Source: Methanosarcinales archaeon Met12 (GTDB lineage Archaea > Halobacteriota > UBA148 > JAJOKI01). Taken from it: a stretch of 64,000 nt of DNA. The position numbers and the translations under genes are program-made. Below, in pieces: positions 1 to 64,000 of this stretch. How positions within the stretch are numbered: position 1 is the first letter of the stretch; each line of letters begins with the position of its first letter. Below the pieces are notes generated by a model. The model saw nothing but the letters and a program-made list of their open reading frames with translations, did not search any database and was not told the origin of the DNA. The stretch is from contig CP017966.2 of assembly GCA_002813105.2 (NCBI GenBank), positions 790,745 through 854,744 of the forward strand. The letters run 5' to 3'.

Positions 1-296
1 ATTTTTGCGATGTCTCCCGCCGCATTGGATATCTTTTCTGCAGCAGAAGCTACCTGCAGGACCCCTGAAAGCCCCTCCGCCTCTTCGACTCCCCTGGCAC
101 CGAGCATTGCCGCAATGTTGGCGTGATGCTCAAGTATGGTCATTTCCTCTTCTAATCTCAGCACTTCCTCTGCAATATCTGCATCATCATAAAGAACCGC
201 TGAATACGCCAGGTCGACCATTAGCTCTGAGGTATCCTTCATCTCCTTCAAAATATCTTTTACATTCTTCGGCCTATAGTCGATTTCTTCGGTCAT
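1..296 (-). CDS. PhoU-like domain protein, N-terminal part (gene runs off the left edge)
   Basis: Not in the ORF track because there is no stop inside the window. Own translation from ATG 296-294 downward gives MTEEIDYRPKNVKDILKEMKDTSELMVDLAYSAVLYDDADIAEEVLRLEEEMTILEHH..., a helical PhoU-type pattern. It lies directly upstream of two MgtE-type membrane genes. Confidence 0.55.
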   Translation of the reverse strand, partial: MTEEIDYRPKNVKDILKEMKDTSELMVDLAYSAVLYDDADIAEEVLRLEEEMTILEHHANIAAMLGARGVEEAEGLSGVLQVASAAEKISNAAGDIAK

Positions 297-336
297 ATCA
301 ATCAATTAATCATCTTTGAATTAATAAATGCTTTCC

Positions 337-894
337 TTATACTATCATCATAGCCACACCAAATAATATCAAAACGCCAAACACGTCGCAGATACTTGTA
401 ACTATGGGTATCGTCGTATCATCAGGATCTATGCCATTGTTATATGAATAAAAGGCAGACAGAGTAGCGACGATTATCGCCATCATAGTTATTAGAATCC
501 CCGAGATTGTAGATATCAAAACCATTTCAAAGAGTCCGGGGCTCCCAAAGTCAATTAAAACACTGAATAGGTGTCCAAAGACTCCAACCAGAAAAAACGA
601 GAGCATACCGACGATGAGAGTGGCAAGAATGTTGTTCTTAAATACGAGACTTGTATGCCTGAATTCTATCGTACCAAGGTGAAGGGCAGATGAAGTACGG
701 GCGCTGAGTATCGCGCCGATATTTCCCCCCATGCCAATCGTAACCGGGACCAATATAAACAACCCAGGAAGCGCGAACAGGGTATCTTCGTATGTAGTGA
801 GAACTACTCCAGCAGCTATCCCCAAAAGAGAACATAGCGTGAGTAATGGAAGCGCAGTTTTCATGATTTTAAAAACGTTATACTCTTTTTGCAA
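337..894 (-). CDS. MgtE/SLC41-type divalent cation transporter membrane domain protein
   Basis: 185 aa, multi-TM. GNIGAILSARTSSALHLG and GIDPDDTTIPIVTSICDVFG resemble the MgtE integral-membrane domain. The start abuts the stop of the upstream paralogue. Confidence 0.75.
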   Translation of the reverse strand: MQKEYNVFKIMKTALPLLTLCSLLGIAAGVVLTTYEDTLFALPGLFILVPVTIGMGGNIGAILSARTSSALHLGTIEFRHTSLVFKNNILATLIVGMLSFFLVGVFGHLFSVLIDFGSPGLFEMVLISTISGILITMMAIIVATLSAFYSYNNGIDPDDTTIPIVTSICDVFGVLILFGVAMMIV

Positions 895-1515
895 CTACCA
901 CACCCCCAATACGATTTCTGCCGCCATAAAAAGTGCAAGCATTGCAAATACATCGCCAGCAGTGGTCGCCACAGGTCCAGAGATGTTATCGGGATCTATG
1001 CCTTTTCTATATCCTGCAAAGGTGATTACCAAGACAAACATAGTCAGCAACAGTCCAGAGGCCACTCCGGCTATCAGGGATATCATCGTCAATGGAAGTA
1101 TGCCAGCGCTCTCTCTTCCGAGCACCAGGAGGACGTAATGGGAGGTAACAGCCAGCACGACAGATATTATTACTCCCATGGCGAGTGTAGCCGCAATGCT
1201 GTGAATGAGGTTCTTATCATTCTTCAGCTCTGGTTGAATTATGCCCTGGTGGAGTGCTGACCCAAGTCTGGAGCCGAACGCCCCATATATGTTGCCCCTT
1301 GTATCCAATATCGCTGGCACCATTATTAATAATCCCGGAAGCGCCTTTAGCGAAGCTTCCATGCCCGTCAATACAATTCCTGCAAACAGACCTGAGAAGA
1401 CACATATCAAGAGCAAAGGGAGTGTCTGCTTGAGGATGGAAGATACGCTGGCGTATTCTTCTATATACTCTTCGACATATTCTTTTAGGTCTTCCGTCCC
1501 TTCTTCGAGAGGCAT
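895..1515 (-). CDS. MgtE/SLC41-type divalent cation transporter membrane domain protein (paralogue)
   Basis: 206 aa. RGNIYGAFGSRLGSALHQG and GIDPDNISGPVATTAGDVFA are the same motifs as in 337-894. Confidence 0.75.
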   Translation of the reverse strand: MPLEEGTEDLKEYVEEYIEEYASVSSILKQTLPLLLICVFSGLFAGIVLTGMEASLKALPGLLIMVPAILDTRGNIYGAFGSRLGSALHQGIIQPELKNDKNLIHSIAATLAMGVIISVVLAVTSHYVLLVLGRESAGILPLTMISLIAGVASGLLLTMFVLVITFAGYRKGIDPDNISGPVATTAGDVFAMLALFMAAEIVLGVW

Positions 1516-1590
1516 CTATAGTTTGTATTGCCGATTTCATATTTAAGTTAATTGGAACGATTGGCGTAACCACAATCATATTTCGTAGTT

Positions 1591-1980
1591 TTACGTCCCC
1601 TGCGTCTGTATCCACCCTATTTCCTTCTTCATATCGTCTTTGGACTTTTTAGTATCCTTGATGAATTGTTCTTCCACCCTGAAGGCATAGAAAAAGGTGG
1701 CGCCCCCCTCGGGTACGTTTTTCCATAGGGATTTGTCCACGCATTTTGCGCCCAACTCGTCAACAAGCCCCTGATATGTCGCCGATTCTATTCGATAGAT
1801 ATATATTGCAAAGTCCTCCAGCGACTTAGTTTCTATGTTTCTCACCCGGTATATCCCTTTGTTATAGAATTTGTGTGAGATGAACGTACATTCTCTGCTT
1901 TTGAGCGTTTCTTGAATTCTGCTCGGTTCGAGGTCGACCACATGCCCAAGCCTGTCAATCTCCAATTGAAGTTTATTCAT
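1591..1980 (-). CDS. hypothetical protein
   Basis: 129 aa ORF with protein-like K/E-rich composition and no motif I recognise. Confidence 0.45.
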   Translation of the reverse strand: MNKLQLEIDRLGHVVDLEPSRIQETLKSRECTFISHKFYNKGIYRVRNIETKSLEDFAIYIYRIESATYQGLVDELGAKCVDKSLWKNVPEGGATFFYAFRVEEQFIKDTKKSKDDMKKEIGWIQTQGT

Positions 1981-2055
1981 CCTGCACCTCTCGTCCCATC
2001 CCGAAGATATAAATGAAATATGGAGTGTACATACTTATAGATTCCGAGTTTTCAC

Positions 2056-2445
2056 TCAGGCGCCGATAAATCTAACATCGTCTAATTTCTCGAAATGTTT
2101 GTCGCTGGTGACAATTGTCGCCTCATACATTATAGCAGTCGCCATAATGACTGCATCAGCCATTGGGAGACCATATTCCGAACTCAGGTCAGCTGCCGCA
2201 AATGCTACTTTTTCATCTAAAGAAACGATAGATGTATAGGAGACTATGTAGGCACAAGCCTCCATCGCCTTTTCATCACTTAACTCCTTTTTAATTTTTT
2301 TGTAAACCTCGTAGAGCACGATTGAAGGCGTGTAATAGTTTTTTGGGTTGGCATTATCTATAAAGGAGGCATATTCATTTATTTTTGGTCCCTTACCAAA
2401 ATATTCAATCCATCCACAGGAGTCAATTAAAACGTTCACGTTCAT
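2056..2445 (-). CDS. vapC: PIN-domain toxin VapC
   Basis: 129 aa. N-terminal LIDSCGWIEYF and C-terminal TSDKHF are typical of PIN/VapC. Overlaps the upstream AbrB-type gene. Confidence 0.85.
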   Translation of the reverse strand: MNVNVLIDSCGWIEYFGKGPKINEYASFIDNANPKNYYTPSIVLYEVYKKIKKELSDEKAMEACAYIVSYTSIVSLDEKVAFAAADLSSEYGLPMADAVIMATAIMYEATIVTSDKHFEKLDDVRFIGA

Positions 2446-2653
2446 CTCTCAGGCTTTTTGTAGTGACCCCTTTGGCCAACCCTTTAGCATCTTTTATCGC
2501 CCCAATCTTGACCATGTGAATTAAATTATCCTTATCTATCATGACCATTCGTTCCCCTGCCCGTATACTCAATCGCTCTCTGATCTTTTTTGGAATGACT
2601 ACCTGGTATTTAGGGGATACAGTTACAGTATCCATCATATCACCGTAAAACAA
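2423..2653 (-). CDS. vapB: AbrB/SpoVT-type antitoxin VapB
   Basis: VTVSPKYQVVIPKKIRERLSIRAGERMVM is the swapped-hairpin AbrB motif. Operon partner of the PIN gene. Confidence 0.8.
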   Translation of the reverse strand: MFYGDMMDTVTVSPKYQVVIPKKIRERLSIRAGERMVMIDKDNLIHMVKIGAIKDAKGLAKGVTTKSLRDERERFN

Positions 2654-2680
2654 ATATGCTATCGATATATAAATAGTTTA

Positions 2681-3595
2681 CTAATCAGGATATGGTACCA
2701 CGACCTCCATAAAGTCCTGGGCAATGGACACGTTCTTGAAGATTGATTTTGCCCCATTCAGTAATGAAGAAGGGTCATCAGAATAGCGCGAACTGATGTG
2801 CGTCAGTACGAGCTCTTTACACTGCGCTGCGTTTGCAACGGTCGCTGCCTCTTTAGCTGTAGAATGTTTAGATTCAATTGCCCAGTCCTGCAAATCGTCT
2901 GCGAGAGTACCGTCATGAATCAACAAATCTGCATTCTTTGCCATTTTTATTATCGCATCACATGGTCTGGTATCTCCCGTATAAACGATTTTCCTGCCAG
3001 GTCTCTGCTTACCTACCACTTGTTCTGGCTTGATTTCATTTCCAGCTACGAACACGGATTGTCCAGAATGCAGTTTTGAAAATAATGGCCCAGGTGGGAC
3101 ACCCAGTTCAATGGCTTTCTCGCGATTGAATCTGCCCAACAAAGGATTTTCTTCCAGCACATAGCCAATACTTGGGATGCCGTGCTCGGTCTTGACAGCA
3201 TGGATTGTATACTCTGGGCGCTCGATTTTATCGCCTGGCTTGATTTCATGGTCCTCGACGGAAAAACTCAACTTATAATAGCCAAGGGAAGTCAGCATCT
3301 TGACGAATTGATGCGTCCAGGCAGGGCCGTAGATGTGCAGTGGCTCGGTCCGCCCTTGGAACGACATAGTCTGGATGAGCCCAGGGATGCCCAGAAAGTG
3401 GTCTCCATGATAATGTGTTATGAAAATAGAAGTGAGATTTATCATCCCTGTCTTTGCTTTCATCATCTGCCGCTGCGCCCCTTCGCCACAGTCAAAGAGC
3501 AGTAATTCTCCTTTTCTATCAATCATAATTGCGGATGAACTTCGACTGGTCGTTGGCATGGTCCCGCCAGTGCCGAGGAAGGTTATTTTGAGCAT
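2681..3595 (-). CDS. rnz: ribonuclease Z (tRNA 3' endonuclease)
   Basis: 304 aa. Metallo-beta-lactamase HxHxDH motif (ITHYHGDHFLG) and the overall layout of archaeal RNase Z. Confidence 0.9.
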   Translation of the reverse strand: MLKITFLGTGGTMPTTSRSSSAIMIDRKGELLLFDCGEGAQRQMMKAKTGMINLTSIFITHYHGDHFLGIPGLIQTMSFQGRTEPLHIYGPAWTHQFVKMLTSLGYYKLSFSVEDHEIKPGDKIERPEYTIHAVKTEHGIPSIGYVLEENPLLGRFNREKAIELGVPPGPLFSKLHSGQSVFVAGNEIKPEQVVGKQRPGRKIVYTGDTRPCDAIIKMAKNADLLIHDGTLADDLQDWAIESKHSTAKEAATVANAAQCKELVLTHISSRYSDDPSSLLNGAKSIFKNVSIAQDFMEVVVPYPD

Positions 3596-3599
3596 GATG

Positions 3600-4604
3600 T
3601 CACCTTTTTTTCAATACGATTATGTGGCGCGTCAAACTCTTGTGAACTCGTTGCTGATGATGTTCGAGGACTTTAAAACCGACATCCTCGCCGATTGCCT
3701 TCATGGGAATTTGTGACACTATCACGGCATTCTTTCCAGATTTGAGTACGCGATACATCTCCTTTAATGATTTAACATATAAATCTTGCAGTGATTGTGC
3801 CATGTACAAAGTCGACTTCCCATATGGGATATCTGTCACGATTGCATCCACGGAGCTATCTGCCAGCCCGATATTACACGCATCTCCAATTATCAGCTCT
3901 CCCCCTATGTCATAATGCTGAAAATTGATCGCAGTACCGTACACCATCTTGCGCTGCACATCCATACCGAGGCAATTGACCCCCATCAACCCGGCTTCGA
4001 TCAGTATGCCCCCCGTCCCACAGAATGGGTCCAGCAGGAGTTCTCTTGGACGGACAGAGGAGATGTTGACTATGGCGCGTGCAACTCCAGGCAATAATGC
4101 CCCCGGATAAAAGAATGGTTTTAGATGTGGTCGACGAAACTCATATTGGCGTCTGTCTATCGAAAACAACAATCTACCAAATATGCATTTATCCCCAGTG
4201 ATGACGAGACGAAAAACGACATCTGGGTCTTCTAAACCCACCTTGTATCCTCGTTTATGTATGATTGCGCCGACGTCCTTTTCGATATCACCTCTAAAGG
4301 CATAATTTTTGATCTTCTTTGCCCTGACGCAAAAAGTCTCCTCGTTACCAAGTGGTAAATCCGATGCACTTACCATAGTTAGGATCAGCTCCATATCGGT
4401 TTGACACACGTCAATAACTTCCAAAATGTGATGGGTCATGGCAAGACGCCTCGCAATCGGCGGCATTTCATTGGTTTCGATGATAAGGACCTGGTCCAAA
4501 GTGGCTATCTCCCTAAAAGGGATATTAGAAGACGTCAAACAACCGATGACCTCTGACCTGGGCAGTGTTTGATGCTCTCCCGAGAGCTCGAATGCAATCC
4601 GCAT
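3600..4604 (-). CDS. THUMP-domain tRNA (guanine-N2)-methyltransferase (Trm-G10/Trm11 type)
   Basis: THUMP-like N-terminal half plus SAM-MTase motifs LDPFCGTGGILIEAG and VTDIPYG. ATG at 4604 is preferred over the TTG at 4655 used by the ORF track. Confidence 0.8.
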   Translation of the reverse strand: MRIAFELSGEHQTLPRSEVIGCLTSSNIPFREIATLDQVLIIETNEMPPIARRLAMTHHILEVIDVCQTDMELILTMVSASDLPLGNEETFCVRAKKIKNYAFRGDIEKDVGAIIHKRGYKVGLEDPDVVFRLVITGDKCIFGRLLFSIDRRQYEFRRPHLKPFFYPGALLPGVARAIVNISSVRPRELLLDPFCGTGGILIEAGLMGVNCLGMDVQRKMVYGTAINFQHYDIGGELIIGDACNIGLADSSVDAIVTDIPYGKSTLYMAQSLQDLYVKSLKEMYRVLKSGKNAVIVSQIPMKAIGEDVGFKVLEHHQQRVHKSLTRHIIVLKKR

Positions 4605-4629
4605 GATATCGACATATATGCATAGCCAC

Positions 4630-4643
4630 TTAAATATATATAA
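4630..4643 (+). promoter_or_regulatory. TATA-like box upstream of tbp
   Basis: TTAAATATATATAA lies about 30 nt upstream of ATG 4671, in the Trm-G10/tbp divergent spacer. Confidence 0.4.
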
Positions 4644-4670
4644 GAAGGAAAACAAATGACTTTCTCATCG

Positions 4671-5253
4671 ATGGGGGGGCGCTATCATATCTAAATCAGA
4701 AGCGGCAAAGAAGACCATAAGGATTGAAAATGTTGTAGCATCTACTGCGATAGGACAGGAGTTGGACTTAAAATCACTGGCGCTTAAATTTGATGTCGCC
4801 GAATATGATCCAAAGCAGTTTCCAGGGTTAGTGTATAGGACCACGAATCCAAAGACTGCTGCATTGGTCTTCAAATCCGGCAAGATCGTATGCACTGGTG
4901 CAAAAAGCATCGATGATGTCGATGTGGGACTAAGTAGAGTTTTCAAGAATATGCGCGATGTTGGCATCAAAGTCGTGGATGAGCCGCAGATCATGGTTCA
5001 AAATATCGTAGCATCCGCTAATCTGGGCACGGAACTGAACCTCAACGCGATCGCCATCGGACTCGGTTTGGAGAATATCGAATATGAACCCGAGCAATTT
5101 CCAGGATTGGTTTATCGACTATCAAACCCGAAGGTAGTGGTGTTGCTGTTTGGGTCTGGCAAGTTGGTAATTACTGGCGGCAAAAAAATTGCTGATGCAG
5201 AGGTAGCGGTGGAAAAGATAGTCGGGGAGTTGGAGGGGTTGAGCCTTTTATAA
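4671..5253 (+). CDS. tbp: TATA-box binding protein
   Basis: Two TBP repeats (IENVVASTAIGQELDLKSLA and VQNIVASANLGTELNLNAIA, with FPGLVYR twice). The conserved N-terminus is encoded upstream of the ORF-track TTG at 4762. The only ATG (4671) is one nt out of frame across a G7 run (see finding). Confidence 0.9.
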
Positions 5254-5256
5254 GAT

Positions 5257-6981
<1,725 letters not shown>

Positions 6982-7180
6982 ATTAAATTGGTCGTAGGAT
7001 TAAAAGGTTATCCTAAAGGATTCCATGGCAAAAAAATCTTAGAGTGTTTTGGAGTTAAACATAATAAGGAGCTCATCTTTGAATCATCCATCACAAAATA
7101 AGATAAATAAACATTTGTAGAAGGGCGTATTAATCTCAAGGAGCAGATAGCATTAAAATCAGAACATTTGAAGATAAAAA

Positions 7181-7216
7181 ATGCCGCAGTCACACCAAAC
7201 TCGCCAAATTCTGACG
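7181..7216. repeat. left direct repeat flanking a TA cassette (copy of the radical-SAM gene 3' end)
   Basis: ATGCCGCAGTCACACCAAACTCGCCAAATTCTGACG compared with ATGCCGCAGTTATACCAAATTCTCCA at 7823-7848. Confidence 0.55.
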
Positions 7217-7276
7217 CCAAAAAGAATAAATGATATATACAATAACTTTTATGTGAGTTAGTGTAAGTGATATAAT

Positions 7277-7480
7277 ATGCAATGCGAATTTCAACCCTCG
7301 AAACATGCCAAGAGTCAGATGGTCCTTAGAGGCATTTCAAAAAGGGAGGTGTTGGACTGTATTTTGAAAGGAGCAAAAAGATTGCAAGGAAAAAAGGTCA
7401 TTGGCATCTTCGGAAAATTGGAAGTCGTCTTTTGGAAGAGACCTTGCCATTATTATATCATAACGACTTACTGGAGGTGA
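7277..7480 (+). CDS. DUF4258-like toxin
   Basis: 67 aa. SKHAKSQMVLRGISKREVLDCI...YYIITTYW fits the DUF4258 pattern. Stop and start are adjacent to the next gene. Confidence 0.6.
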   Translation: MQCEFQPSKHAKSQMVLRGISKREVLDCILKGAKRLQGKKVIGIFGKLEVVFWKRPCHYYIITTYWR

Positions 7481-7481
7481 A

Positions 7482-7811
7482 TTGATGAAGTGTCCCATAT
7501 GTGAAGGAGATATGGAAAGAAAAAAAGTCCCGTATACAATAGGAAGCGTTAAACTCGGCACCTTTGAGGCAGACGTTTGTTCGTCTTGTGGCGAAATATT
7601 CTTTACAGAAAAGTCGTCTGATGCCATAGATAAGAATGCAAAAGCATCGGGACTATGGGGACTTGAGAAAAAAGGGAAAATAGGATATTCTGGGAATTCT
7701 CTTATAGTGAGAATCCCGAAAAAAGTGGCCGAATTCATGAAGTTGAAAAAAGGGAGGGGAATTCTTATCAAACCTGAGGATAAAAAGCGGCTGATTATCG
7801 AGACAGAGTGA
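7482..7811 (+). CDS. YgiT/MqsA-type zinc-ribbon fused to AbrB-like domain (putative antitoxin)
   Basis: CPICEGD...CSSCGEIFF zinc ribbon, then GNSLIVRIPKKVAEFMKLKKGRGILI (AbrB/SpoVT-like). Confidence 0.65.
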   Translation: MMKCPICEGDMERKKVPYTIGSVKLGTFEADVCSSCGEIFFTEKSSDAIDKNAKASGLWGLEKKGKIGYSGNSLIVRIPKKVAEFMKLKKGRGILIKPEDKKRLIIETE

Positions 7812-7822
7812 TTTACTGAAAG

Positions 7823-7848
7823 ATGCCGCAGTTATACCAAATTCTCCA
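7823..7848. repeat. right direct repeat (authentic 3' end of the radical-SAM gene)
   Basis: See 7181-7216. Confidence 0.55.
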
Positions 7849-8695
7849 GTCCAACATCCCTGACGATCTCGAACGCCTTCTTCCTTTCGTCATATTCCAG
7901 CCGACGGTTCAGCTCTGGGTATCGGTTTGCTCTGTAATGCGGCGCGTACTGAAACATGAGATTGAACCTCACTTCAGGCATGTATTCCGCAATCCACTCC
8001 ACGATTGGCTTCGTACAGCACTCGATATGGCTGGGCAGCACAAGATGCCTTACGATAAGCTCTGCATCCCCGTATGCCGCAAGGAAGTTTCGTGTGACGA
8101 TGTCCCAGTAGTTTTTTACATTTGAGTATTTCTGTGCACATTCATCGTTTCCATATCGAAAATCTGCTAAATAAACATCTATCACGCCGCACAATAATTC
8201 CATCGCCTCTTTTGAGCAGTACATGTTAGAGTTCCAGACCATGGGCGTGTTGACATTGCATTTGTTCATGATTTGCAGTATGGTATGTAAGTGCGGCGTT
8301 GGGTCTCCGCCTACAAAATTCACGTTTCTCGCACCCTGATACTTCCTCATAGCGATAAGTTCCGCCATCTTTTCCGGAAGAACAGGCTCTTCGGGAGCGA
8401 TTCTATGCGCTATATCCCAGTTCTGACAATATACGCAGGAGAACGTGCATCCTGTGAAAAAAATCGTGTGCGATGGTACCAGTTCTGGCTCCTCGCCATA
8501 ATGCAGGAATTCCGATGCATATCGCGATACGGCATCGACACCGCAGTATCCGATTTCCTTTGCCAGTCGGTTCACGCCACAGCGCCGTTCACAGAAATGG
8601 CAGTTCTGGAGGATTTTATGAGCGAGCTCTATTTTTGAGTCGAGTGACGAAGTTTCCTTCGCGGCTATATATTTTGCCCTGTGTTTGCCAAGCAC
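7832..8695 (-). CDS. radical SAM protein (PflX-like activating-enzyme family)
   Basis: CTFSCVYCQNW is the CxxxCxxC cluster motif. An additional N-terminal Cys cluster is CHFCERRC. Confidence 0.8.
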   Translation of the reverse strand: MLGKHRAKYIAAKETSSLDSKIELAHKILQNCHFCERRCGVNRLAKEIGYCGVDAVSRYASEFLHYGEEPELVPSHTIFFTGCTFSCVYCQNWDIAHRIAPEEPVLPEKMAELIAMRKYQGARNVNFVGGDPTPHLHTILQIMNKCNVNTPMVWNSNMYCSKEAMELLCGVIDVYLADFRYGNDECAQKYSNVKNYWDIVTRNFLAAYGDAELIVRHLVLPSHIECCTKPIVEWIAEYMPEVRFNLMFQYAPHYRANRYPELNRRLEYDERKKAFEIVRDVGLENLV

Positions 8696-8705
8696 AATCT
8701 CTACC

Positions 8706-9317
8706 TTACAATTCCCTCAGAAAATTTTGCGGTAATTCTGGAGATATTTTAAATCTTTCTGAAAATTTTGGCTTTCTTCTGCCCTTATCAAGATCTACAA
8801 TCTCTTTATCGTTGGTTATATACCAAGAGCACTTGTTTAAAATTGATGTTGTCAACAATACGGCGTCATGAGTCCTTAGCCGGTAGTCCAAAACAAGCTT
8901 TGGATAAACTTCCTCATCTATCTCATCATTGACGATACCTATTTTATTTTTAAGTTCTTTAATGTATTTTGAAACTATCTCCTTAATAAGATAAAGATCT
9001 TCTTCACTCGCATACTTTTTTCTCAACTTTGGCCATAGAGTCATGGGTATTCCTAAACGATACATCCTAAGCGATGAAATTTCAGTATATAGAACATAGA
9101 AAACCTCTGCTAAAGCTAAGTTTGATACTTTGGAGTAATATTCATCAGTCCCTAACAAAGCCTCCACAAGTATATGGGAGTAGCTGATGTTGCTCAATCT
9201 CTCTTTAAGTATTTCATCTTTTTTTAATTCCTCAAACTTATTAGTTGAGTCCTTTATCAAAATCCAATTTGCCACAACATTGGAGTCTAAGAATACCGAA
9301 TTCATACTAATTACCAA
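8706..9317 (-). CDS. PIN-like domain protein
   Basis: VFLDSNVVANWIL at the N-terminus and THDAVLLTTSILNKCSWYITNDKEIV at the C-terminus, with a helical insert in between. Confidence 0.5.
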   Translation of the reverse strand: MVISMNSVFLDSNVVANWILIKDSTNKFEELKKDEILKERLSNISYSHILVEALLGTDEYYSKVSNLALAEVFYVLYTEISSLRMYRLGIPMTLWPKLRKKYASEEDLYLIKEIVSKYIKELKNKIGIVNDEIDEEVYPKLVLDYRLRTHDAVLLTTSILNKCSWYITNDKEIVDLDKGRRKPKFSERFKISPELPQNFLREL

Positions 9318-9495
9318 GGATTATATCAAACAGGGATTTTTTCTTTCTATCCTTAGGTGCTTGCCAGAGCCCCCTTATCTCTCCTCTTTCCCCTGTTTCC
9401 GTGGTTCTTTGTCTGAGCGCATAGTACTTACCAGTTACAGGGTTGTATATCCTCTTTTTTAAGCTCCTCTTTTTGTTTTTCGCCATAAACAACAC
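9307..9495 (-). CDS. small basic protein, possible partner of the PIN-like gene
   Basis: About 60 aa, K/R-rich. Overlaps the start of the downstream PIN-like gene. No motif recognised. Confidence 0.35.
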   Translation of the reverse strand: MLFMAKNKKRSLKKRIYNPVTGKYYALRQRTTETGERGEIRGLWQAPKDRKKKSLFDIILGN

Positions 9496-9610
9496 CCCCT
9501 ATTGCATGATTTATACTTCGTAAGTTTAAAACATTTACTAAACTTCATATCTCTTGCGATTTATCTCTCATCTTATCATAGCTTTGCTATATGCCCTTCA
9601 ATCTTTCCTT

Positions 9611-10924
9611 TCAGCCTACAACCTGCTGGTTTGAAACTCTGACGGTAGGAGTGATGATGTTGCCAACAGCACGGACATCAAAGCCTGCTCCATCTATGTT
9701 CTTTAGCAGTTCAAACACATTTCCAGATAACATGAGGGACTTGATAGGCTCGCAGATAGAGCCGTCCCTTATCGTAAAGGCGTTTCTCGCCTCGACCGAG
9801 AAGTCGCCGGACACCGGGTTCGCGGTATGCGCCCCGATAACCGAATTGATCAATATTCCATGGGAGGTTTCAGAAATTATATCCGTCGGCGGATACTGGA
9901 TGGTCATATTGCGAATGCCAACGGCTGGTGCAGATGAGTATGAGCGACGGACGCCGTTGCCAGTGCTCTTTCGAGCGTCTTTACCCGCAGTATAACAGTC
10001 ATACAGGAAGGTCTCGAGCATGCCATTGACGATTATATCAATTTTTTGAGAAGGAGTCCCTTCATCATCCATCATCGCGGTCCCAACTCCCTTGGCGAGC
10101 AAACCGTTATCGATAATGTCAAGCTCCTCTGAAGCTATAGCAGTGCTTAGTCTTCCGCACAGCGCCGACCTCCCCTTCTGGACGTTGTCTGCATCTAATG
10201 ATGGAACCAGTGCATGGCCGATGATTTCTGCAAAGGCGGTCGGTCTGAGTAGAACAGGGACCTCGCCGGATTCTATTCTGATGCCATTCAAAGAACGATT
10301 GGCCAGGTCCGATGCATTGAAACCAATCTGATAAAAATCGATATCCAGGCTCCGCGATATATCGAATTCCGATGCTGTTGAGATGTCGCCATCACGTGCC
10401 ACCGAATCGATTGACCCCTCGATAATGGTTCCTGATTCACGCACCATAATTCCATTCGAGTTGTAAATCGTTCTGGTCGAGGAGGAACATACGAAGTTTC
10501 CGGAGGTAGGCATGGCCCGTTCCACTGATTTGGCGCCGTCTATCATCTTGACCGCATAATCGATGCAACTGTCAAGACCGATGTCATGGAGTTTTTTGTC
10601 AAATACGCCGTCTACTTTTGGATATTTGCCGTTGGATGGAAATCCCCCCCAATCACTGACATCCTGTGATTTGATGGTGGCATATTTTACAGCATGCTCG
10701 ATAACCTCCTCGACTTTCGTAAAATCGTTGGTGCTCGAAAAACCAACTGCGCCGTCGACGGATGCCCTGATACCCACGCCCCGTATAATCGATTTCTCTG
10801 CCAGGCTGATCTCGTCCCTCTCGATGTCGATGGAGATGACTTTTCCATCAACGTAGAAAATCTCGACTTCATCAGCGCCTGCTTGCTCGGCACATTTTAC
10901 AATGGATTCTATCTGTGATATCAT
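9611..10924 (-). CDS. pmbA: PmbA/TldE family protein
   Basis: 437 aa paralogue of the adjacent TldD that lacks the HExxxH motif. 4-nt overlap with tldD. Confidence 0.85.
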   Translation of the reverse strand: MISQIESIVKCAEQAGADEVEIFYVDGKVISIDIERDEISLAEKSIIRGVGIRASVDGAVGFSSTNDFTKVEEVIEHAVKYATIKSQDVSDWGGFPSNGKYPKVDGVFDKKLHDIGLDSCIDYAVKMIDGAKSVERAMPTSGNFVCSSSTRTIYNSNGIMVRESGTIIEGSIDSVARDGDISTASEFDISRSLDIDFYQIGFNASDLANRSLNGIRIESGEVPVLLRPTAFAEIIGHALVPSLDADNVQKGRSALCGRLSTAIASEELDIIDNGLLAKGVGTAMMDDEGTPSQKIDIIVNGMLETFLYDCYTAGKDARKSTGNGVRRSYSSAPAVGIRNMTIQYPPTDIISETSHGILINSVIGAHTANPVSGDFSVEARNAFTIRDGSICEPIKSLMLSGNVFELLKNIDGAGFDVRAVGNIITPTVRVSNQQVVG

Positions 10925-12252
10925 ACAGAACCACCCACCATTGCAGAAGATATCTTAATATGGGGTGCGCCGTCGCTTACTGGTATCAGTTGGCCATTCT
11001 TGCCGCATAATCCCGAGTGATATTTCAAATCGTTGCCCACCGCGACCACGTTTTTCAAAATCTCGAGCGTGTTGCCAGAAAGTGAGACATTACGCAGTGG
11101 CATTGTGAGAGAGCCATTTTCAATTAAGTGGCCTTTTTCAGCGTTGAATTGAAATACGCCTTCGCCAGGATTCGTCTGCCCGCCCCTTGACCCGATTAAA
11201 TATATGCCGTATTGAATATCCTCAACCATCTCATCAAATGATGTATCGCCCTCCTCGATGAACGTATTGCTCATGCGGACAATGGGAATTCCACATCCCT
11301 GTGCTCTGGCGTTTCCAGATTTTGGAAAACCAAGCCTGGCTGCGGTTTCTCTTGAATGCAAGTAATGATTGAGGACGCCGTCCCGGATGATCGTCGTTCT
11401 GGTGGGCGACACGCCCTCATCATCGAATGGATAATATCCGAATTCTGGGAGCGTCGGGTCATCGTGAACGGATATCAATTCAGATGCGATTTGCCTTCCC
11501 ATCTCTTCTTTGAGGATGGAGCTGCCCTCGAGCACCAGGTCCGCTTCTGCCGCATGTCCCAGCGCCTCATGTATGAATACGCCAGCCAGCTTGGGGTCGA
11601 GTATCACGGGCAGATGGCCCCCAGGAGACGCTTTTGCACTCAGTAATTGAACTGCAGCAGTCGCAACGTCATTGGCCAGTGATAGTGCATCGTATCGATC
11701 GAATATCTCATAACCGCAAACGCCGAATCGACTGTCGAACCCCATCTGCAAGTCCTCGTCTTTGGCGACAGCCGTAATGCCAAACCCACATCTGGTCAAT
11801 TTGGATTCGCATTCAGAACCTTCAGAGTTAGTATAAAGCATGTGTACTTCCGACTCTGAATAATATACGTTTGTGCTGACGATTTGTGGAAGTTTCATCT
11901 GCTGTTCGATGTCCTTTAACAATTGAACTTTTTCTTCAACAGGGACATCACTTGGGTCTTTTTTGACCTTTGATATATGGCGAATGTTGGTGGGGCCCGT
12001 CAACGTGATGGGAAATGAAGTGCACGGCGCCTTCTCGTGCGCCTGCGTCGCCAGGCCGATGGCGGAACGCAGGGCATCATCAATAGCATTAATGTCGTCG
12101 GTAGATGTGAAGCCCCATGAACCATCGACCAGCACCCGAACGCCAGCCCTCTTCGAAAAATTGGCGGATATCTCCTCAATGGCTCCGTTGTCTAAGATGA
12201 TGGAAGTGCCGGAAGCCTCAAGGACTTTGATATCGTGAAGCTCTACATCCAT
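10921..12252 (-). CDS. tldD: TldD family metalloprotease
   Basis: 443 aa. HEALGHAAEAD motif and a C-terminal Gly-rich TldD/PmbA domain. Confidence 0.9.
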   Translation of the reverse strand: MDVELHDIKVLEASGTSIILDNGAIEEISANFSKRAGVRVLVDGSWGFTSTDDINAIDDALRSAIGLATQAHEKAPCTSFPITLTGPTNIRHISKVKKDPSDVPVEEKVQLLKDIEQQMKLPQIVSTNVYYSESEVHMLYTNSEGSECESKLTRCGFGITAVAKDEDLQMGFDSRFGVCGYEIFDRYDALSLANDVATAAVQLLSAKASPGGHLPVILDPKLAGVFIHEALGHAAEADLVLEGSSILKEEMGRQIASELISVHDDPTLPEFGYYPFDDEGVSPTRTTIIRDGVLNHYLHSRETAARLGFPKSGNARAQGCGIPIVRMSNTFIEEGDTSFDEMVEDIQYGIYLIGSRGGQTNPGEGVFQFNAEKGHLIENGSLTMPLRNVSLSGNTLEILKNVVAVGNDLKYHSGLCGKNGQLIPVSDGAPHIKISSAMVGGSV

Positions 12253-12265
12253 TAAAACACGTCCA

Positions 12266-14149
12266 TCAGTGTGGCACTATCCTCTCTGGTAGTGCTATAT
12301 CAACCCTGGCATCGGAGGCGAATTTATGGAGTTTCTTGATTAAGCTGTTTCTCTTTCGACCGATGAGGGCATGCCCAAGAACTTCATTGATGGTCGAGAC
12401 CGGGATTATTTTTATCTTGCCCTTATAGCGTTCCTCGAGCAGTACATCGTTTTCATTCGACTTTGGGATTAAAACTGTTTTGATGCCTGACTGCGCCGCC
12501 GCCTCGATCTTATAAGTAACTCCTCCCACCGGAAGCACCTCGCCCCTAACTGATAGCGACCCCGTCATAGCCACACTCTGGTCAATCGGAACCCCTTCTA
12601 ACGCTGATATGACCGCTGCAGCAACCGATATCGATGCGCTGTCGCCTTCCACGCCTTCATATGTCCCTATAAACTGGATGTGTATGTCCTTATTCGATAT
12701 GTCGTGCCCTGAGAATTTTTTGAAGAAGGCTGAAACGTTCTGAACTGCTTCTCTGGCAATATCTTGAAGCAGACCAGTCGCGATCACCTTCCCCTCCTCC
12801 TTCGACTGCGCCGGTGTTATTTCCACGGCGATAGGAAGGACCACTCCGGATTCGCCACCGATGATTGCAAGCCCATTAACCCTCCCTACCTCTGCGCCTT
12901 CACTCCGGAATACTTTATAATCTTCCATCTGCTCAATATGTCGGTCTGCCACTTGCTGTTCAACCGAGCGTGATATCTTCTTGGCTTTGTGGACATGTTC
13001 AACTTCAGTGAGGTCTGCACCTTCTGCTCGAGCGATATCACCGGCAATCCGTATCAGTCCGCCAAGGTCACGCAATTTAAGGGTCAGGTGCCCCTTTCTG
13101 CCACTGCCACGTCTCGCTTCCTTGATTATCTCCTCGACAGCGTTCACCGTGAAGTGGGGAATCTTTCCATCCTTCGTAACTTCCTGTGCTACGAACCTGA
13201 TTAGCTTGCATCGATTCTCTGGCGTGTCATCCATGGAATCGCGCATGTAAACGTCATAGCCATACCCTTTGATTCTGGAGCGCAGTGCTGGATGCATTCC
13301 CTTGATGCAATCAAGATTGCCCGCAGCCACCATGATAAAATCACACGACACCGGGTCCGTCTTGACCATTGCCCCTGAGCTGCGCTCGGACTGCCCTGTA
13401 ATTGGATACTCGTGCTCCTGCATGGCGGTTAACAGGCTCTGCTGGGATTCTATGTGAAGGGTGTTGATTTCGTCGATGAAGAGAACGCCTTTGTGCGCCT
13501 TGTGAATCGCTCCTGCCTCCACTCTATCGTGTGATGGAGTTTCAAGCCCGCCGCTCTGGAATGGATCGTGCCGCACATCTCCGAGCAGGGCACCAGCATG
13601 TGCGCCAGTAGCATCGATGTATTGGCCTGTGTTCTTCTTAGCATTCGATACCAGCAATTTCGGCACCATCATATCCTCTCTTGGAATGACTTGTCTGAGT
13701 AATATAAGCAAAAGAATAGCAGCAATAATGCCCATTAACCATTGTCCCTGTAAGAAGGCAAATATCACGATGCCCATGATGAGCATCATAAAAAACATAT
13801 TTCGCATCTGGGACTTCTTCCGAGCCTCCATTTTGTGAGTTTGAACTATCTGTTTCCCTTCCCCGGCCGGGACGACCTCGGCCTTTGGATTGTTCGAGTC
13901 CTCTGGATTATGATATATCAGGATGTCCTGCAACTCCTCTTTTGGCAGGAGCTCGGCCATGGACTTCGCTAACATCGATTTACCGGTTCCAGGCGTTCCA
14001 ATCAGCATCACGTGCCTTCGCTGTTTGGCCGCCTTCTTAATAACCTCGACAGCATGTTCCTGGCCTATCACCTGGTCTATCAGAAGTTCAGGCACATCGA
14101 CATCGTCGGTCGTCTTCAGTTCCAGTCCGCCTAAAAGGTCGTCGCTCAT
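12266..14149 (-). CDS. lonB: archaeal membrane-bound Lon protease (LonB)
   Basis: Walker A GTPGTGKS, two TM helices inserted in the AAA+ module, and a C-terminal Lon protease domain (MTGSLSVRGEVLPVGG). Confidence 0.92.
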   Translation of the reverse strand: MSDDLLGGLELKTTDDVDVPELLIDQVIGQEHAVEVIKKAAKQRRHVMLIGTPGTGKSMLAKSMAELLPKEELQDILIYHNPEDSNNPKAEVVPAGEGKQIVQTHKMEARKKSQMRNMFFMMLIMGIVIFAFLQGQWLMGIIAAILLLILLRQVIPREDMMVPKLLVSNAKKNTGQYIDATGAHAGALLGDVRHDPFQSGGLETPSHDRVEAGAIHKAHKGVLFIDEINTLHIESQQSLLTAMQEHEYPITGQSERSSGAMVKTDPVSCDFIMVAAGNLDCIKGMHPALRSRIKGYGYDVYMRDSMDDTPENRCKLIRFVAQEVTKDGKIPHFTVNAVEEIIKEARRGSGRKGHLTLKLRDLGGLIRIAGDIARAEGADLTEVEHVHKAKKISRSVEQQVADRHIEQMEDYKVFRSEGAEVGRVNGLAIIGGESGVVLPIAVEITPAQSKEEGKVIATGLLQDIAREAVQNVSAFFKKFSGHDISNKDIHIQFIGTYEGVEGDSASISVAAAVISALEGVPIDQSVAMTGSLSVRGEVLPVGGVTYKIEAAAQSGIKTVLIPKSNENDVLLEERYKGKIKIIPVSTINEVLGHALIGRKRNSLIKKLHKFASDARVDIALPERIVPH

Positions 14150-14251
14150 TTGTTATGCCATCTGTATATTCTCCCTTTATGTTATATAAATATAGAGTTA
14201 TATCAAATATTATTAATAGGACAAGACAATCATAACGTAGGGAGGCATAAC

Positions 14252-15094
14252 TTGAAAATCATCAGTGGTCCTGCATCACAGTTGCTCGCAACCAGGGTTG
14301 CGAAAGAGTTAGATTGCGACATCCTTTTGGCTGAATACAAGCGATTTCCCGATGGCGAGGCATGCGTAAGGGTGTTGGATGAGATAGGCGACGATGTTCT
14401 GATCATTCAGAGCACGGTTTCCGATGGAGACCTGATTTACTTGCTGCAGTTGGTCGACGCATGTGAAGAGGTTGAACGGGTTAGAGTGGTGATTCCATAT
14501 TTTAGATATGCACGTCAGGAGAGGACATCGCACCCAGGCGAGCCGATCAGTGCGCGCGCCATTGCAAGGACGATCGATGCAGATGAAATTTTCACGGTCA
14601 ATATCCATGACCCATCGGTCTTGGGTCACTTCAATGGACCTGCACATGACCTGGATGTGGCACCATTAATAGGAGACTACATTAGGTCCCTCGATCTCGA
14701 TAGACCGATCATCATCGCACCGGATGATGGTGCATGCGCGCTAGCCAGGTCATCTGCTTCAAAACTTGGCATCGATTACGACGTATTAGAGAAGATACGG
14801 CTGAATGGAGAAGATGTGGAAATAAAACCAAAACATATAGATATAATGAACAGGGACGTCGTAATCGTAGATGATATAATATCCACTGGAGAGACAATGG
14901 TCGAAGCTATTGAACTGTTATGGAGGCAGAAACCCAACGATATATATGTCGCATGTGTTCATCCAGTGCTGGCTAGAAATGCGCTCATCAGGTTGTTCAA
15001 AGCAGGTATAAAGGAGCTCATAGCCACCGATACCATCGAGAACGGCGCGAGCATTGTCAGTGCCGCCCCAGTGATAGCAAAAGCGGTTGAATAG
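14252..15094 (+). CDS. prs: ribose-phosphate pyrophosphokinase
   Basis: LKIISGPASQLLA...VVIVDDIISTGETM contains the PRPP loop. GGAGG lies 7 nt upstream of TTG 14252. The ORF-track start at 14150 adds an implausible leader. Confidence 0.9.
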   Translation: MKIISGPASQLLATRVAKELDCDILLAEYKRFPDGEACVRVLDEIGDDVLIIQSTVSDGDLIYLLQLVDACEEVERVRVVIPYFRYARQERTSHPGEPISARAIARTIDADEIFTVNIHDPSVLGHFNGPAHDLDVAPLIGDYIRSLDLDRPIIIAPDDGACALARSSASKLGIDYDVLEKIRLNGEDVEIKPKHIDIMNRDVVIVDDIISTGETMVEAIELLWRQKPNDIYVACVHPVLARNALIRLFKAGIKELIATDTIENGASIVSAAPVIAKAVE

Positions 15095-15120
15095 ATATCG
15101 TCTTTAGGAGTGAATACATA

Positions 15121-15720
15121 TTGAACATACCAGCGCCCGAAATAAGAGGGATGTTGAGAAGGGACATCATAGAGGTGCCAGAAGTTATTGGGCAGGCAAG
15201 CGGGATAAAGATATTTGGCAAAACTATCCGTTCTTTAGTTTTTACCACAGATATCGCGATAATAAAAAACACCAATGCCGATGCAATCATCGCGGTCCAT
15301 CCCTTCACTCCTCAGCCCAGCATTACCCATGCAATAATGATGGCTGCAGATGTATCGGTTTTTTGCGGCGTGGGGGGCGGACTAACTCAACACAGAAGGG
15401 TGATAAACCTGGCACTGGATGCCGAATTTCAAGGGGCTATAGGAGTGGTAGTTAATGCCCTGATATCCAATGAGACCTTAAAATGTTTGGCCCAAACTAT
15501 AGACATTCCGGTGGCGGTCACCGTGGTTTCGGAAGAGAGTGGGGGGAGAAACGCTGTGGTGGAACGAATAGAAGCAGGAGCGACCATTTTAAATGTTCCA
15601 GGGGCAGCTAAAACCGCTAAAATAGTTAGGCAGATTAGAGATGAGTTTCCCGACATTCCCATTATAGCCACCGGCGGACCCACTGATGAGACCATATTAA
15701 AGACAATTATCCATAGCTGA
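15121..15720 (+). CDS. conserved hypothetical, alpha/beta (TIM-barrel-like) protein
   Basis: 199 aa with alternating beta-alpha pattern (VFCGVGGG, IPIIATGG). No confident family assignment. Confidence 0.5.
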   Translation: MNIPAPEIRGMLRRDIIEVPEVIGQASGIKIFGKTIRSLVFTTDIAIIKNTNADAIIAVHPFTPQPSITHAIMMAADVSVFCGVGGGLTQHRRVINLALDAEFQGAIGVVVNALISNETLKCLAQTIDIPVAVTVVSEESGGRNAVVERIEAGATILNVPGAAKTAKIVRQIRDEFPDIPIIATGGPTDETILKTIIHS

Positions 15721-15765
15721 TATTTTCAGCAAAAAGATGGAGATTTATAGGGAGCATACCGTCAG

Positions 15766-16770
15766 ATGATTGAAATAGATGGTTCATATGGAGAGGGCGG
15801 AGGGCAGATTCTCAGGACATCGATTGCGCTTTCATCTGTATGTGGAAAAGCGGTCACGATCAGGAACATCAGGGCGAACAGACGGACGCCTGGCCTTTCA
15901 GCCCAGCATCTTGAGGCAGTGAGAGGTGTCGCAATACTAACGGATGCCGAGGTCAAAGGACTGGCGCTTGGATCGACCGAAGTATTCTTCGCTCCCAATG
16001 AAATAAAAAGCGGAGAGTATAGGCTTGATATCGGGACTGCCGGCAGCATTCCCCTTCTTTTGCAGTGCCTGATGCCAGCGGCGATGTACGCCGACGGTCC
16101 TGTTTGCCTGGAGATAAAAGGAGGCACTGACGTACGGTGGTCGCCGTCTATTGATTATATGAGGCATGTCATGTTGCCTACGATAGCTAAAATGGGATAT
16201 GACGCACAAATTGATATCATCAAGAGAGGATATTATCCGCGCGGAGGGGGAATGGTCAAAGCAGTCATCCGTCCCTCTACTAAACTGAAAGGTGTGGCAC
16301 TGGAACCACCCAGGGAAATCGAGATTAAGGGAATTTCACACTGTTCAAGGCTGCCAGAGCATGTCGCAGTGAGGCAGGCCAAGTCTGCAAGAAGTGTGTT
16401 GACTAAAGAAGGATATGATGTACAGATATCAATCGAGGCATCGACTACTGGTGAATCTACCGGCAGCGGCATCACGCTGTGGTGTGATGGAATTGGCGGA
16501 TGCGCCATCGGAGAAAGGGGCAAGCCGGCAGAGGCAGTCGGCAGAGAAGCGACTAAATCGCTTTTGATTGGCCTTAAATGCGGTGAAGCTATTGATGCAC
16601 ATCTGTCGGATCAGTTGATACCGTACATGGCGCTGGCTAATGGCGAATGCTCTTTTACAACGAGAACCCTGACCCCGCATACGAAAACGAATATCTGGGT
16701 GACCAGGCAGTTTTTTGACGTGCAATTTGATGTACGTGAGGATAAACTGGTTCGGATCACTAAGAAATGA
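15766..16770 (+). CDS. rtcA: RNA 3'-terminal phosphate cyclase
   Basis: IEIDGSYGEGGGQILRTSIALS and HLSDQLIPYMALA are RtcA hallmarks. Confidence 0.9.
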   Translation: MIEIDGSYGEGGGQILRTSIALSSVCGKAVTIRNIRANRRTPGLSAQHLEAVRGVAILTDAEVKGLALGSTEVFFAPNEIKSGEYRLDIGTAGSIPLLLQCLMPAAMYADGPVCLEIKGGTDVRWSPSIDYMRHVMLPTIAKMGYDAQIDIIKRGYYPRGGGMVKAVIRPSTKLKGVALEPPREIEIKGISHCSRLPEHVAVRQAKSARSVLTKEGYDVQISIEASTTGESTGSGITLWCDGIGGCAIGERGKPAEAVGREATKSLLIGLKCGEAIDAHLSDQLIPYMALANGECSFTTRTLTPHTKTNIWVTRQFFDVQFDVREDKLVRITKK

Positions 16771-17389
16771 CATCCAGAAATGCAGGTGGAATGCTCTCTG
16801 ACAGGCAGATTTGGTCGTTGACCTTCATCATATTGATGCCCTCTTTCTGTGCCCGCTGTGCATCTATTATTATCACTATTGGTTGTTGAGTTCGGTATTC
16901 TGCAACTCGAATTGCCTCGTCAAAGCTGGTGCTCAGATGAAGGTATCTCTGCTTAATGGGTTTCAATCCAATCTCCAGTATCCTGTCAGCCTCCTCCTCG
17001 GTCGCTCCATAATAAAGTTCAGGTAGTTTATTTGGCGGCAGGTCGAGGTCCACCTCCACTGAATGGGCGTACAGCGCCCGAATTTTGCCATCCCTCATCT
17101 CATATCTTTGCTTTATATCGGATTCGACCAGCGCAAACAGATGTTCCCTGTGGAACCACTGGTACCTATCCTCGAGTGTGATGACCAACTGCTCTATGTC
17201 CACCCATCCCTGTCGGTCCATGTCGAGACCGAATTTATCTGGAAAGTGCCGCAATGCTCCCGAAATCATCTTCCCAAGCCGCACTGTCCTCTCCTCATCC
17301 AAAATTAGGCGTCCTGGTTCGCCGCATTCGCATTCTCCTCCTCTAAAATAGCCGTGTGCAGAACACGATCTTATTTGTCCATTTCCCAT
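16760..17389 (-). CDS. kptA: RNA 2'-phosphotransferase (Tpt1/KptA)
   Basis: ISGALRHFPDKFGLDMDRQGWVDIEQL and YLHLS motifs. Short Cys/His N-terminal extension. Confidence 0.85.
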   Translation of the reverse strand: MGNGQIRSCSAHGYFRGGECECGEPGRLILDEERTVRLGKMISGALRHFPDKFGLDMDRQGWVDIEQLVITLEDRYQWFHREHLFALVESDIKQRYEMRDGKIRALYAHSVEVDLDLPPNKLPELYYGATEEEADRILEIGLKPIKQRYLHLSTSFDEAIRVAEYRTQQPIVIIIDAQRAQKEGINMMKVNDQICLSESIPPAFLDVIS

Positions 17390-17449
17390 TTTACTCTCAC
17401 TCTCGCATACAATACCAGACTTAGAATATTAAATTTGCTCCTTTCTCTC

Positions 17450-18628
17450 TTAGAGCAACCCCATAGCGATGGATTCCACAGCATCTATCAGCATGTCCAC
17501 CTCTTCCAGGGTGTTATACATCGCAAAGGACGCCCGTACAGTGCCATCTACCCCAAGGAACCGATGTGCAGGCACAGCGCAATGGTGTCCACTTCTCGTG
17601 CAAATTTTGGCATCATCGAGTATCATCGAGACGTCATGGTGGTTTATCGATTTTATGTTGAATGAGACCACACCACTCCTTTCAGTCGGCCCATACACAT
17701 CGACGTTTGGCAATGCTCTCAGGCGGTCGGCTGCATCCTGCGCCAGCGATGTCACGTGACGCTCGATGTCAGTTATGCCGACGTCTTCCACATATTCAAC
17801 GGCCCGTCCAAGTCCTATCACGCCAGGGATATTTTGGGTTCCGGATTCAAAGCAGTATGGCGGCTCGTCCAGTTCAAAGGAATCCCTCGTGACCGACCGC
17901 ACTGTTCCACCCCCTACGTATGCTGGTTTGAGTTGCGCTGGGTCTTTCACATATAATGCGCCGGTACCCTGCGGTCCAAGCAGTCCCTTGTGGCCTGGAA
18001 ATGCCAGGAAATCACAGTCCAGTTTCCCGACGTCCATCGGCATGTGCCCCACAGACTGCGCGCCATCTATCAAAAATAGCGCATCGTTCTCATGGGCAAT
18101 CTCTGCCATTTTTTCGACATCCTGAATGGACCCGAAGACGTTCGAAACGTGGCATATCGCAATAAATTTCGTACGTTCTGTGACCGCATCCTCGATAGAC
18201 GCCGGGTTCACGATTCCCTGCCGATTCGACTCGACGATGCCCACACGGACTCCCTTTTCCTTCAGCCTGAGCCACGGGAGCAGGTTGGAGTGGTGTTCTA
18301 TTATCGTGGTCACGATATGGTCGCCCTTTGACCATTCAAGCCCTAGCGCCACCATATTGATGCTCTCGGTCGTGTTCCGCGTGAAAATTATGTGCGACTC
18401 CTCTGCGCCGATAAAATCCGCGACCTGCTTTCGCGCCCCTTCATATCGCTCCGTCGTCTTCCTTACGAGACTGTATGCTCCACGACCGTAGTTCGCTGCG
18501 TATTCGAAAAAATATTCATTCATCGCATTGACCACCTGGCAGGGAGTCTGCGAAGTGGATGCGCTATCCAGATATGTCACCTTCTCAAGCAGTGGAAAAT
18601 CCTTTCTGACCTGTTTGACATCATACAT
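17450..18628 (-). CDS. cysteine desulfurase (class V aminotransferase, SufS/CsdA-like)
   Basis: 392 aa. FPGHKGLLGPQG contains the PLP lysine, and TRSGHHCA is the C-terminal catalytic Cys loop. Confidence 0.85.
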   Translation of the reverse strand: MYDVKQVRKDFPLLEKVTYLDSASTSQTPCQVVNAMNEYFFEYAANYGRGAYSLVRKTTERYEGARKQVADFIGAEESHIIFTRNTTESINMVALGLEWSKGDHIVTTIIEHHSNLLPWLRLKEKGVRVGIVESNRQGIVNPASIEDAVTERTKFIAICHVSNVFGSIQDVEKMAEIAHENDALFLIDGAQSVGHMPMDVGKLDCDFLAFPGHKGLLGPQGTGALYVKDPAQLKPAYVGGGTVRSVTRDSFELDEPPYCFESGTQNIPGVIGLGRAVEYVEDVGITDIERHVTSLAQDAADRLRALPNVDVYGPTERSGVVSFNIKSINHHDVSMILDDAKICTRSGHHCAVPAHRFLGVDGTVRASFAMYNTLEEVDMLIDAVESIAMGLL

Positions 18629-18693
18629 AGTAACGACCGTACCGTGTGATTATCTATAAGTGTTCAAGCGTATTAATTACCTATGTATCGACA

Positions 18694-20040
18694 ATGGACT
18701 GGAGACCAATCTTTGGAACAAATGGAATAAGGGGCATTGCAAACAAAGAGCTGACGCCAGATGTTGCCCTGAGATTGTGTCTGAGTCTGGGTACACTGAT
18801 GGATGAAAAAAGTACGGTGGCGGTGGGGAGGGATACGCGAATCTCCGGCGAGATGCTAAAAAATGCCGCAGTTTCTGGCCTGCAGTCTACCGGATGCAGT
18901 GTCATCGACCTCGACATCGCGCCCAGCCCCGTCATTCAGTATTATGTAAGGGATTTCGCAGATGCGGGAGTTATCGTAACTGCATCCCACAACCCACGCG
19001 AGTATAACGGCCTGAAATTTGTAGACGGCGATGGCACCGAGTTCAGCAGGAATGTGGAGAAAGAGATAGAAAGGGCGTATGAGCGAGGAGAATTTCGAAG
19101 GGCCGGGTGGAAAAATATCGGCAAATTGAGCATGGCTGACGGAATATCTGGTTATAAGGGGGGTGTTAAAAAACTCGTCGATGTGAATAAAATACGGGGC
19201 GAGAAGTTCAAAGTCGTCGTAGACCCTGGTGGTGGTGCGGGATGTGTTGTCACTCCTTCTTTATTGCGTGAATTGGGTTGCACGGTGATTGAGCTGAATG
19301 CACAGCCCGATGGGACGTTCCCGGGGCGCCCTCCTGAACCGATAGAAGACGCACTCGGCGAGTTGATATCTCTTGTGAAAAAAACCAGAGCGAATTTAGG
19401 CGTAGCCCTGGATGGAGATGCCGACAGGGCGGTCTTCGTGGATGAAAATGGCGCATTCGTCAGCGAGGATGTCCTCCTTGCGATATTTGCAAAGCACACA
19501 ATGCTGGAAAGGAAAAAAGGCATTGTGGTAATACCGGTGAGCTCGTCTCAATGCGTCGTCGACGTCGTTGAGCAGAATGGCGGAACGATCGTGTGGACTC
19601 CTGTCGGAAGCATACACGTGGCGAGGAGGATGATTGAAACAGGGGCCGTATTCGGCGGCGAGGGAAACGGAGGGCTGATTTTCCCGGAACACCTGCATGG
19701 CAGAGATGGCACAATGGCAGCTGCAAAGATTCTTGAGATGCTCAGTGATGGAAAACCCCTATCGCAGCTGGCTGACGAGATTCCCAAGTACTTCCACATA
19801 AAAAGGAAGATAACGGTTCCTGATAAAGATGCTGTGATGAAGGAGCTTGGAAAGGTCGTCAAGGGCAACGTGGATACCACAGATGGCGTGAAGATATGGC
19901 ATGACGATGGCTGGGTGTTGGTCAGGGCGTCTGGGACCGAGCCAATTATCAGGGTATTTGCGGAGTCGAAGACGATGGAGAGGGCAAGGGAATTGATGCA
20001 AGAAGGGGTTGAGTTGGTTAAACAGCCAAAGCGAGTGTAG
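18694..20040 (+). CDS. glmM: phosphoglucosamine/phosphomannomutase family enzyme
   Basis: FGTNGIRG, the TASHNPREYNG phosphoserine loop and the LDGDADR metal loop. ATG 18694 is preferred. Confidence 0.85.
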   Translation: MDWRPIFGTNGIRGIANKELTPDVALRLCLSLGTLMDEKSTVAVGRDTRISGEMLKNAAVSGLQSTGCSVIDLDIAPSPVIQYYVRDFADAGVIVTASHNPREYNGLKFVDGDGTEFSRNVEKEIERAYERGEFRRAGWKNIGKLSMADGISGYKGGVKKLVDVNKIRGEKFKVVVDPGGGAGCVVTPSLLRELGCTVIELNAQPDGTFPGRPPEPIEDALGELISLVKKTRANLGVALDGDADRAVFVDENGAFVSEDVLLAIFAKHTMLERKKGIVVIPVSSSQCVVDVVEQNGGTIVWTPVGSIHVARRMIETGAVFGGEGNGGLIFPEHLHGRDGTMAAAKILEMLSDGKPLSQLADEIPKYFHIKRKITVPDKDAVMKELGKVVKGNVDTTDGVKIWHDDGWVLVRASGTEPIIRVFAESKTMERARELMQEGVELVKQPKRV

Positions 20041-20303
20041 GTGAAGAAGAATGTGATTACAAAGGGTGCAGCGGGTTTGTCGGCACCCAAAGGGTCAGTA
20101 TAGAGGGGTAGGATTAGAAGGACACTATGGGTGACTTAAAGATTAGCGGTTTCTGCTCATTTGCTCTGCTTCCTCTAAAACCCTGTCGTAAACCGTGATG
20201 TCGATTCTAAAACCAGAATCAATCAATTTTTTAAGCAAAACTTTAATTGCTTTGAGCATAGATTCATATATTAATTCATATATAATTCAGAATGGCGGTA
20301 TGA

Positions 20304-20549
20304 ATGATGATTGTAATAAAATCGAAGGTTGGTTCAAGGGGCCAGATCGTGATACCAAAGATAGCAAGGGACAATCTCGGCATGATCGAGGGTTCAGGGA
20401 TTATTATTGAGCTGGCAGATGATGGGATACAAATCAAATCGGCAGAAAAAGACATATTGTCGAAGTGGAGCAGGATTGCAGAAGAAGAGGGCATGGATGT
20501 AAAAAAAGAGATAAAATACGGGGATAGGTTGTATGAAGAGATATTCTGA
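20304..20549 (+). CDS. vapB: AbrB/SpoVT-type antitoxin VapB
   Basis: KVGSRGQIVIPKIARDNLGMIEGSGIII. Confidence 0.8.
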   Translation: MMIVIKSKVGSRGQIVIPKIARDNLGMIEGSGIIIELADDGIQIKSAEKDILSKWSRIAEEEGMDVKKEIKYGDRLYEEIF

Positions 20550-20970
20550 AACAGTATACCTTGATGCAAACTTCTTCATTTTCTCGTTGCTCGATAAAAC
20601 GGAAGTTGGCGAAGATGCAAGGATGATATATCAAAAGATGGTCGAAGGAAAACTAAATACTGCTACATCGTCTCTGACATTTGACGAAATGATGTGGGCA
20701 CTGGTCAAAGCAAATAAGAGGCATCTAATAAAGGATGCCGTGAATGACATCTACAAAACTCGGAATTTGATAATATTACCTGTCTCAATCTCTATCCCAT
20801 TAAATGCAATTGAACTGATATTAAAAGGTCTAAATCCAAGGGACGCTTTTCATGTAAGCTGTATGATGGAAAACAAGATAACAACGATTATTTCAGACGA
20901 TCGAGATTTCAAGGCGATCGAGGATATCAAGTGCTTCAATTTCAAGGATTTTCTTTTGGAGATAGCGTAA
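20533..20970 (+). CDS. vapC: PIN-domain toxin VapC
   Basis: VYLDANFFIFSLLD and ISDDRDF motifs. Overlaps vapB. Confidence 0.85.
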   Translation: MKRYSETVYLDANFFIFSLLDKTEVGEDARMIYQKMVEGKLNTATSSLTFDEMMWALVKANKRHLIKDAVNDIYKTRNLIILPVSISIPLNAIELILKGLNPRDAFHVSCMMENKITTIISDDRDFKAIEDIKCFNFKDFLLEIA

Positions 20971-20993
20971 CTTAGACCGCTAAGGATAATAAG

Positions 20994-21020
20994 AAAAATA
21001 AAAAATTAGGGAAGAAGGGA
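20994..21020. repeat. left direct repeat flanking the COG2405/UPF0175 TA cassette
   Basis: AAAAATAAAAAATTAGGGAAGAAGGGA, compared with 22009-22036 (one A-run indel only). Confidence 0.7.
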
Positions 21021-21064
21021 CATCCCAGATGGAACATCTTGGTGTGTCTGCGAATTGTCCCAAA

Positions 21065-21628
21065 TTAGGGATTTGTATATCGCTCGAGTTCATGCAGGAT
21101 GCCGAGTAGGACTAAGAGATTTGGGTCGTCACGTGAGAATAGTTTTTTCAATACTTTCTCTGCCCCCTCGCTGGTTACAATGCTCTTTTTGATGTCCCAG
21201 ATCGGAGATCTGGGAGAGTTGTAGTCCCGAAGGGACTTCAACAATCCCCATAGTGGCAGGTAGCAAATGGGAACGCATCTGAGCCCGAGTTTTGAGGCAG
21301 TGCTTATCGCGAGCTTATCATCCAATAAAATCTCAGGTAAATCCAGCTGGAGTGCCAATGCAATGGCCGCACACTCCCCCCTCCCCATCTTCCCTCTGCT
21401 GAGAAGTGAACTGAGGTATTTCATGCCTGTCCTGTTCAGCTCTTCTTTCTCGATGAAACCCTCCTCTATCAGTAGACTTATTCGTTGAACGTGCTTTTTT
21501 GGCCTCCTATGTTCATCGAAAACCTCGGTTGGAACATAGATTTTCGAGTATCTCTTCTTCGCGAGCAGTATCAGGCTCTCGTCTTTAGGTAGATCGATGA
21601 TGATGGATGCGTCGGCGGAGGCTTTCAT
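21065..21628 (-). CDS. COG2405/DUF3368-type PIN-like toxin
   Basis: GRGECAAIALALQLDLPEILLDDKLAISTASKLGLRCV matches the DUF3368 core. Confidence 0.6.
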   Translation of the reverse strand: MKASADASIIIDLPKDESLILLAKKRYSKIYVPTEVFDEHRRPKKHVQRISLLIEEGFIEKEELNRTGMKYLSSLLSRGKMGRGECAAIALALQLDLPEILLDDKLAISTASKLGLRCVPICYLPLWGLLKSLRDYNSPRSPIWDIKKSIVTSEGAEKVLKKLFSRDDPNLLVLLGILHELERYTNP

Positions 21629-21632
21629 CCCC

Positions 21633-21950
21633 TCAGACCTCTGCACCGAGCTCTTCGAGAAGCAGTTTTTTGATGTTCTCAACGTCTATGTCTCTGGGTA
21701 CTTTTTTGCTTTCAATGAAATCGATGAAATCAGGTAGTGATAGCTTTGCGAGTCTCGCCGCTCTCTCGAGAGAGGCTTTTTCTTTTTTATATAACTCCAG
21801 TGCCAGTTCCTTTCTTTTCTCCTCGATTCCTACCTCGAAGACCTCTCTGATGACCGCTGATTTACTCTTCTTCTCTATTCTCCCCAGCTCATCAAGCTCT
21901 GCCACAAAGTTTTTTGAAATCCTAAATCCTACGTATTTGGTTTCTGCCAT
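21633..21950 (-). CDS. UPF0175-family antitoxin
   Basis: LALELYKKEKASLERAARLAKLSLPDFIDFIESKKV is the UPF0175 HTH pattern. Confidence 0.65.
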   Translation of the reverse strand: MAETKYVGFRISKNFVAELDELGRIEKKSKSAVIREVFEVGIEEKRKELALELYKKEKASLERAARLAKLSLPDFIDFIESKKVPRDIDVENIKKLLLEELGAEV

Positions 21951-22008
21951 TTGACCACGTGAAAACATTGTTGTCACATAATTTAAAGTTGTCGCTGAAA
22001 AGTTTGTC

Positions 22009-22036
22009 AAAAATAAAAAAATTAGGGAAGAAGGGA
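22009..22036. repeat. right direct repeat, part of the surface-protein gene terminator
   Basis: AAAAATAAAAAAATTAGGGAAGAAGGGA. On the minus strand it forms the AGAAGGGA GCAA TCCCTTCT hairpin followed by an oligo-T tract after stop 22065. Confidence 0.7.
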
Positions 22037-22064
22037 TTGCTCCCTTCTCAATTTGTGGTGTGTT

Positions 22065-23303
22065 TTACTCTTCTTTGCGTCTCAGCACCAGATATGCTAC
22101 CGCAAGCAGTCCGAGGATTGCGAATATCGCTCCGAATCCTGGAACTGGTACTGGTGTGGGTGTTGGCGTAGGCGTCGGAGTTGGTGTAGGTGTTGGCACT
22201 GGTGTAGGCGTCGGAGTTGGTGTTGGAGTTGGTGTAGGCGTTGGCACGACCACTACTGCCTCAAGGACGTGTACGGTCGTCCGTTCTGCTGGTGTGCCTA
22301 AGATTTCGACTTCAACCTCCCATGCTCCTATTGCGAAGCCGGTTGTGTTGAACTCTGCAGTCACCCTACCATCTACAACCACTGGGCGTGCCAGTGCGAC
22401 GGCCCCAGCAGGTCCTGTCAGCGTTACGGTTGCCAGTTTACCAGCCATCCTGTTCGTCTCTGCTTCAACGGTCAAGTCTCTGCCCACTGTAACATTTGCA
22501 ATGGGAAGAATCGTCAGGATGTCTCTCTCGACCCTGAACTCCCTGATGGTCAGTATGTCGTCACTGCCTGCAACGGTTGCTCTAGCCCTAATCATGGATG
22601 TAATCTCTGCGATTGTTCTACCAGCGTAGTGACCCCGAGCCGCAGTCAGGTTCGCACCTATTATTACATCTGTTCTTCCATCCCTGCCTGGATGTACCAC
22701 GAACACGGTGTATGTGCCTCTTGTCACTGCTGTTGCGAACGGTCTCTGTTCGTATGTCCAGTCAGCTGCCCTGACGGTGACATTGCCACTGAAGTCTATG
22801 CGTGAAATGTCGTTCCTGACCACTATCATGCCGACCCATGGGGCACCACGTGCTCTACCATCGACCCTCATGTCTACGGTATCGCTCTCAGCTGTGACTG
22901 CCGGTACGTTTACGACTAAATCGCCTTCAACCAGTCGTATCGAAGTGACTGCGTCTGGGGATGGTTTGATGCCTGATACGTCAGTGGCGTATACGTTTAT
23001 CCTGTAGGTGCCTGGCAGTAGTCCGCTAGTGACCCATGTGTGCCTGTAGACATTAGCGGCATCCACTCGCGTGAATACCACTGTCACGTTCTCGCCAGCC
23101 GGGTTTATGACACGGATGGTCGCACCCAAGTTACCCGTCACCGTACCCGTGATGTCCACCCTCTCGCCGATTATGGCGGTCGTCGGTGCGGATACGGTTG
23201 CCAAACCCCTGCCCACGGTGATGACAATCGATGCCTCTCTCATTGGAACGGCGACACGGTCCGTAGCCGTCACGGTGAATGTGCGGTCCATGGCGAACTC
23301 CAT
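22065..23303 (-). CDS. PGF-CTERM surface (S-layer-like) glycoprotein, C-terminal portion
   Basis: Repeated Ig-like beta-rich modules, a PT-rich linker, then PVPGFGAIFAILGLLAVAYLVLRRKEE (PGF-CTERM archaeosortase signal). No signal peptide of its own. Confidence 0.8.
   Translation of the reverse strand: MEFAMDRTFTVTATDRVAVPMREASIVITVGRGLATVSAPTTAIIGERVDITGTVTGNLGATIRVINPAGENVTVVFTRVDAANVYRHTWVTSGLLPGTYRINVYATDVSGIKPSPDAVTSIRLVEGDLVVNVPAVTAESDTVDMRVDGRARGAPWVGMIVVRNDISRIDFSGNVTVRAADWTYEQRPFATAVTRGTYTVFVVHPGRDGRTDVIIGANLTAARGHYAGRTIAEITSMIRARATVAGSDDILTIREFRVERDILTILPIANVTVGRDLTVEAETNRMAGKLATVTLTGPAGAVALARPVVVDGRVTAEFNTTGFAIGAWEVEVEILGTPAERTTVHVLEAVVVVPTPTPTPTPTPTPTPVPTPTPTPTPTPTPTPVPVPGFGAIFAILGLLAVAYLVLRRKEE
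22144..22250. repeat. low-complexity coding repeat (Pro-Thr linker)
   Basis: GGTGT(A/T)GG-type hexamer reiteration encoding PTPTPTPTPTPTPVPTPTPTPTPTPTPTPVPV. Confidence 0.85.
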
Positions 23304-24226
23304 CGTGAACCTGAATGTGCCGTCGGCTTTGTCGTAAAGTCGTTCAGGTGTGGAATGACCCTTGCCTCCCCTGTGGGAAGCGTGGTTATGGTGACATTAT
23401 GCCCGGCAACTCCTGTTACCGTGAACGTCGTCCTCTCTCCTGTGACGATTGCGGTCCTGGTCGCACTGATGGCTACTGCTGGGTCAACTATCCTCAGCGA
23501 TACAATGTTTGAACTTGCTGATAATCCCTGTGCTCTGTCTGCTACTGTCCTGACCTGTATCGTCCATGTGCCATGTCTCAAGCCGGTCGTGTTCAGTACG
23601 AACGCACTGATGTTGGTCATGTTAATGTCTCTCAAAGCATTTTGTGAGTGTCCTGCGACAGTCCAGTTGTTCGGTGCTACTCTATGTATGTTGCCAATCG
23701 GGTCGGTGAGTATGATGTCACCCCTGTCCCCACCAGCTATGTTGGTCGTCACGTTGAGTGTCACATTAGAGCCTTCTGCAACGCTGGTCACCGATGTTCC
23801 GTGGAACCGTGTGTCTATTGTTAATATTGGTGCATCGACAAATAGTCTGAATGTAATCAAACCAACCGGCGCAATAGATCGATTAGCCGTAACATTATAT
23901 ATGCCAGTTCTCATAGCTCGAGCGACCGTGTCAACGATGGTTAGGTTAGCAGGAGCAGGACCTACAGGTAGCGCAAAGGTGTGGCCCGCTGCAGCACCAA
24001 CCATACCTGTAAATGTGACTGTGGTAGTGGCGTTCAGATCTGTAAGATTGAGGACTTGACCGAGCAACACCGGATAGTCCACTCCTGCTGCTGGAGTAAA
24101 CCTATTATGACTCTCGCCTGGTGTCGCACCTGTCGCCCCTACCGGCGTAACAAACGCCGTAAAGACGGATAGTATCATTAGTGTCGTTAAGAATGTCGCT
24201 GTAATCTTCTTTTTTATGTTATTCAT
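23270..24226 (-). CDS. surface protein, N-terminal portion with signal peptide (probably the same gene as 22065-23303)
   Basis: MNNIKKKITATFLTTLMILSVFTAFVTPVGA is a signal peptide. It has the same beta-rich N-x-T/S-rich modules and no membrane anchor. Confidence 0.75.
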   Translation of the reverse strand: MNNIKKKITATFLTTLMILSVFTAFVTPVGATGATPGESHNRFTPAAGVDYPVLLGQVLNLTDLNATTTVTFTGMVGAAAGHTFALPVGPAPANLTIVDTVARAMRTGIYNVTANRSIAPVGLITFRLFVDAPILTIDTRFHGTSVTSVAEGSNVTLNVTTNIAGGDRGDIILTDPIGNIHRVAPNNWTVAGHSQNALRDINMTNISAFVLNTTGLRHGTWTIQVRTVADRAQGLSASSNIVSLRIVDPAVAISATRTAIVTGERTTFTVTGVAGHNVTITTLPTGEARVIPHLNDFTTKPTAHSGSRWSSPWTAHSP

Positions 24227-24434
24227 TATTTGTTTAACCTCCTTTTGGTTTTATTCATTTTGGGCGTCATCTATTATAAGGCTTTGGTTTTGGCGTTTTT
24301 GTCCGAAACATAAAACCCTATTTTTTACAGCGCCCTCCCAACCCCTCTTGAGGTTGTTATGGATATGTTAAGTTCCTACCTATTTAAATGTTTTGTGGTT
24401 GTCGATGTTCTCGATGTTTTCCATCTTTTGGTCA

Positions 24435-24635
24435 TCATCGACGTTTTTGCTCTTTTTCCAACCACGACAGCATGGCTTCAGTTACGGCTTTTCCGACCGC
24501 CATACCCCTTCTGGTAGCCTCTGCTTTGAACTCCAGGTAGGTTTTCCTGTCGATTCCTTTCACGTTTATCTCCACTCTCTCTGGCTTAGCCTTCCACTTG
24601 ACCATATCTTTGGCTTTTTCGAACAGGTCGACCAT
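24435..24635 (-). CDS. ribbon-helix-helix-like small protein (orphan antitoxin-like)
   Basis: 66 aa. VEINVKGIDRKTYLEFKAEATRRGMAVGKAVTEAMLSWL shows a strand-helix-helix pattern. Composition is better than the overlapping + strand ORF. Confidence 0.5.
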   Translation of the reverse strand: MVDLFEKAKDMVKWKAKPERVEINVKGIDRKTYLEFKAEATRRGMAVGKAVTEAMLSWLEKEQKRR

Positions 24636-24671
24636 GTGAAAACAGTGGAACGTGTGCCGATATAAAGATTT

Positions 24672-24698
24672 CTGATGTCATCGCCTTATCTCTGGAAT
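24672..24698. repeat. left direct repeat flanking the hicAB cassette
   Basis: CTGATGTCATCGCCTTATCTCTGGAAT, 25/27 identical to 25297-25323. Confidence 0.75.
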
Positions 24699-24728
24699 GT
24701 TTTGTGGTGGTGGCGAAAATTTATGTAT

Positions 24729-24752
24729 GTTGAACCACATAGGGATTACAAC
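24729..24752. repeat. degenerate solo H2 hairpin of the composite palindromic element family
   Basis: GTTGAACCACATAGGGATTACAAC compared with GTTGAAATCCCATAGGGATTACAAC at 40006-40030. Confidence 0.55.
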
Positions 24753-24809
24753 TATCACCGAACCCCAGAGATAATGGTCTCAAGAACGGTTCGAGTATGG
24801 ATAAAGACG

Positions 24810-25016
24810 ATGAAATTTAAAGTAATTGTAAGTGAAGGGGAAGACGGATGGTACGTTGTTGAATGCCCTGCCTTGCCTGGATGTGTTTCTCAAGGAAAAA
24901 CTATAGAGGATGCCTTAGAAAATATTAAAGATGCCATCCAGGGTTGTTTAGAAGTTCTAAATCAAAGAGCAAGAGCATTCAGTGTCCATGATAAAGTGGT
25001 AGAGGTAGTTGTTTAA
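24810..25016 (+). CDS. hicB: HicB-family antitoxin
   Basis: MKFKVIVSEGEDGWYVVECPALPGCVSQGKTIEDALENIKDAI (UPF0150/HicB fold). Confidence 0.8.
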   Translation: MKFKVIVSEGEDGWYVVECPALPGCVSQGKTIEDALENIKDAIQGCLEVLNQRARAFSVHDKVVEVVV

Positions 25017-25025
25017 TCAAACACT

Positions 25026-25247
25026 ATGACAAAACTGCCGGTCACCTCCGGGACGAAAGCCGTTAAAGCGTTTAGTAGAGCAGGCTGGAGTGCAAATAGG
25101 CAAACAGGTAGCCACATAATCATGGAAAAAGTTGGCTCTATTGTTACTCTTTCCGTACCAATCCACAGAGAACTTGATAGAGGCACTCTCAGGAAGCTGA
25201 TTAAGCTGGCCGGTTTAACTGTGGAAGAGTTTGTAGATTTGTTTTGA
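25026..25247 (+). CDS. hicA: HicA-family mRNA interferase toxin
   Basis: LPVTSGTKAVKAFSRAGWSANRQTGSHIIMEK. Confidence 0.85.
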   Translation: MTKLPVTSGTKAVKAFSRAGWSANRQTGSHIIMEKVGSIVTLSVPIHRELDRGTLRKLIKLAGLTVEEFVDLF

Positions 25248-25296
25248 TAAGAAGACTACTTGGTCAAACTGTGGTTTTGTGTCAGAAAACTCGTGC

Positions 25297-25323
25297 CTGA
25301 TGTCATCGCCTTATTTCTGAAAT
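25297..25323. repeat. right direct repeat flanking the hicAB cassette
   Basis: CTGATGTCATCGCCTTATTTCTGAAAT. Confidence 0.75.
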
Positions 25324-25376
25324 ATCGATGAACGAAAAGAACAGAGAATGGCGAGTACAACTCCCATGACCACAAA

Positions 25377-25931
25377 TTACAGCTTCTTCACCATCTTTTC
25401 AAGAAGTTCAACCGTTCGATTTTGCCCATTAACTATTTTATCCTGCCCCTCTGTCAGCGAATCCAGACTTTGTATCATTTTATCCTGACCCTTAACCAGC
25501 GAATCCTGCCCCTCTGTCAGCGAATCCAGACTTTGTATCATTTTATCCTGACCACCCAACAGGGCTCCTGTGTTCCTCTCGACCCCCCGAATTGATTCAA
25601 TCCCGACATCGAGTTTTCTTCCAATATCGCTCAATTCGTCTGTTGGTGCCTTGAAAAATACCTGGGGCAGGTACACATCGCAGGGTATTTCTTCCTTATT
25701 TACTTCATCTATTGCAGCTCCAACGTTCACACATTTGTCCTCAAGTTCCTTTACCAGACTTGTGACCAAAGGAGCTGCTCCCCTGCAAACGATCTTTACG
25801 GTGCCATCACTATCGTTATAGACCATGCCTCTGACATTAAGGCTTTTGGCAATACTTTCGACCAGATTCCTGAATCCTGTATCTTGAACCCTGCCTTTTA
25901 TCTGGATGTTGTAGTTTTTGTGGGCTTGCAT
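25377..25931 (-). CDS. acylphosphatase-like domain protein with repeated helical tail
   Basis: IQIKGRVQDTGFRNLV...GMVYNDSDGTVKIV resembles the acylphosphatase fold. The C-terminus carries a duplicated 21-aa unit (GQDKMIQSLDSLTEGQD). Confidence 0.6.
   Translation of the reverse strand: MQAHKNYNIQIKGRVQDTGFRNLVESIAKSLNVRGMVYNDSDGTVKIVCRGAAPLVTSLVKELEDKCVNVGAAIDEVNKEEIPCDVYLPQVFFKAPTDELSDIGRKLDVGIESIRGVERNTGALLGGQDKMIQSLDSLTEGQDSLVKGQDKMIQSLDSLTEGQDKIVNGQNRTVELLEKMVKKL
25440..25553. repeat. 63-nt tandem duplication inside a CDS
   Basis: A 51-nt exact copy (ATCCTGCCCCTCTGTCAGCGAATCCAGACTTTGTATCATTTTATCCTGACC) at 25440-25490 and 25503-25553. Confidence 0.9.
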
Positions 25932-26042
25932 CGTATTTTACTTTCCCATCATGCAGTATAAATAAGTTACCAGAACTCTAAGCATTGATGAATCAATATA
26001 TATAAGAAATAAGAAGATGTGCCGAGTGTATGAGGTCGCTGT

Positions 26043-26156
26043 ATGAAACTTCCTGTCGCATCTGACAGGGAAATCATTAAAAGCACTCAAAAAGATTTGG
26101 TTTCACAGTCATTAGCCAAAAGGGGAGACATATTTGACTTGAGAAAAGGCCAATGA
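26043..26156 (+). pseudogene. decayed hicA
   Basis: MKLPVASDREIIK in one frame, then KALKKIWFHSH*PKGETYLT*EK in the +1 frame, where an intact HicA would read KALKK.GF...QKGSH..L.K. Frameshift plus two stops, and no hicB partner. Confidence 0.5.
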
Positions 26157-26204
26157 TGGGATAAAAGGAATTTATTGTAGGTGTCTGATGCTTCGTTGTC
26201 GATG

Positions 26205-26612
26205 TTAGCATACTTCCTCAGGCGACTTTACCTCGATTTCCGTTATTCTTTTAAACTCTTCATCCCTTGTAACTAGGGCACATCTCCGAACTTTGCATGT
26301 GGAGACGATAATCGCATCTGGAAGTCTCACCTTATATTTGGCTCTGATCGTCGATGCTTCTTTCGCGATGGATATATCCACATCGATGATTGTGAAGTTG
26401 TTAATGCTCATTATGTCTATGAGAAACTTTTCCCCTTTTTCAATCTCCCTGCTCGATTGGAACCCGCTTAAGATTTCCGCTATACATATCACAGAAGTGA
26501 AGCCAACATGTTTTCCTTTATGAATGTTTTCGAGTACCATCTTCGCTGCGTGATAATTTTCTTCTTCGTTTAGAATGCTCAGGAAGATGTTGGTGTCTAC
26601 AAACAACCTCAT
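26205..26612 (-). CDS. vapC: PIN-domain toxin VapC
   Basis: MRLFVDTNIFLSIL and VTRDEEF motifs. Confidence 0.85.
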   Translation of the reverse strand: MRLFVDTNIFLSILNEEENYHAAKMVLENIHKGKHVGFTSVICIAEILSGFQSSREIEKGEKFLIDIMSINNFTIIDVDISIAKEASTIRAKYKVRLPDAIIVSTCKVRRCALVTRDEEFKRITEIEVKSPEEVC

Positions 26613-26632
26613 ACAGTTACTTCTCTCGTTCT

Positions 26633-26863
26633 TCACCTCTCCCACTCATCCCGTATCCGCATCTGGTAATTCATGCTCTTTCCAAATATGCCCTTTCCCA
26701 GCCCAACGAGGTCTGCTATTGGCTGACTTGGGGATTTTTTCAGCACGATTTTTTCACCTTCAACTTCGAACATCACTTTTCCTCCTGTCTTGATGTCCAG
26801 TAGTCTCCTCATCCGCTGGGGGATGGTGACTTGTCCCTTTTTTGTGATTTTACTACACTCCAT
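26633..26863 (-). CDS. vapB: AbrB/SpoVT-type antitoxin VapB
   Basis: KKGQVTIPQRMRRLLDIKTGGKVMFEV. Confidence 0.8.
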   Translation of the reverse strand: MECSKITKKGQVTIPQRMRRLLDIKTGGKVMFEVEGEKIVLKKSPSQPIADLVGLGKGIFGKSMNYQMRIRDEWER

Positions 26864-26868
26864 ACTAT

Positions 26869-26890
26869 AGTATTACTGTTCAGTAATACT
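26869..26890. promoter_or_regulatory. perfect 10-nt inverted repeat, candidate VapB operator
   Basis: AGTATTACTG TT CAGTAATACT, starting 6 nt upstream of the vapB start codon. Confidence 0.5.
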
Positions 26891-26987
26891 TAAGATTTTT
26901 GGCGTTTTGCCTCCGGACACGATCAAGAAGCTAATTCTGAAGGGAGAAAGTTATGTGAAATCCTCACACTTATAAAAAGAGCCGTCT

Positions 26988-27836
26988 TTACAATCTTCCC
27001 CATCGCCTCTTGGAATAGACGACCAGTGCTATTATGATGATGGCTAAAACGATTCCTATTGTGGTTATATTGGCCCATAACACATGTGCTACGACAGCGG
27101 CTTCGGCGCTACGTTGTGCCCTCACTGCACTGGCATGGGCACTATCGGCCGCCGCAATCGACTCGTTTATTTGCGCTGCATGATACAGTGCGTTGCTTGA
27201 ATTATTGAAATTCCTTGCCGTCTGGAGATACGCAATCGCCCCGGTCACATCCACTCCCGCACCTTCGGCATCTGCAATCGCCTTCTTGGCTCTGGTGATC
27301 TGGTCCATAGCCCCGAATATGGTAGCCAACGCATACTCTATCAGTTCGCTGGTCACATTCACCCTTATCTGATGCATATCCTCTATATCGCCTGCCTTGG
27401 GACCCACCAGGCCGATGTGCATTTGTCGGATGTCCATTATAGCGGTGGAAGTCCTCACCCCAACCGTTGGAGCCCTGCCGTCCAGCTTGATAGTGACAGT
27501 ATCATACTCAAAATGGTCGAAGGTGAAATTGAACTTGCGCACATCGCGAGTATCCACTATCTTGCCGTTCACCATAATCGTCCAGATCGGTTCGTCCAGC
27601 TCCGTATCCAACAACAGCAATGTTTCAGTAATCAAGGCTGGAGTGACCTCCTTTAAAACGACCACCAGAGAGACCCGCTCTTCAATCAACAAATCCCGGT
27701 CCGGGATACTCTCTTCGGAGACCACACGGAAATTTAAGTGTGCTGAAACGGGCATCACAGCACTGCTGAGTAACATGAGGACGACCAATGTAATTAAAAT
27801 TGTTCTGCCGGTCAATCTGTCCAATCTCTTCATCAC
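26988..27836 (-). CDS. secreted, C-terminally membrane-anchored protein (last gene of the cetZ operon)
   Basis: Signal peptide LITLVVLMLLSSAVMPVSA, an Ala-rich helical region, then a C-terminal TM ITTIGIVLAIIIIALVVY followed by KRRW. Confidence 0.6.
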   Translation of the reverse strand: MMKRLDRLTGRTILITLVVLMLLSSAVMPVSAHLNFRVVSEESIPDRDLLIEERVSLVVVLKEVTPALITETLLLLDTELDEPIWTIMVNGKIVDTRDVRKFNFTFDHFEYDTVTIKLDGRAPTVGVRTSTAIMDIRQMHIGLVGPKAGDIEDMHQIRVNVTSELIEYALATIFGAMDQITRAKKAIADAEGAGVDVTGAIAYLQTARNFNNSSNALYHAAQINESIAAADSAHASAVRAQRSAEAAVVAHVLWANITTIGIVLAIIIIALVVYSKRRWGRL

Positions 27837-27846
27837 TTTCCCCTTT

Positions 27847-29016
27847 TCAGAATAACGGCTTGAGGGAGTCGTCCGTGTCCATCAGTTCGTCGTACTTCTT
27901 ACCGCTCTTGGCGACGAGCCCCTCTATATTGTCCTGTGCCTCGATTGCTATGCGCTGCAACTCCTTGATTCTGGGTATGTCGGATATGCCTGATAGGAGC
28001 ACCACTACTGCTACGTGTTTACTTCCTGGAATCGGATAATCTCCTCCACGGACCTCTGTGCCATCTATCAAATCCTCGACAAATACTTTTGCCTTGTCCA
28101 TTCCCTTCTTATTCAGTTCGTCTGGCGCACCTGCCATCAACACGAGCGCCTTTTCCGCAGTTCTGATATCACACTGCACCGTCAGCCGGCCCATCACCGC
28201 CCTTCGCACCAGCGACATGATCCTGGTGGTGGCATCCAACGTATTTATGGTTGCCTTGCGTCTTCGGAACAGTTTGGCAAGGAAGCCGCGTGAGTGTGAT
28301 TGCACTTCTTCACTTGCATAACCTATAACGGAAATGCCCCCTCCTTTCAACGTATTGATGATCTCGGATGCGTCCACGACCAACTGGCCTACATCTCCTC
28401 TTTTGGTCCGCTCGCCGGCACTTATCAAAACGCCGAATCTCCTCACGATTTCATCGTTCATATGATTGTATGCATCCTCAAGTGTTTCTCCCTCTTTCTT
28501 CCAGAGGTCGTTGTCGAATAGAAATAGATTATCCACCTCTTTAACCAGCGTCATGAAACTTCGAGCCGCATTCAATGAATATAATCCTCCCTCTTCTCTT
28601 GCAGGCAGAAATCCCAGACCATATACTGGTTCGTTGTACAGGGTCTTCAACCTGCGTGCCAGGACGGGCGCCCCTCCAGACCCTGTCCCCCCTCCCAGGC
28701 CTGCAACGATCAGGAAGCCATCGACCTGATGGGTACCCCGTTTATCGATTGCGCTCTGTATCGTATAAATTTCATCCGTAGCTATTTTTGCGCCCGTTTC
28801 ATTATCAGCGCCGACGCCGTGACCCTTTACAATCGACTGTCCTACCAACAGGCGGTCCTCCATCGGTATGTTCTTCAGGCCCATGAGGTCTGACTTGGCG
28901 GTGTTAATGGCAAGAGAACGTGCGATGCTGTTTTGACCGGTTCTCTTGTCATACTCCACAAAAAGGTCTACCACTTTGCCCCCTGCTTGTCCAAAACCAA
29001 TTAGGAAAAATTTCAT
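27847..29016 (-). CDS. cetZ: CetZ-type tubulin/FtsZ superfamily GTPase
   Basis: MKFFLIGFGQAGGKVVD, the GGGTGSG tubulin signature and the NDLW T7-like loop. Strongly CetZ-like over the first 200 aa. Confidence 0.85.
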   Translation of the reverse strand: MKFFLIGFGQAGGKVVDLFVEYDKRTGQNSIARSLAINTAKSDLMGLKNIPMEDRLLVGQSIVKGHGVGADNETGAKIATDEIYTIQSAIDKRGTHQVDGFLIVAGLGGGTGSGGAPVLARRLKTLYNEPVYGLGFLPAREEGGLYSLNAARSFMTLVKEVDNLFLFDNDLWKKEGETLEDAYNHMNDEIVRRFGVLISAGERTKRGDVGQLVVDASEIINTLKGGGISVIGYASEEVQSHSRGFLAKLFRRRKATINTLDATTRIMSLVRRAVMGRLTVQCDIRTAEKALVLMAGAPDELNKKGMDKAKVFVEDLIDGTEVRGGDYPIPGSKHVAVVVLLSGISDIPRIKELQRIAIEAQDNIEGLVAKSGKKYDELMDTDDSLKPLF

Positions 29017-29046
29017 TGTAATCAACTGTATTTGAATATAATATAA

Positions 29047-29775
29047 CTAATATTCCTTATATAAATGTATTTTGGAGTTGTCATGGATTATACAGTCATT
29101 ATAAATATTGGATAGCCTGACCGAGTGAATCGGTATCTGCACGTAGGTTTCCCCCTCTATCTTCTTAAACTTTGACGGGTCGATTCCATCCTCCAGTTCA
29201 ACTACCATGTCGTGCAGATAACCAGTGTCGGTATCAAAGGTGACGTTGCATACGGTTCCAAGAGGTGTGCCGTCACCAAACACAATTTGCCGATTCAATA
29301 TATCCTTCACCAGCACCCCGCGAATCATCTCGTCCTTATATTGGTGCATTAGGCGCTGAATCAATCTCTCCTTGTTGTTAAGAGATGTCATGCTCATGCC
29401 AATTAAGTCCATGGGCACCTTGATGTCGGTTGCCTCTCCCAGACCTGAAAATTCGCCTTTGCGCCAGCACAGCATCGCATAGACCAGACATTGCGCATAA
29501 GCGAACGGATAGGCATCTGCAAATTTGCCGTGAATATTTCGAGCATGCTCATTCCCTGGGTCGATGAGAAAATCGTTTGCTATCTTTCGCACCTCGTCTG
29601 CGATAACCTTTTCCACATCCAGATTATTTCTCAATAAGCCAACTGCTCTTGGAATTGCCAGTTTCATATAGTGCTCGATTGCCGAGTCATCAACCGGCTC
29701 CAGAAGAAAATTCCAGGGAAATAGCCGCGATTTGAGATAATTGTATGCCTTATTTGTGCTTAGTTCTATCGACAT
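29047..29775 (-). CDS. PRC-barrel domain protein with unknown N-terminal domain
   Basis: The C-terminal VLVKDILNRQIVFGDGTPLGTVCNVTFDTDTGYLHDMVVEL fits the PRC-barrel pattern. Confidence 0.6.
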   Translation of the reverse strand: MSIELSTNKAYNYLKSRLFPWNFLLEPVDDSAIEHYMKLAIPRAVGLLRNNLDVEKVIADEVRKIANDFLIDPGNEHARNIHGKFADAYPFAYAQCLVYAMLCWRKGEFSGLGEATDIKVPMDLIGMSMTSLNNKERLIQRLMHQYKDEMIRGVLVKDILNRQIVFGDGTPLGTVCNVTFDTDTGYLHDMVVELEDGIDPSKFKKIEGETYVQIPIHSVRLSNIYNDCIIHDNSKIHLYKEY

Positions 29776-30676
29776 TGTGCTTCCTTATAAATTCGGTAAT
29801 CTTTCTCAATGTTGATTTTTCTTCTACTCCCTCGTCATCTTCATTGCCGCTCTCCTCACTGCCACAGAGCATCTGGACCCATCTTCCAAAGTCCGTCACC
29901 GCGTATCTATCGCCATATTTTTCAACGAGATAAGGGTCCCATTTGTCCTCAGTCAGGTACTTCAACGCCTCTTCAAGACGTTCATCATACAGGTCGGTTA
30001 TGCGCCCTTTGTATTCCCCATCCTCGCGACTGCAGACGTCTTGCAGCTCTTTCAAACTCATTTCTGAATTTGAGTTCAGACGTCTAAAGACGTCAAACGC
30101 ATAATCTTTTTCCTTGAGTCGTTTCCAGGAGGAGTCCATCTTGTTGGCTCTGCCCAACATCTTTTTTGCCGACTCCTGGAGTATCGTAGTAACGTAATTT
30201 AAGACGCTCAATGCAGCTAAGTTATTCGCATCAGGGGCATTGATTTCGATTCCTTTGCTGGACATAATTGCATTTTTAAATTGAATTGCAGGTTTTGGTT
30301 TGTTGAACAATATGTCCGTTATCGCCATGTAATATTGGGCGGAAATCGATTCGTACTCGCTGTCATAATGATATATGCCATCCTTTCGCTGGTCAAGACT
30401 TGGAGCAAAGTCCGATGTCATGTCGAGAAGCTCAGATGTGACGTGCGATATATCTATAGAGGCGTCCTCTCGTTTCGCTTTAACCGTCCTAAGCCTGTTC
30501 GCCTCCTCCTCCAATTGTGACCTGAGTTTGCCGCCGATGCCCTTGTCCAATAGTTTCTCAATTTCCTCCAGCTCTTTTATCTTGCCATCTGTCTCATTGA
30601 CATCAATCCCCTTCTTGAGGTCCCAGTATTTAACTGCCAGGGCATTTACTATCTCATTGAATGTAACCTGAGTCAT
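29750..30676 (-). CDS. hypothetical coiled-coil protein (first gene of the cetZ operon)
   Basis: About 308 aa, acidic and helical. AGGGGAG lies upstream of ATG 30676. Overlaps the next gene by 26 nt. Confidence 0.55.
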   Translation of the reverse strand: MTQVTFNEIVNALAVKYWDLKKGIDVNETDGKIKELEEIEKLLDKGIGGKLRSQLEEEANRLRTVKAKREDASIDISHVTSELLDMTSDFAPSLDQRKDGIYHYDSEYESISAQYYMAITDILFNKPKPAIQFKNAIMSSKGIEINAPDANNLAALSVLNYVTTILQESAKKMLGRANKMDSSWKRLKEKDYAFDVFRRLNSNSEMSLKELQDVCSREDGEYKGRITDLYDERLEEALKYLTEDKWDPYLVEKYGDRYAVTDFGRWVQMLCGSEESGNEDDEGVEEKSTLRKITEFIRKHNVDRTKHK

Positions 30677-30741
30677 AATGGCTCCCCTATCGATAACCAT
30701 AAATTGCCATGTTACATATATAAGATTTATATATAAGATTT

Positions 30742-30784
30742 GTTGAAATGTTGTAACTCCGTCTAAATCTGTTGATTTAGTCGG
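30742..30784. repeat. X-type imperfect hairpin plus H2-arm remnants
   Basis: GTTGAAATGTTGTAAC followed by CCGTCTAAATC TGTT GATTTAGTCGG. This is the reverse orientation of the X hairpins at 34004 and 41232. Confidence 0.6.
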
Positions 30785-30823
30785 TTTTTAATCTACGTCA
30801 TAACGAAGATGTGAGTGATATAT

Positions 30824-31993
30824 ATGAAGTATCTCGTACTCGTTGGAGATGGCATGGCTGATCTACCGTCGAAGGAGTTGGACGGCAGGACTCCTCTGCA
30901 GGTAGCCAACATCCCAAACATGGATTTCATCGCAAATAACGGCAGAAACGGAATTGTGAAAACCATACCCGATGGAATGTCCCCAGGTAGTGATGTCGCC
31001 ATCCTGTCGATTCTCGGTTATGACCCCAGAGTATATTATACGGGCAGGGGTCCATTAGAGGCAGCAAGCATGGATGTAGTTCTAAACCGAGATGATGTGG
31101 CGTTCAGATGCAATCTGGTGACGGTGAAGGATGAAATCATGGTCGACTATAGCGCCGGCCATATCCCAACCGAAGAGAGTCGGATTCTGATCAAACATAT
31201 CGATGAAAAACTGGGGGACGAGGTAACTAAATTTTATCCAGGGGCCAGTTACCGCCACCTGCTGGTGCTCGGCAACGGCAAGGGCAAGGGTGCGAAGTGC
31301 ACTCCGCCGCACGACATAGTTGACAAATCCATCGAGAAATACCTGCCTCGTGATGGGGGCTTTCTAAAAAAGTTAATGCGCGATTCAATGCCCATCCTTG
31401 ATGAACACGACGTCAATCGCAGACGCGTGAGCGCTGGCAAAAGTCCAGCGAACATGATATGGCTGTGGGGACAGGGGATGGCGCCGACTATGCCCTCTTT
31501 TGAAAAACTATATGGCATAAGTGGCTCTGTGATTTCTGACGTAAATTTAGTAAAAGGCATCGGCAGGTGCGCTGATTTAAACGTCGTAAACGTGCCAGGA
31601 GCCACAGGATACCTGGATACCAATTACGAGGGAATGGCAGATTATGCGCTGAGCGCCCTAAAAAATGATGATTTCGTCTTTTTGCATGTGGAAGCGCCCG
31701 ACGAGGCAGGACATATGGGGGATATCAGAGCCAAAATTAAGGCGATAGAAGATTTTGACGAAAAAGTCGTAGGGCGCGTGTTGGCTAATATCTATGGTGA
31801 ATACAGGATAATGGTGCTTTCGGACCACTCAACACCGATTTCGCTTAGAACCCATACCGCAGACCCGGTGCCATTCGCCATATACTCGACGGATGGCGGT
31901 GCGGATGACATCAGGTCATTTGACGAAGCTTCGGCAAGAAAAGGGATTTTTTTAAAAGATGGTCATACACTGATGAATATGCTCATCTATTAA
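30824..31993 (+). CDS. apgM: 2,3-bisphosphoglycerate-independent phosphoglycerate mutase (archaeal ApgM)
   Basis: MKYLVLVGDGMADLP and FVFLHVEAPDEAGHMGD. Confidence 0.9.
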   Translation: MKYLVLVGDGMADLPSKELDGRTPLQVANIPNMDFIANNGRNGIVKTIPDGMSPGSDVAILSILGYDPRVYYTGRGPLEAASMDVVLNRDDVAFRCNLVTVKDEIMVDYSAGHIPTEESRILIKHIDEKLGDEVTKFYPGASYRHLLVLGNGKGKGAKCTPPHDIVDKSIEKYLPRDGGFLKKLMRDSMPILDEHDVNRRRVSAGKSPANMIWLWGQGMAPTMPSFEKLYGISGSVISDVNLVKGIGRCADLNVVNVPGATGYLDTNYEGMADYALSALKNDDFVFLHVEAPDEAGHMGDIRAKIKAIEDFDEKVVGRVLANIYGEYRIMVLSDHSTPISLRTHTADPVPFAIYSTDGGADDIRSFDEASARKGIFLKDGHTLMNMLIY

Positions 31994-32007
31994 TGGGGCA
32001 ATGGAGC

Positions 32008-32778
32008 ATGACATTGAGAATCGAGGCATTTACAGTAACTGGAATCCCCATGATACAAAAAGGGGATGATATCGGCGTGATTATATCAGAATTAGCGCAA
32101 CTGGAGCATGTTGATATAGTGCTAATCGCCTCAACGATCGTATCCAAGTCCGAGGGGCGGGTCCTTGCACTGGATGATATCGCGCCAAGAGAGGATGCCA
32201 ATCGCATTGCGCATATAAATCAGGAAGACCCAAGATTTGTTCAGGCCGTTCTGGATGAGAGCGATGAGATGTTGATTGAAGCTCCTTTTATGCTGACTAA
32301 GATAAAATGCGGACATACCTGCGTGAATGCCGGGGTCGACAGGTCCAATGTCGAAGATGGTTTCATAGTGCCGTTGCCAGAGAATCCTGACGCAAGCGCA
32401 AAGAGGATTAAAGACGTCATCTTCGATAGAACTGGAAAGCGCGTTGGCATCGTCATCACGGATACGTGCGGGCGCCCGTTCAGGATTGGACAGACAGGTG
32501 TTGCGGTTGGATGCGCAGGAGTTCCTGCCATGAGGGCATGGAAGGGAAAAAAAGACCTGTTTGGCAGGGAACTGAAGGCGACCAACGAAGCCATCGTAGA
32601 TGAGCTGGCGGGCTTTGCCAATCTGTTGATGGGGGAAGGTAACGGTGCCACCCCTGTTGTGATAATCAGGGGCGTGGAATGGGAAGAGTGTGAGGACGGA
32701 GTTCGCAAGCTCTACAGGTTAGAGGCAGAGGACGTGATTAAAAAAGCGCTATTGGCCGGACGAGATGTGCTCGACTAG
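32008..32778 (+). CDS. cofE: coenzyme F420:L-glutamate ligase
   Basis: About 255 aa. GIPMIQKGDDIG...IASTIVSKSEGR...GIVITDTCGRPFRIGQTGVAVG matches the CofE pattern. Confidence 0.85.
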   Translation: MTLRIEAFTVTGIPMIQKGDDIGVIISELAQLEHVDIVLIASTIVSKSEGRVLALDDIAPREDANRIAHINQEDPRFVQAVLDESDEMLIEAPFMLTKIKCGHTCVNAGVDRSNVEDGFIVPLPENPDASAKRIKDVIFDRTGKRVGIVITDTCGRPFRIGQTGVAVGCAGVPAMRAWKGKKDLFGRELKATNEAIVDELAGFANLLMGEGNGATPVVIIRGVEWEECEDGVRKLYRLEAEDVIKKALLAGRDVLD

Positions 32779-33378
32779 CTCTGCAAAGGCAAGACTGCCA
32801 GAAATTTTCTTAATTCGAGCTTTGACGATGTCTCCAGTTTTGACATTTGGTATAAATATCGTGTATTTATCCATTTTGGCGATGCCGTCCCCCTTCCTGC
32901 CAACGGCATCGACGCGGACTTCATAGACCTTGTCCTCTTCCAGTCCCTTCACGATAGTTGCCTTTTGAGCCCGTCTTTTTTTGATGGGCCTATGTCCGCC
33001 GCACGCATCGCATTTTAACATTAATACCCTGTTCATCTTTACAAGATGCGTATCCGGTAGCCTGCATTCCGAGCAGATAACATATTCATTGGCATAATTA
33101 TCTATGTGCGACTTGATGACGTCTGCTGAAAAACGTCCCTGAAATATCGTCCGATTCCCTTCGACCTTGCCAGCAGTACCGATTTCTCTGAGCAGATATT
33201 TTATGAGGTGGTCTGCATCTCTATTTAGAACATCAACTATTTCTTTAAAATTATCGAGGATCGTCATCCTGCCCTCTAACAGTATTTTTGGTGCAGGTAT
33301 GACGAAGCGGGCCATATCGGTTTTTGTAGCTGGTGCTTGCTTGAGCGCACGGTCCAAAAATGCCTCATAATCTCCCAA
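32749..33378 (-). CDS. eif2b: translation initiation factor aIF2 beta with C-terminal TRAM domain
   Basis: aIF2-beta core with a CSEC...CDAC zinc finger, then GDGIAKMDKYTIFIPNVKTGDIVKARIKKISGSLAFAE (TRAM). Confidence 0.88.
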   Translation of the reverse strand: MGDYEAFLDRALKQAPATKTDMARFVIPAPKILLEGRMTILDNFKEIVDVLNRDADHLIKYLLREIGTAGKVEGNRTIFQGRFSADVIKSHIDNYANEYVICSECRLPDTHLVKMNRVLMLKCDACGGHRPIKKRRAQKATIVKGLEEDKVYEVRVDAVGRKGDGIAKMDKYTIFIPNVKTGDIVKARIKKISGSLAFAELVEHISSGQ

Positions 33379-33380
33379 AC

Positions 33381-33911
33381 TTACGTCCCCTTTGATTTGA
33401 TTAACTCTTCGCCCTTATCTACGACGATTCGACACGGTGTGGGAAGTTTATTGGTCGCTCTTCTAAGCGCATCCTTTGCAATGTTGAAGTGCTGCGGATG
33501 TACACCAAGTGTCATAATCTTTTGTCTCTGGTGAACACGCGCCGCGGTCCCAACTGCCTTGCCAAAGGCCTTTCGCATTCCATCAGAGATTCGATCTGCG
33601 CCCGCTCCTGTTGCTTGTTTATTCTCTCTGAGAACATGATGAGGAAACACATTTAGTTTGAGATGGTAGTTTAAACGCCCCACCTCTTTGAGTAATAGTC
33701 GGTTTGCAGAGACGCGCGCCGCCTCGAGAGAGCTATCCCTGACCTGACACGCCTCCATCACCATCAGCGTCAGAGATACAGGAAATTCATCGGTCAGATT
33801 GCCCATGTCAAACTGGACTATCTTGCTCCCTGGAATGCCTCCCATATATGTCTTGCGGGTGTATGCACGATCCTTAAGTGCCCGATACATTCTTGCTGGT
33901 TTTCTGACCAT
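33381..33911 (-). CDS. rpl10e: 50S ribosomal protein L10e (uL16)
   Basis: [38 protein letters not shown]. The ORF-track N-terminal extension runs through repeat elements and is not credible. Confidence 0.9.
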
Positions 33912-33937
33912 TGTAGCCCTCTTATTATTTTGTGTAT

Positions 33938-34088
33938 GTCGCAGATGGAACATGTCACAGTTCGGAGAACTGTGAGAGTTGTATTTCCTTCGGAAATTCA
34001 ACACCGACTAACTCAGAAGAGTTAGACGGACTCACAGATCTTCGATCTGTGACCTCTGCGAGAGTTGTAACCCTGAAAGGGTTTCAAC
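33938..34088. repeat. nest of composite palindromic elements (H1, H2 and X hairpins)
   Basis: Partial H1 (GTCGCAGATGGAACAT), then a full 49-nt H1-H2 unit at 33954-34002, X hairpin at 34004-34029, H1 at 34032-34052, an orphan half-H1, and H2 at 34064-34088. Confidence 0.75.
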
Positions 34089-34090
34089 AT

Positions 34091-35035
34091 TTATATAAAC
34101 CTTATTGATGCTCCAGTGTTTCTTGCACGTACGGTCATGACGTCGCCTCCAATACTAGTTTTCAGATGCTCCTTTACGGCATCCTGAAGTCCAGAGGGTT
34201 GATCGGCAATTCCATACACGAGTGGGCCAAAGGAACTCATCCCAGCGCCTGCTGCGCCGTTCTGAAGCATCACGTCCATTATTTCCCTGGCAATCGGCTG
34301 GAGCTCGATTTCCCTTCGCTTAAAGCCGATATCTTGGATTCGATTAATCGCGGACCCGAAGGTCGTCAAATCCTCCTCAAATAGGGCAGGCAGCAATTCC
34401 ATGAGTATCACATGCGAGACGGCTTGTACCTCCCTTATGGGAATCGGACATTCTCTTTGAAATATGTCGACCTCCCTCACACCAGACGCTCCCTGCAGAT
34501 TTGGAATGGCCAGCACGATATCCCAGTCTGGAAAATCGTGCCTTATCAGCACTGGAGGTGGTGAAGCATGACTAACTGCTGATGGCTTAAATCCTTTCTC
34601 CTCGAATTTGTGCCCGCCATCGAGGATAAATCCTCCCTGCTCGAATGCAGCAACGCCTATGCCAGATGTGCCGCCCCTCTTGACAATCTTCGCCAGCTCA
34701 TAGACGGACAATCCGAGGTCGTATAACATATTTACAGCCATTCCCGCAGCGAGAGATGCCTGGGTGCCGGAGCCCAGACCCACGTGTGAGAGTATATCCT
34801 CCTCGATGGTGATATGTGCACCCCTGTCTCCACCTGCTATCATTTCAGCGCTCCTCCTCACGCGTTCGCACAGGGCGCTGTCGCCCTCTACTGTCACTCC
34901 GTCGGCTTTTTCTGCAGAGAGGATGAGAGATGGCTGGTCTAATGTGATGCCAATGCCGCCGTCCACCCTTCCCAGCGCCCCGTTTAAGTCGATCAGCGTG
35001 ATATGTATCCTCGATGGCGTCCTGATCTTGATCAT
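34091..35035 (-). CDS. beta-ribofuranosylaminobenzene 5'-phosphate (RFAP) synthase, GHMP-kinase fold
   Basis: MIKIRTPSRIHITLIDLNG and the HVGLGSGTQ motif, as in the methanopterin-pathway RFAP synthase. Confidence 0.8.
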   Translation of the reverse strand: MIKIRTPSRIHITLIDLNGALGRVDGGIGITLDQPSLILSAEKADGVTVEGDSALCERVRRSAEMIAGGDRGAHITIEEDILSHVGLGSGTQASLAAGMAVNMLYDLGLSVYELAKIVKRGGTSGIGVAAFEQGGFILDGGHKFEEKGFKPSAVSHASPPPVLIRHDFPDWDIVLAIPNLQGASGVREVDIFQRECPIPIREVQAVSHVILMELLPALFEEDLTTFGSAINRIQDIGFKRREIELQPIAREIMDVMLQNGAAGAGMSSFGPLVYGIADQPSGLQDAVKEHLKTSIGGDVMTVRARNTGASIRFI

Positions 35036-35065
35036 CGTTTTAATCGTTCCACCACTCTTCTGTCT

Positions 35066-35114
35066 GTCGCAGTTCGGAGAACTGCGAGAGTTGTAATTCC
35101 TTTGGAATTTCAAC
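35066..35114. repeat. 49-nt H1-H2 composite palindromic element
   Basis: GTCGCAGTTCGGAGAACTGCGAGAGTTGTAATTCCTTTGGAATTTCAAC, in the 5' region of the RFAP synthase gene. Confidence 0.75.
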
Positions 35115-35176
35115 ATCAACGAATTTTTCAACAGTCATATCAGTAGCCCTGAACCAAAATACAAAAAACCATGTCA

Positions 35177-35398
35177 CTAACTCGATGCTTCTTGTAGTAC
35201 ATCCGCTAGATATTCTCTTCGTTTGCTGGAGACATATGATGTGATCCTTTGAATGAACGTGGCGGTCTTAGTATCAAAATACTTCTCGCCGCACTGCGTA
35301 CACACCTCTGCAGGCATCTCTCTTACGGAAACACCTCTAATCTCAACTTCGACGAGTTTCTTTTCGACTTTGCCGCCACACGAATAGCAGGTCTTCAT
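35177..35398 (-). CDS. YgiT/MqsA-type zinc-ribbon protein (putative antitoxin)
   Basis: CYSCGG...CTQCGEKYF, 73 aa. 4-nt overlap with the upstream DUF4258 gene. Confidence 0.6.
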   Translation of the reverse strand: MKTCYSCGGKVEKKLVEVEIRGVSVREMPAEVCTQCGEKYFDTKTATFIQRITSYVSSKRREYLADVLQEASS

Positions 35399-35700
35399 TT
35401 CACGCTTCTCCTTTGTTTATAGTCATCTTTCCATATATTTAAGTCTGGCCTATAAACTATTATGATAATCAATGCATCCTCATGGGGCGCGCATACTACA
35501 TGTATGGGTGATTTGTGTATCGAGCACAGCAAGAGGCAGCTGGCCCCTCTGGGATCATCTGGATGTTCCTCGATAACATCAAAATCTTGTTTCAGGGCTT
35601 GCTCTAGTTCTTCAGCAGTGATATTTTCAAGGGACTCTTTTTCAACCGCATGTAACGTGTGTCGTATGTTGTTAAGGCGTGATATTATTTCATCTCGCAT
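35395..35700 (-). CDS. DUF4258-like toxin
   Basis: C-terminal [22 protein letters not shown] pattern. ATG 35700 is preferred because the longer ORF would overlap ileS by 145 nt. Confidence 0.6.
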
Positions 35701-38700
35701 TTCCCAATCCCAAACTCCATCTCGATGTTTTCTATGGTCCATTTCTTTACCAAATCGCCTTTTATCGTGATATCTATGCCCATATTCAGACTCTCTGCCC
35801 TGACCTCGCCTGAGATGAAATCTCTCCATGCACTCATTAAACCAACCACTCGCCCATCCTGGATTCTCATGGACACGTCTATTTTGTCCATCATATCGAG
35901 GTTCAGCTCGCGTCGCATGTCCTGAATGCGTCTGATGACCTCTCTGGCATACCCCTCTGCAATGAGTTCATCGGTCAACTCGACATCCACGTATATGCGC
36001 CCGCCAGAGAACTCTGCCACGCTGATGTGTTCGGGAACGCTCTCCTCAAATCCAACCATCTCCTCGGTGATGAGGACCTCACCGTCAGGTAGTTTGAGTT
36101 CGTATCCCCTAGCAATTTTCCTTTTTACTACCCTGCCATCGATCTTTTTGAGCGCATCGATGACCTTGCCAGCCCTTCCCTTGAACTCCGGTCCGATGCG
36201 ATTGGGGTTCGGAACGACCTTGAGTCCGAGCTCCTCCCACTCCTCTCCCGCCTCGAGTACGATGAGCTCCTTTGTATTTGCCTGCTCCTTGATAACGCTT
36301 TCAAGTGATTTGACCGCCTTGTTCACGGCGTCGTTATCTGGCGCTATCACGATTACCTTCACAGGCCACCTCAGCTTCCGCTTGGCCTTCTGGCGCGCAT
36401 TCGAGGCGGCTTCAACCACCCTCCGTGCGACATCCATATGCGCTTCAAGAGTTTTATTTATCGACTTTTTGTCTGCGACCGTCCAGTCGCACATATGCAC
36501 GGTAGGCAGCCGCATTGCGACATCGCCTTCATGACTCACGTTCTGGTAGATGTCCTCTGCAATGAACGGCGTAAAGGGCGCCATCAGCTTGACAATGGTA
36601 TCCGTCACAGCCCATATCGTGCGATATGCCGCGAACTTGTCTGGGTCATCTTCCTCTATCCACATCCTCGGGCGTATCAATCTGATGTACCAGCGCGACA
36701 AATCCTCCACTATGAAATTCTGGAGCGCTCTGGTCGCTCGGTGCAGCTCATACCTGGCCATCGCATCCTCTACTTCTAAAATCAGCGAATTAACCTTTGA
36801 TAGGACCCATTTATCCTCAATCCTGAGATGTGATTTCACGGATTCCGACGACACAGCAGAGGGGTCGAAATTGTCAAGCGCCATATAGGGAAGCGGAAAG
36901 CGATACACGTTCCATAGAATGTTCAACATGCGATGCGCATTCTGGACATCCTCTATGATAAATCGAAGGTCTTCCCACGGCGCGTTTGATGAAAGGACAT
37001 AAAAGCGCAGCGTATCCGCGCCGTACCTGTTGATGACATCCTCTGGCGTCACCACATTCCCCATACTTTTGGACATCTTCCTGCCGAGGTCGTCCAGCGT
37101 GAAGCCGTGCATTAACACGCTCTTGTAGGGCGCCCGGCCAAACGCTATCATGGATGCGCCAAGCTGCGAATAGAACCACCCTCTCGTCTGGTCATGTCCC
37201 TCGGTGATGAAGTCCGCAGGCCACCATGTATCGAACGCCCCTGATTTGTGCGGGAAGTCCAGCCCAGCCCATGAAGCAATCGCTGAATCGAACCAGACGT
37301 CGAAAACGTCCTCCACTCTGCGCATATCCTCGGTGCATTTTGGACATTTTAAACGGATTTTATCCAGGTCTGGTCGATGCAGTTCCATATCGTCAGGAAG
37401 GTCGCCTGCCCTTTTCTCGAGCTCATCACGCGTTCCGATCACGTCCATGCTACCGCACTCGCATATCCATATCGGCAGCGGGATGCCCCAGTATCTCTGG
37501 CGCGATATGCACCAATCTCTGGCGCCCTCTATCCAGTCCTTAAACCTGGCAGAGCCTGCCCATCTTGGATGCCATTCGACCTTCTCGATTTCCTTCAGCA
37601 TCGAATCCTTCAACTCCGAGACCTTGAGGAACCACTGCTCCGTCGCCAGATAGATAATGGGAGTTTTACAGCGCCAGCAGTGGCCGTATCTGTGCGTAAC
37701 ATTTCCATGCGCCAGCAGCACGCCTTTTTTATCAAGGTCTTCTATGACCTGCGGGTTTGCATCGAAAACATACATGTCCACATACTTGCCTGCATATGCC
37801 GTATAACGTCCATCAGGTCCCACAGGACAAAAGATGGGCAGTTCGTGCTCCGTACCCAATCCAAAGTCGTCCATACCATGTCCTGGAGCGATGTGCACGC
37901 ATCCAGTATTTTCGACGGTCACAAAATCGGCAAGATATACCTTGTGCTCAAAGCCTGCCTGCGCTGGAACGACATCACTTAAAGGATTTTCATACTCAAG
38001 CCCGACCAGGTCCCTGCCACGCATTGTTTCGAGAACCTCGTAATCCTGATAGTGCCCCTCCTTCAGAACGTTCTCGACCAGTTCTGATGCCATGATCAAT
38101 ATCTCGTCCCGGTTTTCGTCCCATGCACGCACCTTTGAATACTTAAAATCCGAATGCACCGCAACCGCTATGTTGGAAGGGATTGTCCACGGAGTTGTCG
38201 TCCAGATTACGATGTGGGTGTCGTCCTCTCCGACAAGTCGAAACTCCTTTGGAGTTTCAGACAGTCGGGAAATCTTCGATTTCCGACTTACTGGAAATTT
38301 GACATAAATCGAGGGGTCGGTTCGATCCCAGTACTCGACCTCGGAATCCGCGATAGCGGTTTCACACCGCGAACACCAGTTGACAACCCTTTTGCCCCCC
38401 TCGAGCAGTCCCTTTTTGTGTGCCTGTTTTATCGTCCACCAGGCAGCTTCGATGTAACCGTCATCAATCGTCATGTAGGGGTCATCCCAGTCAAGCCATG
38501 CGCCGAGTCGCTTAAACTGCGCTGTCATCTGTTCCTTATTCTGGAGGGCAAAGCGCTTGCACTCATCGATAAATCGATCGGAACCATATGCTTCGATATC
38601 CTTTTTCGTCTTGAAACCGAGATGCTCCTCCACTTTGACCTCGATGGGGAGGCCGTGCATATCCCATCCTGCTCTGTCCAGGACGTCAAATCCCTTCATC

Positions 38701-38924
38701 GATTTAAAGCGCAATACCACATCCTTGATGATCTTATTCCATGCGGTACCGAGGTGAATGGCTCCCGTCGTATATGGCGGACCATCCACAAAATAAAATC
38801 GCTGGCTGCCCTTCCGATGTTCTCGCGTGCGCTTGTACGCCTCCGCCTCATTCCACTGTCGGATAACCCGTTCTTCTACCTTGTGTGAATCATATTGTCC
38901 TGCCACTTCTTCCTTCACGTCCAT
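35685..38924 (-). CDS. ileS: isoleucine--tRNA ligase
   Basis: 1079 aa. HLGTAW (HIGH), KMSKSMGN (KMSKS), the editing domain and C-terminal zinc knuckles. Confidence 0.95.
38233..38288. repeat. 56-nt double-hairpin element inside the ileS CDS (antisense)
   Basis: ACAAGTCGAAACTCCTTTGGAGTTTCAGACAGTCGGGAAATCTTCGATTTCCGACT, 52/56 identical to 44564-44619. Confidence 0.85.
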
Positions 38925-39058
38925 ACCTCAACTGCTGCGTTTCTGAAATGCTTGTATCCTAATTAAAGATTTCAGTATGACATATGTTTTAAATAACGCC
39001 GAGGAAAGTTATATCTCACATATATGAATATGATATACTAAATACAGGGGGCACGAGG

Positions 39059-40042
39059 ATTAAAGAAGTAATCTGGACCGAGAAATATCGACCGAGGACC
39101 TTGAAGGATGTTTTAGGGCAGGACGCCATAATCGAGCGCCTGCAATCATATGTTAAATCCGGCAGCCTGCCGCACCTGCTTTTTTCTGGTCCGCCGGGGG
39201 TTGGCAAGACGGCATCGGCAATCGCCATCGCAAGGGAGATGTTCGGAGAGGTGTGGAGAAGCAACTTTACAGAGCTCAATGCCTCGGATGAAAGGGGCAT
39301 CGATGTCGTGCGAAATAAGATAAAGAACTTCGCCAGGACAGCTTCCCTGGGCAAAGCCGCGTTCAAGATAATATTTCTCGACGAAGCGGATGCCCTCACC
39401 CACGATGCACAATCTGCACTGCGCCGAACCATGGAGCGCTACACCAGCACGTGTAGATTCATTCTGAGCTGTAACTATTCGTCTAAAATCATCGAACCGA
39501 TTCAGTCCAGATGTGCTGTATATCGATTCAAGCCGATATCTGACGAGGCCGTTGAGAAGTGCATCAGGCAGATTGCAAAAGAAGAGGGCTTGCAGCTCAT
39601 GGACGACGGAATAGAAGCCATCAAATATGTGACGAGAGGGGATATGCGCAAGGCGATAAATTCGCTGCAGTCCGCTGCAGTTATGGGCAAAAAGATCGAT
39701 GCAGATATGATATACCAGACAACCGCCACGGCATGCCCTGGAGAGATGAACGAATTGATCGAGTTATCTCTGAAAGGCGATTTTATGGGGGCAAGGGATA
39801 AATTGGATGCACTGCTCATAGACCACGGTATGGCTGGCGAAGATGTAATATATCAAGTTCACAGGGCAATAATGGACTTCGGCGACATTTCGGACAATCT
39901 GAGAGTCCAGCTGCTTGACAAAATTGGCGAGATTGACTTCAGGCTAACAGAAGGCGCAAACGAAAGAATACAATTGGAGGCGCTGATAGCCCATTTCATG
40001 CTGGTGTTGAAATCCCATAGGGATTACAACTCTCGCAGATGA
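39059..40042 (+). CDS. rfcS: replication factor C small subunit
   Basis: Walker A GPPGVGKT, FLDEADALT and the SRC motif QSRCAVYRF. The conserved IWTEKYRP is encoded upstream of the first canonical start (TTG 39101), so the true start is unresolved. Confidence 0.9.
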   Translation: MKEVIWTEKYRPRTLKDVLGQDAIIERLQSYVKSGSLPHLLFSGPPGVGKTASAIAIAREMFGEVWRSNFTELNASDERGIDVVRNKIKNFARTASLGKAAFKIIFLDEADALTHDAQSALRRTMERYTSTCRFILSCNYSSKIIEPIQSRCAVYRFKPISDEAVEKCIRQIAKEEGLQLMDDGIEAIKYVTRGDMRKAINSLQSAAVMGKKIDADMIYQTTATACPGEMNELIELSLKGDFMGARDKLDALLIDHGMAGEDVIYQVHRAIMDFGDISDNLRVQLLDKIGEIDFRLTEGANERIQLEALIAHFMLVLKSHRDYNSRR

Positions 40043-40054
40043 AACATCTGCGAC
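40006..40054. repeat. 49-nt H2-H1 composite palindromic element overlapping the rfcS 3' end
   Basis: GTTGAAATCCCATAGGGATTACAACTCTCGCAGATGAAACATCTGCGAC. It encodes the last 12 codons and the stop of rfcS. Confidence 0.8.
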
Positions 40055-40114
40055 ACTGGGAAGAAGTAGGTTTCTTTGTTTTACATACTACGCCGTGAGA
40101 TATTCTGTGCCTGA

Positions 40115-40209
40115 TTTTATCAAAACTTTGAGTACAAAGTTTTTATCAAAACTTTGAGTACAAAGTTTTTATCAAAACTTTGAGTACAAAGTTTTTATCA
40201 AAACTTTGA
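40115..40209. repeat. 26-nt tandem repeat, 3 full copies plus a partial one
   Basis: TTTTATCAAAACTTTGAGTACAAAGT x3 plus a 17-nt partial. Each unit contains the ACTTTG AGTA CAAAGT hairpin. The last copies form the 3' end of the DUF2283 gene. Confidence 0.9.
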
Positions 40210-40396
40210 CTGGAGGGACCTCTCCTTCTGGCATGACGTTAAATTTTTCAAAACCGATGACCTCGCCCGTCTTGATGTCTTTTTTGATCAGAAACTCTTC
40301 TTCGGTTTCCTCACAAACTGCTTCCTTAGGCTCACCAAACCACACATCCAACGTATTTCCAACTTTATCAAATATTACTAGGACTTCTTTTGCCAT
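40172..40396 (-). CDS. DUF2283-like small protein
   Basis: 74 aa. GNTLDVWFGEPKEAV...DIKTGEVIGFEKFN pattern. Confidence 0.6.
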   Translation of the reverse strand: MAKEVLVIFDKVGNTLDVWFGEPKEAVCEETEEEFLIKKDIKTGEVIGFEKFNVMPEGEVPPVKVLIKTLYSKF

Positions 40397-40704
40397 ATGA
40401 TGTTCCCCTTCTTTATTTTGTCTGCGAGGTATGCACTAATTATGAATCCCTCACTATTTAATCGTTTGGTCAACACGCAAATATAACGCATCTTTAACCT
40501 TCTATACTGTTTATAGTATAGGAAAACTGTGGAATCTTTCTTGCTTACTCTAACCTCGTCTGGATCTTGAAGCGTCTCTTTAACCTCATTTTCATACTTT
40601 TTAATTATGGGGTGTTTTAATTCGGTGATGAGCTCCCAGTACTCCTCAGTGGTTCTGATCATAACATCCAACGTCGATCTAACCTCAAATCTGATTTTGT
40701 TCAC
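40378..40704 (-). CDS. hypothetical protein, possible toxin partner of the DUF2283 gene
   Basis: 108 aa. Overlaps the downstream DUF2283 gene by 19 nt. No motif recognised. Confidence 0.45.
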   Translation of the reverse strand: MNKIRFEVRSTLDVMIRTTEEYWELITELKHPIIKKYENEVKETLQDPDEVRVSKKDSTVFLYYKQYRRLKMRYICVLTKRLNSEGFIISAYLADKIKKGNIIWQKKS

Positions 40705-41177
40705 CTACTTTCACTTTTACATTCAATCAACGACTGATACACCTCATCCGCCAGGTCTTCGATGTCGGCACCTCTATCCTTCGCCACCAGGAGCGCAGAA
40801 ACCTCAATCTCAATCAGCTTCGCCATGCGTTCTTGTTTTTCGTTCACCAATGCAATGACATCTTTTCTACTCAGCCCGGTCGTCATGACCCTCTCGATGA
40901 TGCGCTCAAAGATAGACCGCTCACTTTTCATGTCAGGTCTGAAGCCCAGCGGTATCTCGATTACTTTGAAGTCGAAACTCGGGCTGATTTTGTCATCTTT
41001 TATGGATACTAAACTTTCCTCCTTTGCTTTACTAAGAACTTCTTTTGCCTGTTCTGGCGAGAACCAGCCAAGGTCCAGAGAGAGGGCAAATATGAATTCG
41101 CTGGTTGTGAGGCAGTCCTTTCCCCTCTTTCTAAATGGCATTGCAACGGTCATCATCAAGTCGGTCATTTGATACAC
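40701..41177 (-). CDS. conserved archaeal hypothetical protein (DUF2240-like?)
   Basis: 158 aa, helical and acidic. Family recollection is uncertain. Confidence 0.45.
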   Translation of the reverse strand: MYQMTDLMMTVAMPFRKRGKDCLTTSEFIFALSLDLGWFSPEQAKEVLSKAKEESLVSIKDDKISPSFDFKVIEIPLGFRPDMKSERSIFERIIERVMTTGLSRKDVIALVNEKQERMAKLIEIEVSALLVAKDRGADIEDLADEVYQSLIECKSESR

Positions 41178-41225
41178 ATCCTATCAATATCGGTAGCGAC
41201 AGGATGAATTAAAAAACTTTGGGGT

Positions 41226-41281
41226 GCAACACCGACTAACTTAGAAGAGTTAGACGGACTCACAGATGTTTCATCTGTGAC
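41226..41281. repeat. X hairpin plus H1 hairpin unit
   Basis: GCAAC A CCGACTAACTTAGAAGAGTTAGACGG AC TCACAGATGTTTCATCTGTGA C, in the divergent spacer upstream of rps8e. Confidence 0.7.
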
Positions 41282-41359
41282 ACCAACTATCCGAAAGATA
41301 CAAATAACATTCTGTGTTTATTATGTGGAATATGGAATGTAGAATATGGAGGTTCAGCG

Positions 41360-41737
41360 ATGAGATGGCAGGGTGAATCAACGCGCAGGAAGACGGGCGG
41401 TCGGTTGAAACTGGCGAGAGGCAAGAAAAAGCACGAGATGGGCCGTGAGGTTACAGAGTCCCACATCGGCGAGATTCGGCGAAAGAAAGTACGCGTCAGA
41501 GGAGGCGGCATCAAGATGCGTGTTCTCCGGAGTGACGTTGCCAATGTCACAGACCCCAAGACAGGCGAGACGAAAGTAGCCAAGATTGAAACAGTAGAGG
41601 CAAATCCCGCAAACCAGCACTACGTTCGCCGTAATATTCTGACCAAGGGCGCAATAATACGAACTGAGTTAGGCAAAGTAAGGATAACCAGTCGACCAGG
41701 ACAGGACGGCATGGTGAATGCTGTACTGGTTGAGTAG
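41360..41737 (+). CDS. rps8e: 30S ribosomal protein S8e
   Basis: [35 protein letters not shown] lies upstream. Confidence 0.9.
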
Positions 41738-41747
41738 CTCGAATAGA

Positions 41748-42731
41748 TTATACTATCCTAACCCCATCTCCAATCCCTGTACGAATGGTCTTAAGCCCCA
41801 AGGAGCCTATCCGCTCCTGTACCTCTGGTATGCGCTCTGGATAGGTATTGATGAACACCGATGGTCCTGTTTGCATCGAAAAATACGCTGGAATGCCCTC
41901 TTGGCGCATCTTTCTGACCTCTGTGATAACCTGAATGCTCTCTGGTTTATATGCAATCAACCCATGTTTTCCTGTCATCGTCAGTCCGTGTAATTCAAGT
42001 GAGTCTATTTCTACCAAATGCGCAACCTTTTCCAGATTACCTGCTTTGATTGCGGTTTCCATTTCTCCGATTCGCATATTGGCGCTCTTGATACGTGCCT
42101 CGAAGAACGGCGATGTGGTTACATCCGAATGCACATCTTCTGTTCGGATATCTGAAGGTACTGGAACTATCAGTATTCCCATATCCAAATCAGATTTGGT
42201 GGCTATCTTTTCTGCATACGAACTTTCATCGTCTTTTCCAGTATACCAGCGCGCATATTCGCCTGCGACACTTCTGGATGCGGACCCGGCGAGCCTCCTC
42301 GCTATTCTGGATATGATTTTAAGGTCCCATCCATATCTCTCGTCCAGGTTCGCTGCCTTAAATGCGGCTCCTGCAAGTGCGGCTCCACCAGCCGATGAGA
42401 AGCCCAAACCTTTCGCCTCACTATAACTTAAACTGTTCTCAGATACTGCCCTGCATCTCTCTGTGAGCTCTGCCAATTCCCGTACCCTATCTATGACCCT
42501 CAGACATCTCCGGAGTGCCGCTCCCCCTTCCACCATCTCTTTACCGTTCATCATAACGATGTCCTGCTCGAAATCGCCAAACTCTACCGTCGTCTTTGTA
42601 TGGAGTGCATCGACATTGACGGAGATGCTGTCGTGGAACGGAATTCGCAATTCTTTATCTATAAGGCCGTGATACTTGAGCAATGCCTGCATTGGATGTG
42701 CTATTGCCGTCGCCTTCATTTTATCCTCCAA
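41748..42731 (-). CDS. mevalonate-pathway decarboxylase (diphospho-/phosphomevalonate decarboxylase family, GHMP fold)
   Basis: 327 aa. AHPMQALLKYHG...GFSSAGGAALAGAA pattern of the MVD family. Substrate specificity is not decidable from sequence. Confidence 0.75.
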   Translation of the reverse strand: MEDKMKATAIAHPMQALLKYHGLIDKELRIPFHDSISVNVDALHTKTTVEFGDFEQDIVMMNGKEMVEGGAALRRCLRVIDRVRELAELTERCRAVSENSLSYSEAKGLGFSSAGGAALAGAAFKAANLDERYGWDLKIISRIARRLAGSASRSVAGEYARWYTGKDDESSYAEKIATKSDLDMGILIVPVPSDIRTEDVHSDVTTSPFFEARIKSANMRIGEMETAIKAGNLEKVAHLVEIDSLELHGLTMTGKHGLIAYKPESIQVITEVRKMRQEGIPAYFSMQTGPSVFINTYPERIPEVQERIGSLGLKTIRTGIGDGVRIV

Positions 42732-42793
42732 GTAGTGATTATCTATGTCAACCTACATAAGTTTAAGAGTAATAAAAATGCGATGTATAGTTT

Positions 42794-43081
42794 ATGCAAA
42801 ATAAGGGAAAAATGGTCATCTGGCCTGCATACGTCGATGGGACCAAGTCCAGGAGCCAGGGCAGGATTATTTCAAAAAAAGATTCCATCTCATCGCCAGA
42901 ACTGGATGAAATCAAAAGGGCTGCTGAAATGCTAGGTCTCTATCCAGAAATAGAGCCAGATAAGGCATATCCTAAATCAGCATGGGAGACCAGCGGACGG
43001 GTAATCATAGATTACAAAGGTCCTAAATCCCTGATCGCAAAGAAAATAGCAAACGAGGTCAATAAATCGAGAAAGAAATAG
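42794..43081 (+). CDS. srp19: signal recognition particle protein SRP19
   Basis: MVIWPAYVDGTKSRSQGRIISKK is the typical SRP19 N-terminus. Confidence 0.85.
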   Translation: MQNKGKMVIWPAYVDGTKSRSQGRIISKKDSISSPELDEIKRAAEMLGLYPEIEPDKAYPKSAWETSGRVIIDYKGPKSLIAKKIANEVNKSRKK

Positions 43082-43083
43082 AC

Positions 43084-43377
43084 TTACCGATCTTGTGGCG
43101 TCTCGACTCCCTCTATTAATTCTTTTCCAGCTGCTACTTCATCGATACTGTGAATCACCGCACCATGATTTTCGATAGTTGATTTTATCGCAGAATAGTT
43201 TATATCGATTCCCTTGATGGTAATCTTAATGTTCTCCGTTTTCTGATCAACTTCATATAGGCTTAGATTGACTCCAGTCACTCCTTTCAATTCACACAGG
43301 CTTTTTGCCAGGTCCATCATTAATGGTTGATGGGGCTTCAAGACATCGAGCACCACTCGCTGTATATTACTACTCAT
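43084..43377 (-). CDS. DUF211-family protein
   Basis: 97 aa. [21 protein letters not shown]...[32 protein letters not shown]. Confidence 0.65.
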
Positions 43378-43445
43378 CGACTTTCACTTTATGATAGCAA
43401 TACCAAAAGGAACACTTATAACTTTTGCGGTAAATGTACCCAATC

Positions 43446-44132
43446 ATGATTGATTTACATTCTCATACGACTTTTAGCGATGGAGAACTGATACCTGCCG
43501 AGTTAGTGCGCCGAGCAGTAGTTCAAGGATATGCGGCAATCGGACTCACTGACCATGTTGACTTTTCCAATGTAGAATATGTCCTGACCAACCTGAAAAA
43601 GATGAACCTCGAAGGAGAAATGAATATACGGGTCGTAATTGGAGTCGAGATTACTCACATACCTCCTGCTAAGATTGAAAAATTGGTGACCAAAGCAAAA
43701 CAGCTTGGAGCAGAACTGATTGTAATACATGGAGAAACCATGATGGAGCCGGTTGCACCTGGGACCAACAGCGCAGCAGTTCGTCTGGGGGATGTGGACA
43801 TATTGTCTCACCCAGGATTCATCTCGATTGAGGATGCCGAAATAGCACGAGATAATGAAGTATATCTTGAGATCACGTCGCGTCAGGGACACTGCATGAC
43901 AAACGGCTATGTCGCAAAAATTGCCAACGAAGCCGGTGCGATGCTGGTGGTAAATTCGGATGCACACAGTCCGACCGACTTGATTACGAAGAAGAAGGCG
44001 GTCGATATTGCGATGGCGGCGGGACTGGATAAAAATGATGCGGATAAGGCGACAGGAGCCAATCCTCTTAAACTGTTGAAGTCCCTTGGGGCGAAGACGG
44101 TCAAGGGCACTGCCTTCGATTACAAATGTTGA
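43446..44132 (+). CDS. PHP-domain phosphoesterase
   Basis: MIDLHSHTTFSDGE...GLTDHVD...VNSDAH metal-ligand pattern. Confidence 0.7.
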   Translation: MIDLHSHTTFSDGELIPAELVRRAVVQGYAAIGLTDHVDFSNVEYVLTNLKKMNLEGEMNIRVVIGVEITHIPPAKIEKLVTKAKQLGAELIVIHGETMMEPVAPGTNSAAVRLGDVDILSHPGFISIEDAEIARDNEVYLEITSRQGHCMTNGYVAKIANEAGAMLVVNSDAHSPTDLITKKKAVDIAMAAGLDKNDADKATGANPLKLLKSLGAKTVKGTAFDYKC

Positions 44133-44228
44133 GACTATTATAAGTCTTGCGAAAGTATTATATACTAAAAGTCACCTTTTTGTTCTACTATTAATTAGAT
44201 ATCCTATTTTTAAAGAGGTCGATATGCA

Positions 44229-44471
44229 TTGAAAAGATTAGGTACGGTTCTTCATCTATTGGGTCATAAGGGCTTGATTGTACGGGGCGAGTCCGACGAT
44301 AAGATGCCAAAGTTGGAATCAGTGGTAGTAATGAACAATATGAAAAGAATCGGAAGGATATATGACGTTTTTGGACCCGTAAGACATCCATATATCTCCA
44401 TCAGACTTTATGATGGCATCAGTATGTCCGATGCATGTGCGCTGAAAGGCCAGCGAGTTTATTCATTATAA
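44229..44471 (+). CDS. gar1: H/ACA RNP protein Gar1
   Basis: (TTG)KRLGTVLHLLGHKGLIVRG...IGRIYDVFGPVRHPYISI. Confidence 0.8.
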   Translation: MKRLGTVLHLLGHKGLIVRGESDDKMPKLESVVVMNNMKRIGRIYDVFGPVRHPYISIRLYDGISMSDACALKGQRVYSL

Positions 44472-44480
44472 TGCAAAAAG

Positions 44481-45554
44481 GTGTATGATATGGAAGAGAT
44501 AAAGGCAGCCGAGGAAGTCGAAAAGAAGATTAGAGTAATCAAAGATAGCCCTGTAGAGTCTCAACAAGTCGAAACTCCAACAGAGTTTCAGACAGTCGGG
44601 AAATCTTCGATTTCCGACTCACGCGAGGAACGGAGAGAGTATGAAGAGGCTAAAATGCAGTGCTCGGAATGTAACAGCTCCCAACTCGTGCACGATTACG
44701 AGAGAGCAGAACTTGTATGCAGCGAGTGCGGACTTGTACTTGAAGAGGATTGTATCGATATGGGGCCCGAGTGGCGGGCCTTCGATCATGACCAGCGAAT
44801 GAAGCGTTCCAGAGTGGGGGCGCCAATGACGTATACGATTCACGACAAGGGTTTGAGCACGATGATCGACTGGCGGAACAGAGATTCATGTGGCAAGTCA
44901 GTATCATCGAAAAACAGGGCACAGTTATATCGGCTGAGAAAATGGCAGCGCAGAATCAGGGTGAACAATGCGACCGAACGAAATCTCGCATTTGCGTTAT
45001 CGGAGTTGGACCGAATGGCATCAGCACTGGGTATGCCAAGAAACATCAGAGAGTCTGCCGCGATTATCTACCGTAAAGCGGTGGAGAAAAATTTAATCAG
45101 GGGGCGCAGCATCGAGGGAGTTGCTGCAGCCGCATTGTATTCCTCGTGCCGGATGAGTTCCGTGCCAAGAACGCTGGACGAGATCGCAGAGGTGTCGAGG
45201 GTGAGCAGAAAGGAGATAGGGCGAACGTATCGATTCGTATCCAGAGAGCTTAAACTCAAACTCATGCCGACGTCTCCAATTGACTATGTATCGCGATTTA
45301 CCTCTGGATTAAATCTCAAAGGTGAGGTGCAGTCCAAGGCAGTTGAAATCTTGCGCCATGCTGCAGAGAGGGAGCTGACGTCAGGGAGAGGTCCCACGGG
45401 GGTCGCAGCAGCCGCGATATATATCGCATCCATTCTTTGCGGAGAACGCAAAACGCAGAGAGAAGTGGCAGATGTGGCAGGCGTGACTGAAGTAACCATC
45501 AGAAACAGGTATAAGGAGTTGGCAGAGGAGCTCGACATAGATATAGTCCTTTAA
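44481..45554 (+). CDS. tfb: transcription initiation factor TFB
   Basis: Zinc ribbon [24 protein letters not shown], the B-finger and two cyclin folds. There is a 60-residue N-terminal extension that contains the 56-nt element. Confidence 0.92.
44564..44619. repeat. 56-nt double-hairpin element inside the tfb CDS (sense)
   Basis: ACAAGTCGAAACTCCAACAGAGTTTCAGACAGTCGGGAAATCTTCGATTTCCGACT. Confidence 0.85.
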
Positions 45555-45632
45555 ACAAAGATTGCTTATGCAATCTTTTAAACAAAGATTGCTTATGCAA
45601 TCCTTTAAACGGTCATTCTCAAAGAGAATGAC
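45547..45632. terminator. three tandem hairpins in the tfb/membrane-gene convergent spacer
   Basis: TCYTTTAAAC + AAAGATTGC TTAT GCAATCTTT occurs twice as a 27-nt tandem duplication, followed by GGTCATTCTC AAA GAGAATGACC. Confidence 0.6.
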
Positions 45633-46229
45633 CTAAACAAGGAGCATTATAACGTCGATAAAATACGCTATGGCAAAACATCCCACCAGCGCACCTATGG
45701 TAATTGCAATGAACACCTTATACGGGTCCATACCTATTATGCGTCCAATAATTGACGCCATAACCGCTCCAGTTCCCTGAAATGGTATAATCACAAGAAT
45801 GACGATACCTGTAAAGGCAAATCGCCTCATCCGGGAGTGTTCTTCTAAAAGTATCCCACCCCTCCTCTCCATATTTGCAATGGTCTCTCCGAGTACTGGA
45901 ACCCTCTTGAGATGGTCAAAGTTCCATACGAGAAATAGTGCGGTTACGATATCGATGAACGCAATGGAAGATGCAGCGAGAGCAGGGTGAACGTCAGCAA
46001 CAACAGCGATGGGAATCACGGATTCTTTTCCAGCCGGCGGGATAACATAAGCAGTCATCATGACGATTACCTTGGCAAAGATGCCCTCATCCAACGTTAG
46101 ATACATAATGAAGATTACTCCAGCTGCAATGTGAAAGGGAAGGACAAATTTAATTAATGCTGACATACTCCCTCTAAGGATATGGTCTTGTACCCTCTTC
46201 AATTTCAAAAGTAGGTCCATTTGATTCAT
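45633..46229 (-). CDS. small membrane protein (putative small multidrug-export family, COG2426-like)
   Basis: 198 aa, 4-5 TM, IPPAGKESVIPIAV motif. Confidence 0.5.
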   Translation of the reverse strand: MNQMDLLLKLKRVQDHILRGSMSALIKFVLPFHIAAGVIFIMYLTLDEGIFAKVIVMMTAYVIPPAGKESVIPIAVVADVHPALAASSIAFIDIVTALFLVWNFDHLKRVPVLGETIANMERRGGILLEEHSRMRRFAFTGIVILVIIPFQGTGAVMASIIGRIIGMDPYKVFIAITIGALVGCFAIAYFIDVIMLLV

Positions 46230-46243
46230 GAGATTATCGCCAT

Positions 46244-46651
46244 TTAACCAAGCTTATAGGTCACGGTCTCGGTATATGTCGTCTCGCCGTCTGAAAATAT
46301 TATTTGTACCGTCGCTGTTCTCGCACCAGAGTCATATCTCCCGTGCACGAATATAACCGAATATCCCTCCGATGCATATACCCCGATTATTTGGTTTTCA
46401 TGGGCGGTTAGGTTAGTTAGTTGTGGGATGACGAACGGATTTTTTGTACCAGCACGTGAGACATCCCTCAAGATGGTTCCGTATGTGTCTTTCATGCGTT
46501 TAAAATCAAAGTTTACATCGCAGGTTTCCTGTTCTATGGTCCGATGACCTGCAAATGCAGCTGTATGAAGAACTATGCTGAAGGAGATGATGCCTACTGC
46601 CAAAATGAAGCCCGCAAGTAGAATAATTTGTCCCTGCTCATCTTTCATCAT
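46244..46651 (-). CDS. archaeal type IV pilin-like protein
   Basis: MMKDEQGQIILLAGFILAVGIISFSIVL is a class III signal-peptide-like N-terminus. Confidence 0.55.
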   Translation of the reverse strand: MMKDEQGQIILLAGFILAVGIISFSIVLHTAAFAGHRTIEQETCDVNFDFKRMKDTYGTILRDVSRAGTKNPFVIPQLTNLTAHENQIIGVYASEGYSVIFVHGRYDSGARTATVQIIFSDGETTYTETVTYKLG

Positions 46652-46794
46652 TTGTACCAATTTATAGTAAACTGTCACAAGTTAAAAAGGGTTGTGTTTC
46701 CATATCTCCTGCAATGGCACTTCTTGCTGATTATTTTGTCATCAATGGTAAGCCTTAAATAACTTTAGTCTTAAGTAATATACTGTGAGTAAGA

Positions 46795-47052
46795 ATGACT
46801 ACTACTATGGTAAGTTCTAAAGGGCAGATAGTGATACCCAAGTGCATTAGGGAGAAGCTGTCATTGGAGAAGGGATCAGAGGTTGAGATAATAGAGAGAG
46901 ATGGTGTAATCAAGATCATCAGGATTCCAGAAGACCCCTTGGAGGCATTAGCTGGATGCCTGAATCTCGGGGCATCGACGAAAGAGCTGATGCGGGAATT
47001 GGATGAAGAGGAAAAAAGAAGAGATGAGCGACTCATGGGGCTCAAAGCATGA
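46795..47052 (+). CDS. vapB: AbrB/SpoVT-type antitoxin VapB
   Basis: SSKGQIVIPKCIREKLSLEKGSEVEII. Confidence 0.8.
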   Translation: MTTTMVSSKGQIVIPKCIREKLSLEKGSEVEIIERDGVIKIIRIPEDPLEALAGCLNLGASTKELMRELDEEEKRRDERLMGLKA

Positions 47053-47429
47053 AACACTGCTTGGATTCGTATGCGATCATCAGTCTGATTCAGGGTGGAG
47101 ATGGCGCAGACAAGGTGAAGAGGATAATATCCGGGGATGGGCAGAAGGTCATGAGTACGGTGAACGCAGCAGAGGTCTATAACATTATATTGAGGCGGAG
47201 GGGAGAGGAGCACGCGGACGAGAAGTTCACGTGGTTTACAAAACTAAACATAGAATTCATGCCACCAGATGTTGAGATTGCAAGAGAAGCAGGCAGGTTC
47301 AAGATGAAATATTCTTTTGCCCTTGGAGATGCCTTCTGCCTTGCCACTGCTGTCTCAGCAGAATGTAAAATCGTGACAGGTGATTCAGAGTTTGGTGATG
47401 TCAGCGAAGTCGAAATTGTGTGGGTTTGA
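47049..47429 (+). CDS. vapC: PIN-domain toxin VapC
   Basis: CLDSYAIISLI and VTGDSEF motifs. 4-nt overlap with vapB. Confidence 0.85.
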   Translation: MKHCLDSYAIISLIQGGDGADKVKRIISGDGQKVMSTVNAAEVYNIILRRRGEEHADEKFTWFTKLNIEFMPPDVEIAREAGRFKMKYSFALGDAFCLATAVSAECKIVTGDSEFGDVSEVEIVWV

Positions 47430-47436
47430 CGATGTT

Positions 47437-48681
47437 TTACTTATACCACAACACCAATCTCGCCATATAAACCTCGGCCGTTACAAATACAGGCACGGTC
47501 ACTGTAATCGCTCCCGGGGCAGGAATTCCATTGATGATTCTCATCTGAACGATTTCTCCTGTGCTGTTGGAGAAATGCAGGTTATACTCGACATTCTCCG
47601 GGATATAACTGCGAAGAATGTTGTTCAGCTTGGTGAGGTTGATGAATCCCCTGAGTGCCGCCTCGAGCGGGCTAAGTTCTGCACCTGGCGCCAGACCTGG
47701 TCTGCCGACACAGACGAATATTGGGTGTGAATGAATATTGGGCCCCCTCCTTGGATCGGAATCTATTGCCCATATTGCATATCCACCCCTTGCTCCATCG
47801 TGAAACTTGAATTCAAGTGTGTTGTTACCGATAAGTTTTATGGTAACTACTCTATCCACCGTAGTAGGTCTATCCCTTGTTGGTATATCCCTTGTTGTAT
47901 AGATGTCTCTCCCCCTTATACCCAACGCATCCCATCTGTCAGGCCTCACTCTCTCCCTCAACATCGTCTCTATGGTGCCACCCCTACCAATCACTACGTA
48001 CTGCAACAGCTCCTGTTCTCCGGTAAGCTTTGGCTTGGTGATATTGAACGAACCATCTCTCCCTTCTGGTTTTTTATCTACCCAGACCAAGACAGGAGTG
48101 GAAACTCCTCCCCTACCATCCTCAAACCAGACCATGTTTATGGTATAATTGGTTATACCTACTCTATGTCTGAAAGTGAAGATATTGTTTGGGCTATCCC
48201 TCACAGCACCGCCATCAACACCAAAATATTCAACGACGGAAAGGCGGCCGCCGATAATATCAGCGGGATTTTTCCATCTGTTATCTCTCGTATCCCATAA
48301 TTTGAACCTCGTAGTAAGATTTTCTCCTGCCCTGTCATGATTGATATATAAATACCTGGTCGTCCAATTCTTGCCATCTGCTGTTCTTATATCTGTTACG
48401 TTCACATCGTGCGCCCACTTACCGGGCGGCGGCCTGGGGCTATGCTCTCTATACAACCTATACTCAAGCAAGCCCACAACTATATCTGCATCCCTGTATG
48501 ATAAGAGCGTGAGCACGTCCCTGCCATAGTGTTTCAACTGGACTTCGGCGAAATCCTGCCTCGGTGTGATATCTACTGGAGTAGTGGCCATCACTATGTA
48601 GAGGGCGGCGATCATCATGCTGACGGCAAGCACTGCCTCTATCGTGTACATCTGACCCGCATCATCTCTTCGAATGCTCAT
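47437..48681 (-). CDS. large type IV pilin-like protein
   Basis: MSIRRDDAGQMYTIEAVLAVSMMIAALYIV is a pilin-type N-terminus. ATG 48681 sits 1 nt after the upstream stop. Confidence 0.6.
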   Translation of the reverse strand: MSIRRDDAGQMYTIEAVLAVSMMIAALYIVMATTPVDITPRQDFAEVQLKHYGRDVLTLLSYRDADIVVGLLEYRLYREHSPRPPPGKWAHDVNVTDIRTADGKNWTTRYLYINHDRAGENLTTRFKLWDTRDNRWKNPADIIGGRLSVVEYFGVDGGAVRDSPNNIFTFRHRVGITNYTINMVWFEDGRGGVSTPVLVWVDKKPEGRDGSFNITKPKLTGEQELLQYVVIGRGGTIETMLRERVRPDRWDALGIRGRDIYTTRDIPTRDRPTTVDRVVTIKLIGNNTLEFKFHDGARGGYAIWAIDSDPRRGPNIHSHPIFVCVGRPGLAPGAELSPLEAALRGFINLTKLNNILRSYIPENVEYNLHFSNSTGEIVQMRIINGIPAPGAITVTVPVFVTAEVYMARLVLWYK

Positions 48682-48682
48682 C

Positions 48683-49297
48683 TCACCACCATACCCACAG
48701 AAGTATCTGATATCCATCCACCCTGCCAGGTTGGGGCAGTAGTGCGACCCTTTCGATTTGAACTACGTCGCCTGTAAGGGGGACGACCTTTGTAATGTTG
48801 GCATCAGCTTTGGCAAAGTTATAGGCACTGTCATTAACCGGGCGTATCTGCAGGTAGAATCTAAGTCCCTCTAGTCCAATAGCTCTGGTCGCATTTCGCA
48901 GCTCACCAGCTCCCGTACCATCCACTGGGTACTCCCACCAGGTCAGATTCCCTGCAACAGTGTGGTTTACCATCAGCCCATCTATCTTGGAGCTGTTGAG
49001 GACATTATGCCTCTCAGCGTCAACTGCGAAGCCTATTCGTCTCACCGCCGATTGATTTGTGCGCCATACAGTCTCCCAGTTCGTTCCATTATCCCATAGC
49101 CCAGGGTCCTTCACCAGGATATCTGTAACTCGACTTGAAATTGGATATATTCTGTTATACTCGGCCGTGTAGGGCATAACTGCACCTGCTAAAGTATGGA
49201 ATATAAAGAAGAAGGCGAGCATAAAGACCGATACGGCAATGACGAGGTCTATGTTGATAATGCCCCTATCATCTCGAATATCGGTTTTTCGAATCAA
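48683..49297 (-). CDS. type IV pilin-like protein
   Basis: DDRGIINIDLVIAVSVFMLAFFFIF is a hydrophobic N-terminal helix following a charged leader. Confidence 0.55.
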   Translation of the reverse strand: MIRKTDIRDDRGIINIDLVIAVSVFMLAFFFIFHTLAGAVMPYTAEYNRIYPISSRVTDILVKDPGLWDNGTNWETVWRTNQSAVRRIGFAVDAERHNVLNSSKIDGLMVNHTVAGNLTWWEYPVDGTGAGELRNATRAIGLEGLRFYLQIRPVNDSAYNFAKADANITKVVPLTGDVVQIERVALLPQPGRVDGYQILLWVWW

Positions 49298-49303
49298 GAT
49301 AGT

Positions 49304-49765
49304 TCACCTCAAAGTGATTGTCCTGTTGGTTATGTCATATTTTACTATGACCTGTTCCATGCCGCTGGGAACCTCTCCTGTTATGCGAACGTCAGGCTCC
49401 ATATTGTTGAGTGGAATGTAAACGTCCGTACCCCTTGCAGTGAGTAAAATCGCCTGGGTGGTGGTCCCTGGAGCCAATATGGTGGGGTTTGTTCGTATGA
49501 CATATGAAACCCCTCCCACTTGTGAGGGGATATCCACCACTCTCGTCACAGTTCCATTACCGCTCACATTGACGGCAAGACGCATGTCTGTGATAGTGCC
49601 CGCAATATCGCTCCCGACGTCGGCGAATCCAAATCTGGCGGTGCCGTCGACCATCCCCTGAAAAGACAGGACCACGGTTGTCAGAAGCGTCATGACGATG
49701 ATGAAGGACATGAGATAACTAAGCGGGACGACCACTGCGGATGTGTCGTGAAGAAGTTTCATCAT
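49304..49765 (-). CDS. type IV pilin-like protein
   Basis: HDTSAVVVPLSYLMSFIIVMTLLTTVVLSF N-terminus. Confidence 0.55.
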   Translation of the reverse strand: MMKLLHDTSAVVVPLSYLMSFIIVMTLLTTVVLSFQGMVDGTARFGFADVGSDIAGTITDMRLAVNVSGNGTVTRVVDIPSQVGGVSYVIRTNPTILAPGTTTQAILLTARGTDVYIPLNNMEPDVRITGEVPSGMEQVIVKYDITNRTITLR

Positions 49766-50632
49766 TTATCTCACCGATGACCCTATGATGGTTTCGTGAA
49801 CTGAAAGGTGAATATCATCACCAGCTGTTTTGCCGTGAATTCCTATTGTAACCACATTTCCAGTCGTGTGAATCTGAAAGCCTGTGCCAGCGCCCAATCC
49901 AGTTCTGATTAATCCAGCCCCGATTAATTCATCCTCGAAGAATCTCGCCCACGCCTGATGGTATTCACTGGTTATCGTAATCGTGACGTTTCTATTGAGA
50001 GTTGTCGCCACGGGATGATTTCGGATATTTCTATCAAATCCGACAAATCTCGAATCGACAGATACAACGCCGGCGCCGCCCACCGAGGAGAGGGGGCCGG
50101 TGAGATTGACCATGCGCAGATGTATCGATATGTTAGTCCCACCTGCAGGCGTTATGAACATATTATCTGGCTGTGAGGTCATTATGGGTATGCCATGGGC
50201 AAACCTAACTATCACAGCTCCATTCTCAAATACTACTGAATCGTCCCGCAGTGTGCATTCGATATTTCCAACTCTTAGGGAGGTGTTGAATACATTATGA
50301 GTGCCGGTTGTGTTCCCAAAATTCACCTGTATCGTAGTATTTGGAGCATCGGGCATTATCGTAATCGCTCCTCCGCCCATATGCATCGCGGTGCGTCTTG
50401 ACGGCCCAACTCCTACAAGTGGGCCCTTTAAATCACCTATATCTGACTGGAGGATTCCCATGTGGTTCTGTATGCTCTGCATGTGTACAGTGTGTCTGGC
50501 GGCATCTATCGCTGGTATGCCCACTGCATAAATTGTGGCAATCATCGCCGTTGCGATCGCGAGGATCAATATCATCCCCACTACGGAAGAAACTGCATCA
50601 TCGGCATGTTGAAACCTTCTGCTGCGATTCAC
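49766..50632 (-). CDS. archaeal type IV pilin (DUF1628-type N-terminus)
   Basis: DDAVSSVVGMILILAIATAMIATIY matches the archaeal pilin N-terminal domain. Confidence 0.7.
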   Translation of the reverse strand: MNRSRRFQHADDAVSSVVGMILILAIATAMIATIYAVGIPAIDAARHTVHMQSIQNHMGILQSDIGDLKGPLVGVGPSRRTAMHMGGGAITIMPDAPNTTIQVNFGNTTGTHNVFNTSLRVGNIECTLRDDSVVFENGAVIVRFAHGIPIMTSQPDNMFITPAGGTNISIHLRMVNLTGPLSSVGGAGVVSVDSRFVGFDRNIRNHPVATTLNRNVTITITSEYHQAWARFFEDELIGAGLIRTGLGAGTGFQIHTTGNVVTIGIHGKTAGDDIHLSVHETIIGSSVR

Positions 50633-50742
50633 TCCATCAACCCCCTATATAAATTATCTCGTTCTTAATATTTAAGAATGATGTGATATTATATAACCAT
50701 CTAACCATAATGTATATGTAACGATATGAATAAACCATTGCC

Positions 50743-52359
50743 ATGCGGAGATGGAAGATGGAACTTTTAGATAACTTGAGAAAACGGGTCGGAATTTTAG
50801 ATGACATAATGGGCAAAACCCCCAAGGAGGTTATGGTCGAAAAGTACGACCCTGAAAAATATGGCCCAATCGCCATCTTTGAAGGGAAGGAGGGCTATAA
50901 AGAAGCCGAAAGGTACTGGGTGGACGAACCCTATGCATTTGTCACAATTCTATATGATGATAAAAAGAATGAATATCTGTACTATGTCGTTGAGCCTGCA
51001 CTTACTCCTTTTGAGAAAGAGCTACTGGAAGAACTGCATGCACGACTGCAGGATGTATTGATAGTCGAAGATGTCGATAAAACAGTAGACAAAGAAAAAG
51101 TGCTGAGCGACAAAATAAAAGAACTCATGATGAATTATATGGAAGATGTGGACTTAAAAACCTTCATTAAAATTTTGTATTTCATACGAAGGAATTACCT
51201 GAAAGTTGGAAGGATACATCCGCTGATGAATGACGCTTTTATCGAAGACATATCGTGTAACGGGCCAGGTGCCCCAGTATTCCTGTATCATAAGAACTAT
51301 GAAAACATAGAGACGAATATAATCTTCGATGAAGATGAGCTGTACTCATTCGTGGTCAGGCTTGCACAACAATGTGGGAAACATATATCCATCGCAGACC
51401 CGATGATCGATGCGACAATGATCGACGGGTCCCGTATCCAGATGACGCTTGGAAAAGAAGTATCTACAAAAGGCAGCACGTTCACGATTAGAAAGTTTCA
51501 GGAGATTCCTATCACGCCTATCGACCTCATAAGCTGGAATACTTTCTCGTCAGAGATGATGGCGTATTTCTGGCTATGTATAGAGAACAATAAAAGCCTG
51601 ATATTTGCAGGAGGCACTGCTTCTGGAAAGACATCGTCATTGAATGCGGTCTGCCTGTTCATCCCGCCGAAGTCAAAAATCGTCACATTGGAAGATACCA
51701 GGGAATTAAAGTTGCCCCACCCAAACTGGATTGCTCAAGTAACAAGAGAATCGTTCACTGGTGGAGAGATCAGCAAAATCGACATGTACGAACTGTTGAG
51801 GGCTGCACTGCGGCAGCGACCAGAATACCTCCTCGTGGGAGAGGTCAGGGGCAAGGAGGCGCTTGTATTATTCCAGGCCATGTCCACAGGACATACTACG
51901 TTCTCGACTATGCATGCAGACTCGGTGCCGTCTGTGATTTATCGGCTGGAGAACGAACCCATCAACGTCCCAAGGACGATGTTGCAGGTACTGGATATTG
52001 CGTCCATCCAGATTCAGGTATACATCGGCGAGAAACGTGTTCGACGTGCAGACAGAATCGCAGAGATAACGGATATCGACCCTACCACGAAAAAGATACA
52101 AACAACAGATATTTTTGTGTGGAACCCCATTGCTGATAATTTTGAAAAAACTGGTGAATCACTTGTTTTAGCAGAAATTCAACAACGGAAAGGGTGGAAC
52201 AAAAAAGAGTTGTGTAGGGAATTGGAAAATAGGCAAACCGTCCTCGAATATGTGCTCGAAAAAGGAATAAAAGACCACAGAGGAATTATAAAAATTATAC
52301 AGGCGTACTATATCGACTCCAAAAAACTGATGAAGAAGATAGCGGATAAAACCCTTTGA
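50743..52359 (+). CDS. type II/IV secretion ATPase (FlaI/ArlI/PilB family)
   Basis: Walker A GGTASGKTS, Walker B/Asp box EYLLVGEVRG and a His box. Confidence 0.9.
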   Translation: MRRWKMELLDNLRKRVGILDDIMGKTPKEVMVEKYDPEKYGPIAIFEGKEGYKEAERYWVDEPYAFVTILYDDKKNEYLYYVVEPALTPFEKELLEELHARLQDVLIVEDVDKTVDKEKVLSDKIKELMMNYMEDVDLKTFIKILYFIRRNYLKVGRIHPLMNDAFIEDISCNGPGAPVFLYHKNYENIETNIIFDEDELYSFVVRLAQQCGKHISIADPMIDATMIDGSRIQMTLGKEVSTKGSTFTIRKFQEIPITPIDLISWNTFSSEMMAYFWLCIENNKSLIFAGGTASGKTSSLNAVCLFIPPKSKIVTLEDTRELKLPHPNWIAQVTRESFTGGEISKIDMYELLRAALRQRPEYLLVGEVRGKEALVLFQAMSTGHTTFSTMHADSVPSVIYRLENEPINVPRTMLQVLDIASIQIQVYIGEKRVRRADRIAEITDIDPTTKKIQTTDIFVWNPIADNFEKTGESLVLAEIQQRKGWNKKELCRELENRQTVLEYVLEKGIKDHRGIIKIIQAYYIDSKKLMKKIADKTL

Positions 52360-52369
52360 GGCAATCATA

Positions 52370-54298
52370 ATGGATGCGATCAGCAAATTAGCATTTCGTA
52401 TATTTGGTTCAAGGCTGGAGATGGAAAAGTACTACTCCTTGGAGCGAAGTTTGAGGCAGGCACGCATCCCTGTTTCATGGGACGTATATGTTGCGAAAGC
52501 GAGGTTATATTCGCTGATCCTGGGTTTCCTTGGGGCCGTCATCGGTCTGACGCTTGTCATCATCGTTATACATCTGGTTGGTTTGCCCCCCGCCATCCTA
52601 CCCCCTGCCATCATAGTCGGATTACCACCTGCACTCTGGTGGATGCTGGAGTATAGAGCGGTCTTTTTAGCCCTCTTTCTAATGGTTACATTAGCCACCA
52701 TAGTAGGAGGCGCGACATATATGATTATGAGGCTGATGCCACAGTTTGTTGCCGGCGAGAGAAAGATCAAAATTGACCGAGAACTTCCGTATGCCGTCAC
52801 GTTTATGTATGCACTCAGTCGAGGCGGAATGAATATCCTCGATATATTCAGGTCGTTGAGCGAGTCCACGATATATGGAGAGGCGGCGAAAGAAGCGGGC
52901 ACAATCGTCAGGAACATGGACTTTTTCGGACAGGATTTAAGAACTGCGATTCAAAATGCAGCCGACACATCTCCCTCTGAAAATTTCCAGGACCTGGTCG
53001 TGAATCTGCTGTCGGTAATAGAGAGCGGTGGCAACATAACCGCGTATCTATCTGACAAGTCAGAAGATTACTTAGAAAAGGCACTCAGAGATCAACGTGG
53101 ATTCATAGAGATGATGGGATTGATTGCAGAATCATACGTCACCGTCTTCGTAGCAGGTCCCCTGTTTGTCGTGATAATATTCTTTGTTATGGCCGCGATG
53201 GGGCCTGGGGATTTGATGATGTTGTATATACTGATTTATGCAGCTCTGCCGTTCGGTTCGTGTATGTTCATCGTCATCATCGATATGCTTAATCCCAGGG
53301 GTGCGATAAGTGCTATACCGTTTGATGTAGAAGAAGTAGATGAGTACAAGGTCCAAATGGCGGAAGGGACTAAAGAAGAGAGATTATTAAAGAGCATTGA
53401 AAGTGGCAGGAAATCGGTAGAATTCAAAAAATTTTTGAGTAACCCATTTAAGGGCATATTAGAAAATCCTTTTTATACTCTCTATTTAAGCGTGCCGATT
53501 GGAATAATCCTCCTCCTCGCCGTGGCATTCACTTACCGGGAACAGTTAACGACCCTCGACACAGCGGTCAGCATACTGGACGACTATTTTATATTCACCT
53601 TGCTCCTGGTGATTTTCCCGCTGGCTGCTTTCTTTGAGGCATCATCACGGAGACAGAAAAAGTTGGTAAGCGAAATGCCAACCTTTTTGAAAAAACTAGC
53701 GAGCGCAAACGAAACCGGAATGTCCTTGCCTCAATCTATCAAATTGATATCAAAATCGAACATCGGCAGTTTAACCACTGAGGTGAAAAAGATATGGAAT
53801 GACCTACAATGGGGCACGACAGTTGAGAATGCATTTAAGCGGCTCGGGAACAGAATTATGTCAGGTCCTGTGTCGCGGGTTATAACGCTATTGGTCAAGG
53901 CAAATCAAGTAAGTGGAAACACAAAGGTCGTGCTGGATATAGCAGCAAAAGATGCCGTAGCATATCAAAGACTGGAAGAAGAGCAACTCGGCCAGATGAT
54001 CATATATGTGGTCATCATATATATGGCATTTTTCGTTTTTCTATTCGTCATCGTAACCATGTCTGTAGCGTTTTTGCCCGTGATGGCTGGCGTCGGGGCT
54101 GCTGATGCCGGCGCCCCATCCCTTATGGGAGCTTTTGATGTTGACATGTTTATGCGCATATTTTTTCATGCTGTTATAGTGCAGGGTTTTTTTTCCGGAT
54201 TGATAGCCGGACAGATGGGTGAAGGCAGTGTATTATCAGGTCTAAAACATTCAATCGTAATGATGTGTATTGCGTATTTGGTGTTCTTATTCATCTAG
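52370..54298 (+). CDS. type IV pilus/archaellum platform protein (FlaJ/TadC, T2SSF domains)
   Basis: 642 aa polytopic membrane protein with two T2SSF-like cytoplasmic repeats. Follows the ATPase by 10 nt. Confidence 0.85.
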   Translation: MDAISKLAFRIFGSRLEMEKYYSLERSLRQARIPVSWDVYVAKARLYSLILGFLGAVIGLTLVIIVIHLVGLPPAILPPAIIVGLPPALWWMLEYRAVFLALFLMVTLATIVGGATYMIMRLMPQFVAGERKIKIDRELPYAVTFMYALSRGGMNILDIFRSLSESTIYGEAAKEAGTIVRNMDFFGQDLRTAIQNAADTSPSENFQDLVVNLLSVIESGGNITAYLSDKSEDYLEKALRDQRGFIEMMGLIAESYVTVFVAGPLFVVIIFFVMAAMGPGDLMMLYILIYAALPFGSCMFIVIIDMLNPRGAISAIPFDVEEVDEYKVQMAEGTKEERLLKSIESGRKSVEFKKFLSNPFKGILENPFYTLYLSVPIGIILLLAVAFTYREQLTTLDTAVSILDDYFIFTLLLVIFPLAAFFEASSRRQKKLVSEMPTFLKKLASANETGMSLPQSIKLISKSNIGSLTTEVKKIWNDLQWGTTVENAFKRLGNRIMSGPVSRVITLLVKANQVSGNTKVVLDIAAKDAVAYQRLEEEQLGQMIIYVVIIYMAFFVFLFVIVTMSVAFLPVMAGVGAADAGAPSLMGAFDVDMFMRIFFHAVIVQGFFSGLIAGQMGEGSVLSGLKHSIVMMCIAYLVFLFI

Positions 54299-54404
54299 GC
54301 GCTCGTTTTTCAACCGTTATGTTCATATATGTTAGTGTTAAATAAGCGTTAAATATAACTTGTAAAAAGTTATATGGCAAAGAACTTGAGGGGGGGGGAC
54401 AATC

Positions 54405-55112
54405 ATGAAGATAGAACAGGAAAAGCGTGTGACAAAGATGAACTCGAAAAAGAGCACCGGCATCCAAGCGCTGGACAGGCGCCTGGACGGAGGCCTGCCT
54501 AACGGATCGGTGGTTCTTTTCAGGTCAAGCCCAAAATCAATGTCAGAAATTTTTCTGTATTATTTTGCTGCTGCACAAAAGGCATACTACTTTGCTACGG
54601 ATAGGGCCCCCAAATATGTAAAACAAAATATTAATGGCTTCGGTTTGAATAGTGACAACATAAGTTTCATTGACATATATGACCAGTATCGCAAGAATGT
54701 CGATTCCAAAAGAGATGAAACGATTCTTGCATATTTTTCCGATGAACTTGAGAAATTGAGACAGGATGAGGATTTCGTCTGCATTATCGACACATATTCT
54801 TTCTTCCTCGAACTGGATGTCGACCATGGCAGGATAAGAGAACTGCTTGACCAGATATATGAAATGTCCAAAGAGACCAACAGCGTCTCCTATTTATATG
54901 TCTTAAAAGGCGCTTATGAGGAAAAAATCATAGAGGCACATAGCAATACGTGTGATGTGATCTTTGATATCGAATCCGAAAGGGTCGGCGAATGTATATA
55001 CAATAGACTTCTCATACCCAAAATACGGGGCATATTCCCGGTACCAACCCAATTTATCAAGTATCAGATAATAGATGGCATACAGATTGATACCTCGATG
55101 TACATTGCATAG
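54405..55112 (+). CDS. KaiC/RecA-superfamily (FlaH-like) protein with degenerate P-loop
   Basis: TGIQALDRRLDGGLPNGSVVLF is typical KaiC/RecA. The expected GxxGxGK[ST] is replaced by RSSPKSMS. Confidence 0.6.
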   Translation: MKIEQEKRVTKMNSKKSTGIQALDRRLDGGLPNGSVVLFRSSPKSMSEIFLYYFAAAQKAYYFATDRAPKYVKQNINGFGLNSDNISFIDIYDQYRKNVDSKRDETILAYFSDELEKLRQDEDFVCIIDTYSFFLELDVDHGRIRELLDQIYEMSKETNSVSYLYVLKGAYEEKIIEAHSNTCDVIFDIESERVGECIYNRLLIPKIRGIFPVPTQFIKYQIIDGIQIDTSMYIA

Positions 55113-55142
55113 ACATTCATGTGTTTTAACTTCAGGTCCCCG

Positions 55143-55850
55143 ATGACAAAACCCGACATAAGAACGTTAGATGACATGAGGGACGTCATTTACGATAAAG
55201 AGTGGTTAAAAAGGGCGGGAAATCCAGAAGTATACTATATGTATAGGGGCTTATCTCTGAGCATTAGAGATGGGCAGATTATAAAAGAAAATAACCTCAG
55301 GTATGACATCACGGTCATTCCGCCACGTATGTTGGGCAACGAATATGTAAAGACGGTCGGGCACTATCATCCCAGGGCGTCGGGGGCGAACATATCATAT
55401 GCGGAGGCATATGAGATATTAAGCGGAGAGGGGCACTATTTGCTTCAAAAATGCCAGAATGGGTATGTCGCAGATGTTATAGTGATCAGAGCGCAGAAAG
55501 GAGATAAAGTGATAATCCCTCCGGATTACGGTCATATAACTATAAATCCCTCCAATAAAGAGCTTAAAATGTGCAACTGGGTCGCCTGTGACTTTGCGCC
55601 GATATATGCTCCAATAAAAGAGAGGGGTGGTGCCGCATATTTTGAGCTGACTGCAGGATTCGTCAAGAACGAAAATTATGATAATGTGTCCGAAATTCGA
55701 TTTTTAAAGCCCGCAAACTTTCCAGATATTGGGCTTGACAAGAATAAAGAGATATATGGGCTCATCAGGAAAGACCCGAAGCTACTGGAGTTTTTGACCA
55801 GGCCACAGGATTATGGGTGGCTGTTTGATAGGGTTCTGGCTAACGAATGA
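55143..55850 (+). CDS. pgiA: cupin-type glucose-6-phosphate isomerase
   Basis: TVGHYHP...AEAYEILSGEG...GHITIN matches the cupin PGI metal-site pattern. Confidence 0.75.
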   Translation: MTKPDIRTLDDMRDVIYDKEWLKRAGNPEVYYMYRGLSLSIRDGQIIKENNLRYDITVIPPRMLGNEYVKTVGHYHPRASGANISYAEAYEILSGEGHYLLQKCQNGYVADVIVIRAQKGDKVIIPPDYGHITINPSNKELKMCNWVACDFAPIYAPIKERGGAAYFELTAGFVKNENYDNVSEIRFLKPANFPDIGLDKNKEIYGLIRKDPKLLEFLTRPQDYGWLFDRVLANE

Positions 55851-55964
55851 GAAGAGGGGCGAAATCGGAAGGAACATTCGCTTGCGTATAACGTTTTGTG
55901 AAAAGAAGTTGCTGAAGGTAATTTGGGGAAAGCGTAGCGAACGGAGGGTGCCAGAGACTGCTTT

Positions 55965-56381
55965 TTAATGGTATTTCTCAATACATTTTGATGCACTTAT
56001 CTTCTCTAATCCTTCTACGTTATCAAAATCTTTATCTTCACTTACTATAGTAGATAAGCCTGTCTCTTTCATCGAAGAAAAATGGATAGCATCCCTTGGT
56101 TCAAGTGTTGTTTTTTCATAGATTTCTACCATTCTAATAATAACTGATTTATCAAGCTCAATCCATTTTATGGGCAATGTAAGTATAGCTTTTGTAATCT
56201 TGATAGCGTTATCTTTTCCAACGTTCTTTTTCAAAATCCACATCACTTCATCTATTACGAGAAATGACGATGCACAGGTAATCCTTTGTTTGTTTATGAG
56301 TCTTATAATCTCCCTACAATTTCGTCCCAATTTCTCTTTGTCTATCGCAGCAAAAATGAAAATATTGGAATCAATATACAA
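55965..56381 (-). CDS. vapC: PIN-domain toxin VapC
   Basis: MYIDSNIFIFAAID and VSEDKDF motifs. Confidence 0.85.
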   Translation of the reverse strand: MYIDSNIFIFAAIDKEKLGRNCREIIRLINKQRITCASSFLVIDEVMWILKKNVGKDNAIKITKAILTLPIKWIELDKSVIIRMVEIYEKTTLEPRDAIHFSSMKETGLSTIVSEDKDFDNVEGLEKISASKCIEKYH

Positions 56382-56383
56382 AA

Positions 56384-56620
56384 TTAGGCCTCCTCGTATC
56401 TGGTCTCTAATTCTCTTTTAATTTTTTTCATCGATATTTTACTTGCACTTTCTTTACACACTTCTAAAAATACATCTACTACATTCCGCTTTTTCGAGAG
56501 TATTATCTTCTCATTCTCAATGTCAATTACTATTTCATCCCCTACATTAATCCCTAGAATATCCCGAATTGTTTTAGGGATTACAATCTGACCTTTTGCT
56601 AATACATTTTTCGATATCAT
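56384..56620 (-). CDS. vapB: AbrB/SpoVT-type antitoxin VapB
   Basis: LAKGQIVIPKTIRDILGINVGDEIVI. Confidence 0.8.
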   Translation of the reverse strand: MISKNVLAKGQIVIPKTIRDILGINVGDEIVIDIENEKIILSKKRNVVDVFLEVCKESASKISMKKIKRELETRYEEA

Positions 56621-56657
56621 TTAAACCACTAAATAACCCTGTAGTTAAACTACCTAA

Positions 56658-56831
56658 TTAAACTTTTGGTTTCCTAATAGATAGGCGGTCTCTGGCATTG
56701 CGTATAACGTTCCAAGCATATCGTAGATGTTTAGCGCATTCCTTGAGTTTCTCAGCGATTCTGTTCTGCATCACTTTATCGAGGTCGTCCAAGTCTTTTA
56801 GTGCCCTTTGAGTGAATATTACCTTATACAT
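56658..56831 (-). pseudogene. truncated RelE/ParE-like toxin remnant
   Basis: Own translation gives MYKVIFTQRALKDLDDLDKVMQNRIAEKLKE..., a RelE/ParE N-terminus that then diverges and stops at 57 aa. It is preceded by a 29-aa ORF (56831-56920) that overlaps it by 1 nt in a TGATG junction. Confidence 0.4.
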
Positions 56832-57087
56832 CAAAAGATTTCCTCAAGACCTTTCACTTTACCTTCTTTATAATCGCTTCTTGCCTCTTCAACAGTTAAA
56901 TCCTTTACTTTTGTTTCCATAAGCAAACATCTCCATACAGCATTTGAATGCATCTATTAAAAATTTCGCCTAACTATTTATAAACGCATCCTGTTTATAT
57001 AATCTTTTTCACTTATGATAGCAAACATTATAAACTAGTAGTGAGAAGTGGAAATGACTTTTATACGGCTGTTATGGAGGACATAGG

Positions 57088-59058
57088 ATGGAATTGATAT
57101 TATTTGCACTGTTCGCTGGTATCGCAAGCCTAATCTTCGCCGCCTTTATGGCACGGAACGTTCTCAAACAGGATGCTGGAACGCCAGAGATGATTGAACT
57201 TTCTGATGCGATTCAAGAAGGCGCGATGGCATTTTTGAACAGGGAATATAAAACGCTAATCGTTTTCACCGTCATTGTATCAGCAGTGATTGCCGTGGCA
57301 ATAGGCATCGAAATAGCAGTGACGTTCGTCATCGGGGCTTTTGTATCTGCATTGGCAGGAAACATAGGAATGAGAGTCGCTACCAAATCCAATGCGAGAA
57401 CTGCTAATGCGTGCAGAGAGGGATTGGGGCAGGGGCTTAAACTCGCGTTTTCAAGCGGCGCAGTGATGGGATTAACGGTAGTGGGACTCGGTCTGCTGGG
57501 CATAAGCAGCCTGTACTACGTATTTGAAGACCCTGCCATATTGTTTGGGTTCGGATTCGGTGCCAGCTCTATCGCACTCTTCGCCAGAGTCGGCGGCGGG
57601 ATATTCACCAAAGCAGCGGACGTCGGCGCTGACCTGGTCGGCAAAGTCGAGAAGGGGATTCCAGAAGACGACCCGAGAAATCCAGCAGTAATAGCCGATA
57701 ATGTCGGAGATAACGTCGGCGATGTGGCTGGGATGGGGGCAGATTTATTCGAATCGTATGTCAGTTCAATTATTGCAACGATGGCGATAGGATTGGTCGC
57801 ATATCTGGCAGGGGATATGGGCCCTAATGCCGTGGTGCTTCCCCCCTTGCTCGCAGGTGTAGGAATTCTATCCTCGATCATCGGCACATTCTTCGTGAGA
57901 GTCGGCAAGGATGCGAACCTGGGTGCCGCAATGAATAAAGGAATATATGTGAGTGCTGTATTCATGACGATTATGGCATACATCGTCATCATGGCCGTTT
58001 TGGGTGACGTGGGCGTGTTTTATGCAACGATTACGGGTTTGATTACCGGCATCCTGATCGGCCTCTTTACGGAGCATTATACTTCGCCTGATAGAGCGCC
58101 CGTGCAAAGGATTGCGGAATCTTCTCAAACGGGCGCTGGGACGAACATCATCAGTGGGATGTCGGTCGGTATGCGCAGCACCTTCGCCCCGATCATCGTG
58201 GTATGCCTCGCAATCATACTGGCCTATCATTTTGCTGGATTGTATGGAGTTGCGATAGCCGCTGTTGGCATGCTTTCCACACTGGGCATAACTCTCGCTG
58301 CAGATACCTATGGGCCGGTTGCAGATAATGCCGCAGGAATTGCAGAGATGGCGAAAATGGGCCCGAAGATAAGGGAAAGAGCCGAGGCACTGGATGCAGT
58401 TGGAAACACGACCGCAGCCATCGGCAAGGGCTTTGCCATAGGTTCTGCGGCTTTGACCGCGCTGGCACTACTTTCAGCATACTGCATGGAAATTGGGTTG
58501 GAGAGCATAGACGTCACCAAGCCATCAGTCATCGCTGGCGTGTTCATAGGTGGCATGTTGCCGTTTTTATTCTCTGCAATCACGATGGAGTCGGTTGGAA
58601 AAGCAGCATCCCAGATCGTCAACGAAGTGCGCAGGCAATTTAGAGAGATACCCGGTCTGATGGAGGGAACGGCAAAGCCGGATTATGTGAAATGTATAGA
58701 TATAAGCACGGTCGTGGCTTTGAGGGAAATGGTCGTTCCAGGGATACTGGCGATAGCAGTGCCACTCACTGTCGGCCTGATTCTTGGCCCCGAGGCTTTA
58801 GGAGGTCTTTTAACCGGTGCGATCGTCACGGGATTCCTGCTTGCGATTATGATGGCCAATGCTGGCGGTGCGTGGGACAACGCGAAAAAGTATATTGAAG
58901 CAGGGAACCTTGGGGGCAAGGGCACGAAGACTCATGCCGCTGCAGTGATAGGAGATACCGTAGGCGACCCATTTAAAGATACATCTGGCCCCTCCTTGAA
59001 CATCCTTATCAAGTTGATGGCCATAGTGGCACTGGTATTTGCTCCGCTGTTCATTTAA
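57088..59058 (+). CDS. hppA: membrane-bound H+/Na+-translocating pyrophosphatase
   Basis: 656 aa polytopic. [41 protein letters not shown] and [16 protein letters not shown]. Confidence 0.93.
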
Positions 59059-59064
59059 ATAAAA

Positions 59065-59391
59065 TCACGCCAACGCTTTTGCAAGCTCTTTCATAACCTC
59101 TTTGGGTTTTTCATCCCCTGCCATAATTAAACTGTGTGTGAGCGCTACCCTCTCTAATGTCTTTGTCAATTCATTGTTAGCGAGCCTAAACATCTCGCTT
59201 CGTCCCACCGTTCTCACTTTCTTGACGACATTGTTCTCCTCAAGTTTTGGAATTTTATCATAGACGGTCGTCCGTGACAATCCTGTGTATTCAGCGATTT
59301 GACTAATCGAGTAATCATATCGGATGTGTTCGCCCAAGAAGTCGATAATCCGCATTTCTGCGGTATCTCCAAGAAAGTCGGTTAATGTCAT
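59065..59391 (-). CDS. winged-helix transcriptional regulator
   Basis: YSISQIAEYTGLSRTTVYDKIPKLEENNVVKKV is an HTH plus wing. Confidence 0.65.
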   Translation of the reverse strand: MTLTDFLGDTAEMRIIDFLGEHIRYDYSISQIAEYTGLSRTTVYDKIPKLEENNVVKKVRTVGRSEMFRLANNELTKTLERVALTHSLIMAGDEKPKEVMKELAKALA

Positions 59392-59407
59392 TTCTATCCT
59401 CTTATGT

Positions 59408-59468
59408 TATACTATACGTTAACTATACGTTAACTATATGTTCTATATGTTCTATATGTTATATAATT
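59408..59468. promoter_or_regulatory. array of short TATA-like direct repeats in a divergent promoter region
   Basis: ACTATACGTTA x2 then CTATATGTT x3 then ATATAAT, lying between two divergent winged-helix genes. Confidence 0.6.
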
Positions 59469-59524
59469 TAAAGCTTTTGCTGGACAAAAAGTATAAATAA
59501 ACTGAACAATAATAAATATGTGAT

Positions 59525-59806
59525 ATGACATGCGAACTCTCAGAGTATGAACTGGACATCTTATATAAGATCGTTCGTAAAAATCGCTGGTGCAAAAAGC
59601 ATATTTCACAAGACGATATTGTGAGAGGCTTCCCATCTCACGACATTGGCATTTATAAAAATGCGATCAAATCTCTTATTAAAAAGGGATTATTAGTTTG
59701 TTATAAATCGAAAGGACGAAATGATGTGTGTATTCCCAAACGTAACAGGGCAACCATAATCGAGATATTTGATGCACATAATTTTGAGATATGGTTTATC
59801 AGATGA
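59525..59806 (+). CDS. hypothetical winged-helix-like protein
   Basis: 93 aa. ELDILYKIV...ISQDDIVRGF...AIKSLIKKGLLVCYKSKG. Confidence 0.4.
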   Translation: MTCELSEYELDILYKIVRKNRWCKKHISQDDIVRGFPSHDIGIYKNAIKSLIKKGLLVCYKSKGRNDVCIPKRNRATIIEIFDAHNFEIWFIR

Positions 59807-59861
59807 CAATCCAAAACTTAATATTTGGTAAACATAGATTAGTGCACTGGTGTAAATAGAG

Positions 59862-61343
59862 ATGACCACCCCGTTCAAGGACATAAAATTTTTTGACACG
59901 ACGCTCAGGGATGGAGAGCAGACGCCAGGCGTCTCGCTTACAGCAGATGAAAAACTGTGGATTGCCCGTCAACTCGATGCGCTGGGCGTTCATGTGATTG
60001 AGGCAGGGTCTGCAGTCACGTCCGAGGGTGAGCGGGCCGCCATCAGGGCGGTTGCTAGTGAAGGCTTAAACGCAGAAATCTGCAGCTTTACCAGGGTATT
60101 AAAAAGTGACATAGACCTCGCGCTGGAATGCAACGTGGATTCGGTGCATCTTGTCGTACCTGTCTCAGACCTTCATATCCAGCAAAAATTAAAGAAAGAC
60201 AGGGAAACCGTACTGCAAATGGCAGTAGACGTTACGGAATATGCCAAGGAGCATGGCTTAATCGTTGAATTGAGCGGAGAAGACGCATCGAGGGCGGATT
60301 TGGACTACCTTATGTCGTTGTATAAAGAGGGGATATCCTCTGGCGCAGATCGCCTGTGCTTCTGTGACACCGTTGGGGTGTTGATTCCAGAGCGAACTGA
60401 GATGATATTCAAGAAGCTCGCAGAATTGGGAGTACCGGTCAGCGTGCACTGCCATGATGACTTTGGACTTGCGACCGCGAACTCAATTGCAGCGCTCAAA
60501 GCAGGAGCCGGGCAGGTACACGTTACCGTGAACGGGCTTGGAGAGAGGGCCGGAAATGCCTCTCTTGAAGAAGTGGTCATGACACTGGATGCGTTATACG
60601 GCTACAAAACGAAGATAAACACTACAAATTTATATAAGACTTCCAGATTGGTCAGTCGTCTAACAGGCGTTCCAATCGCGCCAAACAAAGCGATAGTTGG
60701 GGATAACGCCTTCACCCACGAATCAGGCATTCATGCACATGGCATACTGGCTGACACATCTACTTACGAGCCAATTACGCCGGAGATAGTTGGCAGAACG
60801 AGAAAAATTGTCCTCGGTAAGCACGCTGGAAAAAGCTCCGTTCAGATAGCGTTAAAGGAGATTGGGCTCGAGGCGAGCGGCGGGCAGGTAAGCGAGATAA
60901 CCAAGCGCATCAAAGAGCTCGGTGATAAAGGAAAGCGCGTTACTGATGCCGATTTACAGGCAATTGCAGAGGCAGTGTTAGGGTATTGCCGAGAAGCCAG
61001 AGTAAAGCTGGAGGAACTGATAGTCGTCTCTGGAAACAAGGTAACTCCAACGGCTTCGGTTAAGTTAATAGTTGACAATCGAGATATAGTTGAATCCGGC
61101 ACAGGGCTGGGTCCTGTCGATGCTGCCATCAATGCCCTGCGAAAGGCAATCGCTGATATTGCCGACATCGAACTGGAAGAATATCGGGTAGAGGCGATCA
61201 CAGGGGGCACGGATGCGCTTGTCGAGGTATGGGTCAAATTGAGTAAAGATGGAAAGATGGTTACGGCGAGGGGCGCAAGGGCCGACATTATAATGGCATC
61301 GGTTGAAGCGGTGGTGGAAGGAATTAATCGGTTGTTGGAGTGA
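59862..61343 (+). CDS. cimA: citramalate/2-isopropylmalate synthase family enzyme (CimA-like)
   Basis: [30 protein letters not shown] and a C-terminal LeuA-type regulatory domain. About 490 aa, as in methanogen CimA. Confidence 0.85.
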
Positions 61344-61366
61344 GGTTTAATAGGAGTGGTTTATTT

Positions 61367-61756
61367 ATGAGTCTATGCGATCTATGTAATCTAAAGAACA
61401 ACCCATGCAACTTATATAAGGATATAATCGTTGTAACATGCGGTCGGGGCGTTCAAAATCCTCAAGATGAAACTATCGTAGCCGTTACAGATGTCAGTGA
61501 ACCACATAAGATAGTAAGAAAAGTGAAGAAGAGATCATCACAAAGCCTCGTTATAGGCGTCAATAGACCAATCGGCTTAATACAAATACCCAAAATCGAT
61601 GAGTCTGAACTCCGAAAAAGAGAGAAAAAGAGAATACTAGATGACATCAAAAAAGGGCGAGGAGGTCCAGATACCGCAGGGCTCAAAAAGATGTATGGTG
61701 TGGAGGATTCTCAATTGATAAAGGATGTAAAGAAAGCGTTAATGAAGGGAGGATGA
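61367..61756 (+). CDS. hypothetical small protein inside the cimA-ilvB operon
   Basis: 129 aa. AGGAG lies upstream of ATG 61367. ATGA overlap with the ilvB start. N-terminal CDLC...C...C cluster and a basic helical tail. Confidence 0.5.
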
Positions 61757-63429
61757 TGTCGAAGAGGCAAAAAATGACAGGGGCAGAAGCTGTAATCGAG
61801 TGCCTGTACAGGGAGAACATCGAAGTTATCTTCGGATATCCAGGGGGCGCGGTGTTGCCATTATACGATGCGTTGTATGACTCGGATATACGGCACATTC
61901 TCGTGCGACACGAACAGTGTGCCGCTCATGCTGCGGATGGGTATGCACGTGCTACCGGGCGCACGGGCGTGTGCATAGCGACGTCTGGGCCAGGAGCGAC
62001 GAATCTGGTGACCGGCATCGCCAACGCATATATGGATTCTGTGCCGATGGTGGCGATTACGGGTCAAGTGCCCACCAACATGATAGGCAATGATGCATTC
62101 CAGGAGGCGAATATTACGGGGATCACGCTTCCAATTACCAAGCATAATTATCTTGTAAAAGACGCCAATACCCTGCCAAAGACCATAAAAGAGGCTTTTC
62201 ACATCGCTTCGACAGGGCGTCCAGGTCCTGTTTTGATTGACTTGCCAAAGGATGTACAGGCGGACAATATAAAATTTGAGTACCCACAAAAAGTAGAACT
62301 AGATAGTTATAGGCCCACATACAGTGGACACCCACTTCAAATCAAGCGTGCGGCAGAGAGTATAATGCGGGCAGAACAACCCATCATCTATGCCGGCGGC
62401 GGAGTTGTAATTTCGGGCGCCCATGATGAATTGCGCACACTAACAGAACTAATTCTGGCCCCGGTAGTGACGACGCTGATGGGCAAAGGAACGTTTCCTG
62501 AAACGCATCCACTGTCTCTCGGGATGCTCGGGATGCATGGTGCAAAATATGCGAATTATGCGATGACAGAGTCGGACCTGATCATCGCGATTGGAGCGCG
62601 ATTCGATGATCGTGTGACCGGGAAAATCGGTAGCTTTGCACCAAACGCAAAGGTGATTCATATCGATATAGACCCAGCCGAAATAAGCAAAAACGTCGAA
62701 GCCAACATACCAATCGTGGGAGATGCCAGGGCCATACTCAAAGAGTTAATCAAGGCATTAAGGCAGAAACGGGAATCCAAATGGAACGAGAAAATAAAGG
62801 CGTGGAAAAAAGAGTTCCCGCTGCAGTATGAATACAGTGACAAAGTCATCAAGCCACAGTACGTAATCGAGCAGCTCTGCAAACTCTATGGTGATGCCAT
62901 CATCACAACGGAAGTAGGACAAAACCAGATGTGGGCAGCGCAATATTTCAAGTCCATAAAACCGCGCACGTTCATCTCCTCTGGAGGGCTCGGCACGATG
63001 GGGTATGGTTTCCCTGCAGCAATTGGCGCCAAGGTAGGGTGTCCTGATAAACTCGTATTTGACATCGCAGGGGACGGAAGTTTTCAAATGACCTCTCATG
63101 AGCTCGCAACCGCCGTATCAAATGATATTCCCGTTAAAATTGCCATCCTCAACAATGGATTTTTAGGAATGGTCAGGCAGTGGCAAGAGCTATTCTATGG
63201 CAAGCGGTATTCTGCAACTCGTCTGGACGCTACTCCTGACTTTGTGAAACTTGCAGAGGCATATGGGGCACTTGGCATAGAAGTAACCAGGCCAGGGGAA
63301 GTAAAATCAGCTATCGAAGAGGCAGTAAACTCTGACAAGCCAGCAGTCATCGACTTCAAGGTCGCTCCCGAAGAAAATGTATTTCCGATGGTACCTGCAG
63401 GTGCAGCTATAAATGAGATAATAGGCTAA
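61753..63429 (+). CDS. ilvB: acetolactate synthase large subunit
   Basis: ThDP motif GDGSFQM...NNGFLGMV and an FAD-binding middle domain. Confidence 0.93.
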
Positions 63430-63445
63430 AGGAGAAAAGAGCATA

Positions 63446-63934
63446 ATGAAGCATACGCTTTCAGTACTCGTAAAGAATAGGCCAGGCGTGCTGGCGCGCG
63501 TTTCCGGACTCTTCAGCAGACGCGGCTACAATATCGACAGCCTGAGTGTGGGACTAACTCAGAATCCCGATGTTTCGAGAATGACCATTGTAGTGGCAGG
63601 AGATGACCACGTCGTGGAACAGGTCGTTAAACAGCTGAACAAACTTATAGATGTCATCAAGGTCTTGGATCTTCGAGAAGGTGAGTCTGTTAATCGCGAG
63701 CTTGCACTGATTAAAGTGGAAGCTGAGCCAAAGACGCGCTCGGAAATCATGCAGATAGCAACCATTTTCAGGGCGCGAATCGTTGATGTGGGTGCCAGGA
63801 CGTTGGTGATTGAGGTCACAGGTGATGATTCCAAGATAGATGCAATGGAACAACTATTGAGGCGATTCGGAATCAAAGAGATGGTGCGAACTGGAAGGGC
63901 ATCTATGCTCAGGGGCACAAAGGGAACAGAGTAG
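63446..63934 (+). CDS. ilvN: acetolactate synthase small (regulatory) subunit
   Basis: ACT domain [35 protein letters not shown]. Confidence 0.9.
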
Positions 63935-63944
63935 GTGATATTTA

Positions 63945-64000
63945 ATGGCAAAGATGTTTTATGACGAAGACGTGGACATAACAGTGCTTGAGGACAAAAA
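63945..64000 (+). CDS. ilvC: ketol-acid reductoisomerase, first 18 codons (runs off the right edge)
   Basis: MAKMFYDEDVDITVLEDK fits the IlvC N-terminus, and the position after ilvBN agrees. The fragment is too short to be certain. Confidence 0.55.
   Translation, partial: MAKMFYDEDVDITVLEDK

Follow-up and report, generated by a model that had tools for sequence, protein, structure and literature searches.

The window analysed here is a stretch of 64,000 nucleotides from Met12, a non-methanogenic Methanocellales archaeon with a circular genome of 1,067,436 bp (accession number CP017966; PMC11176372). It carries the genes ileS, rfcS, tfb, rps8e and rpl10e and the gene of RFAP synthase, and between and within these genes lie short repeats that fold into hairpins. 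The paper describing Met12 (PMC11176372) makes no mention of repeats, palindromes, hairpins, insertions or transposons. The S8e protein of the window is encoded identically on metagenome contigs of assemblies GCA_002581605.1 and GCA_002581705.1, which originate from The Cedars, a serpentinising spring (PMC7005843), and these contigs are 99.6–100% identical to the window. The ends or gaps of these short-read contigs fall exactly at the repeats, which break short-read assemblies of the Met12 clade.

The window was compared with the contig of a relative (L037), about 84% identical to and syntenic with the window at 30.6–42 kb, with a second relative (L017; about 88% identical) and with two more distant relatives (L038 and L039). 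The survey of elements covered a small portion of the genomes of Met12 and its relatives. Elements of type A consist of hairpin H1, the dinucleotide GA and hairpin H2, those of type C of H1 followed by hairpin X', and those of type B have a second hairpin of their own type. The following elements and insertions are present in the window:

21193–21243, plus strand: full A element (H1-GA-H2, 51 nt), in frame within a PIN-like ORF; 76.4 bits
24728–24773, minus strand: decayed A element (H2 at 24729–24752, degenerate H1) upstream of a HicB-like ORF; 22 bits, E = 0.0018
30754–30801, plus strand: 48-nt insertion with an X' hairpin (30759–30784, T.T mismatch) between divergent genes; L037 without insertion
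33937–34089, plus strand: nest of 3 x 51 nt, with an outer A element formed by 33937–33952 plus 34055–34089
33953–34003, plus strand: inner full A element of the nest; 74.4 bits; DNA fold of -14.1 kcal/mol, z = -6.0
34004–34054, minus strand: C element inside the nest (H1 then X', 51 nt), 93% identical to 41227–41281
35065–35115, plus strand: full A element, about 30 nt before the true start of RFAP synthase; 78.4 bits
38236–38289, minus strand: B element (54 nt), an 18-codon in-frame insertion in ileS; 22.7 bits
40005–40055, minus strand: full A element near the 3' end of rfcS, an exact 51-nt insertion relative to L037; 75.4 bits
41225–41284, minus strand: 60-nt insertion with a C element (H1 at 41260–41280, X' at 41232–41257) upstream of rps8e; L037 without insertion
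44074–44097, minus strand: decayed H2 remnant; in L017 the site is occupied by about 190 nt of intact modules
44567–44620, minus strand: another B element, sharing 92% identity with that in ileS, in frame in an N-terminal extension of tfb

Three full copies had been quoted in the original prediction, which was made from this DNA alone, and all of them are present; a search with the pattern, allowing up to three mismatches, gave three matches as against none in 100 shuffles. Its count of at least three full copies missed a fourth, at 21193–21243, which encodes LLKSLRDYNSPRSPIWDI within a PIN-like ORF of 206 codons (21068–21685, minus strand). The frame at this copy is free of stops for 147 codons upstream and 41 codons downstream. 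Further pieces that had been placed at 24729–24752, 30742–30784 and 41226–41281 proved to be real.

Structure and covariation of the elements

The unit of the A element is exactly 51 nt long (TGTC..AACA), as given by an alignment of 27 copies and by an exact empty site, and not 49 nt as first described. Its layout is T-G-[TCRCAG-3 bp / 3-nt loop / 3 bp-CTGYGA]-GA-[GTTG-T-A-5 bp / 3-nt loop / 5 bp-T-T-CAAC]-A, in which H1 has 9 bp and a 3-nt loop and H2, after the GA, has 11 positions including a T.T mismatch. The H1 module measures 24 nt, and about 27 nt are taken up by the second hairpin, be it H2, X' or the B type. The 54-nt B elements are detected weakly by the A model, and further families of hairpin modules are present in the relatives. 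Both H1 variants of the original prediction (TCGCAG/CTGCGA and TCACAG/CTGTGA) were found again, together with a third (TCCCAG/CTGGGA), and the H2 variants are as it had listed them.

Covariation was assessed in the alignment of 27 full A copies from seven related genomes. The stem cells were paired in 98.6% of cases, against 88.2% after shuffling, and two-sided changes occurred at nine of the 19 stem pairs. There were 52 compensatory cells, against 12.9 in the shuffled alignments, a number that was equalled in none of 500 shuffles, and pairing fell to 30–45% when the partner column was slid by 1–3 positions. This bears out the claim that substitutions are paired so that the stem is kept; a compensatory excess and presence of the motif in relatives had been proposed as tests, and the excess was seen and seven assemblies carry the motif. 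The T.T mismatch, said to be always kept, occurs in all 27 copies (columns 30 and 46) and also in the GTCG...CGAC variant. G.U cells (3) were not preferred over A.C cells (4). In the one pair of orthologous copies (loci L011 and L015) there are two differences, both uncompensated, so the hairpins are not obviously maintained in place.

The window contains 28 hairpins with at least nine pairs, compared with 2–9 in shuffled sequences. A, B and C elements adopt the same two-hairpin DNA fold (-14 to -16 kcal/mol, z = -5.4 to -8.8). Their second hairpins share an unpaired T, which on the H1-first strand lies four or five positions away from the base; this T belongs to the T.T mismatch of H2 and of X', and in B it is bulged. 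The H1 loop on the H1-first strand consists of purines in 21 of the 27 copies, C-GAA-G being the most frequent form. Three-nucleotide loops, C-GAA-G especially, are typically found in stable hairpins of DNA rather than of RNA. A scan of the window with the Rfam covariance models yielded no family at the gathering score, and a tRNA scan of the window found none. A likeness of the elements to the CRISPR repeat of Met12 (ATTTCAATCCCACTATGG...) reached about the 99th percentile of shuffles for one copy and not for the others, and was attributed to chance.

Insertion sites and host genes

L037 provides the empty site for five insertions of the window, namely the nest, ileS, rfcS, the site upstream of rps8e and the X' insertion. 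The sequence absent from L037 amounts to 154 nt (153+1) at the nest, 54 nt in ileS, 51 nt in rfcS, 60 nt upstream of rps8e and 48 nt at the X' insertion. The junction in rfcS is exact (ATGyTGG^CTGGGA; 51 nt), and the target is not duplicated. L037 has an insertion of its own, a 24-nt H1 alone, which lies in frame in cofE. Single modules (H1 alone or H2 alone) are also inserted, which counts against the model of a two-ended transposon. With a two-hairpin unit of 51 nt and a single hairpin of 24 nt that inserts alone, the repeats would to our knowledge be among the smallest mobile elements. We conclude that the repeats are very probably mobile insertion elements; their mobile nature and their in-frame sites in essential genes are points missing from the original prediction.

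Insertion is polar and directed by a short motif. Among 26 independent left flanks, position -7 was T in all, position -6 was T in 19, position -5 was C or G in 24 and position -1 was A in 17, giving the target motif TT[C/G]NNNA^, which is always on the H1 side. The motif resembles the element's own 3' end (TTCAACA): flanks matched TTTCAACA, the end of the element, at a mean of 4.4 of 8 positions, against 2.1 +/- 0.26 at random sites, and the largest value among 2000 random sets was 3.0. It is a property of the target and not of the insert, because the L037 empty sites for the nest and the ileS copy already contain it. A systematic scan with shifted boundaries revealed no consistent flanking direct repeat of 3–5 nt; weak 2-nt flanking matches at shifted boundaries were seen in five of 19 copies (1.2 expected). 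Apparent 4-nt flanking repeats in two copies had suggested a target-site duplication, which the systematic scan did not support. Pairing of the target TTC with the GAA loop of H1 or the 5' arm of H2 was also considered and rejected, as the flanks do not covary with the loop and G at -5 (10 of 26 flanks) could not pair.

The spacer between the RFAP synthase gene and rpl10e had been described correctly as a series of modules, and nested insertions (3 x 51 = 153 nt) are the better reading of it. Its outer A element is split in the H1 loop by the inner A and C elements. Removal of 33953–34054 (2 x 51 nt) joins TGTCGCAGATGGAACA to TCTGCGAGAG... and restores a normal 51-nt element that agrees with the consensus at 44 of 51 positions. 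At a second locus of Met12 (L044), a C element lies at the same point of an H1 loop. The elements thus insert into one another, in the H1 loop, and they also form head-to-tail arrays. The RFAP synthase stop codon is followed by a TATA-like box (TTTATATAAA), and the nest lies directly behind this box. The box is kept in L037, L038 and L039, where it is 25–45 nt from the rpl10e start codon (ATG); the spacers of L038 and L039 measure 19 and 52 nt, and 21 kb of each of these two relatives contained no match to the element models. Since the nest directly follows the box, the Met12 box would either be displaced 153 nt farther from rpl10e or be the promoter of a leader with five hairpins.

Several copies lie within genes. 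The B copy of ileS adds 18 residues between VKFPV and VGEDD, which are absent from the 40 closest homologues and from the ileS of L037. In the AlphaFold model of IleRS (mean pLDDT 82.5), residues 219–231 of the insert have a pLDDT below 50 and form a coil between two strands. The A copy of rfcS replaces the ancestral ending AGSKNI* by the element-encoded VLKSHRDYNSRR*. The B copy of tfb, whose peptide is read in the opposite orientation, lies in an N-terminal extension whose frame is kept in L017; this extension is probably translated, because the internal ATG is ACG in L017. The homologues of RFAP synthase (310–326 aa) cover 91% of its 346-codon ORF and start about 32 codons later, which places the A copy at 35065 outside the protein and the real start at about 35035 on the minus strand. 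The rpl10e ORF is over-extended into the nest. The repeats thus mislead gene callers, with false N-terminal extensions of the RFAP synthase and L10e ORFs.

The relatives have in-frame copies in carB, thiC, elp3, trm1, hemD, a CobQ-like gene, the phosphopantothenate synthetase gene (two in tandem) and others, and the element interrupts the Pfam domains PPS_PS, ThiC, CPSase_L_D3 and a zf-like domain. Of about 37 A copies, at least 12 are located in long ORFs. The unit lengths (24, 51 and 54 nt) are all divisible by three, and stops are absent from four frames of the element out of six, all four of which are used; this allows copies in variable surface loops of essential proteins to survive as short inserted peptides. 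A match of an element-encoded peptide to Cas12f1-like_TNB (Pfam; E = 0.0068) was below the cut-off and was treated as chance.

Mechanism and rival explanations

The repeats are probably a non-autonomous hairpin element of the single-stranded DNA type, of the same kind as REP, RPE and MJRE. It would move as a folded single DNA strand that is cut and rejoined by a hairpin-recognising nuclease of the HUH/Y1 type (cf. IS200/IS605 and REP/RAYT), supplied in trans, and its spread would be limited to copies with intact hairpins. The covariation among copies would then arise because only foldable copies would spread. Such a mechanism fits the repeats because the junctions are exact and without duplication, insertion is polar, the target is like the right end, the subterminal hairpins have an unpaired T and 3-nt loops of the DNA type, and the elements are nested and form head-to-tail arrays. 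We infer the enzyme step from this anatomy, as no enzyme was found, and assign the HUH/Y1 type to it tentatively, by analogy.

The original prediction had suggested looking for a Y1 gene elsewhere in the genome. No Y1 or matching transposase and no IS605 entry is present in the published CDS table of Met12, which lists a 97-aa IS5 fragment and XerC/D, and no ORF for TnpA or TnpB adjoins the elements in the sampled loci. A crude regular-expression scan for HUH..Y gave no hit among 807 ORFs in about 333 kb of Met12 and its relatives. Searches of the ORFs adjoining elements against Pfam and NCBIfam returned toxin–antitoxin and housekeeping genes and no transposase, and an unassigned 316-aa ORF beside the X' insertion has no relative in the PDB and no HUH motif. 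A donor replicon was sought in viral contigs by three pattern scans, which gave chance matches without internal pairing, and among plasmids and phages by blastn with the nest, which found no match. Two features of the elements count against the proposed mechanism. The hairpins abut the element ends, and IS608-type elements have cleavage sites 10–19 nt from the hairpins; the conserved target bases lie 4–7 nt from the junction and do not adjoin it, which is atypical of IS200/IS605.

Spread without any transposase, by microhomology-driven template switching or gene conversion from head-to-tail arrays, would agree with the lack of a transposase in the CDS table. A DNA end in a TTCAACA-like sequence would mis-anneal at an array junction, copy one unit and return, a route that predicts precise insertions without target duplication beside look-alike motifs. 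The target motif does resemble the 3' end of the element, head-to-tail arrays (TTCAACA|TGTC) occur at loci L009, L017 and L020, and single modules and mosaic combinations exist. However, the best-kept target bases are -7 to -5 and not the positions -3 to -1 required for annealing of a primer, and seven imperfect bases are very little homology. The unpaired T is moreover kept in three unrelated second hairpins, which points to recognition by a protein, and we consider this route unlikely.

Whether the folded strand is RNA or single-stranded DNA had been left open in the original prediction; the DNA alternative fits the anatomy (no duplication, polarity, unpaired T and 3-nt loops), and we think it likely that the elements act at the DNA rather than the RNA level. 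A role as functional RNA structures (an mRNA stabiliser, terminator, processing site or small RNA), with dispersal being secondary, could draw on the strong covariation and on the nest, of which the 5' leader of rpl10e would consist should the TATA-like box still be in use. All five A-type copies of the window show the H2-first strand in the sense transcript, as the original prediction had stated of most copies for the GTTGAA...ACAAC-first orientation, but this does not extend to the intragenic copies of the relatives, in which the two orientations relative to the gene are equally frequent (about 7 vs 7). The RNA role is not supported, because there is no Rfam family at the gathering score, no excess of G.U over A.C, no overall orientation bias and no conservation at orthologous sites, where relatives lack copies. 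The 3-nt loops are of the DNA type, as in C-GAA-G, and many copies break up conserved protein domains, so that we regard this role as very unlikely. Archaeal mRNA introns exist, and the elements are strongly structured, which is the one, indirect, argument for the idea that intragenic copies are spliced out as a new small intron that leaves the proteins unaltered. This is extremely unlikely for copies whose unit lengths are all divisible by three and which, within genes, occupy stop-free frames only; moreover, the rfcS frame ends at the element's own stop codon, and the folds contain no bulge-helix-bulge. It is just as improbable that the repeats are double-stranded palindromic binding sites of a regulator or chromatin protein. 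Copies do lie near promoters (the nest at the TATA-like box, and those upstream of rps8e and the RFAP synthase gene), but a protein reading the duplex would fix the sequence, whereas the changes are paired in both arms; many copies lie within coding sequence, and the sites are not kept in relatives. The statement that the repeats are not simply an operator agrees with these observations.

Returning to the mobile hairpin element, a further-reaching proposal is that a genome of about 1 Mb without a recognisable transposase hosts active hairpin modules of 24–27 nt, which spread through host replication and repair or through an undescribed hairpin-specific nuclease among the hypothetical proteins and add peptides to essential proteins. 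We rate this as rather unlikely. If true, it would mean that peptides have repeatedly been added to IleRS, RFC, TFB, CarB, ThiC and Elp3 in archaea of hyperalkaline serpentinising systems. Exact empty sites, a sharp polar motif, compensatory stems, and public genomes and metatranscriptomes make the elements a testable system, which allows one to ask how hairpin elements spread and how they affect essential proteins and promoters, such as the rpl10e promoter with its 153 nt of hairpins.

Known systems and distribution

By analogy, the systems closest in behaviour are the Rickettsia palindromic elements (RPEs) and, in archaea, the MJRE of Methanocaldococcus jannaschii, and those closest in anatomy are REP/BIME and the miniatures of IS200/IS605. 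RPEs (Ogata et al. 2000) are described in the reviews PMC10969869 and PMC2229807 as palindromic selfish repeats of the small, reduced Rickettsia genome, which are found between genes and often in frame in conserved housekeeping genes, are translated in several frames and inserted at the protein surface, and have no known cognate transposase. As summarised there, they are bacterial, about 100–150 bp long, unrelated in sequence and in some cases bounded by TA ends, whereas the elements reported here measure 51–54 nt, consist of two independent hairpin modules and have a defined polar target motif and no target duplication. MJRE1–3 (Suyama, Lathe and Bork 2005, as cited in PMC2229807) are palindromic repeats with coding potential, three cases of which are given as intragenic. 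By this description, and not by sequence, they are an archaeal precedent with few in-frame fusions in a host of a different order. The feature common to both systems and to our elements is the location in frame in conserved protein genes without disruption (ileS and rfcS in Met12; carB, thiC, elp3, trm1, hemD, PPS and the CobQ-like gene in relatives). MJRE are longer than the elements reported here, and we know of no report of MJRE empty sites or of a target motif. Homology to RPE or MJRE is unlikely because the host range is one clade of Methanocellales.

Like REP/BIME, the repeats are short imperfect palindromes in many copies, in which stem changes are compensatory and an irregularity is conserved; they occur in both orientations and in mosaic and nested arrays, without target duplication, and single-stranded DNA hairpins are proposed for both. 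REPs, however, are extragenic and bacterial, start with a 5' tetranucleotide of the GTAG type and accompany a REP-flanked RAYT gene, whereas many of the elements here are intragenic, their ends are TGTC...AACA and no RAYT was found in the CDS table of Met12 or in the 333 kb scanned. As they are not restricted to extragenic DNA, they fall outside the definition of REP. With the miniatures of IS200/IS605 (PATEs of Haloquadratum) they share the lack of target duplication, polar insertion on the 3' side of a short motif that is rich in T and related to the right end, the subterminal imperfect hairpins with an unpaired T, and the kept strand polarity. Those miniatures are hundreds of bases long and have ends in common with full-length IS of the same genome; in the elements reported here, by contrast, the two hairpins are the whole element, 4 nt separate the conserved target bases from the junction, and a parent IS is not known. 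The repeats are not MITEs (DDE-derived) either, because their target is not duplicated and they lack real terminal inverted repeats; their ends are inverted over 3 nt only (TGT...ACA), and no parent IS was found.

The distribution of the family was assessed in 185,579 species genomes with a pattern in which the conserved core was fixed and the 13 inner bases of H2 were left free. Matches were obtained in seven archaeal assemblies of a single clade, including MAG-838 (Lost City) and Met33H (987-kb genome), and in four bacteria. The free inner bases of H2 were complementary in essentially all archaeal matches. The bacterial matches are due to chance, as the three in Microcoleus lacked stem complementarity and that in Streptomyces was a partial chance match only. 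Judged by these matches, the family appears to be specific to the Met12 clade of Methanocellales. A scan of metagenomes returned mostly contigs of Met12 itself from The Cedars and added three or four new loci.

Single modules and other hairpin families

The H1 hairpin, one module of the 51-54-nt mobile elements, was also found singly: in L037, a contig of a relative that is about 84% identical and syntenic, an H1-only module of 24 nt (AACTCGCAGATCTTCGATCTGCGA) is inserted, with the reading frame kept, in cofE, which encodes an F420 ligase (reverse complement, about position 1445), and the corresponding window position, 32107, is an empty site. The comparison of the occupied with the empty site shows that a lone hairpin module is able to insert by itself.

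The stretch 45547-45633, after tfb, comprises a tandem repeat of 27 nt (2.4 copies) and, next to it on the far side from tfb, a hairpin of 10 perfect base pairs, GGTCATTCTCAAAGAGAATGACC. This hairpin has an orthologous counterpart of 100% identity in a relative's locus (L017:3986-4008) and was found again in the locus L034 (3298-3411) at a non-orthologous site, where it belongs to a series of four 25-nt hairpins that differ from one another. The clade therefore has further hairpin-module families, of the GAAA...TTTC type. The tandem array at 40115-40209, which consists of 3.7 copies of a 26-nt unit (TTTTATCAAAACTTTGAGTACAAAGT; identity 100%, TRF score 190), is located directly 3' of the replication factor C small subunit gene rfcS and its inserted element (40005-40055). 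Each unit forms overlapping palindromes of 9-11 bp, and L037 carries unrelated sequence at this position.

Start codon and promoter regions

In the RFC small subunit, the conserved N-terminal sequence (RIKEVIWTEKYRP) is encoded in frame from 39053-39055, where the first codon is ACG instead of the ATG of L037. A G-rich, Shine-Dalgarno-like run precedes the ACG, and the frame upstream of it lacks ATG, GTG and TTG codons. ACG could be a non-canonical start, or the protein could be N-terminally shortened with its start at TTG 39101.

A palindromic TATA-like box (TTTATATAAA, 34090-34099) immediately follows the stop codon of the RFAP synthase gene and is kept in three relatives, in which its distance from the rpl10e ATG is 25-45 nt; this spacing fits an mRNA that is leaderless or has a short leader. 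The box and rpl10e of Met12 are separated by the 153-nt nest of three elements, and a GAGGG motif is present there 6 nt 5' of the rpl10e ATG. The divergent promoter region adjoining the X' insertion (30754-30801) contains an AT-rich 13-nt unit (ATATATAAGATTT) that is duplicated relative to L037 (30716-30741).

Proteins of relatives and of the element-rich part

The element-encoded peptide MLKSQRDYNSRRCSICDI of a relative corresponds to residues 112-137 of HemD (L034:872-1822) and gave a weak Pfam match, below the cut-off (E = 0.0068), to the TnpB/Cas12f zinc-finger region (Cas12f1-like_TNB); TnpB is a component of IS200/IS605 elements. This match is probably due to chance, arising from a CxxC motif. 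The PEP synthase/PPDK-like gene of the more distant relative Yes46-07 contains an intein (L038:14205-17720; Intein_splicing, LAGLIDADG) and encodes 1171 aa, compared with 753 aa for the intein-free orthologue of Met33H (L039).

The part of the window that is rich in elements has a high density of toxin-antitoxin-like genes (20533-21685, 24675-25016, 26205-26645, 35177-35829) of the PIN/VapC, HicB-like and YgiT/MqsA-type zinc finger with DUF4258 types. Three indels of 56-61 nt each distinguish 35335-35680 from L037, none of them a hairpin element. An ORF of 412 codons (22065-23303) closes with a long (PT)n tract, specified by tandem repeats of 12/18/36 nt (22152-22244), and, after it, a PGF-CTERM-like hydrophobic tail; its product is probably a surface protein.

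Follow-up and report, generated by a model that had tools for sequence, protein, structure and literature searches.

Two in-frame hairpin segments in ileS and tfb of an uncultured archaeon probably belong to a tiny, apparently mobile repeat family

Why should the genes for isoleucyl-tRNA synthetase and transcription factor B, two essential genes, contain an almost identical stretch of DNA? We addressed this question in a 64,000-nt stretch (the window) of the genome of an uncultured archaeon labelled Methanocellales, where the two genes and the segments they share are as follows.

35685..38924, minus strand: ileS, isoleucyl-tRNA synthetase (IleRS), host of copy 1
38235..38288, plus strand: 54-nt double-hairpin unit, copy 1, antisense and in frame in ileS; covariance model 57 bits
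44481..45554, plus strand: tfb, transcription factor B (TFB), host of copy 2; start GTG at 44481 or ATG at 44490
44566..44619, plus strand: 54-nt unit, copy 2, sense and in frame in the N-terminal linker of tfb; covariance model 53.9 bits

The shared stretch comprises 59 nt (38233-38291 versus 44564-44622) at 92% identity, and over 56 nt of it (38233-38288 versus 44564-44619) 52 of the 56 positions agree. The four mismatches are consecutive, TTTG in ileS versus AACA in tfb, and sit at the apex of hairpin 1, while a block of 37 nt, from GAGTTTC to CCGACT, is identical in the two copies. An exact 31-mer occurs twice in the window, at the ileS and tfb sites only, and was not recovered from any of 100 dinucleotide shuffles, even with three mismatches allowed. 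Both copies fold into two adjacent stem-loops, with about 11 pairs and one bulge per stem; the DNA minimum free energies of the two (-16.2 and -15.0 kcal/mol) compare with about -5 kcal/mol in shuffles, and the fold z-scores of -6.2 (ileS copy) and -6.4 (tfb copy) were not equalled in any of 200 shuffles. A sequence-only reading of the locus had reported the same letters at both positions, the 52/56 identity with its exact 37-nt block, the confinement of all differences to the loop end of the first hairpin, the two stem-loops, and frames that stay open in antisense (ileS) and sense (tfb) orientation; all of this was borne out.

Comparison with an empty site places the best-fitting unit at 54 nt, AAGTCG...CCGACT, in both genes. 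This boundary is good to about one base, the aligner's gap sitting one base to the right (38236-38289). The ends of the unit are imperfect inverted repeats of about 12 nt (AAGTCGAAAC / GATTTCCGACTT), and four of its six frames are open, versus about 2.5 expected by chance.

The empty DNA site for the ileS copy comes from a 10.9-kb syntenic contig of a relative (L001), whose IleRS is 87% identical. At the protein level the insert is a clean 54 nt (18 amino acids), absent in 24 orthologues, one of them 87% identical. In an AlphaFold model of the window's IleRS it is a coil spanning residues 211-233, flanked by one strand at 194-210 and another at 234-240, where the CP1 editing domain begins; pLDDT falls below 50 at residues 217-226, and the neighbouring strands are well predicted (blocks of 85-90). 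Alignments with solved IleRS structures are interrupted at the insert. The proposal that this segment is a lineage-specific insertion is upheld by the 24 orthologues that lack it, and the model places it in a predicted loop.

In TFB the insert lies in the N-terminal linker, which is conserved and translated, charged and variable in length, upstream of the Zn ribbon. The protein's N-terminus upstream of it (MEEIK..EVEKK) is homologous to orthologue N-termini, the segment itself is absent in 35 orthologues, and the adjacency of the Gar1 stop and the TFB start is kept in another contig (L019). The nearest orthologues are about 79-89% identical and none provides a close empty-site allele, and the insertion boundaries in tfb are accordingly assigned by analogy with the ileS case. 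A search of other samples for an empty tfb allele returned none, all sites that reach tfb carrying the element; the seven places recovered belong to the same population (99.8-100% identity), which is also present in assemblies GCA_002581705.1 and GCA_002581605.1. An exact look-up retrieved no record of the window's IleRS or TFB protein sequences.

The sequence-only reading had treated the 56-mer as an element in its own right. The palindromic repeat stands, but not as a stand-alone class: judging from sequence, the 54-nt pair represents one sub-type within a more extensive family of hairpin modules, whose units measure 24, 51 and 54 nt. The family occupies at least eight sites in about 75 kb, its units being single, tandem or nested in each other's loops, and the copies are mostly intergenic or at gene ends. 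The further sites in the window are:

21193..21243, plus strand: X-Y unit, 51 nt, unannotated/intergenic; covariance model 74.2 bits
24729..24775, plus strand: probable decayed relic with an eroded left hairpin arm, upstream of a HicB-like gene
33937..34090, plus strand: X-Y/Z-X array of 153-154 nt, from the GHMP-kinase stop to the L10e start; absent in L001
35065..35115, plus strand: X-Y unit, 51 nt, TGTCGCAG...TTCAACA, upstream of a GHMP-kinase gene; covariance model 76.4 bits
40005..40055, minus strand: X-Y unit, 51 nt, at the end of the RFC small-subunit gene; covariance model 69.9 bits
41229..41288, plus strand: Z-X unit, about 60 nt inserted, divergent intergenic region DUF2240/S8e; absent in L001; z = -6.4

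Three modules recur: X, TC[ACG]CAG[AT]T-loop-A[AT]CTG[CGT]GA; Y, GAGTTGTA-N5-loop-N5-TTCAACA; and Z, CCGACTAACTnAGAAGAGTTAGACGG. All three carry a conserved mismatch or bulge, and in the five Y modules the flanks are invariant and the apex stems differ. A module may stand alone (24 nt) or be paired with another in a doublet of 51-54 nt (X-Y, Z-X and the ileS/tfb variant), the commonest unit being a fixed 51-nt doublet. X-Y units start with TGTC and have TGT...ACA as their only termini, Z starts with CCGAC and the ileS/tfb unit with AAGTCG; the sister units are open in only two to four frames. Arrays contain two to six modules, always head to tail. In the 33.9-kb array, a 51-nt X-Y unit holds in its X loop another 51-nt X-Y and a 51-nt Z-X unit; once the inner 102 nt are taken out, a canonical 51-nt X-Y unit is left (fold -16.9 kcal/mol), and taking 51 nt out of the X loop of an array in another contig (L013) likewise leaves a canonical 51-nt X-Y. 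The Z-X unit at 41.2 kb is 93% identical to that of the 33.9-kb array.

At the RFC small-subunit gene the X-Y unit lies four codons before the ancestral stop and now encodes the tail VLKSHRDYNSRR and a stop codon. In relatives RFC ends with ...AHFMLAGSKNI* and ...AHFMLAGKK*, and the ancestral 3' end CTGGGAAGAAGTAG is still readable past the element, with no target duplication. An element supplies the stop codon and C-terminal tail at aIF1/SUI1 as well. The ORF that overlaps the unit at 21193..21243 has no Pfam match. Six of the seven window sites fall within 10.7 kb, among information-processing genes. Orientation relative to transcription follows no rule in the ORF maps, with four or five copies in one sense and two or three in the other.

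A covariance model built from nine doublets, both the ileS and the tfb copies included, scores family copies at 42-76 bits; most of these are its training sequences and match by construction, and copies from outside the model-building set score 43.8 bits (L013, 729-787) and 41.8 bits (window, 34030-34088). The 24.7-kb relic matches weakly (10 bits, E = 2.6). Within the family stems 94.7% of cells are paired, versus 81.8% in shuffles and at most 46% when the stem registers are slid by one to three columns; two-sided changes occur in 8 of 19 stem pairs, and fold z-scores range from -4.7 to -7.1. Compensatory changes in a palindrome can, however, also stem from hairpin-templated repair, without selection. 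In searches further afield, Rfam at gathering thresholds matched no family, an element 20-mer found only six chance bacterial matches in a genome-collection scan of species representatives, and viral contigs yielded one chance match lacking a hairpin and none for the 54-mer. The concatenated unit translations, used as a peptide query, returned 63 candidates, none at E <= 10, in a search where short peptides cannot reach significance among 5.8 billion sequences.

Presence and absence at orthologous sites point to mobility. In L001 the ileS, 33.9-kb and 41.2-kb elements are cleanly absent; those at 35.06 and 40.0 kb are also missing, at sites whose diverged flanks leave no readable empty site. 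Conversely, the cofE gene of L001 contains a 24-nt X hairpin in frame (NSQIFDLR) that is absent from the window and from the CofE of A. fulgidus (PDB 2PHN). Over 21 kb of synteny, a relative at 67% identity contains no member of the family. Outgroups contradict, for ileS and cofE, the idea of ancestral insertions that L001 has lost. Filled and empty pairs reveal no target-site duplication at the ileS, cofE, RFC and 41.2-kb events, and the 33.9-kb array allows at most one ambiguous nucleotide of it. Many module junctions follow AACA, a candidate target consensus; however, the 41.2-kb empty site in L001 lacks AACA, and these letters may belong to the element rather than to its target. The earlier picture of a small palindromic element that tolerates translation and, judged by these differences at orthologous sites, is apparently mobile is supported.

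Could the shared sequence instead be an artefact of assembly or binning, with a collapsed graph bubble or a chimera induced by the repeat behind it? Contigs built from short reads are indeed interrupted at these repeats: BBPF01005480.1 contains the ileS copy in its interior, at 100% identity, and stops within the tfb copy, and scaffold BBPG01002226.1 contains N runs (887 in the locus), with matching pieces that stop at the repeats. However, two independent assemblies match the window without a gap across the ileS copy (100% and 99.8%), the match in BBPG01002226.1 extending over 4,076 nt; in that scaffold the two junctions of the tfb copy are both represented, on separate pieces, and the left junction recurs in two Logan assemblies from other runs (DRR093102 and DRR093103), whose contigs pass from unique sequence into the tfb copy up to 44612. 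The essential genes, moreover, stay in frame with both inserts. Assembly chimerism is effectively excluded, and we assign an artefact almost no probability. Scarcely more credible is that the 54-nt segments are removed from the RNA, for instance as small introns of the bulge-helix-bulge type, and are never translated. Archaea splice some protein-coding mRNAs via the tRNA endonuclease, and the inverted-repeat ends AAGTCG...CGACTT could pair and join the junctions. Against this, the inserts in ileS, tfb and the cofE of L001 are all stop-free in the host frame, for which the chance is about 0.42 x 0.42 x 0.68 = 0.12 even when lengths in multiples of three are already granted; at RFC and SUI1 the element provides the stop and the C-terminal tail; and the fold consists of two independent hairpins with single-nucleotide bulges, without the 3-nt/4-bp/3-nt bulge-helix-bulge motif.

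More serious, though still unlikely, is the explanation that the modules are functional signals of the host in RNA or DNA (mRNA stabilisers, processing or termination signals, protein-binding sites), whose stems are kept by selection and whose coding copies are by-products. The stems co-vary and the lower stem and flanks are invariant, as expected of a hairpin recognised by a protein; many copies coincide exactly with the 3' end of a gene or with a leader (RFC, SUI1, ilvC, the L10e leader), and the clustering of six of seven window sites among information-processing genes would suit such a role. Yet the orthologous sites in the 87% and 67% relatives lack modules entirely, orientation towards the neighbouring gene is mixed, no T-tract follows the hairpins, Rfam offers no match, and a site-specific function hardly explains insertion into essential coding sequences. 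The decayed copy at 24.7 kb is likewise easier to reconcile with a selfish element than with a function for the host at every site. A further possibility, which we hold only tentatively, is that these 24-54-nt units are genuine archaeal mobile elements of very small size, copied by a hairpin-specific mechanism not described in this domain and entering preferentially 3' of (G/C)AACA. Copying could then depend on a housekeeping transposase of archaea, RAYT-like or derived from IS200/IS605, or on templating during replication or repair. Such entry points would include the loops and ends of the family's own copies, and the nested and tandem arrays would therefore follow.

We consider it likely that the ileS and tfb segments are one sub-type of a tiny, non-autonomous, hairpin-forming and apparently mobile repeat family. 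New copies would arise without target-site duplication, often beside or inside older copies. Where a copy happens to enter a tolerant part of a protein, such as the loop leading into the editing domain of IleRS or the charged N-terminal linker of TFB, the gene would remain functional and the insert would be translated. In-frame copies may survive because all unit lengths (24, 51 and 54 nt) are divisible by three and several frames contain no stop codon, and they are best read as survivors of selection. We infer translation of the inserts because their frames are open and the genes are essential. As for a class of translated elements, as had been suggested, the in-frame, tolerated insertions stand; nothing shows that the element is adapted to translation. 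With no target-site duplication and no transposase found, we can only infer how copies move: our tentative view is that they are mobilised in trans, in the way of REP/BIME or SDR sequences, by an enzyme that would recognise hairpins on single-stranded DNA in the manner of the IS200/IS605 TnpA or the REP-associated RAYT. Pfam scans of 20 ORFs, of which 14 lie in the extra contigs, detected no transposase and identified toxin-antitoxin genes, SUI1, primase, GINS and similar. We are not aware of any RAYT-type enzyme described from an archaeon.

The family resembles the coding palindromes of Rickettsia and Methanocaldococcus, and we regard it as a new case of a known phenomenon. Rickettsia palindromic elements (RPEs; Ogata et al. 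2000 Science 290:347) are, in the passages on them in PMC2229807 and PMC10969869, 105-150 bp long with one long stem-loop, and about half of their copies are intragenic. Both families are palindromic, of non-coding size, and found between genes as well as in frame in conserved genes; RPE inserts, too, are thought to occupy tolerated surface positions and are best read as selfish DNA filtered by selection. A guanylate kinase that contains an RPE has reportedly been assayed in forms with and without the insert. The sequence-only reading had named RPEs as its analogue, and functionally this is fair, in-frame insertion being seen in ileS, tfb and the cofE of L001. Size and fold set the two apart, since the present units have 24-54 nt with one or two short hairpins, assembled into mosaics, and the 54-nt unit forms two separate hairpins of about 11 bp; RPEs are also bacterial, with consensus families restricted to Rickettsia and Wolbachia, and presumably unrelated in sequence, and the known copies of the present family lie mostly outside coding sequences. 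The accompanying claim that archaea have no equivalent does not hold. MJRE1-3, palindromic repeats of Methanocaldococcus jannaschii some of which are fused into protein genes (Suyama, Lathe & Bork 2005, FEBS Lett 579:5281, as recounted in PMC2229807), are a precedent. Like the family described here, they are archaeal palindromic repeats, mostly extragenic, with a few in coding sequences that keep coding potential; they come from another archaeal order than our host, and are likened here by description. MJRE copies are reportedly old and diverged, whereas those in the window are 92-100% alike and polymorphic between sister species, which points to recent activity.

The REP, BIME and REPIN sequences of Proteobacteria, which are associated with RAYT transposases (PMC2817692, PMC3116915), share other properties with the window family: palindromes that are imperfect, 20-40 nt long and conserved at base and flank, a number of hairpin types combined into mosaic clusters, a proposed mobilisation in trans via a hairpin on single-stranded DNA, and no target duplication. 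REP and BIME sequences are without terminal inverted repeats; the 54-nt unit has imperfectly inverted ends, and X-Y units have only TGT...ACA. The GT[AG]G head of REPs (PMC2817692) is missing next to our hairpins. REPINs and BIMEs alternate in orientation, in contrast to the uniform head-to-tail arrays, and REPs are strictly extragenic, whereas copies here also lie in genes, and in an archaeon. Among the 20 ORFs scanned by Pfam no RAYT gene was seen. The small dispersed repeats (SDRs) of Nostoc punctiforme measure about 21-27 nt, are mobile and in part hairpin-forming, and have no known enzyme; their insertion sites include each other, different repeats and now and then a gene. The polymorphic unit below about 30 nt (the 24-nt X in the cofE of L001) and the nesting in the X loop are SDR-like; SDRs are cyanobacterial and unrelated in sequence, and the commonest unit here is the 51-nt doublet. 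Classical MITEs have terminal inverted repeats that match a parent IS and generate target-site duplications (PMC10969869, PMC2229807). They are likewise small, non-autonomous, multicopy and structured, and in-frame fusions are possible, but duplications were absent in four events of the present family; X-Y termini consist of TGT...ACA only, and those of the 54-nt unit are imperfectly inverted.

In practice, these repeats fragment short-read assemblies of the organism, and gene calling is misled by them into spurious N- and C-terminal extensions, the ORFs of RFC, SUI1, L10e and the GHMP kinase being examples. If the units are indeed very small mobile elements, their lengths in multiples of three would mean recurrent short peptide insertions in core proteins (IleRS, TFB, RFC, aIF1 and CofE). 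The locus offers a clean, datable archaeal case of selfish hairpin repeats entering essential proteins, with empty sites in a sister species and two central hosts, the entry to the IleRS editing domain and a general transcription factor. The family is unusually recent: within about 11 kb shared by two lineages whose IleRS proteins are 87% identical, three sites are cleanly filled in the window only, one in the relative only, and two window copies lie at diverged sites. We know of no REP/RAYT-type system in archaea, and the family would be a good system in which to learn how elements of 24-54 nt move in archaea without target duplications.

The 54-nt double-hairpin unit occurs once in ileS (38235-38288) and once in tfb (44566-44619); the sequence-only reading had quoted both sequences exactly, and its reading frames for them were right. 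A repeat finder run on the window returned the pair as a 59-nt repeat with 92% identity (38233-38291 and 44564-44622), and a 31-mer from the exact block had these two sites only in the window (0 of 100 shuffles, 3 mismatches allowed). At the tip of hairpin 1 the copies differ in four consecutive bases, TTTG in ileS versus AACA in tfb. When folded as single-stranded DNA, either copy forms two neighbouring hairpins, both with about 11 pairs and a single bulge, at energies of -16.2 and -15.0 kcal/mol versus about -5 in shuffles (z about -6). The hairpin 1 apex of the tfb copy, CCAACAG, differs at 2 positions from the ileS apex read as its reverse complement (CCAAAGG; 38240-38258 versus 44571-44589) and at 4 from its forward form (CCTTTGG), so one of the copies may carry a flipped hairpin 1. 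If true, this would point to inversion through a hairpin or cruciform, or to opposite-strand copying.

The host gene of the first copy is:
35685..38924, minus strand: ileS (IleRS)
As the sequence-only reading had envisaged, this copy is an insertion: aligned with 24 orthologues (87% to 60% identity), the window IleRS alone has 18 extra residues, between KFPV and VGEDD. The empty DNA site is a clean 54-nt gap in L001, a syntenic 10.9-kb contig of a relative (Logan SRR6347718; IleRS 87% identical). An AlphaFold model built on an alignment of 45 sequences predicts coil at residues 211-233, between strands 194-210 and 234-240, with pLDDT below 50 at 217-226 and of 85-90 in neighbouring 10-residue blocks. 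The insert lies about 10 residues ahead of the WTTTPWT motif. Since alignments to solved IleRS structures break off at the insert, and isolated Thermus thermophilus editing-domain constructs start just upstream of its position, we place the insert at the entrance to the CP1 editing domain.

In every TFB orthologue of this group the Zn ribbon is preceded by 35-45 residues of charged N-terminal extension, and a 13-residue block of the window TFB N-terminus corresponds to their MEEIEKVKEVEKA. The tfb element lies between this block and the Zn ribbon, a stretch missing in all 35 aligned orthologues (35/35). In the window, as in a syntenic relative, 3 nt separate the Gar1 stop from the TFB start. 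From the orthologous block and this conserved spacing we conclude that the upstream TFB start is real and the element within the coding sequence. No close empty allele of the tfb site was found.

Sequence comparison makes the pair part of a larger family of hairpin repeats, of which the window has further members and one probable decayed relic:
21.19 kb: hairpin repeat
24.73 kb: probable decayed relic of the family
33.94-34.09 kb: hairpin repeat
35.07 kb: hairpin repeat
40.01 kb: hairpin repeat
41.23 kb: hairpin repeat
Further sites lie on contigs of this organism: one downstream of ilvC, one at the 3′ terminus of an aIF1/SUI1 gene, and three elsewhere. The family is built from three hairpin modules:
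module X: TC[ACG]CAG[AT]T-loop-A[AT]CTG[CGT]GA
module Y: GAGTTGTA-N5-loop-N5-TTCAACA, with a conserved mismatch
module Z: CCGACTAACTnAGAAGAGTTAGACGG
X-Y forms a fixed unit of 51 nt (TGTC...TTCAACA), and Z-X is likewise 51 nt. Reversed, X-Y aligns with the ileS/tfb unit, whose first hairpin has the upper stem GAAACTCC/GGAGTT in common with Y of another compared contig (L018) and whose second has the apex ATCTTCGAT in common with X. In nine doublets 94.7% of cells are paired; shuffles reach 81.8%, and slid registers no more than 46%. Both-sided changes occur at 8 of 19 pairs. A covariance model built from these doublets found no copies in the window beyond those already known, none in about 5 kb beyond its left end and none in 31 kb of a 67%-identical relative; beyond the right end it found only the array downstream of ilvC.

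The analysis shows that the hairpin family is multicopy and keeps its structure, that copies were gained recently at several orthologous sites, and that units nest in one another. The ileS, 33.9-kb and 41.2-kb elements are cleanly absent in L001, which shares 10.9 kb with the window; the 35.06-kb and 40.0-kb elements are also missing, their flanks having diverged so that there is no readable empty site. The RFC element entered four codons before the stop, the C-terminus being AHFMLAGKK* or AGSKNI* in relatives and AHFMLVLKSHRDYNSRR* in the window, and past the element the former 3′ end can still be made out. The SUI1 ORF also ends within an element. The 153-nt array is an X-Y with X-Y and Z-X inserted in its X loop, after GGAACA, and deleting those 102 nt restores the canonical unit; another compared array (L013) has the same arrangement with Z-X alone inside the X loop. 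Unit lengths of 24, 51 and 54 nt are all frame-preserving, and target-site duplication was seen in 0 of 4 well-defined events (ileS, cofE, RFC, 41.2-kb). Of the seven window sites, six fall in a span of 10.7 kb (chance about 0.005, a rough scan-statistic estimate), a hint of local hopping or of a preference for the region.

The cofE gene of L001 (F420-0:gamma-glutamyl ligase) carries a 24-nt single X hairpin in frame (9473-9496), adding NSQIFDLR; neither the window nor A. fulgidus CofE (PDB 2PHN, crystal-structure sequence) has this hairpin. A TATA-box-like TTTATATAA (34089-34097), conserved in L001, overlaps the GHMP-kinase stop, and in the window the 153-nt array separates it from the L10e start codon; if it is the L10e promoter TATA box, the mRNA leader carries five or six hairpins. 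Between ileS and the GHMP-kinase gene (35335-35680) the window and L001 differ by three indels of 58, 56 and 61 nt, none a multiple of three and none a hairpin module; the region, with small ORFs and a gene for a DUF4258 toxin-like protein, looks like a toxin-antitoxin cassette decaying or being replaced in one lineage. Just downstream of RFC and its element, 40115-40209 holds a 26-nt tandem unit, TTTTATCAAAACTTTGAGTACAAAG (three overlapping 43-nt copies, 26 nt apart, by the repeat finder), each with the inverted repeat CAAAACTTTG/CAAAGTTTTT; these could be an array of putative protein-binding sites. In the BBPF and BBPG assemblies this stretch is shorter by 78 nt (3 units), which could be either copy-number variation or assembly collapse. 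Right after the tfb stop (45547-45633), two 27-nt tandem units TCCTTTAAACAAAGATTGCTTATGCAA, each with a 9-bp hairpin, are followed by a perfect 10-bp hairpin, GGTCATTCTC-aaa-GAGAATGACC, none of them related by sequence to the X/Y/Z family. At 22134-22241 a GT-rich repeat with 6/12/18-nt periodicity probably encodes a Thr/Pro-rich linker of gene 22065..23303 (minus strand), which has a PGF-CTERM archaeal surface-anchor motif. Toxin-antitoxin-type genes (PIN/VapC-like, MazE, UPF0175/RHH, HicB-like, DUF4258) are unusually dense in the 64 kb, at:
2056-2445
20533-20970
21633-22010
24675-25016
26205-26645
35395-35829
55965-56381
Window 45631-48249 is only 96.4% identical, with 30 gaps, to positions 1-2637 of a BBPG sequence (L030), where the stretch includes a Sm_multidrug_ex gene and a PIN/MazE toxin-antitoxin pair, versus 99.6-100% elsewhere, and appears to be strain-variable.

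Assembly chimerism, which the sequence-only reading had wished to see excluded, can practically be dismissed. The same population is present at 99.6-100% identity in the DDBJ metagenome assemblies BBPD-BBPG and several Logan assemblies. Proteins with over 90% identity to those of the window carry the label 'MAG: Methanocellales archaeon'. BBPF01005480.1 has the ileS copy internally and ends within the tfb copy. In scaffold BBPG01002226.1 an ungapped 4-kb match includes the ileS copy, and both junctions of the tfb copy are covered; two Logan contigs pass from unique sequence into the tfb copy. Both copies are backed by independent contigs. Short-read contigs mostly end at these repeats, as expected because the repeats are multicopy. 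We infer that the coding copies are translated and are survivors of insertions filtered by selection; stops are not specially avoided in the element. We give very little credence to removal of the inserts at the RNA level, and little to a function of the hairpins for the host.

Mobilisation in trans is our leading but tentative proposal for the spread of the units, possible rather than probable: by analogy with REP/RAYT or IS200/IS605, an enzyme would recognise imperfect hairpins on single-stranded DNA. It is favoured by the conserved lower stems and bulges with variable apexes, by the lack of terminal repeats or target duplications, and by the tendency of insertions to fall beside or inside existing copies. 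Pfam scans of 20 ORFs (from about 110 kb of sequence) found no mobilising enzyme.

The family works like the Rickettsia palindromic elements (RPE) and, as far as a citation of them tells, like the archaeal MJRE of Methanocaldococcus jannaschii, which contradict the earlier claim that there is no archaeal equivalent. In anatomy, REP/BIME mosaics and SDR, very small repeats of cyanobacteria, match more closely. The family differs from RPE in size and in lacking a single long stem, from REP in lacking the GTAG head and alternating orientation, and from classical MITEs in lacking target duplication. We therefore file it as a new family of an already known kind and assign it to no named one. The finding is real and well supported.

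Follow-up and report, generated by a model that had tools for sequence, protein, structure and literature searches.

A dispersed two-hairpin repeat at the 3' end of rfcS in the archaeon Met12 and the probable replacement of the RFC small-subunit tail

Met12, whose genome measures 1.07 Mb, is a non-methanogenic archaeon of serpentinised groundwater (PMC11176372). At the extreme 3' end of its rfcS, the gene for the small subunit of replication factor C (RFC), a short palindromic repeat is inserted. The insert is 51 nt long, consists of two hairpins, stands four codons before the native end of the gene and encodes the last 12 amino acids together with the stop codon. Judged from orthologous sequences, it is very probable that this insertion replaced the tail of the protein, TGKK or AGKK giving way to VLKSHRDYNSRR. 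An initial annotation, made from the sequence alone, had already placed the element and its two hairpins in rfcS, and positions and sequence were matched. Table 1 lists the features within the window, by which the whole 64-kb stretch of analysed DNA is meant.

The rfcS product is identified as the RFC small subunit by its homologues, which carry the AAA+ clamp-loader and Rep_fac_C collar domains (Pfam). Over residues 5-316, it matches the solved archaeal structures 2chq (E 2e-136) and 1iqp (E 5e-124). Four sequences of the nearest relatives serve for comparison. L001 is MAG-838, labelled 'Methanocellales archaeon', a Lost City relative of 'Methanocellales archaeon Met12' (PMC11176372), and its RFC shares 95% amino acid identity; L002 and L003 share 90%, and L004 is an independent assembly with 99.6% identity. 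At the ancestral ATG position (39053), the window and L004 have ACG as against ATG in L001 and L002, and translation may begin with ATT (39059) or TTG (39101). Expression of rfcS is thus not entirely conventional, because the start codon has become ACG in this lineage. Relative to L001, the gene shows a dN of 0.027, a dS of 0.345 and a ratio of 0.078, with neither frameshifts nor internal stops, and it is still under strong purifying selection.

In the window, CATTTCATGCTG is followed by the insert GTGTTGAAATCCCATAGGGATTACAACTCTCGCAGATGAAACATCTGCGAC and then by ACTGGGAAGAAGTAG. The orthologous site of L001 is empty at the DNA level and reads CATTTCATGTTG directly joined to ACTGGGAAGAAATAG; ATGTTG and ACTGGGAAGAAATAG together encode MLTGKK and a stop, and the protein ends in AHFMLTGKK. 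The site is also empty in L002 and L003, where the protein ends in AGSKNI, and it is filled in the same way in L004. The reading frame of Met12 runs through ...AHFMLVLKSHRDYNSRR into a TGA at 40040-40042, which gives the C-terminus ...EALIAHFMLVLKSHRDYNSRR. Beyond the stop, the insert would continue with the untranslated NICD. Because 51 nt equal 17 codons, the native TGKK and TAG codons remain in frame behind the insert. The exact empty site of L001 and the displaced TGKK end thus bear out the initial proposal that an insertion replaced the native terminus.

The position of the rfcS junction is ambiguous by 1 nt, and neither placement yields a target-site duplication. Across the family, a T stands before and an A after each copy, and the codon at the insertion position is GCT (Ala) in most orthologues; the event may therefore have been G/TGTTGAA...GCGACA/CT, inside the alanine codon. 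The filled allele occurs in contigs of four groundwater runs, two of DNA and two metatranscriptomes, and one RNA contig covers 39677-40095 including this allele. We infer that the new tail is translated. No empty allele was seen in the contigs of the four runs with the locus, a comparison in which assembler contigs drop rare variants; showing no polymorphic empty allele, these runs give no sign of ongoing mobility.

The initial annotation had the RFC small subunits of Methanosarcina end a few residues after the AHF motif; Met12 itself is not a Methanosarcina and is labelled Methanocellales. Such a short native tail agrees with 119 of 120 homologues, which end 6-15 amino acids past an AHF-type motif (e.g. 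MLAGKK, MLTGKK, MLAGSKNI, ILCGASKK). A tail of the LKSHRDYNSRR type occurs among the 120 only in P0001, the 99%-identical strain variant from L004. An orthologue sharing this tail without the DNA repeat, which would speak against an insertion, was sought and is absent; P0001 carries the repeat. The small subunits of Archaeoglobus fulgidus (2chq) and Pyrococcus furiosus (1iqp) align up to the insertion point and stop 3-4 residues later, which places the insert past the last conserved helix of the collar domain. When RFC-S was modelled with its new tail by AlphaFold, this last helix was simply prolonged at low confidence, with a pLDDT of about 55, and the model is uninformative on function. The tail change is probably neutral or nearly so; it would be tolerated because the site lies past the last conserved collar helix and orthologue tails are freely variable.

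Table 1. Position, strand and supporting evidence of rfcS, its insert and related repeat copies in the window.
Feature	Position	Strand	Evidence or remark
Present reading frame of rfcS (replication factor C small subunit)	39053-40042	+	ORF, homologues, PDB matches
51-nt two-hairpin insert (TGTTGAA...GCGACA)	40004-40054, or equally 40005-40055	+	empty orthologous sites; covariance model 74.7 bits, E 1.6e-18
Hairpin H2, GTTGAAATCCCATAGGGATTACAAC	40006-40030	+	folds, covariation
Hairpin H1 (CGCAGATGAAACATCTGCGAC at 40034-40054)	40033-40053	+	folds, covariation
Displaced native rfcS end, ACT GGG AAG AAG TAG (TGKK, stop)	40055-40069	+	still in frame, now 3' UTR; window read against L001
Canonical 51-nt unit in PIN-like ORF 21065-21682(-)	21194-21244	-	adds 17 aa, LKSLRDYNSPRSPIWDI; 74.6 bits
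Decayed unit upstream of hicB (VEPHRDYNYHR at 24729)	24727-24772	+	17.2 bits
Composite 153-nt array (H2, CGCAGAGGT, H1, H3, H2, H1, half H1)	33938-34090	-	exact insertion vs L002
Canonical 51-nt unit about 30 nt upstream of GHMP-kinase gene start; frame reads LKFQRNYNSRSSPNCD	35066-35116	-	77.3 bits
ileS-type subfamily unit (GTCGAAACTCC..GAC-AGT-CGGGAAATC..CCG) in ileS	38235-38289	+	27.5 bits
60-nt H3+H1 module in divergent DUF2240 / rps8e intergenic region	41229-41288	+	missing from L002
Second ileS-type subfamily copy, upstream of or in N-terminal extension of TFB gene	44566-44618	+	pattern and covariance model

The general layout of the unit is TGTTGAA, stem, loop, stem, TACAAC, TCT, a second hairpin and GACA. 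The first hairpin, H2 (25 nt), stands on a conserved foot of 4 bp; an A.A mismatch, invariant among the copies, follows four pairs above the base of the foot, and above it come an upper stem of 6 bp, five pairs of which vary, and a 3-nt loop. Along the strand, this part consists of T, GTTG, A, the upper stem, the loop, the complementary arm, A and CAAC. It is followed by TCT and by H1, which reads C[G/A/C]CAG..., a 3-nt loop and ...CTG[C/T/G]G, and then by ACA. The H1 of rfcS (21 nt) has a 9-bp stem and the loop AAA, a variant that makes the in-frame TGA (AGA TGA). The initial annotation was right to assign this stop codon to H1, but the codon straddles the boundary rather than lying in the loop, as its TG closes the stem and its A opens the loop. 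Similarly, the unit does lie where it was said to begin, with H2, but it is 51 nt long and starts 1-2 nt before that hairpin.

The rfcS unit folds with -23.7 kcal/mol as RNA (z -8.1) and with -16.3 kcal/mol as DNA (z -10.0). Across 26 distinct copies of 51 nt, pairing extends to 99% of cells and both stems covary, with changes on both sides in 7 of 19 pairs; covariation of this size was reached in none of 500 shuffles. The GTTGAAATCCCATAGGGATTACAAC and CGCAGATGAAACATCTGCGAC patterns had a mean of 0.00 chance matches in 100 shuffles, even with three mismatches allowed. The family was defined by exact and relaxed pattern searches and by a covariance model (R1), with matches down to E ~1e-18. Mosaic arrays, e.g. 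at 33938-34090, are made up of units, half-units and a third hairpin, H3, and a related 54-nt subfamily has the same architecture (GTCGAAACTCC TTT GGAGTTTCAGAC AGT CGGGAAATC TTC GATTTCCG AC). Stem covariation and the constancy of the mismatch suggest that a specific protein recognises the element. Hairpins kept almost perfect by compensatory changes may also reflect a function for the host rather than pure selfishness.

About ten element sites are present within the window. In the PIN-like protein, the unit is read in the rfcS frame as ...LPLWGL-LKSLRDYNSPRSPIWDI-KKSIVTS..., and the L006 orthologue is without these 17 residues. The ileS insert adds 54 nt in frame and 18 amino acids to IleRS, is antisense to the gene and is missing from L001, L002 and L003. 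The 153-nt array lies between the stop of the GHMP-kinase gene (the RFAP synthase gene of the initial annotation) and the start of rpl10e. In the copy upstream of hicB, H2 has lost 1 nt and H1 is decayed. The further copies that the annotation had quoted were found with the translations given, namely LKFQRNYNSRSSPNCD upstream of the GHMP-kinase gene, a 16-residue peptide at 33954-34004(-) within the array, and VEPHRDYNYHR upstream of hicB. All seven subfamily-1 units of the window are in sense orientation relative to local transcription. Six element sites fall within 33.9-41.3 kb of the window, whereas the syntenic regions of L001 and L002, at 88-90% nucleotide identity, have none; the array (153 nt), the 60-nt module, the ileS insert and the rfcS insert are base-exact insertions relative to L002. 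This comparison points to a recent burst of units in the lineage.

Beyond the window, one genome per species of 185,579 species was scanned with the pattern GTTGAA-N13-TACAACTCTCNCAG. At least one exact match was found in 31 stretches, 27 of which belong to seven related MAGs or genomes: MAG-838, binchicken_co24_98, CSMAG_2511, CSMAG_2674, Yes46-07, Yes46-10 and Met33H (complete, 0.99 Mb). The other four are from Microcoleus or Streptomyces, roughly the chance number estimated for 19 specified bases, and all of them fail the covariance model. By these searches, the family has turned up in no lineage but the Met12-like one, which has a reduced genome and is labelled 'Methanocellales archaeon'. 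There is no match to an Rfam family, either at the gathering threshold over the whole window or at E<=1 over 33.8-41.4 kb. The only Rfam hits at these settings are spurious miRNA matches on a 26-nt tandem repeat. A literature search yielded no description of these repeats or of such elements in archaea of this clade, and the words 'repeat' and 'transposase' do not occur in the main text of the Met12 paper (PMC11176372). The archaeal repeat family thus is apparently undescribed so far.

Several genes have been invaded in a similar way. In relatives, units lie in frame inside the Pfam-confirmed genes for CarB, ThiC, an ELP3-like radical-SAM protein, Trm1, HemD and TtuA. Further genes of relatives confirmed by Pfam are those for a CobD-like protein, for phosphopantothenate synthetase, which has two in-frame units, and for a CobQ-like protein, which has an identical in-frame insert in Met33H and Yes46-10. 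In other genes, the unit supplies the stop codon: aSUI1 ends in ...GDVEIS with a TAG in the H2 loop, a dCMP deaminase ends in the rfcS frame with ...VLKFCRNYNSV, and a dihydroneopterin aldolase and a PHP-domain protein share an ending in which TGT TGA at the start of the unit gives a terminal C and the stop. Given this repeated gene invasion and supply of stop codons, the rfcS case is one instance of a general habit of the family.

Two of the six frames of the 51-mer are always closed, by TGA in GTTGAA and by TAA in GTTGTAA. The frame xLKSxRDYNSRR, which had been described as open in every copy, is indeed open in 25 of 26 distinct copies, but the sole exception is the rfcS copy itself. Equally open, in 25 of 26 copies each, are two reverse frames; a fourth frame (VEIPxxLQLSQ) lacks a stop in 11 of the 26. 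The idea that one open frame is special does not hold, and a single privileged frame was rejected, since openness in 25 of 26 copies is shared by three frames and copies within genes use all four usable frames and both orientations. As 24% of random two-hairpin 51-mers have at least four open frames, frame openness is not evidence of design and gives no statistical sign of selection for translatability. It is explained by the survival of harmless insertions.

In the preferred reading, a two-hairpin palindromic unit of 51 nt entered rfcS in a recent ancestor of the population, without target-site duplication. The rare AAA loop variant of this copy puts TGA in frame, and translation would end inside the element. 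More generally, the element would spread as hairpin modules and persist where no gene is broken, that is, in intergenic DNA, at gene ends and at tolerant in-frame positions. The most fitting interpretation is DNA of the REP, MITE or RPE (Rickettsia palindromic element) kind that is, or once was, selfish, and the evidence leans towards selfish DNA moved by a hairpin-recognising enzyme. This enzyme would probably act on single-stranded DNA, where it would recognise the imperfect hairpins. Among about 30 scanned ORFs of the window, which comprise housekeeping and toxin-antitoxin genes only, there was no transposase and no other enzyme of mobilisation, and no insertion sequence was seen in the window or in the compared loci of relatives. 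Three comparisons of filled and empty sites revealed no target-site duplication longer than 1 nt, and no conserved target motif was present in the left flank across about 40 copies.

Instead of being selfish, the element may have been recruited by the host as an RNA double hairpin that stabilises mRNA, marks 3' ends or binds a protein at gene 3' ends, the RFC tail being a by-product. This is unlikely. It would agree with the compensatory changes and the invariant A.A mismatch, with the strong folding, with the sense orientation of the seven subfamily-1 units and with the presence of the unit in metatranscriptome contigs. Several units also adjoin gene 3' ends, like bacterial REPs (PMC3733652). 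However, the units of relatives occur within genes, far from their ends, and in either orientation, which is ill suited to a 3'-end signal, and the syntenic region of close relatives works without any unit. The native T-rich stretch past the old stop is also still present (40071-40084), and a search for a stem plus a T-run scored no terminator-like site. On this search, an intrinsic terminator was rejected as well.

Two other readings concern the fate of the gene rather than the nature of the element. The TGA in H1 might be read through or recoded, which would give an RFC with a 17-residue internal insert and its native TGKK end. The length of exactly 17 codons and the in-frame NICD-TGKK-TAG past the TGA would fit, as would the use of the unit as an internal insert in other genes, such as that of the PIN-like protein; but such internal copies are without a stop in that frame, the rfcS copy alone (1 of 26) having one, and no recoding signal is evident at rfcS. 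Among archaea, the decoding of selenocysteine is not known outside Methanococcales and Methanopyrus. Read-through at rfcS is most improbable. A drift of rfcS into a pseudogene, with the ACG start and the 3' element as its marks and perhaps a paralogue as backup, is highly unlikely too. Some Methanosarcinales do have two RFC small-subunit paralogues. The ACG start, shared with L004 as against the ATG of L001 and L002, would fit such decay, as would the reduced genome of about 1 Mb in this lineage (PMC11176372). Against it stand the low dN/dS ratio, the intact reading frame, an N-terminal WTEKYRPRTL segment that matches states found in other orthologues, the presence of rfcS in RNA assemblies and a loss limited to four terminal residues. 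The chance of an assembly artefact, i.e. a collapsed repeat or a wrong contig join at the junction, is virtually negligible. Repeats do break these assemblies, as contigs end at a 26-nt tandem repeat close by, and 40005-40039 is overlapped by another contig that stems from a different locus; yet the 51-nt unit is shorter than typical Illumina reads, the junctions are identical in at least five independent assemblies of DNA and RNA, and both flanks are colinear with orthologues to the base. The replacement of the RFC tail by an inserted unit is preferred here to these explanations.

The insertion is not a new mechanism but is REP- or RPE-like, and the known systems each resemble it in part. Bacterial REPs mostly adjoin gene ends, their termini sometimes give a stop codon, and some lie in genes, including those for replication and repair (PMC3733652). 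Like REPs, BIMEs and REPINs, the units are imperfect palindromes of 20-40 nt with stem covariation, mosaic clusters and no target duplication; H2, with 25 nt, and H1, with 21 nt, are short, dispersed and imperfectly palindromic. The GTAG or CGTC tag of REPs was not found. In its place, GTTG in H2 and GTCG on the other strand of H1 and of the ileS-type subfamily are paired in the stem and belong to its foot, unlike the free tag of REPs. Nor was a cognate RAYT, the Y1 transposase gene that REPs flank, found in the window, where none of about 30 scanned ORFs matched a transposase family. No report of REPs in archaea was found in the literature searched. The direct precedent for a repeat that removes a stop and supplies a new C-terminus is provided by RU-1 and ERIC-type elements (Delihas 2007): RU-1 is fused to the 3' end of Erwinia carotovora ECA3499, where the normal stop is lost and a new C-terminus ends at a stop inside the repeat (PMC2759123). 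Those elements differ in being bacterial, 103-168 bp long and MITE-like with terminal inverted repeats.

In the present units, neither the terminal inverted repeats nor the target duplication of MITEs was found; the termini are TGT...ACA, and TGTTG and TGTCG agree at 4 of 5 positions. The PATEs of haloarchaea are minimal elements derived from IS200/IS605. The units resemble the IS200/IS605 type as a non-autonomous archaeal repeat with imperfect hairpins, which are subterminal in that type, and in inserting without target duplication, but they consist essentially of two hairpins and have no conserved left-flank target in about 40 copies. PATEs and the archaeal MITEs of Sulfolobus, Halobacterium and Haloquadratum are, by contrast, hundreds of bp long and have ends in common with identifiable insertion sequences. 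A CRISPR array was rejected, the copies being dispersed singly or abutting without spacers. Rickettsia palindromic elements are dispersed palindromes that have entered various unrelated housekeeping genes in frame, so that the proteins gain additional peptide segments (PMC10969869). The present family shares with them a reduced genome, dispersed palindromes and in-frame entry into housekeeping genes, a likeness in behaviour only. RPEs are bacterial and about 100-150 bp long, whereas the units described here are archaeal, have 51-54 nt and two short hairpins, and form mosaic arrays.

For the annotation of these genomes, the repeat means that gene callers will give wrong protein ends here, e.g. 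in the RFC tail, and extra loops in IleRS and other proteins; the N-terminal extensions of rpl10e and of the GHMP-kinase gene arise by reading through units. Because units differ between 90%-identical populations, they may be usable as strain markers for serpentinite-hosted archaea. In a broader and tentative reading, which we consider plausible without favouring it, the Met12-like, reduced-genome 'Methanocellales' of serpentinising groundwaters and vents may carry an archaeal counterpart of RPEs. This would be a two-hairpin unit of 51 or 54 nt, a multiple of three, stop-free in three to four of six frames, which in a recent burst would have come to decorate RFC, IleRS, CarB, ThiC, aSUI1 and ELP3 and be spread by a hairpin-recognising enzyme. 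If true, the RPE phenomenon would extend from reduced-genome bacteria to a reduced-genome archaeon, and this parallel would support a link of small populations and genome reduction with the tolerance of such insertions.

Insertion of repeat units at gene ends extends beyond rfcS, the replication factor C small subunit gene. A decayed copy of the H2 hairpin (CTGTTGAAGTCCCTTGGGGCGAAG, which reads LLKSLGAK) lies in the C-terminal tail of the PHP / RNase P p30-like protein, a tail that terminates with AAA TGT TGA. In a relative's locus (L016), a newer composite insertion occupies the same spot and cuts the tail to ...LLKSLRAKC, then the stop. The 3' end of this gene would seem to be a hot spot at which insertion events are nested.

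Just downstream of rfcS, a 26-nt tandem repeat forms a break point of assemblies and supplies the last codons (...VKVLIKTLYSKF, then the stop) of the small ORF at 40172-40396 (-). A contig of one sequencing run (X1) skips from 40131 to 40210, and the copy number of the repeat therefore appears to be polymorphic.

The codon at the start position of rfcS is ACG in the window (39053-39061) and likewise in L004, a 99.6%-identical independent assembly, while the orthologues in the relatives' loci L001 and L002 have ATG (GGGGGC-ATG-AGG-ATT...). No variant at the ACG position was seen in the run contigs aligned to the window. As the 5' part of the gene has no ATG, GTG or TTG before 39101, and the conserved N-terminal WTEKYRP segment is intact and encoded upstream of that position, the reading frame implies that either initiation is non-canonical, using ACG or ATT, or RFC-S is shortened at its N-terminus.

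Units upstream of genes also affect the calling of starts. Those preceding rpl10e and the GHMP-kinase gene have no stop in the frame of the gene that follows, so that mechanical ORF calls are lengthened by 43 and 32 aa, respectively. Judging from orthologues and from the ribosome-binding-site-like motifs AAGAGG and GGTGG, the real starts lie downstream of the units. L016 has a masked run of N where it corresponds to the open, possibly coding extension that precedes the TFB zinc-ribbon start (MQCSEC...).

Repeat units and other features of the window (positions in the window; strand in brackets)
Feature	Position	Context
Tandem repeat of 26 nt, perfect and palindromic, 3.7 copies	40115-40209	just downstream of rfcS
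PHP / RNase P p30-like protein, C-terminal tail	44070-44132	ORF 43434-44132 (+)
PIN	20533-20970	toxin-antitoxin-like gene
UPF0175/RHH + PIN-like ORF		toxin-antitoxin-like pair
HicB-like	24675-25016	toxin-antitoxin-like gene
PIN	26205-26645	toxin-antitoxin-like gene
Overlapping toxin-antitoxin-like pair	40172-40396 / 40378-40704	faint RelE/barnase-like match
ileS-type 54-nt unit	38235-38289	antisense to ileS (35685-38924 -); 18-aa in-frame insert
Canonical 51-nt unit	21194-21244	in PIN-like ORF 21065-21682 (-); 17-aa in-frame insert
Unit	33954-34004	upstream of rpl10e; open, in frame
Unit	35066-35116	upstream of GHMP-kinase (RFAP-synthase-like) gene; open, in frame
Second ileS-type unit copy	44566-44618	ORF 44481-45554 (+); 57-codon open extension upstream of TFB zinc-ribbon start

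Small toxin-antitoxin-like genes are dense at 20.5-27 kb and 40.2-40.7 kb of the window, a density that is notable given a genome of about 1 Mb, and several hairpin units are situated among them. Two further proteins carry repeats of other kinds. The acylphosphatase ORF (25377-25931 -) encodes 184 aa, about twice the usual length, with the Pfam domain confined to residues 8-83 and a 63-nt tandem duplication of 71% identity in its C-terminal half (repeats 25399-25524). The large secreted-type protein at 22065-23303 (-) has a (PT)n linker that a GGTGT-rich 6/12/18-nt periodic repeat (22134-22241) encodes, and it finishes in PGF...hydrophobic...RRKEE, a C-terminus similar to the PGF-CTERM sorting signal of archaea.

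Units are also found inside coding sequences. The isoleucyl-tRNA synthetase insert, whose unit belongs to a related hairpin subfamily, lies between KFPV and VGED and is missing from three orthologues; similarly, the CSMAG_2511 orthologue of the PIN-like protein, whose gene is paired with the UPF0175/RHH gene (21633-22010), is without the insert. In a CobQ-like gene, a unit occupies the identical place in two different species-level genomes, Met33H (L010, 221-271) and Yes46-10 (L014, 5360-5410), with one weakened H1 pair in each. This unit is an old insertion that has been kept within a coding sequence, and the repeat family could be dated with its help.
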